Source: Octopus vulgaris (taxonomy: Eukaryota). Taken from it: 64,000 nt of DNA. Within the stretch, counting starts at the first letter, position 1, and each line of letters begins with the position of its first letter. The stretch covers positions 54,064,001 to 54,128,000 of the forward strand of contig OX597831.1 in the NCBI GenBank assembly GCA_951406725.2. Reading direction: 5' to 3'. Position numbers and translations under genes: made by a program. Under the pieces are notes generated by a model. The model did no database searches. It had not been told where the DNA came from and saw nothing but the letters and a program-made list of their open reading frames with translations. Below, one piece after another: positions 1 through 64,000 of this stretch.

Positions 1-419
1 TTCTCTTGAAAAATATAAATCAATGTGTTATACAAGCAGAATGAACTATTAGTGCATCATTACAAATTTAAACTATTAAATGGCCTACCAAATTTGAGTA
101 CACCACACTATTGAACTGTAACCTCTACTTTTTCTAGTTTAAAATTAAAAATATATTTTATTCTTATGTATTTTATAACTTTAAATTTTGATTAAATTCT
201 ATTCAATCTAAGCAGTGTCTCTTTTTCATGCCCATGCTTTTATTATGTACTGAAGATTTTCTTCATTATTAGCATATATCAGTAATGTAAATCACACTTA
301 AATAATATGTGGCTAACCATACACCACCAGTGTACTAACAGAACTAACAATTGCCATTAGATGAATCCACTGCATACACAGTATTTCATAGCTCTGGGAA
401 TGAAGTGTATACATTAGTC

Positions 420-699
420 CAGTAGTTTCCAAACTTGTTTCAATGCAGAACATATGATTTTCCAAAGATCATGGAACTTGTACCTCTTTTTTGTGTACAA
501 CTTCTGTCATCTCAATTTAAATATGATATTAATTAAATGAAGCACAAATTGTTTTTGAGAGAGAATATATTCATAGAAAAAGAAACAACTTATTCTGAAA
601 ATGGCAAATAGTACTTGTTTTAAAAATAACATTTCTATTCTTCTTTAAGACATATGGAACCCCAGAATGTTTTCATGGAACCCACTTTGAGAAAACATG
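420..699. mobile_element. hAT (Charlie-like) non-autonomous DNA transposon/MITE, degraded
   Basis: Ends CAGTAGTTTCCAAAC...TTTGAGAAAACATG resemble Charlie-type TIRs; 8-bp TSD cattagtc (412-419) / cattagtt (700-707); right end similar to 36660-36702. Confidence 0.65.
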
Positions 700-1376
700 C
701 ATTAGTTGTTAGATGCCTAAGGGCTACTACTTACATTTATTCATTTTAACTGATGTATTTACATGTGTGTGAGTGGGTGTTTTTTTTCTAATATAAAAAT
801 GTTTGTCAAAATTGGAAAATGATTTTGACCTGAATTTTTGAATTGAATTTCTGACTTTATACAATAATATAGTAGTTTTTTATTACCCAATCCCAAATGA
901 AAGTATTAGGTGTCTTATTAGTAATGTATGAGTTCATATTAATTGTATGATCCCATATGGAGTGTTTCTGTAAGTGAAAATTGTGCGGGAGATTTTCTTT
1001 TAATGGGATATGTTTTTTATGCTTTTTCTTTAGCCTCCTTGTTTAAGACTTCAGATCCTAGCTGTCAATTTTGCTTATAAGTAGAAAACAAATGTTATGA
1101 AAGATGTATTTTATTTATATTTATAGAATTACTCATAATGGCATTTGTTTTTCTCTATGGGCTTTTGGAAATTTTTGCATTTACATCTTATTGTATTGCA
1201 ATAATGCTTTAATGGAACATTTACATTTAGTGCATTGTAAAATTGAGCAATGAAGCATCATTTGTGTTGAGTGTTATTACATGTAAAATAATAAAATTCT
1301 ATAGTTATGGCTACTATAACTATTGTTTTGCACACACGTGTATATAGACGTCTTAATTGACTTTTTTTTTTTGCAG

Positions 1377-1452
1377 GTTACATAATCCAATATTGTATGA
1401 AATAACTTGACTGCCCCAGATTACATTGAGGAATTACCAGCACCATTGTAAG
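1377..1452 (+). other. Candidate spliced exon (76 nt) with stops in all three frames: non-coding, poison or terminal-coding exon
   Basis: Strong acceptor cttaattgac-T11-gcag| and donor AAG|gtaaaa (alternative donor gtaagg at 1448); phase-1 reading gives xYIIQYCMK*. Confidence 0.5.
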
Positions 1453-2709
1453 GTAAAATAAGAAACATTTATTCATTAGATTTTCCCTTCCCTTAATACT
1501 TTGGCGTTATATTAAAGGGATGGTGCATGCTGTTTCATGCTTTACTCTGGTCTTTAGAATTCTCTTGTCTTACATTACGGTAAAAAAAAGAAAATCTTTT
1601 TTTCAAAATCATTCCTATAGGAATAGATTATGATTTATTTTAGTATCTTAAATCCAACTGATTTGTTCATATATTCAAATTTTTAGATTTTCATTTTGCT
1701 TTATATCTCATAATAGAAATAGATAAAAAGATGAGCTTAATGCTACTTTTCAAAGATATAGCAAGGAAAGAGTATTGTTCTTAACTGTTATATAGAATCA
1801 CTGACTTTTAAACACTGGTAACAAACATACAGATTTAGTTAGATACAAGTGGCATGTGAATTTTCAGTGGATTTTCTACCAACATTGTCTTGATAAACAT
1901 ACTAAATCCCTTTTTTTCCTTTTTTTATTTATTTATTTTTTTGTTATACATATATCATCTCTTAGTGAGGAGCGAGGGGAACTTTTAAGTGCCTTCAAGA
2001 TTGGTGGAATGGAAGAAGATATTTTCAAACTAGAAACCTGGCCTAAATGCTTGCATTAGAATAATCCCTTCCTTGAGAGACTTAAGTAAACCATAGTGGA
2101 ATCTGAATGCAAACAGCTGGAAAAAAATACAAGACGTCCAGTATGTTGGTCTAACAATTTTACCAGTTCACTTCCCTTGATTGATACTTTATCAATCTGG
2201 AAGGATGAAAGCCAAAGTTGATCTCTACAAGATTTGAACTCTGAACACAATAATCATTTTGTTGATACTGTTACAGTTCCGCTACCATGTTAAACTATAT
2301 GTCACTGCTTGTATGTTACATATTACTAGTTTTGATGCTGATCTAGTCAAGAAGACAATCCACTTAATTTACCTGATAAGATTTGCAATTTTTCTTTCAT
2401 CATCATTGTCTTAACAACCATTTCCCACACTGGTGTGTTGTTGTCCCAGAGTTGTAAACTGGTCTAGAATTCTGAGAATACTTTTCAGCTGTTTTTCGAA
2501 CACTTTAAACTGATTGATGCTGTTATCTGAGATGCTTTGGTAGCAAAGCATAGAACTTGACACCAATAGATATAATGCATTTTTGCCTGTATTATGATCT
2601 ATAGAAGTTGGTGGACACTCTGAGATGATATAAATGCCCATTTAGATCTCATTGTTCAGTAAATCATTGATTAAGGATAATCAAGTACATATTTTGAAAA
2701 ACATATTCT

Positions 2710-2924
2710 CCTTTTCTTCCTTTCCTGTTTCTTATTTTCTCTTCCTTTTCTTACTTTCTCATATCTTTCTTTCTCACCTCCCACTTCTTACTTTTCTTCT
2801 CAATTATTATTCATTTCCTCCTTCTTGCATCTTTCTTTCTTGCTCTGGTACCTCTTTTTCTAATTTTTTTCCTTTTCTTTCTCTAACTTTTCTTTCTTTT
2901 CTTTTCTCTCTAGTTTATTTCCTT

Positions 2925-2957
<33 letters not shown>

Positions 2958-3300
2958 GCATTCTCTCACTTCTTTCTCCAGCTTTTTCTCTCTCTCTCTC
3001 TTCTTTCTCCAGCTTTTTCTCTCTCTCTCTTCTTCTTTCTCTCTTCTTTCTCTTCTTTCTTTCTCCACCTTTCTCTCTCTCTCTTCTTTCTCCACCTTTC
3101 TCTCTCTCTTCTTTCTCCTCTTTCTCTCTCCCGCTTTCTCCAGTTTTCTCTTTCCTCCTTCTCTTCCTCTCTACTCTCTCACTCTCTCCAGCTTTCCCTC
3201 TCCCCTCTTTTCTCCAGCTTTCTGTAATTTTTTTCTCTAGTTTTCTCTTTCTTCTTTCTCTGGTTTTCTCTCTCCTCTCTAACTTCTCTATCTCTCTCTC
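2710..3300. repeat. CT-rich low-complexity/(CT)n tract with degenerate ttctccagctttttctctc units
   Basis: Visible directly; explains the spurious 191-aa F/L/S ORF. Confidence 0.95.
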
Positions 3301-3716
3301 TTGCTAGAATTAGTTATTTTGAATTCTAATTTTTATATTATTGATCATATAAATTATTTTTCTGTTTGCTATATTTATTGTCAACCAGACATCACAGTAA
3401 TTCTTCTATGTGCAGCTTTCAAGAAATTTTTCTATTACACATCTTTCTGTGCTCGTGTTAATCTTATTGAAGTCATTATGGCAATCTTTGGTTTGATTAC
3501 ATTAACATGATGCAGAAACTTTGAAAAATTGAACAGAGACAAAAATAATTATATGTGAATGTGTGATAATTATTTAAAAAAAGAATGACAAAACAACTTC
3601 TTTACTCACTGAATTATCTGTTGAAAGTATGATTCAAGTAATCAGATAGTCACATGACCTAACTACATTCACATACATAAGCATTCCCATTTCATCCTTA
3701 TTACATGTAATATTTG

Positions 3717-3868
3717 TTGATGTTGCTGTTGGTTACTATGCAGAGAAATGGTGTGACCAGCTGCTGTACACCTAATGCAATAATATAATTTCAATGTATT
3801 AAAACTGATACATACCGGCTGCTGTAAATATGGTTATATAATTTCTTGCATTGTAATCACGCCGTTGA
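3717..3868 (+). ncRNA. Candidate structured RNA hairpin (long stem, large internal loop)
   Basis: 3731-3759 pairs with 3831-3858 (26 pairs, 4 G-U, no A-C); ttgatg/cgttga extends the base; inner stem taatgca/tgtatta. Confidence 0.45.
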
Positions 3869-3924
3869 CCGAGTTAGTACATAGAATATAAATCAGAAGT
3901 GTATATAGCTCTGTAATCATTTAT

Positions 3925-4210
3925 ACTTTGACTGGTTTTAGTCAATCATATTGACACCCCCACCCCAATTATGTAATCCAGTATATATTTTATCAATATC
4001 TATCAATCAAATAGCTGCTACCATTTGATATATAGGGCTGTACCAACTTGCACTGGTACACACACACACACACACTCTCTCTCTCTCACACACACACACA
4101 TTAACATGATGAGCTGCTGCACAATTTCTGTCTATCAAGATACTTACCCAGTGGGATGTACAGTAGATGCAAACCTGGAATCCTATGATTTGTGAAGCAA
4201 ACTTCTTTCT
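3925..4210 (-). mobile_element. Degraded tRNA-derived SINE (same family as 4385-4806)
   Basis: Reverse-orientation remnants (ttgactggttttagtca, gcaaacttctt, aacctggaatc) with internal (CA)n. Confidence 0.55.
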
Positions 4211-4384
4211 TTGCCAGCTGGTGACACTTGTGCTTTGTGTATGCTTTTAAATGGTTATCATGACTCTACTATGAATCAGTCACTTACATTTAAATTAATG
4301 TTAATTTCAGCATTAGTTTAAAAGTTTACAAAACAAAATTTTGATGGCAAGTTTGAAGAATTTGTTAGAATTCAGCATAGAATA

Positions 4385-4547
4385 GGCGTAGGAGTGGCTG
4401 TGTGGTAAGTAGCTTGCTTACGAACCACATGGTTCCGGGTTCAGTCCCACTGCATGGCACCTTGGGCAAGTATCTTCTACTATAGCCTCGGGCCGACCAA
4501 AGCCTTGTAAGTGGATTTGGTAGACGGAAACTGAAAGAAGCCTGTCG

Positions 4548-4594
<47 letters not shown>

Positions 4595-4806
4595 GTATGT
4601 ATATCTGTGTTTGTCCCCCCCCCCCAACATCGCTTGACAACCGATGCTGGTGTGTTTATGCCCCCATAACTTAGCAGTTCGGCAAAAGGGACTGATAGAA
4701 TAAGTACTAGGCTTACAAAGAATAGATCCTAGGGTCGAGTTGCTCGACTAAAGGCAGTGCTCCAGCATGGCCACAGTCACATGACTGAAACAAGTAAAAG
4801 AGAGTA
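4385..4806 (+). mobile_element. Full-length tRNA-derived SINE (octopus-type) with internal (TA)n microsatellite
   Basis: A-box-like TGGCTGTGTGG, B-box-like GGTTCAGTCC, CACCTTGGGCAAGT core, 3' end CATGACTGAAACAAGTAAAAGAG; CpGs retained (young); many diverged copies in the window. Confidence 0.9.
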
Positions 4807-6089
4807 TAGAGTGTAAGTTGAACTTTTAGCATGCTATGAGAGGAAACTTCTTTACTTTTGTTCAGTATTAAATTGGTTCTTGCTAAAAGTATTCTCTACT
4901 AGGTTTCTCATTTTAATGCTTATATCAGCAATAGTTGCATTTGATGCCAGTCTCTGGTTGGTATTGTATGAAGAGATTTTACTTCATACACAATTAGTGC
5001 ATGTTGGAATGAATACTGGATTCAGCTCTATTACTGATAGTAAAAATATTAAATTTTACCTTTCACAAAGAGCTTTTTCAAGTTGTAGATCAAAAACCAC
5101 CTAATAAATCTGTTGCACAACTCTTCTCATTTATGGCTTTATTTACCACTCTCTCTCTCTCTGTTTGCAAAAAAATACAATTTTCATTTTAAACACTTCA
5201 TTTTTCACATATATAGATCAACTGTAGTTTTATATTATCATCTGCTGTGTATACTGAGCTGCAATAAGTTCATCTTGTACTATTTATTGTTGCTCTTTTA
5301 CAGGAACATTAGTCACTGTACAAACGTTTTAAGTCTGTTCTGCATGTAAACTAGCTCACTGCAGATAAAATCAAAGCGTATTGCACTAGAAAGAGAATCA
5401 TAATTGCTAAAACTGTTCTTTTACTCTGTCTCCACTTTGTTTTTTTTTTGTTTTGTTTTTTTAAATCTTCAGAGCTACATGTCACTTCAAACTTACAAAA
5501 CTTGTACTGACTTCTAGAAATTACAAATATAATTATACCTCTCATATATCAACCAGGATCTATATGCAGTGATTAAGTTACTGGAAATGTATTTAATGTT
5601 AGGAGCATAAAAAAGCTAACCGGAAGCAACCAGCATTAAATGTTAACACCAAATTCACAGTTGTTTTTCATGTGGATTGCTACTCTGTGTGGATTGCCTC
5701 TCTGCAATATTTCAGTGAGCAATGAAAAGATTACAAATATACAAGGTTATTATAAAGTTCTTGTGTAATTCAAAGTTTTTATAATGTTAGGTCTTAATAT
5801 GATAGAATTAATCTGTACAGAACATTTTAAAGTTAAATGCATCTATAGTATTGCTGTCAATCAAAAAAATTGTTAGAAATATTTATTAATTTTCACTAAA
5901 AAAACTTCAATAAGTGCTTCAGCCTTGATTTATATGGATGTGAAAAGACTATTGTTTATTTAAGCCTTGTTTTGTAGATGGCATGCAGGATAGGATAACT
6001 ACAGTGATTCAAGTCAGCTGCAAAATATATTTTTAGAACTTCTGAATTGCATTAGAGTTTGTATATATAATGATTGTGGGCATATTTAA

Positions 6090-6309
6090 CCCTTTAGCAT
6101 TTAAACTGGCCATATCCAGCCCGAATATTCAACTTGTTTTATGTTCAAACCAATCAGATCTGGCCTCTCACACCTACTCTAAAATATCATTTCAAAAGTA
6201 AATAATCATATTGGCAAAACCTGAAAGCTAGGAGATATTGCATAATTAATCCATAACAATGTGAATAAATAAATATTACAGTTGACAGAGTAATCTGAAT
6301 GTTAAAGGG
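6090..6309. mobile_element. piggyBac-like MITE
   Basis: TTAA|CCCTTTAGCATT...AATGTTAAAGGG|TAAA terminal inverted repeats; inverted second copy at 55176-55394. Confidence 0.8.
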
Positions 6310-8189
6310 TAAAATGAACACTCTTAAGAACAAATCTATTTGAAAATGTCGTAAATTCTTTCATTTATCCTTTTCACGGGTTAATTTTATCATTTATAAA
6401 ACTAGTGCTATACAAACAGAAAATTGCACAAGGTTTTTATAAAGACTTTCTCTAGAAACATGTCACCAAGATCATAATTAATAACATGCTTTGTTAGGAA
6501 TTAAAAAATTTTCTAAAGAAAAAATTATTTTTTGTATTATATCCTGCCAAATATTTTGCTGACAGAAGTAAAAAATGGGTGGTGTTCTGAATTAGTATAT
6601 ATATAGTGTTTCCATGACTGTTGTTGTAGCATTCCTCCTGTTTCTTTAATTCTCTGGTGTGAAATAGTTCTACAAACTGTCATTGATATTTGGTTACAAT
6701 TCCACCACTGATTTCCTGACACTGTTTCCAAGTCCCTCCCAGATTATCATCCATTTCTGTACCCAGTTACTATAATTATTATTCTTTTGTTCATTTTAGA
6801 TCAGATACTTAGACATACATTATGAAGCTCTACAAACTTGTTATAATTTTAAAATCTAAATTAAATAACGGATTAAATGAAATAGGTGCATAAAAGTCAA
6901 TTGTTTAAATGATATAAATTGTTGTTTTTTTTTTATTTCTTTTTATCATTGCTAACATTCTTCCCTAGTCTTTGCTAATGTTAAAATGTTAGCAAAATAA
7001 TGTAAAAGTTATACAAAGTCAATTTTTAGAGTAAACATCTGACTGCATCATATGCATGATAATACCATATGTGACCATCTACTAAAGCAGCCTTGTATTC
7101 ACAGGCATTTCAAAGACCTTGTAATTTTATCTGAACTAAAAGAATTACTAGGTCAAAGCTTTCCAGAAAATATATAGGCCACCATAAATCTAATTTCTTC
7201 ATGCTACCGTCTATAAATGAGTGCAGGTTACAATTGTCATCATATCAAGATTTTCACTTATATCTTCACTCTTGAAGTAAGCTGCTGATTTAAAAGATTT
7301 TTTTTCCAGTAAAAGGTCAAATTTATTTTTAACTATGATGAAACAGTTTGTGTCAATTATATTTTAAAATTTGAGCTTTCTTTTGAAAACAACTTATCTT
7401 GAAACAAGCTAAAATTTTACTGTTAAAAATGAAAATTATCAAATACAATCCCAATTTTTATGCATAGCTTTACTTTTGTTTACATTAACTATTTCTGCAG
7501 TAGTTATTTGCTGATATGGTTTTTAGGATCAGATTTTCATTTATTTGTTGTTTTTTTTTATATAGTACTAAAATTATTAGTGATTTAGTATAATGTTTTC
7601 CTGATAGTTTGGTACTAAATGCAACAATTTAAAATACCATTGCTTAAATTATATTCTAAGATAGTCTTAAATAGCTTCCTGAGACTTGCATTAATATATT
7701 TTCCCTTTATTTTTAGCTCTGTAGAATCTGCAATAGATTCCCAATAATTATCGCACTGTCTTTGACAACCTTTACAGCATACTCTCTGATTATTGATTCT
7801 TCACTATCTTATATGGTTCTCTGACTGCTAAATTGATATATTCCTTCTCTGAATATTAATAATTAAAGTTACTGTGATTTATATCATTATCTTTATATAT
7901 CTGCTTTTTCCATACTAGCATGCACTTATTGAAGCAATCTTCTATGGTCAGATACTCTTCTTGAAATCAACCTTTTGTTTTTTCAAATAAGGTATTTTTA
8001 TTTCACAAAACTGAAATTGCTGAGCTACAGTATATACATTTACAAGAATCATGAACAAGTGTACCATTGTTCAAACTATTAATGTGAAGATATGTAGAAA
8101 CATGCACAAACAAATGGTAAAATGCTGTCCCAGCATGGTCACATGCTAGACAATATCTGTAACAATTCTTTACTTAATCATATTAACCC

Positions 8190-8500
8190 CAGTACCTATT
8201 TCAGTCAGGAACTTATTTTATCCATCTTTATTAGTTGAACCGCTAAGTGATGGAACATGAAGTAACACAACGAGCACCAACTTTTTGACAAGTGTAAACA
8301 TTTATACACTGCACAGGTGTGTGTATGTAATGTAACATGCTTCTGAAGTTTCTGCACTGTTCTCATGTAGCAAATTTCACTCACAAGGCATTGGTTAATC
8401 TAAGGTTATAGTATGATACTTCCCAAAGTGCCACTCAGTGGTTTGGAAATCAAAACCACAAGGCTGCAAAGCAAACTTCATTTCTACACTGCCATTACTT
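8190..8500 (-). mobile_element. Degraded tRNA-derived SINE
   Basis: Reverse remnants (ttcactcacaaggcattggt, cccaaagtgccactcagtgg, gcaaagcaaacttc) match the 4385 family. Confidence 0.6.
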
Positions 8501-8777
8501 GTAAATATGTATTAAATAAATCAGACACGAAACCAAAATAAAACTTCAATATCGATAGTAACTGTAAGCATGTTGAAAGTTAAAAGAAGCTTTGATTGTG
8601 GAGAAACATTTCCAAGTTTTAGAGTAAGCTGTAAGAACTGTACACATTAAAATAACTCATAATTTATAAATAATTTTATGTAGAAATTCTTTTATCTTTC
8701 ACACATTTATGTTTTCCTTCTTTCTCTGATTCCGCACGTCCTTGTTTCTATCCCTCTCTCTTTTCCCTTCATACAAG

Positions 8778-8833
8778 CTTTTGAACCAAAAACATACCAT
8801 GTTAGATCTTTATCAGCTTTTAAGGATCCAGAG
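8778..8833 (+). CDS. Candidate internal coding exon (56 nt, xFEPKTYHVRSLSAFKDPE), or a 9-nt microexon 8825-8833 using the same donor
   Basis: ~60-nt polypyrimidine tract ending catacaag|, open phase-1 frame, donor GAG|gtatgc; CpGs retained in the flanks; no homology recognised. Confidence 0.4.
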
Positions 8834-9494
8834 GTATGCTTGCATTATATGATATCCGTGTTTATTTTGTTTTTCTGTTTGTGATATTTATTAGTTTCAA
8901 GTTTATTTTTTCCTGACTGTTCCAAATATGAAAAATGTCTATTTTGGCTTTAGTAATATACAGCTCTCAGCTAGTATAGTTGTTAAATGTGGCATTTTTA
9001 AAACCCATTTGTTTGATCAGCCTTTAAAGACTAAATCAAAAGTAAATGATGTCTTTATTTTTATTCTGTATACTTAAAAACATATATTCTTATTGTGTTT
9101 AACATTTTTTTTACTGCACTAAGTTTTAGACTACCAGTTACAGTTTTAAGTCTTTTATGGATAATATTCTTTTCTTCATCATTAAGAAGGTATAGCTAAC
9201 TGAATCAATGTTTGCTGGCCCTAATTGTATCATCTGAGCCAGTAACTCCTTCAACTTATTGGTCATTGGTTAATATCTAGTCACTGATCAAGACCTTTAG
9301 TTTTTATTAACCCAATCAACTTAGTAGTAATTAGTGATAACAGTATAAATCAGTAGTGTTGATATTGCATTAGTAATGAGTTTTTCTTTAGCCTGCAATT
9401 TTGAATTTAAATTCTCATTACCCCAGAGTACTAGAAACCATTTTAGTTTGTTCTCTTCAAAGAAATCTTCAAATAGTAGTTGGATTGTCAGTTC

Positions 9495-9520
9495 TCTCTT
9501 TCTCTGTCTCTCACTCTCTC

Positions 9521-9560
<40 letters not shown>
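9495..9560. repeat. (CT)n microsatellite
   Basis: Visible directly. Confidence 0.95.
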
Positions 9561-9565
<5 letters not shown>

Positions 9566-10029
9566 GTGGTGAGGTTTTAAAAACAAATCTTATCAGGAAA
9601 GAATGTTTCTCTATCTTTATATCTTCTAAATTATTTCCGACCACTTTATAGCACAACTATGCAAACTCACAGCTTTATATTGCACAGATAGAATAAAATA
9701 ATGTTTCATGCTTCCAGCAGTTCACAAATAAGATACTGTCTTAAAAGTTTTGATTGATCTTTCCAAATCTCTTATCCATTAAATATACTAGAAATTTCAC
9801 AATTATGTTAGATTCACTCATTTGCCATCAAACTGGTTACAGCAGCACAGATTCTTCTTGTGTATTATAGACTGGTGAAGTTTTTTGCTATGCAATTTAT
9901 CAATGAATTTAGTCCGTATAATTCAAAGGTTTTTCTTTCTAGATCCTGTTTTTGCATTCTGTTTTTGTTTTTGGCTTCTAAATCTCAGGCCTCATATCTA
10001 ATGAAAAAACATCTCTTATTATTGCTTTT

Positions 10030-10170
10030 AAGCATGGCTGTGTTGTTGTTAAGAGTTTCACTTCAGAACCACATGGTTAGGGGTTCAATCTCACTGCATG
10101 GGTTAGCTACACAGGGTTGACCAGTGCTTTTCAGGTGAAATTGGTTGACAGAAATTGAAGGTTTGTGTGT
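10030..10170 (+). mobile_element. Degraded SINE 5' part
   Basis: gcatggctgtgttgttgttaagag...aaccacatggttaggggttcaatctcactgcatgg matches the head of the 4385 SINE. Confidence 0.7.
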
Positions 10171-10804
10171 ATGAAAATAAAACAAGGAACAATAGTAAGG
10201 AAAACAACAGAAAATACTTCCATACTTTATACAACTCTTCAAAGAAATAGGACTGATTGTGGAAGTAATACTAATATCACTAAGCTACAATTAATTTACA
10301 GCACACATGTCATAACTGCAAACTGGATGACATAGAACACTAATACTCTAATGGTCAAGTTCTGGTAGAAAAATTTATTTAAATATAAGGTATCAACAAT
10401 GAAAAGTGTATTACAGAAGTCTAAATCATTGCACATGCTGCAGGTGAGCCTAAGATAGCCTGGAACATTGATAATAAAGTTGAACCTTGAGAACTTTATT
10501 GTTCTAAATGAACTATAAAAGTCTGATATGCAGATATGAAAAAACATTAATAAAATGAATGGTCATGTTTTCAATAAATGTTTACAAAGAAAGTTGTTCC
10601 TCATATATACAAATATATGTACATGCGTGCATGCACACACACACACACTCACACACACACATGCATGTTTGTGTGTGTGTGTATGTGTGAATGAGTTCGT
10701 ATTTCTCCTCATCTTTACGTATTTGCTGACAGTAAATGAAAGCCTCACTGTTCATACAGATGGTGTCATTTGTTTGTAGTTGACTGTGAAAGTGCATATT
10801 GGCT

Positions 10805-10892
10805 TCCTGACAAGTTGTGCTCTTTGTAAATAAATGGCTTGTGTTCATACAAATGGTGTTTGTTTCTAGTTCTTTGCATAACTATGTCAGGA
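10805..10892 (+). ncRNA. Candidate pre-miRNA-like hairpin
   Basis: tcctgaca/tgtcagga + agttgtgc/gcataact + aaataaatg/tgtttgttt + ttgtg/tacaa around a ttca loop; about 30 bp in 88 nt; wobbles are G-U on +. Confidence 0.4.
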
Positions 10893-10904
10893 CTGTTTGT
10901 TGTA

Positions 10905-11050
10905 CAGTAGAATGGGTGTCGTTACTTTGCTTGGAAACAGGTGAGAGTTGGTGTTGGAAAGGACATCCGGCTATAGGAAACCCTTCTTGAATGTAGTTTC
11001 AGCTGATATACGCAACTATGGAAAACTAGACATTAAAACAATGATGATGA
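10905..11050 (+). mobile_element. RTE-family 3'-end fragment with (ATG)n tail
   Basis: ggaaaggacatccggctatagg...atggaaaactagacattaaaacaatgatgatga, same 3' end as the RTE copies at 25145 and 46458. Confidence 0.7.
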
Positions 11051-11736
11051 GCATCATAACTATTATTGTTATTAGTGTTATTATTGAACGTATCAACAAT
11101 TGTGTGGCAAAATATTCTCCATTATTGTTCAAATGAACTATTGATAGGGCCACTCAGTATTTAAATGTGTGCAAATAGAGATCATCGGGTTACTACATAA
11201 GATCAGTTCAGTAATCCATTCTAAACCAAGTAAATTTAAGTCATGTTGATTTTTCAAATAACAAGAGTTCCATTAAAAATAATCAAACTGTACTTTACAC
11301 TTAACCATACCAATAAACTTTATATTATGACCTGATGCATTCTTGGCATTGTGTTCTTTCTCAACTAACAGTGGATAACTAAGTTGCCTCTAAATTTTGC
11401 AAGAAATCATCAACATGATATCTGATACTGTGGCTAACTGTAATTTAAGTGGAGGATCATTTATTGAAACAATTAAATACTTGTGTTTTATTTTTGAAAA
11501 TCCACTTTAAAGCTGGTATAAATAGTATTGTTTTCTTGGTTTGTAACGAGCTGAAAACTTAGGAAGAGAGTTTTTACTTACTTTCCATGAGTGATTAGAC
11601 TTTCTGCTTACTTCCTTTAAATGATTAGGCAACAAGACTTTTCTTTATGACCAAACTCGTGGCATAATTGACATGTGTTGCTAATAGACAGTGCCCCAGC
11701 ACAGCCACAGCCTTAGGGCTAAAACATATAAAAGAA

Positions 11737-12545
11737 TGAGGGCAAAACTTTCCATGTGTTGCTCCATAAAACCAGTATAACTGAAGAGAACCAAAATTTC
11801 TTTTCCTGTCAATAGTTAATGATTCAGGATTAGTTTTCACTTGATTTATTTACTGTAAACTTGTCACTCATTCCAGTCATCTTCATGTCATGCTGCAACT
11901 TTTGGCACTCTTTGCTGGCTTGCTGTACAATATGAGTTAATCAGTTTCAATTTGAATTCTTTAACTCATAATCAGTTTCAATTTGAATTCTTTATGAGCT
12001 AAAGAATTCAAATTGAAACTGATTATGAGTTAAAGAATTCAAATTGAAACTGATTATGAGTTAAAGAATTCAAATTGAAACATTCACATTCATTATTTAC
12101 TATATCTGCATAGCTGAAAAAAATCCTCCTCCTTGGACTTGACAATTTTAAAATGATTGCATCTAATGTTAAACAGTTATGAGTTTGCACCAAAGATCTT
12201 CTGAAGTATTTCAACTGTCTCATTGAAACTGATGTCTCAAGGATTCTTCAGTAGTATATAATTAATGTATTTAGTGTGTTTGTTAATTCCGAGTTTGGCT
12301 AATAGTGATCTGACTTTTGCCTGGTCATGAATATTCGAACAGTCAACATGAAAAGTATCTTCAAAACTTTGCAAACCAGGTATCAGCAATTTGGTCGAAA
12401 ATATATTCTCTAATAGAATTCGAAGGTGCCTGAGATTTGTCACTGTTCGAGTGGAAAGATAATGTTTGAGTTAGTAATTCAATAAGTTTAAACTGTGCTA
12501 CCTCAAATTGTTTCTGCTGATGTTCAAGAAGCATTTCCATTTGTT
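11737..12545 (-). mobile_element. Decayed Gypsy (K02A2.6-like) LTR retrotransposon gag
   Basis: Across stops and frameshifts reads DTWFAKF/EDTFHVDCSNIHDQAKVRSLLAKLG..YINYILLKNP*DISFNETVEILQKIFG..LFNIRC..YADIVNNECECFNLNSLTHNQF..ECQKLQHDM..YWFYGATHGKFCP; matches motifs I recall for this gag family, including a decayed Zn-knuckle. Confidence 0.8.
11938..12056. repeat. Perfect 57-bp inverted repeat (5-nt loop) built from a 31-bp tandem unit
   Basis: 11938-11994 is the exact reverse complement of 12000-12056; unit TAATCAGTTTCAATTTGAATTCTTTAACTCA. Confidence 0.95.
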
Positions 12546-12640
12546 TAAAAGAAATAGCCATATTATCTCTTAACCTTGTTGCCATTGTTTTAACCGTAAC
12601 AATAGTTGTTATTTGAGCCTTGAGTGCTAGAATAATAAAA

Positions 12641-12856
12641 TATAACGCACTTGATTCCAACATAAAAGAAGGAACTCATTACTTGTTTTACTTGTATAAG
12701 AGTTGTAACAATCCACAAGTATACAAAACTGTCCATTAGACAACAAATCAAAGTGAGAAATGAACACAATCTAGAGAGACTGACTTTTTTGGGAATGCAA
12801 CAAGTTGAGTGCCATATTCACATGCCAAAAACCTATTAGTCATCTTATCCCTAACA
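12641..12856 (-). mobile_element. Possible 5' LTR of the Gypsy element
   Basis: Minus strand starts TGTTAGGG and ends ...GTGCGTTATA about 100 bp upstream of gag; no second LTR to confirm. Confidence 0.3.
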
Positions 12857-12879
12857 TATACCACACAAATGTGTATGTC

Positions 12880-13040
12880 ATATAACAAACTTCTACCTAT
12901 CAAATTTTGTCTATCAAATTCTACTAAAATTATTGGTCAATATAAGATTATAATAACCACTTACTCTAGTTGGTGCTTCATTATGGGATTGAACTTGAAA
13001 CCATTGGATTACAAAGCTAACTTCTTGACATATAGCCAGC
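12880..13040 (-). mobile_element. Degraded tRNA-derived SINE
   Basis: gggattgaacttgaaaccattggattacaaagctaacttcttgacatatagcca is the reverse SINE head. Confidence 0.55.
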
Positions 13041-16000
13041 CTTGCTCTATTAAAAACAAAGAAAAGCACAGTTAGCACCTTATAATGCCACTGATCCAAT
13101 ACTGATAATGTTTCTCTTCCAGGTCAATTGGAAGATTTAATTTTTGTGCTTAGAATTGTTAATTATATATTCACTTTCTCAAAAGGAGCTAGAAATCTCT
13201 GCTAAAAAGAAAAGAAAAAGTCTTATATAAGTAGATTATTGTAAAGTGTTATGTGTCTCTTAATGTTCTATTGACGAGTGATATATCTAGTTGACTCTGC
13301 CATTACAAATGTAATTCATTCCAAAACCTCATCTGTTACAACATCAATTAAACCATATGTATTTAGTAACCATTTAATGCTAAGCTTCCACATTTCACAC
13401 AAAGCAGCCTTTTAAGCTTGAATAAAACACAAATAATAAAAAAAGTAATGTGATTATAGTGCAATAAGAAAATAACAAGAAAAAAAAAAAAACAGACTGA
13501 AACAAAATAAAACAGATTGAATGAATGATTCACACCTCATTTCAAAGATCTTTCTCCTACAAAGACAAACACTAACAGACAGTAAAATACAACATTAAAG
13601 GTGTTATCACATAAATAACAAATAATCTATAAAAGGAAAGAATGATTGATTAAATCAAAAATTTAAATATTTAAAAATCAAAAATTTTGAATAATCAATC
13701 TCTCACCTGAATTAGGTGGGTTGTTTAGCCAAAATGAAGGTCAATGAGGTGGTGGGGGAAAAGGAAATTATTGCAAGGGTGGGGAGAAAAGGCATCTCAT
13801 CTAAGCCTCTTAGAACTCCTTACATCTGCAGAGGATTGTCTGGATCTTATGTTACTGAAGAAGTAGAAGTTTCTTGGGGCCTTTTTTTTTCTTTTTGTTT
13901 CTTAAGTAAGTATCCAGAGTGGATTGTGACAACCTTTACTAATCTTAACATATTGCAACATTTTTTCAGAAAATTAGTGAACACAGTGTGATAAGCTAGT
14001 ACATTTCAAGAGACAGGCAACTGTCTCTATTTATACTGTGACCAACCAGGGGTTTAACAGAGTTGTGCAGTGTTGATAGTGAACAGAGTAAAAGATGCAT
14101 AGCAGAAAGAGTGGGTCATCAAATCTGCAACTGATTTATCTCTGCCATGTTAAAGAAAGCAATGTTGCTTCCTCACTGTCAAATCTGCAACTGATTTAGC
14201 TATTTGAAGAAGGCATGTATTCTGCTGGGCAGAAGTTTCCACATGTATCCTTCTGCAGCTAGCTCTAATTGGATGAAGTGGCCATTGCATGATCGTGCTA
14301 TGCTATCACGACAAAATAGCTCTTTTCTGTCTCACTACACTACTCCACTGCAGACTGAAAATCGCTACAAACAAGTAGGAGGACTGAAATATGCTAAGCA
14401 AAATACACATTTCAGGACCAGCAAAGTGAAAACAAGGTTCAGAATTGTGAGGTAAATGTGATGCAAAATAAAATGTGCATATCAGGAGGTAGAATCCAGG
14501 GAATGTACAGGACAGGATCTGAGTGAGTTCGAATAGCGATGTCACTTTGCATGTGCAGTGTGAGTGAGCGCGTGTGTGTGAGTGCTGAACGTGCCAACCA
14601 TTGCATGACTGAGGCAGTGTAAGTGTGCACATGAGTGCTGAATGTGCCAGTCATTGCGTGACTGGGGTAGTGAGTGAGTGCATGTGCGAGTGGCAAGAAG
14701 ACCCAGTGGGACATGCTGGCATGTTGCAAGAAGCAGGCACCTGTCTCTTTATTCTGTGGATGATGGTGAACACTAAAAGATGCATAGCCGAAAGAGTGTT
14801 GTTGCCACTAGGGCTGTCAAATCTACAACTGATTTGCAGCTGACATCTCAGATACGAAACATCATAACAAAAATCAGTGCTGGTGATAATTTCTCTAGAA
14901 TATCTGTAGAAATGACCTTAACAAGCGATGTTCCACCGAGTTATTTTTAACTTTTTACAAATATGCTTTACTCATTGAATTACTGCCTAAGTTGTTTCTC
15001 TCTGGTCTACACTAACAGATTTCTGATGTCACTAGTATGCAAGGCACAAAGCCTACATATTCCTACAACTACTGATGCACTTTTTAGCTCATTTTTTCTC
15101 CCCTTTTGGTACAGATTTAAATTAGGCCAATCCATACTTTGCACTAAGACCAATCACTTTTTGTCTTAGAATAATCTCTTTCTTCATTCCTACAGTAATA
15201 TTCTTTTGTACAGACTTTGCTTTCAGCATGGGAAATGTTTTATTTGAAAATGAAAATTCACATTAAATTCTTTCTTGAAAAAAAAAAAAAAATCCCATAA
15301 AGATTGTCAAAATAAACTAGAGTGATGCTACAAGTTCACAGGAACATATTGTAGTTTTAGAGACTATACATTTTCTTCAGCAACAGTCAATTTGCAGGGT
15401 GGGATTAAGCAACCCTTCATTACCTCTATTTTCAATATTTTTCTATGAAATCCATTTTTTAGGCAATTTTATTCATTGCCAAATTAATAAAATAACATTT
15501 ATTACCATGTTTTATATTAACACAGGGTCAACTGCATATATTTATACATATTTGTATATATTTGCACACACATACTCATATTCTTTGTGTATTCTTCTTA
15601 TATATGCATAAAGAAGGAATGGCAGAGAAAGAGAGAGCAAATAAAAATTCAACAAGAAATATATGCAGAAAATCGTATTAAATTTATTTAATGATTTTTG
15701 CATTAAATATTTGTTACTGAAATAGGATTATGTATCTATTTGAAGGAAGAAAATATATACTACTTAATTTGGAATTATTTAATGTAAAAGGGTAAGGATC
15801 ATCCTTGGAATCTTAACTGGCAGTCAGTGAATGTGTCAGTCCTATCGAGATTAGATATTAGAACGTTTCATTTCTCAAGGTCAAATAGAGATAATTTAAT
15901 TAATGCCAGTTATTCCTTATTTGATGTGTTGTGCGTGTATGTAAGCACACTATGAAATATGCTGGCTGAAACATTGACTTAAGATCGACATTATTGATTT

Positions 16001-16637
16001 AATTTCTTCATGCAGAAACTTTTCTAAATGCAAAAGAATCATCTCAGTATTTCTTTATTTTCTTCATAGCGATTGTAGATCTGCTTCCCTACCAGAAAAT
16101 ATATATATATATAAAAAATAAAATATTATTGCCTTTTTTTTTATATTTGTTTTCATTGATTTAAGATTATTTTCCTTAAGATGATGATGATTATTATTAT
16201 TATTATTATTATTATCATTTTGTTGTTGTTTCATATCCTTTTATTTCTTTTAGAAACATATGTAATTATCTATAAGATTAAGTGACCTGCATTTCCTCTA
16301 CATATTTACTTAGTAATTTTGTGTCTTAAGGTAATGATTGTAAGTATGCTCACTCTGACATGCTTTGAAGTATATTTGTCTTTTTTTTTTCTTTTTTATC
16401 TTGTTTAATGCATAATTTATTTTTCTATTACTGTCTGTAAATGAATGTCATTCAGGAAATAGGAAATCTTAGAATTGATCCCTACATGTTTCATTATTAC
16501 GTGTTTATGTTGATGTGTGTAAACACATATGAAATAAGACAACTATGAATTCACATACAAGTTTCTATTTAATCTAACAGGTTTGCTGGTAGTTGCTTGT
16601 GACATGTTCTCTCATTAATTATTTCTTCACTGAACAG

Positions 16638-16688
16638 AGATGCTTCCTAAGTATGGTTTAATGGGAAAGGAGATTGAACACGTTTCAA
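16638..16688 (+). CDS. Candidate 51-nt phase-1 cassette exon (xMLPKYGLMGKEIEHVS)
   Basis: Acceptor ttcttcactgaacag|, donor CAA|gtaaat, length divisible by 3, only the phase-1 frame is open. Confidence 0.3.
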
Positions 16689-17629
16689 GTAAATTCAATA
16701 ATTTCACTAAATAAATAAATATTCACTTGATAAAAGTTTTTAACATGTACAATGAAATGTAAATTTAAAGTTATCAATGAATCATCTATTGGGATATAAA
16801 ACTATCTGAACATTTTTTGTTGTTGTTGCTGTTGCTGAATTACAGCGCAATTTTCTTAGATTGTTGCATAGAGAATATTGCATTTATTACTCATCAAAAA
16901 TGTCAATGCTCATTTCACATCATTATTTGTATTCTTTCACGTCCTTTCTCTTTCCAAACAAATATAGGTGTATGCACATGTTTGGAAAATGATTTATTGT
17001 AGACAGTTTAGATGAGTAGCTACATCAGCGTGTTTTCACTGGTTTAATTGAACCTGTGAATATGTGTGTTAAAATCACTTTCTGAGGTTTACGAAAGAAT
17101 TAAGATGTAGTTGGTGTGAAACAAACTAGCTACATGTTAGTGTTGCTAGATTTTATTTAATTGCTTATGTCTAATTTTATGATGTACCTCTTATTTTCAA
17201 CTTGTTCTATATTGTGTGTGCATGGTGGGGTCTTAACTTTATACTGACTTTGTTTGCTAGCATGGATAGTGTATGTTGTCATGGGTTGAATCCATTTCTT
17301 TTGGCATTACTGTTCTCCTCCTCTTTGCCAGTGAGTAAGAAGAGCATGTCTTGCTTGCACATTTCATCAATTCTATGTCTGGGTGCTTTATCAAACACCT
17401 CACAGTGTATTAGGTACATTTCATAGTGGTATCACCACTTAAAAGGTTGTCTCATTGCCAACAAAGCCAAGGAACTATCATGACTCTGTACCACTTCATC
17501 TCACTCACCAACCACTTCACCGAGTGCATCTCATCACAACACCCGCACTAATGAGACTGCTTTATATCACACATAGCCAAAAAGTACTCAGTACTCCATG
17601 CTACTGTCTCTACTAGTTTTACTTGGTCA

Positions 17630-19047
17630 CTTGTGACCGAGAAGGTGAGTTGAAGATTGCATTGAACCAATGAGAATGTGGTGAAGTAGTCTTCCTTTGC
17701 AAAGTTCAGAACCATCTCTAATCAAAATTAAGGTGATGATTTTTATTGTGCACCAGAGCAAGTGGATGTCCATACTTGTGAAGATCTGATCGCAAGCCAC
17801 ATAGTTAGCATGAACATAAAACAAGACTGGTCAGTTGAACAAGATTTGTCTGAATTAGAGCCTTTCTCATTATCCAACTCCGAATTAACTGTCTATGATA
17901 GTTGCCTACTTTGATGCTGAGAGTAATTATCCCTCTCAATCTGGGGCATGAAGTAATCTATCAACGTCACATGATGCATCCATGTCAACAGGATGAAGGC
18001 ACTTACATTTTCTACATTTGGTAGCAAAAGCTGCATTGTGAGTAAGAAGGAGCCATGTTAGAGGCTACAATAATGTCAATACTCCAATACAATTTCGAGA
18101 ATAGCCTTCTGGCCCATGGTCCTTTCTACATATAGGTTATGTAGGTCCATTTCTAAGCAAAATGCTTTCACTTGTTGAAGACACTTAGGCCAAATGGATT
18201 GAAGCTACATCTATGAGCACTTGAACTTCTATAGCAACCATTGAAAAACTTGTTTTTAAGATTCATAGCCTTTCAGATATGTGCAGTAGATAATGGCTCT
18301 GCCTCTGCAAGTGATGGATTTTTGAGCTTTATGTCTCTAAATGGTATATGGCATGTAACCAATGCATCTTGTTGCTTGTCATCCAATAGTTGTACAGAGA
18401 GGGCTGTCCAAACTTTCAGTGCAGCTCTGAAGAAAGTGTCAATTTGAAGTTATGACATAACTGAGACTAATAAATCATTTTCTATTTGCTTATTGAATTA
18501 TGCATCCACCTTGCTACTCTCTGTGAGTCTCCTGTGGAACTGTTGTTGAATCATAAATTATGCAATTTTTTCGATATAGTTAAACCTAGCTTCACTTGAT
18601 GCTACCAACATACCCAGGAGATGGTGATTGCTCAAAAACAGCTGAGAAATTGGTGAGTTGGTGTATCTTAGGAACTACAGCCAAAGAGAAAAATGAAACT
18701 CTGAAACAGCACTCAAAGCAAATCGCCTAGTTTCATATTCTGTATCTGTATGAGGGGATTATCCAGAGACATGTTAATCAATTATACTCACATGTTAACA
18801 AATGATAATCCCTATTTTGAATCTGTAGTTCATGTATTTTCAACAAAGTGTTAATTATTTCTGCTGCGTGATACACATCTCCAAGCAACCAAACTTTTGG
18901 CAGCACCTATTCCACCACATGAGATAGCACTGAATCCCACTATCACAACAATCTAATTTACCTGAAATTACTTATATCCAAGTCAGTATCAGAGCCCACC
19001 ATCCTGTCTAACAAAGTTTGATTGTTTTGTGAGCCAAAGGGGGAAAA
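17630..19047 (+). mobile_element. Decayed Gypsy pol (integrase region) ending at a polypurine tract
   Basis: ELTVYDSCLL..RVIIP..HP..RMKAL (Zn-binding region), PSGPWSFLHIGYVGPFL..KWIE, AVDNGSAS..FMSLNGIWHV..SNSCTERAVQTF (rve core, D and E positions); PPT AAAGGGGGAAAA at ~19036-19047. Confidence 0.85.
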
Positions 19048-20389
19048 TAGTATTGTTCTCACATATCACAGAGATTCATGAAAGACTATGTTTATAATGA
19101 GTTAAATTCTTTCCCTTTCATGGAACTACCCATAAAGTATCATTTTGATCTAGCATGAGAGATAATTTGGAAATAGTTCATTTACCATTAAATTGAGTCT
19201 AGAGCTCATCTCTTCATTTAAGAATTACAATAGTTTTGTACATAACTTGTAGTTTTTCTACAAATAGGTTATATCAATTCATACTTAATTTTGTTGTTTT
19301 ATTTCCAATTCCATAAATGCATTTCTTATGCTGTTTACTTTTTTTTTTCGTGAAAAGTACAATTGATTTTTACTGTTTTTGATGTTTGTGTTCATTGTAC
19401 ATATTAGAAACAGTCTTCGTGCACTTTAAATTTCCTCTCACTGGTTTATCTTTCTGGTTTTCATCCTAAGTTTTATTCTATTTTAGAATTTGTTTTCCAT
19501 ATACTTAATATTTTCTTTGTCTGTAAAGTCTTTTAGTAAGCCACTATTGTGTATTTCGTTTTTGATAATAGCTAGTGAATCAGCCAAAGGGACAGTCCCA
19601 TTTCAACAAATAGAATGGATTTCATCTCTTTTTTTTTTTTTTTTTTCATGCCAACATAGGTTAGACAAGTGTTTTCCAATAAACATCCGAGTCTTGTATC
19701 ATCTCACCTTTATGACCCAAACTTTTCAAATCTAACCTAACCACTTACTTCCAAATCTCTTTGTTTATCTTCTCCACCTTGTCTACCTTTTACCATCAGC
19801 CTACAGCTCTTAGTTTTCCTTGTCTGGATCATCCATTCATGTCACTCATATAACATTGAGGATGCTGTATTTCCATAATAAAATTGTCATTTCTTCCGTG
19901 TACACTGACCAATTGAATATTAGACTTAGTTTAGATAAATATTTTATACTGAATTTCTGCATAAGAATGATTTCTAATTACCTTCAAATATTTTATAACA
20001 AATATTATTCTAAAATAATTGATTGATGAATATTATGTTTTGTAATATTTTATTTTAACTTTACAAGTAATAGAATATCAAAAGCCAAATGGTCAAACTG
20101 TTTGCTTCTAAGTTAACTAAGTGGTTCTGCCTCTAATATTTGCTCAAAAGAATAAATGGAATATTTTATTCTCAAATTGAAGATCTAAAACAACTGAAAT
20201 TAAACTCAAAAGTTGAAATTAATACTTAATCTTTGATATTGCATGTACTATATTTAGCATAACTAGTTTTAAAAAATTGAGTGAGCTTAGCTCTTTCACA
20301 ATATCAGTCTTTAAAATATGATAATCAATGTAAAAATTAAACTTTGTATGTACTTTAAATGTAGTCTTATCACCATTTTTTAAGTCAGT

Positions 20390-20960
20390 TTTTTTCTGTG
20401 TTGAAATAGGGTGAATGGATCAGTTCAGCATATGACTAATAGGTGGATATTGTCACATCTCCTGTCAGCTCCACCATTTTGCAGATATGCATTCACTTCT
20501 CTCTGTTAGAGTTTTCTTTTTTACAACCTTTGCCATTAGTATCTTCAGAAAGTGGCACTTTTCTACCTTAACTGACATCTATTTTCATGTAAAATCATTG
20601 TCCCAAATGTAAAGAATTCCTCTATGTGTTGCATTGCCTGCAAGCTCTTTCAGTTTTCAAAGTTCAACCTATACTTTTGGTCTCTTGTTAAAAGGATATC
20701 TACCAACTTGGTGTAATCTTCTTTTTTTCCACTTTACAAACATGATGGTTCTATAACAGTACTTTCTGTAAAGAAAGACTCAGCTTATGCTGCCCCACTT
20801 TGGACCAACTTCACATGGCTAGTTTCTGTGCCACCAGTTCATCACTATGTCCACATATGGACCAAGTATGAAAGTACTTCCAACAGCTTCAAACCAGATT
20901 GTCTATTAGCATTAACAATGCCTATCAGAACTCTCCCCTACTCTTGCCAAACTCTTCATT
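20390..20960 (-). mobile_element. Very old LINE (RTE-like) remnant
   Basis: Raised GC; minus-strand fragments GQHKL and RPKV..*KLK weakly resemble the RTE post-endonuclease region. Confidence 0.3.
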
Positions 20961-22029
20961 CTTTGAGATATATTTTGATCCTTAGAAGTATAAAGTAATC
21001 CCTTTCCATATCGCAGTTTATTGTTTAAGCTTACATTGATTCCTCTGTGGTGTTGTTTTACATATATAATAAAAGAAATATATACAAATTATAGAAATAA
21101 AAAATATTGTACAGTACTGTTTCTACTTCGTGGATTTTCACCTATCGCAATGGTTTGGGAAAGTAACACCCATAATAGTCAAAGGATTACTGTACTACAG
21201 TTTGCCCCATTCCCACAAAGATGACAGCAAACTTCCTCCAACATCTTGAATCTTTCTATGGCTTTCTTGGAACCTTATGTCCGTCAGCAGTGCTTGAACC
21301 CTCAACCTACAAGAAATTTTATAAAACAGTTTAACAGTGTTGTTGCATGCATAATCAGCAAGGCCTTTTTCTATAGATAACATGTGAACCTCCTGACAAA
21401 ACTGCTCATCTGTGAGCTCTATACATATCTCTCTTTGTCTCTCTCACATTCACACATACATTTTATCAACTGTGATGTGACCCAAGGTTAGTTTTGTCCC
21501 TTACAGATTGACCCTCTGGAATTCCTTTCAAATTTTAATATACAACTCTTCCAAAATGAACATTATATTGATCTCACTGGCCTTAGAGGGATTGTGAAAG
21601 ACATAGGCACAACCCCTTCTTTCAGACCAAACCAATAAGAAAAAATACTGAGCTACTCTTATAAACCATTTATCTGCTCTTAAAATTTCAAAATATAAAT
21701 CTTTAAAGTATATGATGACAGATTTTGAAGCTGTTCTGAATTTTAAATGAGTCTTCATTAGCTTCTTGTTTTTTATCAAAATGAAATTTATATAATTGCA
21801 ACAAGTATAATTTACCTCAATCTGATCTCGTTTAGATTTTCCTTTGTCACAACTGTCTTACAGCTGTTTGATTTTAAGTTAAGGTTTTTTTTTTTTCTCA
21901 TCATACACAACTATTATCCATTATTCTGAAAACCTCATTATGAAAGAACGTGTGGATCATTTTTTGACTTAAGGCATAAATAGCTACCTTTGACATTTGT
22001 AATTCAGATGGAAGCCTTGATAGAAATTT

Positions 22030-22160
22030 AAAAAGTTTACTTTCATTTTTAGGTCTCTCTCTTTTCTCTTCTTTATCCTTTCTCTCTTTCTACTTCTATG
22101 TCTCTCCTCTTTCTCTTTTCTATTTCCCTCCCTCTATTTTCTTTCCTCTTTCTCCTTTCA

Positions 22161-22196
<36 letters not shown>

Positions 22197-22205
22197 CACC
22201 TCCTC
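22030..22205. repeat. CT-rich/(CT)n tract
   Basis: Visible directly. Confidence 0.9.
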
Positions 22206-24904
22206 TGTCTGAGTTAGATTACATTTATTTTTCTCTATTCGTACAAACTGAACATATTGTTCAGTTTAATCTGTGTAAAATATATGCATAGAACATTAAC
22301 TCTTTTGATACTGTCATTTCTGTTACTTGCAAAAATTGCTTAAATGTTTGTTGAGATATTGAACATAATAATTGTTGTGATGATGCTTGTTGGAATATGG
22401 TGACTAGAGGCAATTGAATGAAAATTTAGAAATACAAAACTTCAAAGGAATTTTCTCCATTTATGAGAATGGAGATTACATCATAGCATCTTTCTTTGCC
22501 TGAAACAAAGTGTGATAAAATGGTAATGTGATAATTTTGCTTGAAACAAAATGATAATGTGATAAGTGGGAATTTCGAAAAATAAACTGAACCAGAAGAC
22601 TATTTTATAGTCAAAGAAAGTGCTCTTCTATTGAAAATTATGATGTCCCTCTCTCTCATTCTTCTTCAGATTTTAGTTTAAATAAATAAATCAAATTATA
22701 TAGAACAAGGCAACCAGGCTAATATTTCTAACTTACCAAAATTTAAAAAGAGTTGTATTACTGCAGGTGATATCAGCTTAAGATTTAATCATGTCTAGTT
22801 AAATTCACTTTGAAGAACAAATTCACAAGAGGAAATGTTTTTGTAGAACATGCATATCTTAACATTTTGTCTAGAAATTCATTATATACATCCTATATGA
22901 ATATATTGCATATAAAATTAAATATTTCTTAGTTATGGATAGTAATTTAATTGTAGTAGTACTTTATGTATATATTTTGGTTATCAAAAATTTCATTTAA
23001 ATAAAAATGAAATTATCTAAGTCAAATCCTGAACACTTGGATAATAATACTACTTTGAAATAGAATTCTTTGTTAGAGCAAGTTGATCAGAAATAGTAAT
23101 CTAGCTTATTTGAGTTTGGCTTTAAATGCCAAGCTATAAGAAATCAATACAATCTAAAGAAAAGTGTTCACCAGCTGGCAAGCAACTACTGCTACTTCTG
23201 ATACAATTTATTTGCTATGATATTTAATTTTTTTTTTATTTACTTGTTTAAATGAAATCTGATTTGATCTCTCCTGTTCAATGGGTCACAATATTTTTTT
23301 CTTTCTTTTCCGAGCATTTGATATTTTGTATAAATGGATTCTGATGATTTAGTTACAGTCTTGTTGATGTAGATTTATGAGTTTACTAATGGTTTTAAAA
23401 TGATAACTTTAATGGATTGAGAATTAATAAAATTAAAATTTCTTTATAATTTCTAAAGATAATGATGTGAAAGCTAATAAAACAATGATTGGAGTAGGTT
23501 TCCATAGGTTTTAAAAACAGTTAAAATTAACATTCATTCATTGTAATGTATACATTCGATATGTATGTGTGTCATTATGATATTAAACCAACAAATTGTG
23601 GCATGTGCAAACATACATTGTAGGCTTTAAGCTATGTCATAACAACCACTAATCTTCACTATAGTCCATCCATTCTCTTTGTGTATTATCAAGTTTACAA
23701 AAATTTTCTTCTACAAGTGTATATATTCTGTAAAGACTACATCAACCTGAATTAATTCATTTAGCTATTGTCCGGAATTATTCTATACAGAGATACTTAC
23801 TCTCCCTCCACCCAACCATCTTTCTCTTTGTTATACATGTATCAACCAATCACATACAGATCATCATTTCTCATACATTTCTTTCTATTCGTTCATATTA
23901 GTTTATTTTCTCTTACTCGTTCCATATATCTACTCATTCTTTCTATGCAAATTCACAGTGAATAGCTGCATGTAAAACAAATCTAATTATGTCGTATTGA
24001 TTTAATTTCTTTCCCCTTTGCTTTATTTTTTAAATAGAAATCTGGCTGAATGCATTCATTTGTTTCTTTCACATTTCTTGACATTTTTCTTTAATTTCCT
24101 TCCTTTTACTTTTTCACCCCTCCTTACTGTTTCCAGTTGTTGTTGTTACATGTGTATTCAATAGAAACCTTAACCATTTGTATTAGTCTATAACTCTACC
24201 CACTAGAACATGGCCATACAATAGTGACAGATTCCTTTTCAAATTTTCTGGTTTTCCTATTGACTGTTTCCAGAGTTGATTCTGTAGGAATTTTGTGTGC
24301 ATTTTCATATAATGAATTTTATTGAAAAAATATCATATAAAGATTTTTTGATATTAGAATACATTTTATATTTGATTTCACAAAAAAAAAAAAAAAAATT
24401 CCCTTGTAACAATTCAAGAAAGGAAGACTGGACTAATATCGTGCATTGATGTTATAGAAGAATATAGTTGGAGTTAATGCTCTCTTAATTTTGTTTGGTT
24501 TACTTGAATAGAAACTGTTCCTAAAGAGCTAAGAGTAAGTAAATGTTTCATAAATATAAGTGCTATTTAGTTAAGTATGCCTGGTAAGAAATATTATATA
24601 GAATATAGAAGGAATTACATGTCTGTGAATGTGGAGTGCAGTGAGGAATATTTAGACTTTTGACTATGTTTTCAACACTATATAATTCTTTGTTGATGAC
24701 TAACTCTATATATTCTTTGATACCTAGCATTATACTACATACATGTATCTATATCTATATATGTATTGTTAATATGACGTGTATATAATGTCAAGTGTCA
24801 GCAATATTCTTTGATATGAAACATGAGCCTTTTCTCAAAGCCATATTGGCTGTTAAAACAGCCTATTTATATATTTATCTATCTATCTATCTATCTGTCT
24901 ATCT

Positions 24905-25140
24905 ATCATCATTTAATGTCGGTTGTCTGTGTTGGCATGGGTTGAACAGTTTGACCAAAGCTGGAAGGCTGCACCAGACTCCAGTCTGATTTGGCACGGT
25001 TTTCTATGGCTGGATACCCTTCCTAACACCAACCACTCTGAGATTGTAATGGGTGCCATTTGCATGACACTGGTATCTGCCATGACTGTGATTTTGCTCG
25101 GCTTGATGGGTCTTCTTCTCAAGCATGACATAATGCCAAA
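24905..25140 (-). mobile_element. RTE-family 3' fragment, next to a (TATC)n tract
   Basis: catcatttaatgtc...ggctggatacccttcctaacaccaaccactctgag, the same 3' end as the adjacent copy. Confidence 0.85.
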
Positions 25141-25144
25141 GATA

Positions 25145-27130
25145 TATCATCATCATCATTTAATGTCTGCTTTCCATGCTAGCATGTGTTGGATGGTTTG
25201 ACATGGAGTTGTCTAGCAGGGAGCTGTCCAGACTCCAGCTGTCTGTTGAGGCATGGTTTCTATGGCTGGATGCCCTTCCTAATGCCAACCACTTAACAGT
25301 ATGTACTGTACTGGGTGCTTTTTACATGCCACTGGCACAGGTGCATTTACACAGCACCAGAACAGGTGTATTTATACAGCACTGGCACAGTTGTTTTAAC
25401 GCAGCACCAGCACAGTTGCTTTTTAAGTGGCACCAGTACTTGAAAGGTCAAGCCGGTATGTGTTGAAGACAGCCACTTTACTCAATTTGATGTGTCTTAT
25501 CAAGTACAGCAAATTGCCACATCTCTTGGTCCCTTGTCATTTCCTCAGTGTGGTCCAGCGTCTGAAGATCATTTCTCACCACTTCTTCCCACATTTTCCT
25601 GGGTCTACCCCTTCCACAGGTACCCTCCACAATTAGAACTTGGCACTTTTTTATGCAGCTGTCCTCATCCATATGCATTATATGACTAAACCAGTGCAGT
25701 CTTCTCTCTTGCACACAACATCTGATGCCTCTTATACCCAATTTTCCTCTTAAATCATTTACACTCTGTTGTGCATGCACACTGATATAACCCATCCAGC
25801 AAAGCATGCTAGCTTTATCTTTTTCAAGCTTTCACAAGTCCTCTGTAGCAAAGCCTATGTTTCTCTGCCATGTAACACAGCTGTACATACACAGGCATCA
25901 TACAATCTGCTTTTCACTCTGAACTTCAACCAGTATGTTCCTATCCTAGCTACTACACTTTCAGAACTTCCTCCACCACCACTTCTAACTTGGTCTCCTA
26001 GGTAGCAGAAGCTACATACTACTTCTAATGACACCCCCCAACACACACACCCAGCATTTGAGGGAGCCTATTGTCTGCACATTTTTAGTGCTTATTGTAC
26101 CTGCACATTTGCTACATACAAAGGCTATTCTCCATTAACCTTCCTGTGATACCACTACACCTCTTATGTGTCCAAAGCTTGCACTGGGTTCAACATATGG
26201 AGTTTCTACTAACACTCTTCTTACGTATCAAGCAAGGCCATCTTCCAGAAGGGACTAGTGCTTGTCTGTTTCCCTACTTACTAGGACTTTGGGTTTTGCT
26301 AAAATTAACTCTAAGGCCTTTAGATTTCAGATCTTGTTTCCACACCTGAAATTTCTTCTATAAGTCAGGTAGTGATTCAATTATAAAAACAAGGTCATCA
26401 GTGTTGAGGAGCTCCCAGGAACAGCCAGTCTTGAATTCCTCTGTTAAGGCCTTGAGGACTAAGGTAAACAGGAGGGGCTGAGAACTGGGCCTTGGTGAAC
26501 ACCTACATATGTATGGCTTGTACTGCTTCCACTAACCACTCATCTGCCCCTAGCTTCTGCATTGACCACCAGATAAGGGAAATAGGGGACCTTGTCAATG
26601 GCTTTCTCCATGTTAACAAAAGCCAGGTACAGAGGTTTATTTTTGGCTAAATACTTCTGAAGTTGCCTAACCAGGAATATAGCATCAGTCGTGCTCCTGC
26701 CTGGCACAAGTCTGAACTGCATCTCATCTACACTAACTCTCTTAATTAATTGAGTTATGACTCTTTCTGTGACTTTCATCACCTGGTTCAGCAATTTGAT
26801 GCCTCTATAATTATTTCTGTCTAAGGCATAACCTTTGCCTTTGTAGCAGTTGACTATAATGCTGCTACACCAATCACTGGGTATTACTCCCTCATGGACA
26901 ACCTGATTAACTATATAGGTGACTAGGCCTTATCCTACTCCACCAGATATTTTTAGCATCTCAGTAGTGATTCCTGATGGGCCAGGGGCTTTTCCTGTTT
27001 TCATATCCTTAATTGCTTTATCCACCAAGCTATTGTTGATTTAGATAGCTGGTCCCTCAGTTGGGTCTATAGACTCTCCTTCTCCCATTCATTTTCCATG
27101 TTTAGCAAACTTTCATAATGGCATTTCCAA
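25145..27130 (-). mobile_element. 5'-truncated, decayed RTE-clade LINE (reverse transcriptase through 3' tail)
   Basis: YKGKGYALDRNNYRGIKLL, DEMQFRLVPGRSTTDAIFLVRQLQ, LLNTDDL (decayed YADD), FCYLGD, LHGRET, RRLHWFSHIMHMDED..GRGRPRKMW; (CAT)n tail at 25146. Confidence 0.95.
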
Positions 27131-27594
27131 TATATTATTGAAAGAACTAAAGAAAAAAGCTCAAAGGAGCCATTGGTATGAATTTAGATAACTTAATTTA
27201 TTGAAATTTTTCTTTTGAGTTGGAGACAGAAAACAAACTCTACAGACAATTGTTGGTGACTGTCAAGGAGATAAAGGGAGATAATTTCAAGAAATTAAGC
27301 ATAAATTTCTTAACTTAACTTACATGCTTGTTGAAAGGACAGTTTGATATTTATTTACTGGCAAAGGACAACTATGATCATGTTTTGTTTTGTTTGACCA
27401 TACCAATGTAGAACAGTCTACTTAACTCTGCAATTCAGAAGGTAGAGTTGCATATATTTTGGGGCCAAGGTAATTTACATAATTAAAAATAAAAACAGCA
27501 AAGAGAAATAAATCAAAGTGACATGAATTTGTATTGTTATGAATATCGTATGGTATACATTCTTTACATTGAAACTTCCCTTTGATTTGGAGGT

Positions 27595-27920
27595 ATCATA
27601 TTATCATCTAATTTTCCATACTTGCATGAGTCTGACAGAAGTTGTTGAGGTTGGTTTTCTATAGCCAGATATCCTTTTTGTCATCAATACTTACTTGTTT
27701 CCAAGTAAGGTAGTGATGCATGTTTAAAAATAATGCAGGATGGCAAGACAAGGAGATTAAACACACATAATTATCACGCACACACTGGGCGTTAGTTACT
27801 GTTTACCAATTCCATTCACAATGATTTGGTCAACTTGGGATTGTTTGCCCAAGGTATGATACAGTGGAACTGAACCAGAAACCATATAGTCAGAAAGCAA
27901 ACTTCTTAACCACACAAACT
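27595..27920 (-). mobile_element. Degraded RTE 3'-end piece followed by a degraded SINE
   Basis: ttttccatacttgcatgag...ctatagccagatatcc; then gtggaactgaaccagaaacc...gcaaacttcttaaccacaca. Confidence 0.6.
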
Positions 27921-28109
27921 GAGTGTTAACAATTTGTAGCACATAAGAGAAGTGTTACATAATATAGAATATGATTGTATTTATTATGCTGAGCTTTATG
28001 GCACTACTTAAGTTTCAAATATGCTTATGCAAAAGTTTGAACAAGCATGTAAATGTGAAACTTCAGTGATTGCATACAGTTTAGCTATTATGTATGTATG
28101 TATGCATGC

Positions 28110-28525
28110 ATGCATGCCTTTCCATGCTTGCACTGATTGGGTTGAGCTCCACCACCTAGTCTTGCCATCTGTTGCATTCTTTTGTCATCTCTTATGTGAA
28201 GCTATGACCAGCTTTTACTATTACTAAACATGTCTTCTTTGGTCTTTCTCTTCCACAGTTTCCTTCCACTTGGATATCCTGGCTCTTCTTTCCCCATCTC
28301 TTATCCTCCATAAACCTCACATATCTGTACCAACAAAGTTTTCATTTTTCTTGTTCATTGCAGCTGATTCTTCTTTTTCATAGTTTCTCTCAATCCATCT
28401 GTATCACATCATTCATGCATACTAACATTACACATCCAGCAGAGCATGCTTGCTTCATTTCCTTTCAACCTTTGCTCATCCTTTATATTCACGTCTCACT
28501 ACCATGCACCATCACACCTTGTGCA
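28110..28525 (-). mobile_element. Old RTE LINE 3' fragment
   Basis: ggtctttctcttccaca (RGRP region) and acattacacatccagcagagcatgcttgcttcatt (EASMLCWMCNV) align with the 25145 and 46458 copies. Confidence 0.75.
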
Positions 28526-29907
28526 TAATCGAAATGCCACACACACACAACTGGATCAGTAATTTAATCTGGAAGTGAAGATAATAGATTTGAAGACTGG
28601 AGAACAAATAGGAAAGAAATACCCCCACTAATTGCTTATTGGTGCTATGCAATTAGAGGATCTATTTATGTAAAGGCTGTATTGTTGTTAGTGTGTACAA
28701 GAAATACTTATGAAGAAAATATTCTGATATCATATTGTTTCAGAACCTATCTCTAAGGCAAATGTTTTTTTTTGTTTTTGTTTTTTGTTAATGTTTTCAC
28801 TTAAAATCTAGGCATTAATACCTCTTATTATTTTAGTTTGCTCAGAACACAGTTATCATACTTCAAAAATAAACATGTATAATTTGTTTTCTTGTCTTTG
28901 CACATACTTTATCTTTATTTGTCTTTCAATAAAAGAAAAACATTGAATTAGTCCTTCTTGGAAATATACTCTAGTTCATAATATTTACATTTGCCGACTA
29001 AGTCAATGTATTGTCATAATTGATTTTTATGCAACCTGTGATACAGAGACCAATTTTTTTTATTATCTCAAAATGTAAATGATTAATTCAAATAATACAT
29101 TATCTTTATTCAAATATCATATCTATAATCATTTCATTTAATGTCTAATTTTCTTTGTTGGCATGGATTAGATAGATTTGATCAACCATCTCTCTCTCTC
29201 TAACTGTACAACTTTTCAATAATAGTCTGTAATTAGCGAATCATTTATTGTTCTAATACAGCTCACAATACCATGTGGACAGCAATATTGACTTCTTTCA
29301 TATTGCTTGTTTTCCCACCCACCCACTCATGAAATGGTCTGGCTGAATTTGGCATAAAGCAAAGATAAAATTGTCCGTAATAAATAAAATAGGTAGTGCT
29401 CAAGAAATGAGAAATGAAGACTGATCTAATATCATGCATTGCTGATCTGGAAGTGTGTGTGTGTAAGGCTATGTTAATTTTGATTAGTTCACTTGAATAG
29501 AAAATACTTCCAAAGAACTCCAGAATAAGGCAATATTTCACAAGAATTGTGTTATTCAGTTAAACGTGCCTGGAAAGAAATATATAGAAGAAATTATTTT
29601 TGCCTGCATGTGAAGGAAAGTATATTTGTACTCTTCAAGACATCATTTTAACTTCAAAGCTTTTATTTAATTATATTGTAATTTGATAATCTTATTTATT
29701 TATTTTGTAATTTGATAATCTTTTGAAGATGCGCTATTGTTTAATAATGTAACATTACATTTCTTTCATCCGTTTCAAAGCAATAAAGGATTTTACACAT
29801 TATTCTTGGAAACTTCTAGAAGAGGCTTTAGTATTCATTCTAGAAAAATGTAGTGCTGAGGTTCATTCAATGTTAAAATAAGTATTAATAAAACTTCCCC
29901 AGATTAA

Positions 29908-30236
29908 CCGTTTTGAGACCAACCCACCTGAGATCCCTCTTCTATGATCCAAATTCCCTGTTTTAAAGTCATCTAAATTAAAACCATTCAGAAAAGTTTC
30001 ATATTAACCTTTGTTTCAAACACCAACTTAATGGTTTCAAGTTTTAACACAAGGCCAGCAAATTTGGGGGAGAGGGTAAGTCAATTACATTGACCCCCAT
30101 GATTTAACTGGTACTTTTTTTATTGACCCCAAAAGGATGCAAGGCAAAATTGACCTTGGAATTTGAACTCAGAATGTAAAGACAGATGAACTTAGTAATG
30201 ACAATGTATTTCAGTGGAAATATGGAAACAGAAGGG
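29908..30236. mobile_element. TTAA-flanked piggyBac-like MITE carrying a nested Nin-type SINE (30031-30188, minus)
   Basis: TTAA|CCGTTTTG...CAGAAGGG|TTAA; internal SINE piece flanked by an aactta duplication. Confidence 0.55.
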
Positions 30237-30269
30237 TTAAATGCATAAGGAAATGGGCTGGTGAGGAAG

Positions 30270-30660
30270 ACTCTATGTGATCACTGAACTTGTTAAAACA
30301 GTAGCTAAACCTCTCTCAAATTACATCGTATGTTAAAAAGGGGAAGGACACATTATGCACTACTAGCTACTCCTGAAAAGTGTAAGCTAGAATTCTTTTG
30401 ATGACAGGACTTGCTTGATGAAAGCTGCCTTGGTTCTAAACAACAATAACCTTTCTTACTTTGTTAACAGAAGTTACTGCTTCTGTTGATGGTGTAAGAT
30501 ATTATTTGTTATTATTTAGCTCCTTGCAGATCTATGGTGAAAGACATTCCAGTCGTGACCATTCAGATTACTCTATCCCTTTTTTTTTTTTAAGTGGCAG
30601 GGTATGATTTGAGAGAGATGTGCTAATTCTAACAGGTCAAGTGTCTATGTAGGGGTGTCT
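30270..30660. mobile_element. Two oppositely oriented copies of an abundant ~200-bp repeat with a (CAA)n-like tail
   Basis: ctctatgtgatcactgaacttg...ctaaacaacaa (+) then the reverse copy; further copies at ~45200-45390, 47760-47950, 53990-54190, 54985-55170, 55400-55600. Confidence 0.65.
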
Positions 30661-31782
30661 TATTCATTCAAATTATTTTATGAATGAATTACAAGTTAGC
30701 TGAGATAGTTGTATAATAGATTGATTGTTATTCATTGGGTGTTAAATGTAAATTTAGAAAATATATAATAGTTGGTGCTTCATGAAAGCCTACAAAAGAC
30801 AAAGATTCTGGTATGGGCACATTATGAATGAATGATGTGTTGAGCAAAAATGTACATGGGATAAATAAGATATAGAGATAGGCTGAGGAAGTCATAGGAA
30901 AAGCAATTAGATCAGGTTTGTGAAAGATAGGCAAAGTAAGATAAAGGTAAATAAAAGTACAAATTTAAAGTTAAATCAAAGATAATTCAACAAAAAGAAA
31001 GAATTTTTAAAAAACTCCTTTCACTGACTGTTGATATATTACAGCAAATTAAACATGTACAGTAAACATGTACAATTGCTTACATTTCCTAGATCTAAAA
31101 AAACTGTAAAGTGTTTGGTATTGTTACTGTCTGTTCTTTTGTGATAAGAATAAATAATTTTACGCTGTAAAAAGATGAGCTTAACTTCAAAGTAATATTT
31201 TAGAATAAGAATTTCAATTTCTTTTTAGATTTATTCTTACTGTGGTTTTTGTTATCCGTTTGATTTTTTTCTTTTTCCCCAACATATGTTGAGGTGGTAA
31301 ACGAAAATTACATTTACATGTACTTGTTAAATACGTTAGGCATAAAATTTTTAACTGTTATTCAGAGTGGTTTTTTACATGATATGAATTTTTATGAATC
31401 ATTTTAAGGTAAATGCCAGAAAGTAGAATAATGTTTTTGGACCTACTTGACTTTATTTTGGTAAGTAAAGAAGATGCATATAATTTAAGACCAATAGGAA
31501 AGGGTGAATGTCATAACCATATATCAGTAGCAAGAATTTAGGAAAGGATTAGAAGTGAGAGGAAATAATTCTGAAATTCACAAATGTATATGCTTGCATG
31601 CATTAAAAGTTAACTAAATACAGTAATAGACCATTTAATCTCACTTGCTTGAAAAATTACTTTGAAAACATTCTGGCTTCATTCATTGTTTTTATAATTC
31701 AATGAACACTTTAGATTTCTTGGAAACCTTATATTTCACTAAATCTTAATATTTCTTATATTTTTCATAATAGAAACTCTCA

Positions 31783-31784
<2 letters not shown>

Positions 31785-31817
<33 letters not shown>
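31785..31817. repeat. (CA)n microsatellite
   Basis: Visible directly. Confidence 0.95.
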
Positions 31818-31819
<2 letters not shown>

Positions 31820-33509
31820 AGTGAGTTGTTTTGATTGATTAATGAAGCTTTGCTACTTTTGTTTCTAGACAATGGGACATACTACAAATAATCACTGTCA
31901 AAACTATTTGATAGATTTCATTTATTTTTTCAGCTTTTCTTCTTTCGTTGCTTTTAAAATTATCAGATTTTCTTTATTTTTATTGCCTGTTCATAAATAA
32001 GCCCAGCAGTATATTTATCTATAAAACTAAAGGAAGCCAAGAAAAGAAATGAAGCATAGTTATTTAGTGAAGTTATTATGTAAGAATGTTTTTCAAGAAA
32101 ATAAGTTATTGATTATGTGTAGTGATGTCAAATGACCTGTTCATGAAATAAAGTTATAAATTTTAAACCTTTTTATTATAGTATTATTTCTTTTTTCTAC
32201 TTTTAAAATTAAGAAAACAAATTTGGCAATTTTAGAAATAGCCATAAACTATTACATTAAATGTAGGTTTCAAATCTTGCTTTAAAAGAAGCTGATAAAA
32301 CAAATTGTTCATATGAGGGGAAAGACAGAAATAGTCTAGGGAATACTACCATTATGGGATGCATTTAAAATATAGCACTTTACACTATTTTCCTGAACAA
32401 CTTAGCTGAAAATAGCTACTATTCCCACTTGATGATTTAAAAATTGAGATAAAGTAGAGCATCCATTTGTAACCTTTTTATGTTAACAGCAGTTAATATA
32501 AATATCTAAAATGGACAGAAGTGCTCCAAAAATTAAAATTTAATAAAAAAAAATTGCAGTTTGTTCTTAATAAATTATTGATGCTGCCTTCGTAGTTAAA
32601 TTTATGAAGGTTTATTTCAGTTGATATTGTTGCGCAACAAAAAAAGTTGGTCCCTCCATCACAGTAAATACAAAGTTTATTTTGTAAGACAGAAAGAAGG
32701 TATAGTTTATCTCCACCTCAATGTATTTCTGTGTACTCATTTCCTATAATTTCATCATTCTTGAAAAGCAAATTTTGCTCCAGTTAACAATTCATTTCAA
32801 CCTAGATATAGTAAAGCATTTAAAATAATTATCTGCTGTGTATACCAATTCCATTATAAAGTTGACTAAATATTAAATCTTTGAATTTCGGCTATGTTCA
32901 AATTATCTTGTGTTTTGACACATTGTAAGAAAAATCGACAAATGTGATTAAGAATTTTATTCTAAATTGCATAAAATAGTAGTAGTTTTGATCTATTGAG
33001 GCAGACATTACATAATATTAGCAATGCATTTGAACTCTGGTATTAGAAAAAAGTGTGGGAATGGGGGTTAAATGTTGATCCCATCCAGGAAGACAAAACT
33101 ACAGTTAGAAGTCTTAGGGGAGAATTAAAATGCACTACTTCTAGGAATGTGGCCAAGGTTGATGAGGATGATAATGAAGTATTTACTTGATATCAAAACA
33201 TCAGTAAAGACTACACATGTATTAAAGAGAAGTAAGTAGTGTTGAATGATCTCAAAGAAGGGCAAAAGTAACAACCCAACCAAAAAGGAATTTTTTTAAC
33301 TGAGAGGACCTGCATGACTACCAATTAATTGAAACTGCAAATAGGTAATTAATTAGTGAAAAAAAGAATAGGCTGATCTGAAGTGACAACTTCAGGCAAG
33401 TTTCAGTCTTATTAGACCTCCTCAGTGAACCATAATCATCCATGTGACTGCTAGATTAATAAAGAGATAAAAGAATATATATTCATTTATAAAGGTTGCT
33501 CATACACTT

Positions 33510-33632
33510 TTTATTTCTCAAGATGTCACTTTTCAGCACACCACTGCACTCTGGGTCACCAATACAGTTCCATTTTGTCAGTGGTCAGATTGTAGTGGTG
33601 TAATGAAAATTTTGGTACCTTTGAGAAATAAA
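33510..33632 (+). ncRNA. Candidate pri-/pre-miRNA hairpin
   Basis: tttatttctcaa/ttgagaaataaa, tgtca/tggta, ttttca/tgaaaa, acaccactgca/tgtagtggtgt, tctg/caga, gtcac/gtggt, acag/ttgt, loop ttccatt; wobbles are G-U on +. Confidence 0.55.
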
Positions 33633-36438
33633 TGAAAATCATAGTCTCAGACCATGTCACTCACCAAATATGTACAACTCCAATTTTTTTTTCTATTTTA
33701 GTCACTTGTAATATCATATCAAAATATGGTAAGATGATCAATAACTCTTCTATTATGTAAATTTTAAACTACTCAGAATACTTGAATAATTTTAATAACA
33801 ATTTCTCAACTGAATCACTATTTGAATTGAAGTTAACAAGTTGTGTGAAACTTAGCATTAAAAATGGCCCTATTGAAACACGCAGAGACACTGTCATATA
33901 TTAATATCCTTTAGCTCTTGGTGTATGGTCTTGTTAATATAGGCTAAATTCCCTGTTAAGAGAATAGAGAAATGGAAATTTCTGCTGATTTCTCTGTTGG
34001 TTCAAATATGTCTAATCTGTCCTTTTTCCACTCACTCAATCAAGAATATATTTCTCTTTTACCATTCTTTCAGCAATGATCTCTTCTCCTAAATTTTCAA
34101 TTTTAACCACTTACATGCCAACCATATTTATTTCTCAATTTCTTTGCATTCTCAACTGAATCAGTGTATTTCAATAGAACTTCCTCTGCATATTCCCCCC
34201 AAAGAATTCTGAAAAACATATTTAGTGACAACAAAATGCACAAAAGCATTTCAATGGAAAAAATAAATGGAGATTTTCTGCTCTTCATGAGTAGTTCTAG
34301 CTTTTAAAGTATCTCATTCACTAGACATATTAAAACTCTCTCCAACAAACTTATTTTATTTTTTAGAAACTTATCAATTTCAATAAACTTAGTTGAAGAA
34401 ATGTAATTTCCCTTGGGAATGTGAAAAAAAAATGCTTTAATTCTTGAATATTTGTTGCCTAAAACCTAAATAAACTGCTTTTGTATCTGGAAGAGTACAA
34501 TTCTTTAATAAGTAGCTTACTATCAATTGCAGCTTGATATAAATATTGAAAAGTAATGTAAAACAACAAAAATGTACACAACAGCCAAATTATATTTAAG
34601 CAGGAGAGGATCTGAAATACATGTTTGCTAAATAAATCATTACAAGAGATAAATGGAAATTTTTTTTTTAAAGTTAAAGAAAGCAAATCATTTGTAGCTA
34701 CCCTGGTGTGACATTCATGTAAAAGCATGACACTGAACAATTATAAGCTGCACTACATGTATACTATAACATGAGGTATCAGTAAATAATACACATAACA
34801 TTCATCTTCTGACTTATTTTCATAAAGTAATCTAAAATATTAAACTCTGATAAATGTCTAAAGTCTTTTTTCATAGAAAATATTCCTGTGCGATGTTGCT
34901 CACATGGTTTTGTGTTCTTTTTTTTTTTCTTTTTCTTTTTTTTTTCATTACTCTAAAAAGCATTTATGGCTTTTAAAAGGTGGTTGAAGCACTTGAATAT
35001 CTGGAATCGTTTTTTAAAAGCCTACAAATGTTTTTCACTCAAAAATGAACAAACAGAAAACTATGTAACACCATTGTCCACAAAGAGTATTTTCTATCAA
35101 CAAAGTTTCTTTTTTTTTTCTTTTTCTTTTTTTCTTTTTTTTCAAATAGTTCTGTTTAAACTAGATTTCGGTGATCAGAGGCAATTATACTTTAAAGCTA
35201 GAAAATTTGACTATCTTTAAACAAATTGATAAAATTTATAATTATACTCTGAAAGTTAAGAAAATTACTTTGATCTAATTATTAACAGGAATTTTAAAAT
35301 TTCAAAAACACACTGCAGTTACAGTTTAAAAAAATATTTGTTTGGAATATCCTTTTCAATCATCATCAATATATTAATGATGGTACTGGCTACACTGATC
35401 TACTGTACATCATTTTAGCAAATGTCTTGGTCTCTTCTACCTTTTATTGAACAACACTTTCATCATACATACTCATATATACCAGCATTATCATGGGACT
35501 ATTTGTTGTAAGCCACTAAGTTCTGTAAATGGAAGGGACAACAGCCTGGCATAGTAATGGTAAAACTATACCAGCTAAACAACAGGCTTGGAAAGTTTGA
35601 AAAAAAAAGGGCAGCAAGTGAAATATCAAGCATCTGACAGATGTCTTTAAACAAAAGAGATTTGCAAATATTCTACACCGTGAGGATGATTGACACAAAA
35701 TATTCTAAAGTGCAAAGTAGCATATTTATATAAATTGAGATGTCATTGAGAGGTGTGCCTGAAGTGATGCAGGTTCACTTGAATTTTCTATGGTAACCTG
35801 CCACTGTGGTAGTGGAAAGAAAGAGATGTATAAGTGCTACAATGAGAAGTTGCTGAATGAAAAGTACTAGTGGGATAGTGAAGGATTACTCAGTCAATCA
35901 ATTGTAATACCTCTTCCTACATCTTAGTTTTCTTTTTCTATGGATACTCTATTGAAAGCTCATGGTACTTTATCACCCAACACTTTTTGTCCACTCCTTT
36001 ACATTCACATCAGTGCAATTATTGCTCCTTCACAATTTAGCTGATGTTTTTAAGCCCAATTATGGTCAGTCCCTCATGCATACTAATATTACATCTGCTA
36101 CACACCTGCTAATTCTATTTCTCTTTGGTATCTACAGATCTACATCCTCTGTATATGTTGTCTTGCTATACAGTACTTCTTTCACTTGCTTCATATAGTG
36201 TCTCGCTGAAAGAGGAAATTTCTTACTATTATTAACTTTCAAATTGGTTTTGATTAAGCAGTCCTATGGTCTGTAATTGGTAACAAACAACTAGGCACAT
36301 GATTCACAGATTCAGTATTCAGTCAGTGTTTAGAGTACCATAGTGCTGTTTATTAGTGGTGTAATGATGAGGCATGTATTGATTGCTGTGCACAACTTGG
36401 ATACAGCTATGCCGATTCTATCTTTTTTTTTTTTAGAG

Positions 36439-36702
36439 AAGTGGTTTGCAGTTTTTTACAATTTTCAAAAAAATCACAGAACTCATATTTTACAGACATC
36501 ACACCGCCTTAATTTTGATAAGACACTAAATGAAACAAAAACTAATTTAGAGACAATTTATTCATATAAAAACATATAACATTACTTTGAAATGATGAAT
36601 ATCATTTTTATATAAAATAATTTTTTATTAAATTTAATTTTTAAGAAAAAAAAACCTTGCAGAACCCCAAAATATTTTCATGGAGCAGCTTGAGAAACAC
36701 TG
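36439..36702. mobile_element. Degraded hAT-like MITE related to 420-699
   Basis: Right end gaaccccaaaatattttcatggagcagcttgagaaacactg followed by atctagga; left end uncertain. Confidence 0.5.
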
Positions 36703-36719
36703 ATCTAGGATATAACATT

Positions 36720-37730
36720 TGAAGAGAGATGGATTTTTAATTGATATTTGTCTGATATTCCCAGCAAGTCAAGTAATGGCAACTAGGTTATCAACATAAG
36801 TTTTTGAGTTCAACTAGTTTTGAATTTTTGTTATGGCCTCAAAAAATAAAGGGACTGAGGACTGTACTCTCTCTGATGGACACCCACTTGCATATTGAAT
36901 TCTTAACTAAACTCACTCCAGCTCCTTGAATCTTTGTATATGATCTCAGTCAGTATCTCAACTGGAAATATGACATTTGTAGTTTTGTTTTCTAACTCAA
37001 GCCTAAACAGCATCTTATCCAGACTCACATTCTTAACTAGCTTTGTAAAAATTCTGTGAGCCATCTCTGATTGCCCTGTCCATTGCATCTCTCTTACTTT
37101 GTACCAATTGGTATTACTATACAAGACAGAGGAGATAGCATCTTCCTGCACTACTTATTTTAGTGAATAGCTAACATTTGACACAAATTGAATTATATCT
37201 TCTTCATATCAGCTATCATCACTAGTTAACTTCCTGTTTTCATTCCTCTTAATAGCCTTACTATCCTGATGTTAACCTCAGCTGGATCAACCCTGAGCAG
37301 TCCTTTGCTACCTCACTCATTCTTTTGTCACCAGCTTATAGTAGCACTTTCATGTTTCCTTCTTTCCACTACCATAGAAATCAAGAGCATCTATACACAC
37401 TTCTCCTCAATTCATATAAATATACTGCTTTGCATTTCAGAATATTTCCTGTTACTAATCCTCACAGTGTAGAATATTTGCAAATCTCTTTTGCTTAAGT
37501 ATATTTGAGATCTTGCTTCCTGCTTGATATTTCACTTGCACCCTTTTATTCCAAGCTTTCTGGGCCTGTTGTTCAACCATCATAGTTTCACTATCACCGC
37601 ATCTAGCTGTTGTCTCCCTCATGCACAGGACTGACCAGAGGTATACAGCAAATTGTCCTATTGGAATGCTTGTAATGGGAACGACTACAATGTGTCTGAA
37701 ATATGGAAATGTTATGTGTAGTCCATATTT
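36720..37730 (-). mobile_element. Old RTE LINE RT fragment
   Basis: VSLDKMLFRL (cf. VSVDEMQFRL at 26540-26794), NVIFPV (cf. DAIFLV), QVGVHQ..VLSPLF. Confidence 0.65.
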
Positions 37731-37890
37731 CATTAAAAACTTGTAAGGAAAACAAGTTTCAAGTTTTACTTATAACATATAAATTTACCTTCAGTGCTTT
37801 CAAATAAGCTTGTTCAACCTTTTGTACTGGATGTATTTTTGTCTGTTTTTTTTTCTTCTAGAGGAATACCTTGTAAACAGAAAGATATAT

Positions 37891-38229
37891 TTTCTTTATC
37901 TTTTACTTGTTTCAGTCATGCTGGGGTACCATCTTGAAGAATTTTTAGTTGAATGAATTGACCCCAGTACTTTTTTTGTAAGCCTGGTACTTACTATATC
38001 AGTTTCTTTTGCTGAAACACTAAGTTATAGAGATGTAAACACACCAACGCCAGTTGTCAAGCGATGGTGGGATACACACACAATGAGCTTCTTTCAGTTT
38101 CCGTCTACCATATCCATTCACAACATTTCAGTCAGTCTGGGATTATAGTGGAAGACACTTGCCCAAAGTGCCACACAGTGGGATTGAACCTGGAACCATG
38201 TAGTTAGGAAGCAAACTTCTTACTACACA
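37891..38229 (-). mobile_element. tRNA-derived SINE, near full length
   Basis: Reverse of the 4385 family from cttttacttgtttcagtcatg to gaacctggaaccatgtagttaggaagcaaacttcttactacaca. Confidence 0.9.
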
Positions 38230-39959
38230 ATTGTGGGAAATATTTTTGCACATTATGTATATTCTTATAACTTAAAATTTTTTTTTTTTTAACTTTCAAC
38301 TGGAAATTTGATGCTAAGCAGTTGAATTATTTTGGAAATATGAAAGTTCTGTATGAATTTATATATATATATATATATATATAAAATTTATAACATCATT
38401 TGTTTCTCTTTTATAGAGGAAATTAACTTGAAAAATTTTAATGTTGCATAAGTATAACTTTCTGAATATGTATAAAATCAATTCTAACTTGTTTCTGTAA
38501 ACAAATCAAAATCTTTTACTCAGTATCCTCTATCTCGAGTAAAATCTGTTGAAAAAAGACTGATGTTTGGTTTTTATTGCCTACTCTTGTATAATTTTAA
38601 CTGCATAAGCACAGTTATCATACCTATATATATTTCCATTATTTTCCTATTAATCTCTCAAAGAAATTATGTATAATGTGAATTGATAAACATCTAAAAA
38701 ATTTATCCTGTATATATTTTCCTTCTCTTTTACATGCTGGCTTAACATTTAGTATGAACAGCTAACTCTAGCAAAACGATGAATATATAAATACACTTTT
38801 AAATGTATGAAATTATATGTTAAATAATTTTACAGTTACATGTTATCTAATGTTTATATTATTTAGCCTTATCTATACCGTTAATGTTCATACTTATCAG
38901 ATCATCCTGTTGCATAAGTAATGTAAATTTCAGATCCTATTGAAAGGTCAAAGAAAGTTAACTGACATTTTGTAAACTCTAATATATATGTTGCATTGCT
39001 TTTAAAGGGACTACTAGTGGCTTCAATGTTATAGGTAATCTTTATATCATTTATAACACAGCCTTTACTTTGAAGTAAAATCACTATACATTTATAAACA
39101 TTGGAATGAAATGCCAATTGATTTCTTCATTCACTTCAACTATATCAGTGATATTGTCTATTTCTGTACTAAGAATAACTCAGTACCAGAAATTCTCCAA
39201 AGCAGCTTATTGTGCCCCTTCTTTTGTAATCAGTATGGTGGTGTCACTATTCCACTTTGGCTAATGTAACAGATGATAGATTGTCACCCAATTCTCTACT
39301 TCACATGGTGCTTACATTTATGTTTCTTGTCATTATCAAAAAATGAGAGAATATTCATTGTCCTAAATAAAAGTGGCACAATGTAAGAATAATGCTGTTC
39401 AGTTGTCCATGTAGACCTGGACAAACCAGTTCAACTATCTGGGGCAGTTCATACAGCAGACATTATGGACAGAGGGCTGTAGTTTGTTTTCCTGGAATCT
39501 CTGGTCCACAGCAGTCAATAGAGAGACATGAGTTCATCAGACCTTGTTGGCAGCCTGTTAATTATATTAATGAGACTTTTGAATCACATATATAAAGACT
39601 TATATCAGTCATATATTTACAAATGCTGCTTTGCAATCTTTTTTTTTATCGCTCTCTGTCCCCATGCTACAATAAATTAGGTAAGCTCTAATAAGTTAAA
39701 AGATTTACAGGAACATTTATCAGGGGATGCCTTCTTTACTGCTTTTGCTAACTCCTCAACCATGAAATAGGAATGGTACCTATTGTCAATGAGAGAGATT
39801 CAGCAAAAGAGGGTAATTTGATTTGTCTGGGAGCAATTACATAAAAATATTTACTATTTGGAAAAGAAAATGTGTTTTTCTCATAAATACACATATGCAT
39901 GCATGCACAAGAACATTATCTGGTGGTATATTTGGCTAAATTCAGCCATGAATAATGCA

Positions 39960-40095
39960 TTTCTATTTGTGTATAAGCATATGTGTGTGTGTGCATATGT
40001 GTGTGTGTGCATATATGTGTATGTATGCATATATGTGTGTATTGTATATATATATGCTTATGCGTGTATGTGTATATATGTACGAGTGTGTGTAT
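39960..40095. repeat. (TG)/(TA) compound microsatellite
   Basis: Visible directly. Confidence 0.95.
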
Positions 40096-40669
40096 ATTAA
40101 ATTTTGGATTAAAAAGGTATATCAAAGTCTAGCACTGGAAGATCAAAGAAAACCACTCAGGCATAAACTTGAACAGATATAAGCTAATTGCTATCTAAAT
40201 CTAGTTGAATATTCTTTTTTTAAATTCTTTGAATGAAATACGTTCTTTGCCTGAAGGTAAGTTTTCCAGTTCAAGCTTCTGAAATATAATTTATTTTATA
40301 TATTTATATATATATATTTTTTTTTGCATTTAAAAAATTTTCTTGCAAATAAGAAATGTTTACAAATACATCTTTCCTAAATATTGTTAGAATAAGTGTA
40401 CATTGATTACTCCTTTTTTTTCCTTCTTTATCATAGATGAAAATCTTAGATTATTTCACACATATGTATACATATTTATAGAGTTTGCATATATACATTC
40501 TTCATATTTCAACTTGTCATATTTAGTATGTATTTCAATAAGAAAAATAAGTCCAAGATATGTTTCAAATAAAAATGGTTTTAATGAAAATATCTTTAAT
40601 GGACTTGAATCATATCATCATTGTAATCATCTTCCATTAGGAATGTGACTACATTGACTTTGTTTTAAA

Positions 40670-40714
40670 TACATATATATATAATGTGTGTGTGTATATA
40701 TATATATATATCTA

Positions 40715-40753
<39 letters not shown>

Positions 40754-41110
40754 TTATATATATATATATGTGTGTGTATATGTATATATATATGCATATA
40801 TATATATTTATATCTATGTATATATATATATATTATGTATGTGTATATATATATTATGTATGTGTATATATATATATATGTGTGTGTATCTATATATGTA
40901 TGTGTATATAATTAGGGTTCAGCAAAAAAATTTACTTTACCACACACCGAATGTATGTGTGTATGTGTATATATATGTGTGTATGTGTATATATATATAT
41001 ATATGTGTGTGTATGTGTATATATGTGTATGTGTGTGTGTATATATATATATGTATGTGTGTATATATGTATGTGTATATATATGTACTTACATATATTT
41101 ATATATGTAT
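40670..41110. repeat. Large (TA)/(TG) compound microsatellite
   Basis: Visible directly; source of the YI/CV ORFs. Confidence 0.95.
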
Positions 41111-41622
41111 CATCATCATCATCATCATCATTTAGCGTCCGTTTTCCATGCTAGCATGGGTTGGACGGTTCAACTGGGGTCTGGGGAGCCCGAAGGCTGC
41201 ACCAGGCCAGTCAGATCTGGCAGTGTTTCTACAGCTGGATGCCCTTCCTAACGCCAACCACTCCGAGAGTGTAGTGGGTGATTTTATGTGCCACCGACAC
41301 AGGTGCCAGACGAGGCTGGCGAACGGCCACGCTCGGATGGTGTTTTTATGTGCCACCGACACAGGTGCCAGACGAGGCTGGCAGACGGCCACGCTCGGAT
41401 GGTGTTTTTATGTGCCACCGACACAGGTGCCAGATGAGGCTGGCGGACGGCCACGATCGGATGGTGTTTGTTACGTCCCCAAAGCACGGAGGCCAGTCTA
41501 TGCGGTACTGGCTACGGCCACGTTCGGATGATTTTCTTGTGTGCCACCGGCACTGGTACCACAAAGATACAAATTCCATTGATGTTCATCTATTTTGATT
41601 TGTTTTGATTTGATTTTCACTT
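41111..41622 (-). mobile_element. Young RTE-family 3'-UTR element with (CAT)n tail and an internal ~62-bp tandem repeat
   Basis: (CAT)7 ttagcgtccgttttccatgctagcatggg...ggatgcccttcctaacgccaaccac; CpG-rich; three near-identical units TTTTATGTGCCACCGACACAGGTGCCAGACGAGGCTGGC..CGGCCACGCTCGGATGGTGT plus degenerate ones. Confidence 0.9.
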
Positions 41623-42499
41623 ATGTATATGCATGTATCTATATATGTATATACATCTATATGTATATACATATATATCTATATGTATATTTTTGAAAAA
41701 TTGTGTTATAGATATAAATATACCATAAAATATAAAATGGGGAAGAAAAAGATGTTGAATCAAGATCAGATTTAGTACAAAATTGGATTCAATACATATG
41801 TTTCAAAAGACAATGCAAATATGTAATTATAATTAAATTTATGGATTGTCATTCTCATCAGTATGAGGAATTTTTGGTAGGACATCAAAAAAAGGTTTAA
41901 TAAAATACAGTAAGGGAGAATAGAGATGGAAAAATAGGGAAAAGTCGGATATTTTCAAACAAGTTGTAAAAAGGGAAACGTAGCAGTAAAATATAATATT
42001 GAGAGGGAGACGAAAGAAAAAAGACAGACATATCAAAGTTTTATAACATAAAAATAAAAATCTAACGGATATGTTTAAAGAAATAGTAACAGGTCGAGAC
42101 AAAGTATAATGTAAACAAGGCCATGTATGTATAGTAGAATATAATATAATGCAACAGGTACACTAGAAGAAAAGCGCCATAGAGAGTTATACGTATTCAT
42201 ATTAATATTGAAAAACGAAAAAAAATATATTTATTACAAGAGGCTAAAGGTGATAGACAAGACGATGTTGGAAAAAGGTACAATATTCAGGTAAAAATGT
42301 ACATACAAACAGAAAAAACCAAAGAGAACTTAATGAAAAAGCATTGATCAGAGACAGGAGTGTTCGGTGTATTCAAGAATAAAACCTTATTCAAAAACTA
42401 GCCTGGGGTAGGGTAGACAATCACAAAAGAATAGGAACAAAAAACGATTATATGAAGGAGAAAATTCTTATAAATTTACAAGTGATACAAAAAAAAAAT

Positions 42500-42885
42500 G
42501 CATACACTCAACACACAAGGATATACATACACAAATACACAACACGCGCACACACACAAAAGTGCATACACTCACACATGGACATACAAGGGTGCAAGTG
42601 TAAGGAAAGATACAACAAATAAGGGAGTATGTTTTCACATAAGACATATATATATATATATATATATACATACACATGTATATACATACACACACATAAA
42701 ACATGCTCATACATGTATACGCACACACATATACATATATATGTATTTATATATGTATATATATATATTATATGTATGTATATATCTATATACATACGTA
42801 TATGTATATACCTATATACATACACGTATGTATGTTTATATCGATATAGATACATGTATATGTATATATATGTATATGTATACAT
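42500..42885. repeat. (CA)/(TA) compound microsatellite
   Basis: Visible directly. Confidence 0.95.
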
Positions 42886-43884
42886 ATTAACTGTGAGAGA
42901 AATCTTACAGCACTGTAAATAATTTTCTGTATTGAATTTGATCATTTTAAAGTTTTATGGTAAATATCACATTTTGTTTGAAAATCATACAGGAAATAAA
43001 AATCAAGATTGTAAAAACGTTATTCTCCCTTTTAGTATGTCTTCTTTCAGAACATAACAAGCTGATAAAATGTCTGAAATATAATTTCTTTCTATATTAA
43101 ATACAAAAGTATTTAAGGTTTTCAAAACTCTGAGATTTAGCTTTTGACTAGTTCAAATGTAGGTTATATTTTATATCTGCTGCTATAAATTTGTCTTCAA
43201 TTATTTTATAAAAGTAGAATTTTTTTTATATGATCTCACCATGTGGCCATGATTACAAATTGGAAATCTTTCAAGTTGGTGTAATTTTCCTGATGTATCA
43301 ATACGTTTACGTTATTCAATCTTTCCATGTGCTTTCCTTGCTATGTCCATAGTGTCATACATATGATTTAGAGAGCTTTCAATGAATATAACAATATTTT
43401 CACTTGCAAAAGCTACACCCCTGTTGCATTCCTGTTCCTTGAAGCATTTTTAATTCTGTTAAAGTTAATTTAGTATAGTGGTTTGCTTAAAAAAAAAAAA
43501 AAAAAGCTGCAATATCATAATGTGCAAAATCTTCAACTAACTTTCAACTAGCAACAAAATTGCTGGCATTGACTAATGTGATGGCAGGGATGGGTGGTGG
43601 AACTTGCTACAAAATTTTACCGAAAAATCAATATAATAGTAATAACAGATATAAATTAGAAGAGTTGGGGGTTTTGTGGTTGGGTGTTCTTTCGCATCAA
43701 GTAGATACTGTGGCAACAGTAGATTAAAGATAGATAGGAACTCAAAGGTATAATATCAGAGGGATATTCTCTGCAGGAAAACAGCTGCTAACTTATATAA
43801 CCACTCCACAGGCAAATTTTAGAGATTATTATAAAAAATTTTCAAATTGGATTTGTATATGTATATTTTGCATGATTTATATGT

Positions 43885-43938
43885 TTCTCCCTCCTCTCTT
43901 CTTTCTCCCCTCCCTTCCACCCTCTCTCTCTCTCTCTC

Positions 43939-44002
<64 letters not shown>
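43885..44002. repeat. (CT)n microsatellite
   Basis: Visible directly; gives the (ER)n pseudo-ORFs. Confidence 0.97.
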
Positions 44003-44004
<2 letters not shown>

Positions 44005-44687
44005 AAATAAGAATGATAAAAATAAATGCTTGAAAAGGAATAAGAGGAAGAGAAAAAAAAATGGAAAATAACAAGTTTCCCATACAAATTGCTAGTGATG
44101 CTGTGATTATAGTTTTGTTTTTTGCTTTAGTAGAGTTCAACAAATGTAACTGATCACAGTAAAATGACTGAAGACTTGGTAAATTGATCTCTTGAAGTCA
44201 GTTAATTACAAGGTGAAAGTTTCTTCCTCAGTCACTATTATAATTTTTCTTCTTGTGTCATAAAAGTATGTTTTACCTTTTTGAATTTGACTGTAATTAA
44301 TTGCATATTCTATAGAAGTCTGGTTGGAAGCAATAGCTTCCGTTGCTTGTATCTGGTGATTTTTATCATTGCAATGGCTCCTGCCTTCCACCCTCTCTTT
44401 TTACTCTTTATACCACATACACACACATTATATACGCATACAGAAGTGTACATTGTGTGTGTGTAAAACTATAGGTATGCAACCTGAAGGGGGAGAATTT
44501 TATAACTTTTAGCTACAATGACAACAGGATTAGTAGGATATTTAATTTAAATAACTATTACACATGCACACAATTATATAGGCATGTGCTCATACACACT
44601 TCCTTGATGTTGAATCTCATAAATGACAATCTCAAATGGAATATTCCATTCCAGAAGATGCTGGTTGGATGTAACCTACATTAGATA

Positions 44688-44876
44688 TTAGTTTCAAATT
44701 TTGGCACAAGGCCAGCAATTTGGAGGGGAGGGGTAAGTCAAACCCCTTATAATTATCACCCCCAAAAGGATGAAAGGCAAAGTCGACCTTGGTGGATTTT
44801 GAACTCAAAACAGGAAGATGAAATGCCACTAAATGTTTTACCCAGCATGCTAATGATTCTATTAGCTTGCTGCCTG
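44688..44876 (-). mobile_element. Nin/Deu-domain-type SINE
   Basis: cccaaaaggatgaaaggcaaagtcgacc core; TSD acctacattagata (44674-44687) / acctagattaaata (44877-44890). Confidence 0.85.
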
Positions 44877-45714
44877 ACCTAGATTAAATATAAATTTAAA
44901 TATCTGTATTTCCTATACAAAATACAGTTTATATCGCTGCTGTATCACATTTATCTACTAACAACAACCTTACGAAGGAGTTAGTCATGTGGTCTCTCTA
45001 TAATAGTTACCATATTTCTCCTGTTTCCATTTGTCTTCTCCACCCACTATTCCTGGGAGGGTCATGGGTTTAGAGTCCTCAAACACCACCTCCTACGTCA
45101 GGTCCTATCAGAAACAATTGTCATTAGACTTTCTGGTTGGATTCTCAAGCATGGCAAATTGAGACCAAAGATATTATTCAACCATATAGTTCTTGATTTA
45201 TCACTGTTGTTTAGCCCTAAATAATCTTTGACTGGATAAATCTATAATTAAAGATGTTTCAGCCATGATTATCCAGCATTTGTTGTCCTGATATAATGTG
45301 CCTATGATTGCATTATTCACTGTTTCCTTCGTATTTTTAAAATAATAGGATATGATTTGTGAGAAATTTGGCTTCTATTTCTAGCAGGCTCCAGTAAATA
45401 GTGTCTGTGTGCTTTCATTCCTCACAGAATTATTACATATTATATTTCAAATGAAATTTTTTTTATGCTTATTAATTGGTATTAATTTGCCTAAGACTAT
45501 ATATTGGGAAGATAAATTAGGCAGAAGTTATTAGAATTATTTCAATCTCTGTTAAAGCTGTATTAATTTCTTTTTAATTCAAAAATTGAAGTTTTTCACA
45601 TAGAATCTCTTCTGCATAGCATATCATCTTCCAACTTCATGAGCAGACATCTGAAATACTCTCATATTTTCTGTTGTATTATTAGAATAATTAAGCCATC
45701 AAATAAGGATTTCT

Positions 45715-46210
45715 AATATAGGTACAAGGACACAATAGTTATTTTCAGGGAGTGGGTTATTGTTTGTTAAATCAATCACAGTACTTCATTGGTACTTATG
45801 TTATCAACATGATGAGAGGAAGATTCAATCATGGCAGGTTTTGAACTTCAGACTTAATGCAAGGAATTTTAGCTTTCACTCTATTGGTTCTGGCAATCTA
45901 ATTTTTAACATTGGCACAAAGCCACATCTTTTGAGAGAAGTGGCATCAATTTAGTCAATCCCAGCATGACTGGTACTTTATTGATGCATGACAAGATTGA
46001 ATGGTTTAAGTAGATCCTAATAATGGCATAATTAAATTTTGATTCTCAACATAGCTACTGCGCTTCAGATTTGTTGAGGAGAACATAGTTAATTATATTG
46101 ACCCTATTACATGATTAGAAGTGTATCTTATCAACCCTGAAAGTGTGAATGACAAAGTTGACCACAGACTGAGTTTGACCTGAATTTGAACTCAGAACAA
46201 AAGGATTGTA
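45715..46210 (-). mobile_element. Cluster of old Nin-type SINE fragments
   Basis: Repeated ggcacaa(g/a)gccac, ctggtacttta and gaatttgaactcagaac remnants. Confidence 0.55.
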
Positions 46211-46457
46211 ACTTAGTCATGGAAGGAAAAAAAATTCACTTTTATACAATATCATTTGATATTTTTAATATCTAAATTGGTGTACGTAAATGATTAAGAC
46301 ATTTGAATCTCTAAAAAATGATTGTGGTAAATAAATTCTAAGGGTGACTTGCTAACATTGAAATGTTGAAGCCTACGAAAGCTTACAATAAAAGCAGTCC
46401 TATTGCACAGTATGTAATGTATCTTAAAATACTATCAAACAATAATTTCCAGTAACT

Positions 46458-47285
46458 CATCAGCATCATCATTTAACATCCATTTTTCATGCTGGCATGG
46501 GTTGGATGGTTTGACTGAGGTTTGGAGAGCCAGCAGCTGCACCAGGTTCCAATCTGATCTGGCAATGTTTCTACAGCTGGATGCCCTTCCTAATGCCAAC
46601 CACTCTGAGAGTGTAGTAGGTGCTTTTTACGTACCACCGGCATGGGAGCCAGTCAGGTGGGCCTGGCATCGATTGCGTTCAGATAGTGCTTTTTATGTGC
46701 CACTGTTACAAGAGCCAGTCAGGCAGACCTGGCATTGACCATATCTCCAAAGGTCCTCTGTGAGGCCCAATGTTCGAAGTTCATGCTTCACCACCTCATC
46801 CCATGTCTTCCTGGGTCTACCTCTTCCACAGGTTAGGGAGTGGTCCTTCCTCACACAGCTATCTTCATTCATACATAACACATGACCATACCAGCACAGA
46901 CGCCTCTCTTGCACACCACATTTGATGCTTCTTATGCCCAACTTTTCTCTCAGGGCACTTACACTGTTATGTATGCACACTGACATTACACATCCAGCAG
47001 ATCATACTAGCTTCATTTCTTTCAAGCCTATGCATGTCCTCAGCATTCATGGCCCATATTTCACTGCCATGTAGCATGGCAGTTCTCACACATGCATCAT
47101 ACAATCTACCTTTCACTCTGAGCGAGAAGTCCTTAGTTGCCAGCAGAGGTAGGAGCTCCCTGAACTTTGCCCAGGCTATTCTTACTCTAGTCACTACACT
47201 CTCAGAGCAGCTACCCCCACTACAGACTTGATCGCCTAGGTAGTGGAAACTATTAACTACTTCTAATTTCTCCCACTGGCATGTG
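46458..47285 (-). mobile_element. 5'-truncated RTE LINE (RT C-terminus and 3' tail)
   Basis: LEVVNSFHYLGD..IAWAKFRELLPLL..KGRLYDACVRTAMLHGSEIW..RRLCWYGHV..GRGRPRKTW; (CAT)n tail. Confidence 0.95.
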
Positions 47286-49049
47286 GTCATTTGAAATCCC
47301 ACCAAATACTGCATTCTTCCTGACTGAAAGTCATTTGAAATAGTCCAGGCTGGTATATACAGACAGTCGCCACCCAAAATTTTCTTGAGATGTGCACATT
47401 AAGAGAAACCCTATTTATAGTTCATTTGAATAATATTTTTTTGGTATCTGTTAATGAAGAGTCTACTAATTAAGACAGCTAACAGTATTGCTAAACAATA
47501 TAGTTTCTTGAGATTTCTGACTGATAATATAAGTCCCAGTGATCATATTAGATTGTTTTCTTGTGGGATAAAAAATATGTGAAGCTACTAATTTGTTTTA
47601 TTTCAATGAATGGCAATGCCCCAGCATCGCTGCAGTCTAATGACTGAAACAAGTCGAAGAGAAAAAAAAACAAAACATTTTGATATCTTTAAAAGTCTTC
47701 AATTATCTTCCTTGTTACCATCATTGTTTTAAGTTTCATTGTTCCATGAAAGTTAGGGAACCTTTACACGGTTACATGACTTGCTAGAAGTTGCAGCCAA
47801 ACTTCACCCAGATAACATTTGAGTTTAAGAAAAGGATATATTAGATAATGTAGTCCTACTTGCCCTTGAAAAGTCAGAATTGACACTGTTAGAATGCGTG
47901 TGATCATAAGTTAGCTCAATCAAAGCTGATGAAGGGCCAAGTAACAACAGTATGAGTTGAATCTGTTTGCAGTAAAGCCCACCTTTCTCACATCTGATCT
48001 GATATCCCTACTTTTTCTCTATATTTTTCTAGGTCTTTGGTCTATCTTACACAGCAATTACACACCACCTTTTCAACCAATATGCTTCATCCATCTATAT
48101 AGCACATGTCCATATATGCACGGTTACCTCTCCTGCACATTATCATTTGATACTTTTAATATCCAGATGCATTAATACTTTTTCTACTCACTTGAGGAAA
48201 CAAATGCCTCTATTGACCATATTTATTCCACTCTTTTGAATAGAAGTTCAGTTATATTCTGTTTGATGTTTAAACTCTCGATTTTTCTGACTGTATCATA
48301 TCTAATGTATTTGATATTTCTGTCAAATGATGTAGAGAAGCAAGTGCCAGTTTCAAATGTTTCCTATTAGATACCCTTCAAAAGGTGTGTATGTATATAT
48401 TATACAGAACTGTGATAGTGTTGCTAAATAACATAAATGTATGAATACATCAGCCAAATAGCCTTATCACAGCCTATTTATTTTCTTTTGATGTATCAGA
48501 AATGTTTGTTAAACAATTGACAAGCTTCCCTTGTTTCAATTTCCCTGCTTTAACTCATGACTTCTGGTAATTTTATTAAGTCTAAACAGAAAAATCTTTA
48601 CAAATGATCTTTTATTGGCTCTCATTTAAGTTAATAAAAATGCTAATTCATAATTGCTTTTGAATATTCTTAACATTTATTTCTAGTTCACTTCCATGTT
48701 ATGAAAATGTAATTAAGACTTAGAGATTTGGTTTTAAAATCATTCAAGGCATATTTGATATAATTTATATCTGTTGTTGGATTTCCAATGTAAAGCCTTT
48801 TCAGTGAAGAAATCAGGGCTGTCTTTGATAGTGAAATTTTGGGGGAATAATTTATATATTTGGCTTATAAATTTTCTAAAATGAATCATGCTGTTTTTAA
48901 AAATAAATGCATTGTGGTTTGTAAGTTTTCTTATTTCTGTCATTTGCTGGTTTGTATTTTGTCTTATTCTTTTACTACCATTACAACATTGAATTTAAAG
49001 GGTTTTTTTTCTATATTTTGTGTGTGCCATTAACTATTTATGTCACTTC

Positions 49050-49200
49050 TTCTCTCCCCTCTTAAGCCGCCTCTCTCCTCCTCTCTTTTACTCCTTCTCA
49101 CCATCCCCTCTCACTTCCACTATTTTCTTCTCTTCTCTCTCCTCACCTCTTTCTCCTCCTCTCTTCTCTCTCTCCCATCACTCCTCTCTCTCTATCTTAT
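49050..49200. repeat. CT-rich low-complexity tract
   Basis: Visible directly. Confidence 0.9.
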
Positions 49201-49879
49201 CTATAAATAGAATTATTCAAACTTATGCTTTCTCCAAAATGATGTGAAGAAAACCTATTGTAAAAGGCCATTAAGGTATTGGAATTGTTAAAATGAGGAA
49301 TGCTTGATTAAAAAAAAATGCATTTTGAATGATTTTCCAAAAAAGTCATGTCTTTCTATTAGAATTTCCTCATTTTCTAACTTTAAAATGTTCCCTGAAT
49401 GGAATGGAATCTATTCCAAAAATATTTTTCAAACCACACATTTAGAAATGTCAGTTTCTCGTTATCTTTATTTTTCTGTTTTACTAGTATTTCTCATTAA
49501 TTTTACTCCTATATTTTTTCCCCTTTGGAATTTCTGATGTTAATTAACTTCTGATAAATTAGGCAGAAACATTGTTACGTAATGCTTTTTATTTTCTTTA
49601 ATAATAGTAGTTTCAAATTGAGAAAACTCAAGGCAAATGTTTCACTGCAGATTAATTTACAAATAAGATGCAAGGAAATTTCTATTTTTGCTAATTTATT
49701 AGAATTCTATTTATTCTAGGTTTGCTCAATTAGGGTTGATGTAGGGCTTGAAAACAGGAGGTTAAAATGTCACCAGAGTTGGTATTCCTTTCTATAAATT
49801 ATCAGTGTTCTAGATCAGACCAATCAATGATTTTACACTCCCTACCTTTTTCTTTTAATGTACTAATATCTTCTTAAAG

Positions 49880-49882
49880 GAG
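49880..49882 (+). CDS. Candidate 3-nt microexon (GAG) or recursive splice site
   Basis: Pyrimidine tract, branch-point-like TACTAAT (49861-49867), atcttcttaaAG|GAG|GTAAGG. Confidence 0.35.
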
Positions 49883-50049
49883 GTAAGGAAACAAAATCAG
49901 TATTTATACTAATTAATGGAAGATGGGTAAAAGTGCGATTACTACTGAAAATTAGTTCACTATATTGTCTGTTGCTAACATATATGTTTTAACAAGCTCA
50001 CTGGTTAATCACAACACCAGCGCCTGTTTTGGCACTATTTTTCTATATC

Positions 50050-50179
50050 TTACTGGTGGGGAGATGAGTCACTGCTATCTCTAGCAGTCAAACATTAACA
50101 AAGATCAAAGAAGGTTGAAATCATGTGATCTGATGGTCTTGGTACTGGAGATGGTGGGGATTTATCTCTCCACTAGTGA
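50050..50179 (+). ncRNA. Long G-U-rich RNA hairpin (pre-miRNA-like or ADAR-type dsRNA)
   Basis: 50050-50084 pairs register-perfectly with 50145-50179: 34 of 35 positions paired, 9 G-U, one A-G mismatch; the stem continues inward (tcaa/ttgg, catt/gatg, agatca/tgatct). Confidence 0.6.
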
Positions 50180-50585
50180 AAAAAACAAGCATGCTTTTTG
50201 CACCAAAAGCCAATATGAGAGTTTCTCTCACATGGTATCTACCACAGTATAGTTTGTTCTATCAGAACATCCATGTTCAAGTGGAGATAATATCACCTCT
50301 CACTATATTGTCTGTATTTGTAAAAGGTAAACATCTTAAAATTGTGTCTGATGTAAGGAATAATTGTTAGGGTTCAGTGGTGGGAGTGAGTATGGTTGTC
50401 AATGTTTGTGTCTAGATAAGTTGGCAGTTGATGAGTTTTTAACATTAAAGTTATAACTTCTAGATTGAGAAAAAAAAAATTAAGGTTATGTTGCTGCATG
50501 GTCTATAACACTGATATCTGCATGTTAAATATCAGTGTAAAGCAGGTAAAAAATTTACTTCATGTTGTCCACCATGCCATTAATA

Positions 50586-51113
50586 CGAGGTCTGATCAAT
50601 AAGTATCCGGATTATTGCCATAGTAACAAAGCTAAAGCTCCCAGTGAAGCCCCTCGACAAAGATTGACCTTGAACTCTGCTGTGCATGTGCAGTAAGTTT
50701 TAATGTTCTAGCTTACTTCTGCTGTTTACACAGTGCTTGGAAGGAAGGTGTGTAGTGTGTGACCATCACATTGACCATGACAAAAAGTTGTCACGGCAAT
50801 ACTTGCTCAGAGGCCTAAGCAAAGTTGCAGAATATGTATGGAAAGGAATGTATGAGTCACACACAAGTGTATGATCGTTCAGACATTTCTAAGATGGTCG
50901 ATAGGGACAAATGTTCTGGGAGACCCGAACCAGCAGAACTGAGAAAAACATTGCAGATGTGCGTGCAGCTGTGAGGGAAAAAATCATCGAATTGCCATCC
51001 ATGAGTTATCAGAGGATGTACAGATTAGTTATGGTTCTGTTCAGTTCATTATTACTGAAGATTTGGGTATGAGTCACGTGTCTGCTGAGTTTTTGCTAAA
51101 ACTGCTTTCAGTT
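50586..51113 (+). mobile_element. Mariner (Tc1/mariner) 5' fragment with left TIR and decayed transposase N-terminus
   Basis: TA|CGAGGTCTGATCAATAAGTATCCGGA; YGKECMSHTQVY..CSGRP..TSRTEKNIADVRAAV..HRIAIHELSEDVQISYGSVQFIITEDLGMSHVSAEFLLKLL (HTH and decayed WVP motif). Confidence 0.9.
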
Positions 51114-51879
51114 TCAGTCTGAGATTGGCTTAAGTTCTTTGTCATTGATTACCTAGAAATTATTAGCACTGTTATGTCACCAAAGACTGGCCTTTGTATT
51201 TGCTTGTACTGCATTCATGGCAAATAAGCTGTTTGTTTCCTTCAAACTTCCTTAACTGCTGTTGGAGCATGAAAAATGATTCTTTTAAAAACATTGTATG
51301 CAAATGCAGTCAACTGTCTCAACCAAACAAGTTACATTACTAATGAAGAATTGAACTTCCTCTAAAATGTCATTTTGATATTAGTTTCTTTGAGTTCACA
51401 CTTGAACCATAAGAAAGCACCTGAACCTTTTAATCTCTCTTAAATCCCTGAACTGCTGTGTTCTCTGTGAATTTAGCAAACCAACGTTGCAATTCATCAA
51501 ATCTACTTCCAATAAGTCTGTTGTTTTTCACTGTGTAAATCCTTCTAAGAACTACACTTTAGTGTCTGACCTTATCATTTACATTTGTACTTTGCTACTT
51601 TGACATAGTTTTCTATTCATATTGCTTCAAATCAGATTTTCAATAGTTGAAGATGGAAGGATTAACAACTTCATCTACCTTATTCTTCAACTTGAGGTTA
51701 AATCTTCCAAGATTTTATACAATTTTTTTCCCTTTTCCTTTTACGATTTTACTTGAATTTTCAAAGAGCAAAAAAAAAAAAAATAAATAAACATACAAAT
51801 TCAAATAAGTCTTATGGTTTGCTCATTCTTTTTTTATTATAATTCTGTCTTATAGGAATAGTTTTTCATATTTTATCCC

Positions 51880-52300
51880 CTCTTTCTTTAGCTTTTTGTC
51901 TCTTTCCCTCCTTTTCTTTCTCCCCTTTTTTCCTCGCTTTCTTTCTTCCCCAATCCTGTTTGTTGTCCTCTCCTATCTCTTTTTTTTTTTCTTTTTGCCC
52001 CCCCCCCTGTTAATTCCCCCCTCTCCTTTTCTTTTTCCTTTTTATTTGCCCACTTGCCTCCTTCTGTTTACCCTTTCCTGTTATTTATTTTTGCTATCTT
52101 TCTCCCATTTTTATCACTTCTGTTTCTCTCCCTATTTTCTTACCCCCTCTACCACACCCACTCTTTGCTCTCTTTCTCTCTCACTCCTTTTCCCCACTTC
52201 TCTCTTTTCTCCTGTTCTTCCTCTTTCTGCTTTCTCCCTTTTCCCCCTCTCTCTCTCCTCCCTCCATCTCTCTTTAATTTTATTTCCTTTCTGTTCCTTT
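51880..52300. repeat. CT-rich low-complexity tract
   Basis: Visible directly. Confidence 0.9.
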
Positions 52301-54394
52301 TACATCAGCTCTCTTGCATGTTTTGCAAGAATTATTTAAATCATTGATATCAGCTTTTATTAACAATGATATTGAGGTTTTATAACAGTTGTAAACCTGC
52401 TAGCTGCAGTCAAGCATTCTCATACTTGATCTGGTTAATCTTAGTGCACAACCATGGTTCTTAAGCAATGGAGCTAAAAATATGTTTAGACAGACTGACT
52501 GTGTGTGTATGCTTCATGTTGAATGTTTCTTTTTGTAGTTCTGTCTGCTGTCATGCAACATAACTTCTTGCGTATTTCTGAAATATGTACAAGTTGTTAT
52601 ATAGCATTCTGTACACTAGCTAATCAATCTATATCTGACCTTCATAGAAAATCAATAATTCCTATCTATATCAATATTGATGAAAACTGAATTTTTCTTC
52701 ATATCTTTTTCTCCACTTTCTATTCCTGCATGTTGACACCTTTGTGTAGAAACACCAAATCAAATTGCTCAGAATTTTTTTTTTTTTTTTTAACACTAAC
52801 AAAATATATTATCACTAATTATTTTATGTCCAATTCCATTACTGTTTAAAATGATGTTGAATATAAAAATATTAAACAACATATGCTTCTTTTTGTATCT
52901 CATTTTCTTTTTGTGGGTGTTTGTATGTAAAAATATTGACTTTGTTTTGATAAATACTTAACACTCTTCCACACTAGCAGTTTGTGAGGGTGTCACTTTT
53001 CACACACACATGCATAATCAGATTTAATTTGATGGCCTAGATAAAGACATTCAGATGGGCAAAAAGTATTAATTTAATAATTACTTGCTAAGTTTTATCA
53101 AACTTTTGCTCAAATTTTCATTGTTTTGATATTCGTCAACAGGAAGTGTCAAATAGCAGAAAAATAAAACATTTTCAATTAATGTAGATTCTTGATCCTG
53201 TGTTTGTTCTTATAAAAGTATAGTTTAAATATTTCTTTAGCAATTCTATAAGATAGTGAAATGTTCTCGTTGGAAGCAAATGAGTAGATTATGTGTGAGT
53301 GTGGGTGGGGTTTCCAAACAACCTCATGATGTTACCTATAGTAAATTATTTATCTTCTGAAATTGAACATGATACTTTTATATTACCATAATTTGTTAGG
53401 TTTTTCTCTCTTCTATTTTAAATAACATCTTCCCATTGAAGATGTGTCTGTGTTGTAATAGAATCTCAGTGTACTAAATGTCTTCATATGATTTTCAAAA
53501 ATGTCTTGATATGCTATTTGATGAATGTCATTGCAATGAAAAACTTCGAGTAATGGAATAGTAGTTAATTATGTATGTGTATAAAGAAATAGACATATGG
53601 CTATCCGGTTAAGGTGCTAGACTGTTGATCACAAAGTTATAAGTCTCATGACTATAACAATTGATTTATCCTTATCTTTTGGTTCAGCTAGCCTGACTGA
53701 TAGCTAGTTTCACTTCTACTTAACACTTAAGCAGTTATGAAGGAAGGACATTCAGTTGTTGAAACAGTTGCTCCAGCAAAAACCAACACACTCATGGATG
53801 AAAACAGCCAAAAAAAAACAAAAAAAAACTTTTGTTTTATCAACACAATATATTGTAATTTGAGAATATCCATCAATTTACAATAACAACCTTACTGTAT
53901 AATCATTTATTTCTTACTAACTATCACTCAACCTTTTCTTCATTCGAGTAATTGTTTAACTCTACATCATTAAGAGTCAACAAGGAGTCTCTCTACATGG
54001 ACATTCAACTTGCTAGTAATAACAGTTAAATATCCTTTAGTTAACACCATACCATCTTAAAGGAAAGACACTGTGGATTATATAGTCTGGGGTACACTAT
54101 CGTTTAAAAGAAAAGTTAGTTGGTCACATTTAAAACACTTTGATCATGGACCTTTTTCCTCCAGAGCCAACCTGGGGCTAAAGAACAATTATACTTCTGT
54201 CATAGTAATTCAGTTTTAATATTAATTACCCAAGTAAATTATAGAAACATTTCAGACCTATACGTATGTTCAGGTACATGCATGTGTATGTCAGCACAAG
54301 TTATTGGCAAATGAATCCCTTTGTGTTTGGAAGCAGCAGTTGAGAAGTTGGGCTGGTGTAGAAGTAAATATCTTGCAAGAAAATATATGTTACA

Positions 54395-54710
54395 TTCTTT
54401 TATTTTACTGGTTTCAGTCACTGGACTTCAATCATACTGAGGTGTCATCAAAGGCTTAGTTGATCATATTGCCCCTCCCCTAGTACTTATTTTATTGATC
54501 TATATATTTTGAATTGTGAAGTTTGGCATTGTTTTCATACAATGCTGCTTCTTTAAACAATACTGGTTTTGGAGTAAATACAAACATGTATATACATGAC
54601 TCTTAAAGTGTCAATAGCTGTGGTAGGACACTAGCCAAGATGCTGTGCAGTGGGATCAAACCCAGAACCACTTACTTGCAAAGGAAATTCATCTGCTGTA
54701 CAACCATGTC
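54395..54710 (-). mobile_element. Degraded tRNA-derived SINE
   Basis: ttttactggtttcagtca...gtgggatcaaacccagaacc remnants. Confidence 0.6.
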
Positions 54711-55175
54711 AGTAATTCTGCCACAACTGTCAGATATTATAATTGCTTGTTTGCAATAATACTGTTCAAATGTAAATAATCTTTAGAAATCATTCAAGCT
54801 TTTAATTTTGTCATTTTCTTCTCTTAAGAGCATAGTATTTGAAGCATCAAAAATTATTAATAGTCATGATGGGGTTAAGAGAGAGGAAACAAGATGACTG
54901 ATGAGCAGCCAGTAAGTTTTGAATAGCAGAATTCCATTTAGGAGAAAGAGAGGACAGAGCATAACCTAACAGGAACTGGAGTGGTTGATGTTTAACCCTA
55001 GGTCAATATTGATAAAGTAGTTTTGTGTTCAAAGTTGGTTCAACCAAGACTGTCTTTTTATATATCAGGACTACATTTTCTAGTGTATCTTTCCATTTTA
55101 TGATAGTTAAGTGTCAATAGATTTTACTTCCTATTTCTAATTGGTTGAGTGATAATGTACAAGTTCTTTCTTTAA

Positions 55176-55394
55176 CCCTTTAGTGTTCAGATTGTTCTAT
55201 CAAACATAATGCTTATTGATTCCCATTGATTTGAATTAATCATGCATTATCTCATACCTTCAAGATCTTGATGGTGCAATTACTTAATGTAGAATAACAT
55301 TGTAGGGTAGGTGTGAGAACCTGGATCTGGTCAGTTTGAACATAAAACAGATTAACTATTTTGACCGGATATGGCCGGTTTAAATACTAAAGGG
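55176..55394. mobile_element. piggyBac-like MITE (inverted relative to 6090-6309)
   Basis: TTAA|CCCTTTAGTGTT...AATACTAAAGGG|TTAG; internal sequence is the reverse complement of the 6090 copy. Confidence 0.85.
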
Positions 55395-55949
55395 TTAGAG
55401 TTGTTTAACCCCAAATCAGCCCTGATTCAGCAGATCTATGATCAATCATTCCTGTCATAAATGGCTCATTCCACCCCCACCCCTCCGCCAAATTTTTTTC
55501 ACTTGTGACAAGATTATCCAATGTGTCCTCCTTTTTTAAGATGGTAGGATGAGATTTGACTGCTATTTTTTGTAGGTTGAGTGACTGTATAGGGGTTCTT
55601 ACATTGGATTGTGACTCATTATGGTTATTAGCTATACATGTAGTTATTTAGAACAATAGATAGCATGTCATCTTTATCGCTTAAAAGTCAGTGACTAAAA
55701 CTTTATCTTAATCAGTAAAGTGATAAAGCTGGTCTTTTGCCATGTTCTGTTTCTAGTAATTATAATTTTAATGGTAACTTTGACCAGTTATCTTTGAAAT
55801 AATGTTTTGTTTTTTGTTTGTTTATTATTTTTTCAAGACTCCATAGAGTTGTTTGTTTGTAGGTCATTTTGTTTTTTGTGGCAGAAAATGTGGAGTCATT
55901 CATGAAGTTTAGAATATTTAATTTTAATCTTATATTTAATTTGCAAGTA

Positions 55950-56167
55950 AGGCAGTAAGCTGGTAGAATCATTTGTGCACTAGGCAAAATGCTTAGTAGC
56001 ATTTTTGTCCATCTTTACATTCTGAGTTCAAATTCTACCAAGGTTGATTTTAGCTTTCATTCCTTTTGGGGTATATAAAATAAGTACCAGTTGAGCACTG
56101 GGGTTGATAAAATCGACTTTCTCCCTCCCTCAAAATTTTTGGCCTTGTGGCAAAATTTGAAGCCAAC
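55950..56167 (+). mobile_element. Full-length Nin/Deu-domain-type SINE with a perfect 16-bp TSD
   Basis: B-box-like gagttcaaatt; core gctttcattccttttggggtatataaaataagtacc; TSD atttaatttgcaagta at 55934-55949 and 56168-56183. Confidence 0.9.
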
Positions 56168-56808
56168 ATTTAATTTGCAAGTAGCTAAGACAGTATATGC
56201 TCTAAATAAAAAAAAATGTAAAATTATTTTTGGGCTCTCTCTCTCTTTCTCGCTTATGAGTTCAAATTCTGCAAGGTGTTTGATTTTGTCATTCTTTCTA
56301 GACAAAAAAATAAAATAAAGAATAACCAATAATATACTTGGATTAATCAGTTGTCTGCATCACTACTAAGCTTAGCTCTGTTATGTTTTGTAAGTATACC
56401 AATATTTACTCGCTGTTTATGTAAAGATATTGCACATATTATGCAATTAACTATTTTTTTTTTCATACTTTGCTACTTGCATTTATTTATTTTATCATAG
56501 ATTTGAATAATTCATTCAGCTTTGATCTGCTCAGAATAACTAAAACAAAAACTGAGACAAGACAAGCTAATGACTGATTTGGAATGCAATTCAAAATATT
56601 AATATTTTAGTCATTCAGTATTGCATATGTCTTTTACTGTCATTTACTCTTTCAAATTCCTTTCAGCCATATATATATATATAGTTTTACTAATGCAGTG
56701 TCATCTGTCTTTGTTTTATGTTTGCTTGTTTGTTTATTTTTTCTCACATCAAATATTTTCTTATGTAGTTTTACCTATTTAGTCTTGTTTGTTTATTTTC
56801 TTATTTAG

Positions 56809-56820
56809 ACATGGAAATTG
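56809..56820 (+). CDS. Candidate 12-nt microexon (ACATGGAAATTG)
   Basis: Long U-rich upstream region, gtttattttcttatttAG|, donor TTG|gtttgt, frame-preserving, CpG in the downstream flank. Confidence 0.3.
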
Positions 56821-56911
56821 GTTTGTGATGCGCTCTATAGCTTTTCCAGTTCCTACTAGTTAATGTTCGTTTTGGATCTTTAGTTGTCAATGATTGAAAG
56901 AAGAGAAAATA

Positions 56912-57194
56912 AGCATGGGGAGAGTATTGCAGAGAAGGTTTGTGAGTGAAGTGCTTAATGCATAATCAGTGGGGGTGACAGGAGAATGTATGTTTGATTG
57001 GAGGTGCTATGTTGTTAGAAAGTTCAGAAGATGAGTAAAGATTATTACGATAATGATTGAGAAAGCAGGGAGGATGCACTTGACAAATGGGCAATATGTA
57101 CAGTCTGTCTTTAATTATTTCTGTTCAACTAGCTTTGTTACACTTCCAAGATCACTCCCATTCACACTCTTGCAAGTACTCTGTCATACGTGCT
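56912..57194 (+). ncRNA. ~280-nt imperfect RNA hairpin
   Basis: Nested antiparallel helices agagta/tactct, ttgca/tgcaa, agtgggggtga/tcactcccatt, ttggaggtg/cacttccaa, cagaag/tttctg, taaagat/gtcttta; wobbles are G-U on +. Confidence 0.5.
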
Positions 57195-59224
57195 CATATT
57201 CACACTCTGGTGTACACACACATACATCCACACTTTAGCCTGAATACACACACAGACCTTTGCACTTTGGCATGCATACATGCACTTGGACTCAGCTACA
57301 TAGACACATTCTCTTGCTGGCACATCTATATGCACAGTTGTGCATTTACACGTGCCAGCATATTTACCTGCATGCTGACACATTTTCACACATACTGGTA
57401 CACTTTCTGTAACGCTCGCTCACTACCTTTCTTAGCTTTTAACTAACTAGTTTGCATATTGGGTTGTTATATTGGCATGAGTCCACACACTTGTAAGGAA
57501 ATGTCTTGACAGTTGAATCAACTATGTTATACGATTTATCAACTCTGGAAGATGAAAGGCTATGTTAGTTTGGATAGAATTTGAATGTAGAATGTTGAGT
57601 CAAAACTAAATACTCTACTGTTGACTTTGCTGTTTACTTGGTGCAATTTTGTGTAGTTTTTAAAGAAAAATATTATCTTTAAGCTTAATTAGCTATATTG
57701 TCATTAGATTTTACTGTTAACAAATGTCAGCACATCTTTTTTCTTTTTTTTTTTTTGTAGATTGCATATCTTGTTCTTAATTATTGCAATTGTTAGTTTT
57801 CAAGAACAAATAGTTTAACCCATTCATTCCAACATGTAAATGATATTTAGCTGTAAATCTTACTAAAAACTTAATACTGAAAAATTATTATTAGCATTAA
57901 CATCTCTATTAATGACCAGTGGTCTATAATTTTTTTTTCATTATTTTGACTTGAAATGTTCAATGAATATTTTAATTTGTGGGTGATATGTATAACCATG
58001 CAATTTATATAGGTAAAAATAAAATGTTATTTGTTTATCATTTTAACATTTCTTTCTTCTCTGTGCTGCCATGAGTCGGCCATGTCTGTACAACAAGTTT
58101 TTTTTTTTGTGTCTTATGCTGCTTATACAAAACCAGTCATCAATAAAGCCCAATACATAGAATTGGTTTTGCCACTTGATATATGATTATATACAATTTT
58201 ATTCTAAAAAATATACTGTCATTTATTTTGTTCTTTTTATGTAATTTCTTGCTTCCTTGGCTGATTTTGTTGTATTGATCAATATGAAGACATCTGAATG
58301 AGAAACTAAACATATAAACTAGGGGAATGTCTGGGAGGGCAGGGTCTGCTAATGCTTCTATTGCTGCAAGACTTCTTTTTCTTTTCTTTTCTTTTTCTCT
58401 GTTTCTGTTTTTTTCTTATTGCTTTCCTCTTTAAGCTATCTATAGATGTATATCAGCATTCTGCATCTGACAGCAACAATGTTTTACACATGCTGCATTA
58501 TCCTTTGGATGAGACTTATTTCCTATTCAGTCTTTGATCGACCCAGTTTCTTAAATACAAAAATAAGAAGCAAAAAACTGTGACTATTTATAAAGTACAT
58601 TCACATCCATACTGTCTTCATTTATTATTTAACTTCTACTTGTACATTGTGTTGAAGTATGTAGATTTATTCTCTGTTAGTTTTTTTAAACAAGTAAATA
58701 TTCTTATGTACAATATCTCCACAATTATTGTCCACTTTTTATTTTTACTGATATCATACACTTTCCTTCTGAAGTCTGTTTCAATACTTCTATTTCTTTC
58801 ACACACAAATATTCAGCTCATTCTAGAAACTGTGCACTATAAAATCATCTCTTGACATGTTTTTCTTTTTTTTTTTCCTTCTCTTCAGCTGCAGAGAATT
58901 AATTTCTATTAAAATTTTCAATATCTCATTCAGGGTTATTTCCCATTTTATAAACATCTAACTAAACCTATTATACAGAAACATATGCAAAACTATTTTC
59001 TAATTATTGATGGATGGTAATCTAGTAATAGTATTAACTTGGAATAGCTTTAATTTCTGTCAGTACTAATCTGGTTAGTCAAACCAAGTTAATCCAAACC
59101 CACAAACGCAAAACAGGTGGCTACATGCTGATAACAGATATATCAAATTAAAATTTAAACAGATATTTCCAAAATAGTTTTTTTTTCTTACCTGAGATAC
59201 CAAGATATATGTGTGTGTGTGTGC

Positions 59225-59645
59225 GGAGGTATAGTTGTGTGATTAATAAGTTTGTATTGCAAATATGTGGTTTTGTGTTGAATATTAACCTGAGTGAAAT
59301 TTGGTAGACAGAAACTGTAGAAAAGCCCATTGTGTGTGTGTATGACACACACACACATATATACACATGTGCCTCATATGGACTCCTCTGAATGCATCTC
59401 AGTTTTTCTAAATTGAAGTATAACTCAGAAGAAAGGTTTGACAAATAATTATAGACAATTATAATTCAGTGTTGTGACAGGTATGTTTGTGTTGGTGTAA
59501 AAACAGGATGGTTAAAAATATTGCTTGGCATCTGAACAAATGTGTAGCCATAAAATAAGTACCTAAGTCTTTCTGATAAATAATAACTCTTGAAAGCAGT
59601 GCCCCAAGATGACCACAATCCAATGATTGAAGTTATAAAAAGAAA
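59225..59645 (+). mobile_element. Degraded tRNA-derived SINE pieces
   Basis: gaaatttggtagacagaaactg and gcagtgccccaagatgaccacaatccaatgattgaag match the 4385 family. Confidence 0.65.
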
Positions 59646-61371
59646 ATATGGTGTCCCAGTTTAATTCCTACTTGGTTTTTCTGTATAGGTAATACTAAGG
59701 AAGGCAAAGTTAACCTGTCTTTCCATCTATTTTGAAGTAGCATTTTTATGTACACACCTGCACCTTTGTGTGTGTGTGTGTACACACACATACAATATGT
59801 ATGTGTTAGGGTTAATCTGATACCTGGTTCAATACCACCACCTACCCTTGGGCATCTTTAGGTACAGTGGACATTGTTGCAAACATTTTAGCTAGGTTTT
59901 CTGCCTATAATATTTTATGAAAAATTAATTTTGTCTAATCTGCAACATCTAAAAAAAAAATATACCATGTAGAATATTCGTAAATATTTTAAAATTTCAA
60001 ATGAAAAGGGATTAAAAAAATATCTAGATGTTTAGGCTTTGATATGTAATTATTATTTTTTTTAATTAGAACTGCAATATCAAATTACAAGTAGTCTGTT
60101 TTGCTTTACTTGTTATTCAGGTCATAGATTCATTTTCAATTATCTTAAATCCACTTCCTTATAATGATTTTAAGATTTTCTGTGTGCTTTTAATTTATAA
60201 TTAATTTTGCTGTTAAATGATCATTGGTGTATTTTATAGAAATTTTGTTATACTAGCACATAAGTCTCCAATATTTTTATGTTTAGCTTATGGTTTTGTG
60301 CTAGCATCAAATATGTATTTTCAGTTCTCATTTTTACTCTCTTTGAAATCTTACCAATACTTTCATATATCACTTGATGCTATTATTTCCATCCACACAG
60401 CCTTACCATATCTGTAAGTCATATTTAGTAGATACTCTCTCTCTTAAATTTGTTCGTCTACAACTGTTACTAAGTTTTGCTTCTAAATATGTATCATCCA
60501 TAATTATATATTCTTGAAATAGTCCCCCTCCCACTTCCTTTGTAAGTTTTAAAATTTCAACATCGCTCTCTCATCTGCTCTGGTCTGGTTTTCAAATGAA
60601 ATTATACTTTGGGCAAAACATTCCAAGTTTTGGAGAAATTATGAAAAATATCAATTTATATTTCATTTTAAGACTCAGTCAATTGAAATTTGCAAAAAAA
60701 AAGAAAAAAAAACTTTGTTAAAAATTTGTAAAGATTTAATTACTTTGAAACCCATGGTGTCTTGCATCACTTGCTACAGGCAGAATTTGTCTTAAATACC
60801 GACTTTATTTATATATTGGTTGCACATCAACAATGTAGTATATTTTATTTATTTAATATTAAAAAAAAAAGTATGTTATTAATATAAGCATAATTCATGT
60901 CTTCCCTGTACTACTGAACATAGTAAATATTATTATATGAGAGATAGAGAGAATGGGAAACAATCTACCTTTCACTTTTAGTGATTTTGTGTTGTAAATG
61001 TTTTCTCAAGTGGGTTTCATGAAATCTACTGAATTAATGGATAGGTTAGAATGTAATGTGAAATGGAGAAGTAAGACATTTAGCTGCTGTCCACTTATCT
61101 ATGAGTTTGTTGTTATTGATGTACTAGCCACAGTGAAAACATTGTAATTCAGATTGTAACAATGAAAGGGTTTTTCACAGGTTAACTAATGGTTTATTAT
61201 TGTGATGACTATCACAGAGGACAGTGTCCATCAAGTTAACTTGATCATACATTTAAATGTATGCTGTATAAAATGACTGTCATACAGGTCCAAACAATAA
61301 TATTGATCAATGTCAGGATCAGGTGTAAACTTGACAGAGAAACAATTAGTTGACAGTTGAAGTATCTAGGT

Positions 61372-62108
61372 CAGTGGTTCTCAGCCATTCATAGCTCAGT
61401 GACCCCTCTCACCAGATTGCATTTTACAAACACCCTTTCACGTTTTGCAGCATAAAAAATAGTCTAATCAAGCAAAAGCCAACCCAACACAATGGTGTAT
61501 TATTGTCTCCCCTCCCCCCAGCATTTGGCCTTTAGATATTTGCATAGACTAGTGTGCCCTATGTTAATTTTTCATGCAAATTAGTAAAGGTAAAAAACTT
61601 ACTGAAATTATATTCCTTGGCACAAAGTCATGTTTCTGCTCACGGATGACACAGTGTGCTATTCATATTTTAAGCTCAACAAAGATCTCTGTGAAAAAAT
61701 ATGTTAAAATATAAGTAGTATATTTGATTTAAATATTTTATTTTTAAGAAAATCATGACCTGATTGCAGATGACCACAAAGTGAGTTGTTTTTGTTATTT
61801 TTTCTCCCTTTCTTCCACTAGTCACAGAGGTCTGGTACAAACATTATGGCTATCTTTCCCTGATAAGCCATTAAAAAAAATTCGAAACAATTTCCAAAGA
61901 AATTAAGATCAAAATAGCTATCTGCATAGAAATGGCTAGTAAGATATTTCTCAAAGTTTATTGGGTTAATCTGAAGATTTATTTAATCCAGTAGATTTTA
62001 AACTTGGTAATTAAGAACCATTTACCTGTCCAAGTTAAGAACCCAGTGGCCCTTAATGAGCTCACATTGCACCCAAGAGGACACTGCTACCTGGGTTAGG
62101 AACCACTG
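61372..62108. mobile_element. hAT (Charlie-like) non-autonomous element
   Basis: TIRs CAGTGGTTCTCAGCC / GGTTAGGAACCACTG; 8-bp TSD atctaggt / gtccaggt. Confidence 0.8.
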
Positions 62109-62244
62109 GTCCAGGTGAACATTCAGATTAATCATTAAACTTTAAGTGTCTCTCCTTTGATTTTCCTGTGCAGATGAGTACTTTGATGTTAATTTGTTTG
62201 TAAACAAGCTATGAAGGTGATAGTTGTTGTCTTTTTTTTTACAG

Positions 62245-62304
62245 CTTATCAGAAAAGAAAGGACAGTGCTCATGATCCTTTTGCTATGCCTCTGAGATTG
62301 GAGG
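62245..62304 (+). CDS. Candidate 60-nt phase-1 cassette exon (xYQKRKDSAHDPFAMPLRLE)
   Basis: Acceptor gtc-T9-acAG|, donor AGG|gtaaaa (alternative gtaaga 10 nt downstream), length divisible by 3, only the phase-1 frame is open. Confidence 0.4.
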
Positions 62305-62384
62305 GTAAAAGAGAGTAAGAAATCTCAACTCCTGGAAACTCTGTTAAAGGCACCTAAAAGCCAGGTGGTGATGTTAAATTAGGT

Positions 62385-62515
62385 CATAGTTTCTGTCTCT
62401 CAAGTTTCATTCACACAACTTGGGTTGATTCAAGGTTATGGAAGAGGACACTTGCCTTACATACCGTGGGATTGAACTTGGAATCACATGATTGCTAAAA
62501 AAATTTCTTAACCTC
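62385..62515 (-). mobile_element. Degraded tRNA-derived SINE head
   Basis: gacacttgcc...gtgggattgaacttggaatcacatg. Confidence 0.6.
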
Positions 62516-64000
62516 AATATCCTGACATATAGAAATTACATTCGCTCACTTATTGATTTTATCATGATATATTCAGGGATTTAAGTTATCTTGTAAATTC
62601 AATTAAGGTTTCATGATACATTTATAAGACATTTTAAGCTGGTGAATTAGCTGAGTTATTAGAAAGTTGGATCAAATGACTTGTAGTATTTATTCCTGCT
62701 CTCTAAACTCCGTGTTCAAATCACACAGAGATTTACTTCATCTTTTATGATATCCATCCATCAATATAAAAAAAAATACCAGTTCAGAATGGTGGATTAG
62801 CAGAAGTGTTAGTGTTGAACAGGATACCTTGCAATAGCTGTTCTGACTCATTGCCTTTCCTTGGGACATCAGTAGTGTGAAGAGAGTATACATCGACACT
62901 GCTTGTCTTCCACACACAAGAAAAAAAAAAACATTTCCCTGACCTCTGCATACATGTGTAGATGTATGATCAAGTTTGTTTGATGGAGACTCTAGAAGGT
63001 ATTAGATTTGTTTAAACTTAATTTACTGTAGAGGTATAAAGAAACACAAGTGTCAAGATATTAAGAATTTAGGGTGTGTTTTTTTGTTTTGTTTTCTCCA
63101 TTTGCTGTTAAATTTAAGAACCTGGATATTTTTGTTTAATCTTTGACAACATAAAGTTAACTATAAATGCTCTACTTCCAAACTAAGGATGAGAACTAAC
63201 CAAATATGCCAGGAGTGTTTCTATTGATTGCTTGATAGCATGCAATATTCTAAAACAAACAGTTAAATATTCCAAAGTCAGAAGGCGTTTAGTAGGGTTG
63301 TCTTTGACAGCTCACTCATGTCTATGTTACTTTGAAAATGTTTCTGTCTCTTGTTTGTTTCCTTGTTAACAAGTTTTGTAGTATTAAGCATAAATTTATT
63401 AAAAATACATTTGAAAATCTCCAAAATTTAAGTATACCATGATATCTTGCACAGGTATGAAACTTCATGAGAGAAATATTGTTTGAAGTGGTTCTCTTCT
63501 AAATACATTAACTGAAATAATTGCAACTGAAAATTGAAAGCAAATCAAATTTCTAATAGTTATGAACTTCTGCTGCATCTCCACATCCACCAAAAACAAT
63601 TATGTAACTCTAACACCTGTTACCAATAATGGAAAAATCATATAACTGATATTCTACTTTTCATCTTTTTGCTATTTCATGTTTTGAGAATTAGATTAAA
63701 GAAAATTAATACTGACTCTTTATGTCTAAGAATATATAATGCAAATTAATGTTCTTGATTAGTTACATGATCAATGTGAAAGCCTCCTTTGTATAGAAAA
63801 GAAAACAGGTGATTAGTGATGAGGTTTTGCATTGACATTCTCCAGAGACTTATTTGAATTAGAAATTGCAAAGGAAAGTTTGATGTGGCTTTTAATTAAG
63901 GAACACATTAAGGTTTTTGAGATGTGTGCTGTCTGAAAATCTTCTATCACTAAAAGCATCAATCCAGGATTGTGGATTGATAGAACAATTAGGACATTGG

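Follow-up and report, generated by a model that had tools for sequence, protein, structure and literature searches.

A pri-miRNA-like hairpin in Octopus vulgaris is probably a decaying inverted repeat near a Penelope-type hammerhead relic

MITE and foldback relics are short, combine perfect terminal with imperfect internal inverted repeats and have no coding capacity. The cleavage-site triplet of hammerhead ribozymes is NUH, and MirGeneDB recognises a miRNA gene when both of its arms yield reads with homogeneous 5′ ends and a 2-nt offset. In O. vulgaris, 164 miRNA genes have been annotated, and novel families account for 94 of these (PMC9699675). The MirGeneDB 3.0 criteria comprise arms of 20–27 nt, a mollusc precursor below 80 nt, about 19 ± 1.6 pairs and an imperfect duplex; the same source notes that cephalopods are not in miRBase (PMC11701709). 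Penelope-like elements (PLEs) often leave inverted truncated copies (PMC8557442, in the part available), and the minimal hammerheads of metazoan PLEs are, in the accessible text, mostly dispersed single motifs (Cervera and de la Pena 2014, PMC4209133).

We analysed a window of 64,000 nt of O. vulgaris DNA containing a hairpin (33510–33632, plus strand) that had been put forward as a lineage-specific pri-miRNA. In our reading, to which we give a probability of roughly 60%, this hairpin descends from a low-copy repeat or a local inversion that is now decaying, and is not a processed, functional miRNA gene. It resembles MITE and foldback relics in its shortness, its inverted-repeat layout and its lack of coding sequence, and differs from them in having about three look-alikes on one arm only, no convincing target-site duplication and no known terminal repeat. 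With the novel octopus and coleoid miRNA families, as far as these are described in the available parts of PMC9699675 and PMC11701709, it shares a precursor below 80 nt, arms of 22–23 nt, 18 duplex pairs, U1 and U9, an A-starting star, a basal UG and an orthologous hairpin in a second organism, but departs from them in showing no excess conservation, no CNNC, UGU, CmR or GWG motif, and a long perfect outer helix.

The window is 32% G+C, CpG-depleted (observed/expected 0.18) and rich in microsatellites and dispersed repeats. No host gene was found: 622 open reading frames came through a complexity filter, and of the 146 ranked highest among them one matched Pfam, and this was a reverse transcriptase fragment. 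The hairpin likely lies in non-coding DNA. The fragment has its best homologue in Argonauta hians (65% identity), which supports an octopod setting, and belongs to broken LINE-type retrotransposon pieces on the minus strand at 25481–27040 and 46696–47398, with Pfam RVT_1 at 26543–26929. Dispersed SINE-like repeat copies occur at 24982–25293, 41116–41285 and 46457–46627, and at 4399–4722 together with 37972–38229, several of them beside (CAT)n runs. The stretch 17300–19000 is free of repeats and higher in G+C; it holds a protein-like frame of 58 amino acids (18276–18449, minus strand) with no Pfam match and no homologue among longer proteins.

On the plus strand the hairpin folds into a single stem whose minimum free energy and centroid structures coincide at −44.3 kcal/mol (z −5.18; 0/200 shuffles as stable), which bears out the original prediction of a 123-nt unbranched hairpin. 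The minus strand folds less well (−39.9 kcal/mol, z −5.12). The two arms are 76.6% complementary across 47 columns. From the outside inwards, a perfect 11-bp A+U helix is followed by a loose lower stem and by a 2×2 internal loop where Drosha is proposed to cut; an 18-pair duplex comes next, and 21 nt separate the arms at the top. The outer helix (5′ strand 33511–33522, 11 perfect pairs with 33621–33631) lies outside the presumed Microprocessor basal junction, and its continuation past that junction favours a decayed inverted repeat. The terminal loop is small, at 7 nt, as predicted, but it tops a weak 4-bp helix above a 4×2 internal loop, so that the loop between the arms amounts to 21–22 nt.

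In a local-fold scan of the window the hairpin scores −45.0. A control covering eight shuffled 64-kb strands (250-nt blocks), which addresses multiple testing, gave −40.3 for the best hairpin of the same class (non-repeat, GC ≤ 0.42, unbranched); as none of the eight strands reaches the energy of the hairpin, a long inverted repeat here exceeds chance. Among non-repeat unbranched hairpins of the plus strand it ranks second, in an order that leaves out the perfect tandem-unit palindrome at 11938–12057. The palindromic region as a whole (11938–12081; 57-bp arms, 5-nt spacer, inverted tandem 31-nt units) is either a recent inverted duplication or an assembly artefact. The best-ranked structure, at 50050–50180, folds at −58.2 on the plus strand (z −8.9) and at −28.4 on the minus strand, with arms of about 35 bp around a loosely paired 60-nt spacer. 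It is MITE-like or a second hairpin candidate, and shows marked strand asymmetry; the presence of this stronger inverted repeat in the window means that such structures are not rare here.

That the hairpin is instead a genuine octopus-lineage miRNA gene we regard as unlikely. Drosha would then cut at about 33538 and 33603 and Dicer at about 33560 and 33582, and a 3p product with the predicted seed GGUCAGA would guide Argonaute to 3′UTR sites; the candidate may already be among the 94 novel Octopus genes in MirGeneDB. Geometry and base propensities fit this reading, as does the better fold of the plus strand. The proposed precursor (33538–33603; −26.6 kcal/mol, z −3.76) comprises 23 + 21 + 22 = 66 nt with 18 duplex pairs, within MirGeneDB geometry. 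Its shape is precursor-like, as first proposed, with one correction: if the 3p arm starts at 33582 and Dicer leaves a 2-nt overhang, the 5p arm has to end at 33560 (23 nt) and not at 33559. The predicted 3p, mature-like arm (33582–33603) has a paired U1 and a U9, and the predicted 5p, star-like arm (33538–33560) begins with A, in agreement with the propensities in the available part of MirGeneDB 3.0 (PMC11701709). As the register was picked after viewing the sequence, this agreement is weak evidence. Two of the processing motifs are present, namely a UG at −14/−13 from the proposed 5′ Drosha cut (33524–33525, within a paired 5-bp helix) and a mid-duplex wobble at position 12. The other four of the six, each of them optional, are absent (CNNC, with none at +15 to +20, apical UGU, CmR and bulged GWG), which tends to speak against a miRNA and for a decayed inverted repeat. 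The original prediction was right about both the UG and the missing CNNC.

How much weight this geometry can bear depends on how often it arises by chance. An explicit precursor-geometry filter returned 10 passes in nine shuffled 64-kb strands, about one per strand, and three distinct loci in the real window, so that precursor shape is weak evidence; none of the 10 shuffled passes, however, folds as well (−23.8 at best) as the candidate (−26.6). Scaled by hand arithmetic to 2.4 Gb, the size of the contigs of sequencing run X18, this rate predicts about 80,000 passes by chance. Such passes far outnumber annotated miRNA genes, which again favours a decayed inverted repeat. Likewise by hand arithmetic, a blindly chosen 64-kb window would hold an annotated miRNA gene with a probability of about 0.4% (over contigs of about 2.4 Gb), a low base rate that counts against a miRNA and presumes that the window was picked blind to miRNA content.

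A search of the whole window with 4227 Rfam families gave no match at gathering score. The best miRNA model, mir-2733 (RF04275; 33531–33608, E = 1.4), is similar in hairpin size but scores 19.9 bits against the 72.9 needed, and we treat it as a chance match. As cephalopods are missing from miRBase, the silence of Rfam does not count against a miRNA. The Euprymna miRDeep2 lists, in the part of PMC8125070 available, contain no matching mature or precursor sequence, only unrelated short matches, which would argue weakly, and solely against a coleoid-wide family. The available MirGeneDB 3.0 supplement has no match to the seed words of the candidate, and a full-text literature search returned no paper containing the sequence words of the hairpin arms. 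Identification through the A positions in table S4 of PMC9699675 was rejected, since in the part available several Novel families are compatible and the match is non-specific. We likewise set aside a snoRNA, for which every match had E > 1, and a tRNA or tRNA-SINE origin, for which ARAGORN reported 0 genes. A scan of a metagenome collection gave no matches to the 3p arm; the 13 loci found with the two outer arms share just 14–17 nt and are unrelated.

To compare the locus with that of a related organism (organism E), contigs of four runs (X18, X8, X13 and X9) were aligned to 33050–34100 at 80% likeness; 20 of the 24 runs listed contain part of 33200–33900. One organism-E contig, found in both X18 and X13, spans 33098–34100 and differs by 25 other letters plus 31 gap letters; overall divergence is just 2.3%. 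X13 is only guessed to be RNA; if it is, this contig would speak for a miRNA. We could place 23 of the 25 substitutions, with four gap letters unplaced, so further differences inside the hairpin are possible. Among the listed differences, the hairpin carries 3 substitutions in 123 positions and its flanks 20 in 880 (Fisher p = 0.75), and the downstream flank (5/468) is better conserved than the hairpin; this lack of excess conservation favours a decayed inverted repeat. The downstream flank itself (33633–34100), set against 15/412 upstream of the hairpin, is possibly a conserved non-coding or UTR stretch.

Within the hairpin, the organism-E differences turn a mismatch into a pair at 33549, change the loop at 33571, lose the top pair at 33581 and remove a bulge by deletion at 33618. 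By part, the listed substitutions number 0/22 in the predicted 3p arm, 1/23 in the 5p arm (33549) and 2/21 in the predicted 21-nt inter-arm loop (33561–33581; 33571 and 33581). This unchanged 3p arm and loop-biased pattern is what a 3p miRNA would show, yet it is non-significant, with P = 0.6 for an unchanged 3p arm at the flank rate and P = 0.08 for the loop. The organism-E hairpin folds better, at −49.3, a value matched by only 1.2% of 3000 randomly drawn four-change sets. We do not accept this as proof of selection: changes on the lineage of the window at ancestrally paired sites look identical, and neutral decay of a once better-paired repeat, with some of the changes on that lineage, would look alike, so the better fold does not discriminate. 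The hairpin is present in organism E and its 3p arm unchanged among the listed differences, but its rate equals that of the flanks.

The case named at the outset as fatal to a miRNA, a MITE-like multi-copy spread, did not appear. At ≥80% likeness no extra contig covered 33549 or 33571 on the 5′ arm, and X8, X13 and X9 yielded none on 33554–33625 at that threshold, X8 also lacking the orthologue there. Hence this is not a large MITE family, at a threshold that would miss older copies below 80%; the hairpin would belong at most to a small or old family, and not to a typical MITE burst. Its being largely single copy also fits a miRNA. Of the traits of a MITE, the terminal inverted repeats are present as the perfect 11-bp outer helix, while no target-site duplication is evident beyond a palindromic TA inside that helix, and high copy number of the whole element is absent at ≥80%. 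The 3′ side is different. Over 33580–33638 there are about three other organism-E contigs at ≥80%, with a bin depth of 4.1 times single copy in X18. The sole look-alike piece listed covers 33586–33638 with eight other letters and one gap (estimated E ~7e-4, composition bias ignored); it begins past the predicted seed start and extends into the basal stem, an extent that suggests a dispersed repeat rather than a miRNA paralogue. These look-alikes elsewhere argue against a miRNA and favour a decayed inverted repeat. The start of an X9 contig at 33536, a hole in X8 at 33547–33654 and the cover in X9 and X13 were not taken as expression evidence, since both X9 and X13 consist of contigs and their being RNA is a guess.

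Immediately upstream, a second, branched fold had been drawn at 33299–33426. As drawn it is weak (z −2.1, 8/200 shuffles), and the region contains instead a minus-strand hammerhead that had been missed and that explains it better. With a structural descriptor we find a degenerate type-I minimal hammerhead at 33391–33429, the only match in the window, with 0/200 shuffles matching; Rfam HH9 matches weakly at the same place and strand (E = 8.6). Helix I has 4 bp (33429–33426 with 33394–33391), the cores are CUGAGGA from 33425 and GAAAC at 33404–33400, helix II has 5 bp closed by G-U, helix III is minimal and the cleavage-site triplet is GCC. In common with the Penelope-like minimal hammerheads described in the accessible part of PMC4209133 are the CUGANGA and GAAAC cores, the 4-bp helix I, the tiny helix III and the dispersed single copies; the 5-bp helix II closed by G-U and not by G10.1-C11.1, the non-palindromic helix III and the absence of U at 16.1 set it apart. 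Retrozymes, as described in the available text of PMC7229834, are tandem, whereas this motif is not.

The hammerhead segment (33382–33446) is a dispersed multi-copy repeat in two DNA runs (52–88 times single copy), with summed contig depths, which are not exact copy numbers, of 72–88 times single copy in X18 and 52–59 times in X8. Where G10.1-C11.1, a palindromic 15.2–16.2 and an NUH triplet belong, the present copy shows G-U, a helix III that is not palindromic, and GCC; the loose ends of other copies in X18 and X8 end in GACAT before 33400, that is, palindromic with GUC. Judging from these departures at 11.1, helix III and 16.1, set against the palindromic form elsewhere, the copy at 33391–33429 is likely inactive. 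A PLE hammerhead would be expected in the pLTR of an RT/GIY-YIG element; no PLE reading frame was recognised by eye in the six frames of 32400–35100. Among the papers listed by a full-text literature search, none was devoted to Penelope-type hammerheads in octopus.

The motif lies about 80 nt upstream of the hairpin, on the opposite strand. Between them is an A+T-rich 24-nt palindrome (33467–33490), and in both X18 and X8 a single contig runs from 33429 straight into 33467, a hint of a related element that connects hammerhead and palindrome. A further link is one gapped contig reaching about 33522, which, like the 33467 joint, could be a low-complexity match; beyond these two, what would tie hammerhead to hairpin is proximity only. 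The adjacent multi-copy Penelope-type relic favours a decayed inverted repeat, and since inverted truncated PLE copies are common, a hammerhead 80 nt away points to a possible origin.

Our preferred reading of a decayed inverted repeat can be put as follows. An inverted duplication would have made two complementary arms, its source being perhaps a small foldback or MITE-like insertion, or an inverted truncated copy such as Penelope-like elements leave at their ends. The arms would then have drifted about 23% apart, by chance sparing a 22-nt precursor-sized duplex, and any transcript of the hairpin would be no more than passive double-stranded RNA. Against this relic stand the fit to a MirGeneDB 3p-mature gene, a precursor energy that beats the shuffled passes, the better fold in organism E, the unchanged 3p arm and the fact that two of three substitutions fall in the loop, as well as the lack of extra 5′-arm contigs, of an evident target-site duplication beyond the trivial TA and of an identified transposon family. 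Taken together, the tests run give a miRNA no advantage over a decayed inverted repeat.

A quite improbable alternative combines features of both. The hairpin would be young and repeat-derived, cut weakly or imprecisely by Microprocessor or Dicer as a proto-miRNA or endo-siRNA source, possibly also an ADAR substrate, and under little selection as yet. Its repeat-like features (outer helix, 3′-arm look-alikes and neighbouring PLE motif) together with its precursor-compatible geometry would suit this, and PMC9699675, in its available part, describes numerous background products of the pathway at low expression, and editing that is concentrated in introns and UTRs. That A+T-rich sequence folded this way by chance, never having been duplicated, is very improbable and largely refuted: a shuffled strand yields about one shorter precursor-like fold, but 0/8 such strands reach −45 (best −40.3) and the z-score is −5.2.

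For the hammerhead relic, the matching motif class is already known across metazoans, and the hairpin, on either reading, is of a known kind. A real miRNA here would add one member, which may be annotated already, to the known octopus expansion. The tie to the neighbouring Penelope-type element, if true, would name a source of novel octopus miRNA genes. We see only a slim chance that the hairpin is an unannotated octopus-lineage miRNA, with predicted 3p seed GGUCAGA, that arose from an inverted repeat which a Penelope-like retroelement carrying a hammerhead left behind; if so, it would give a member of the octopus miRNA expansion a concrete retroelement birthplace. As a decayed repeat, it would matter little except as an example of the ease with which relics of repeats can pass for pri-miRNAs in A+T-rich cephalopod DNA.
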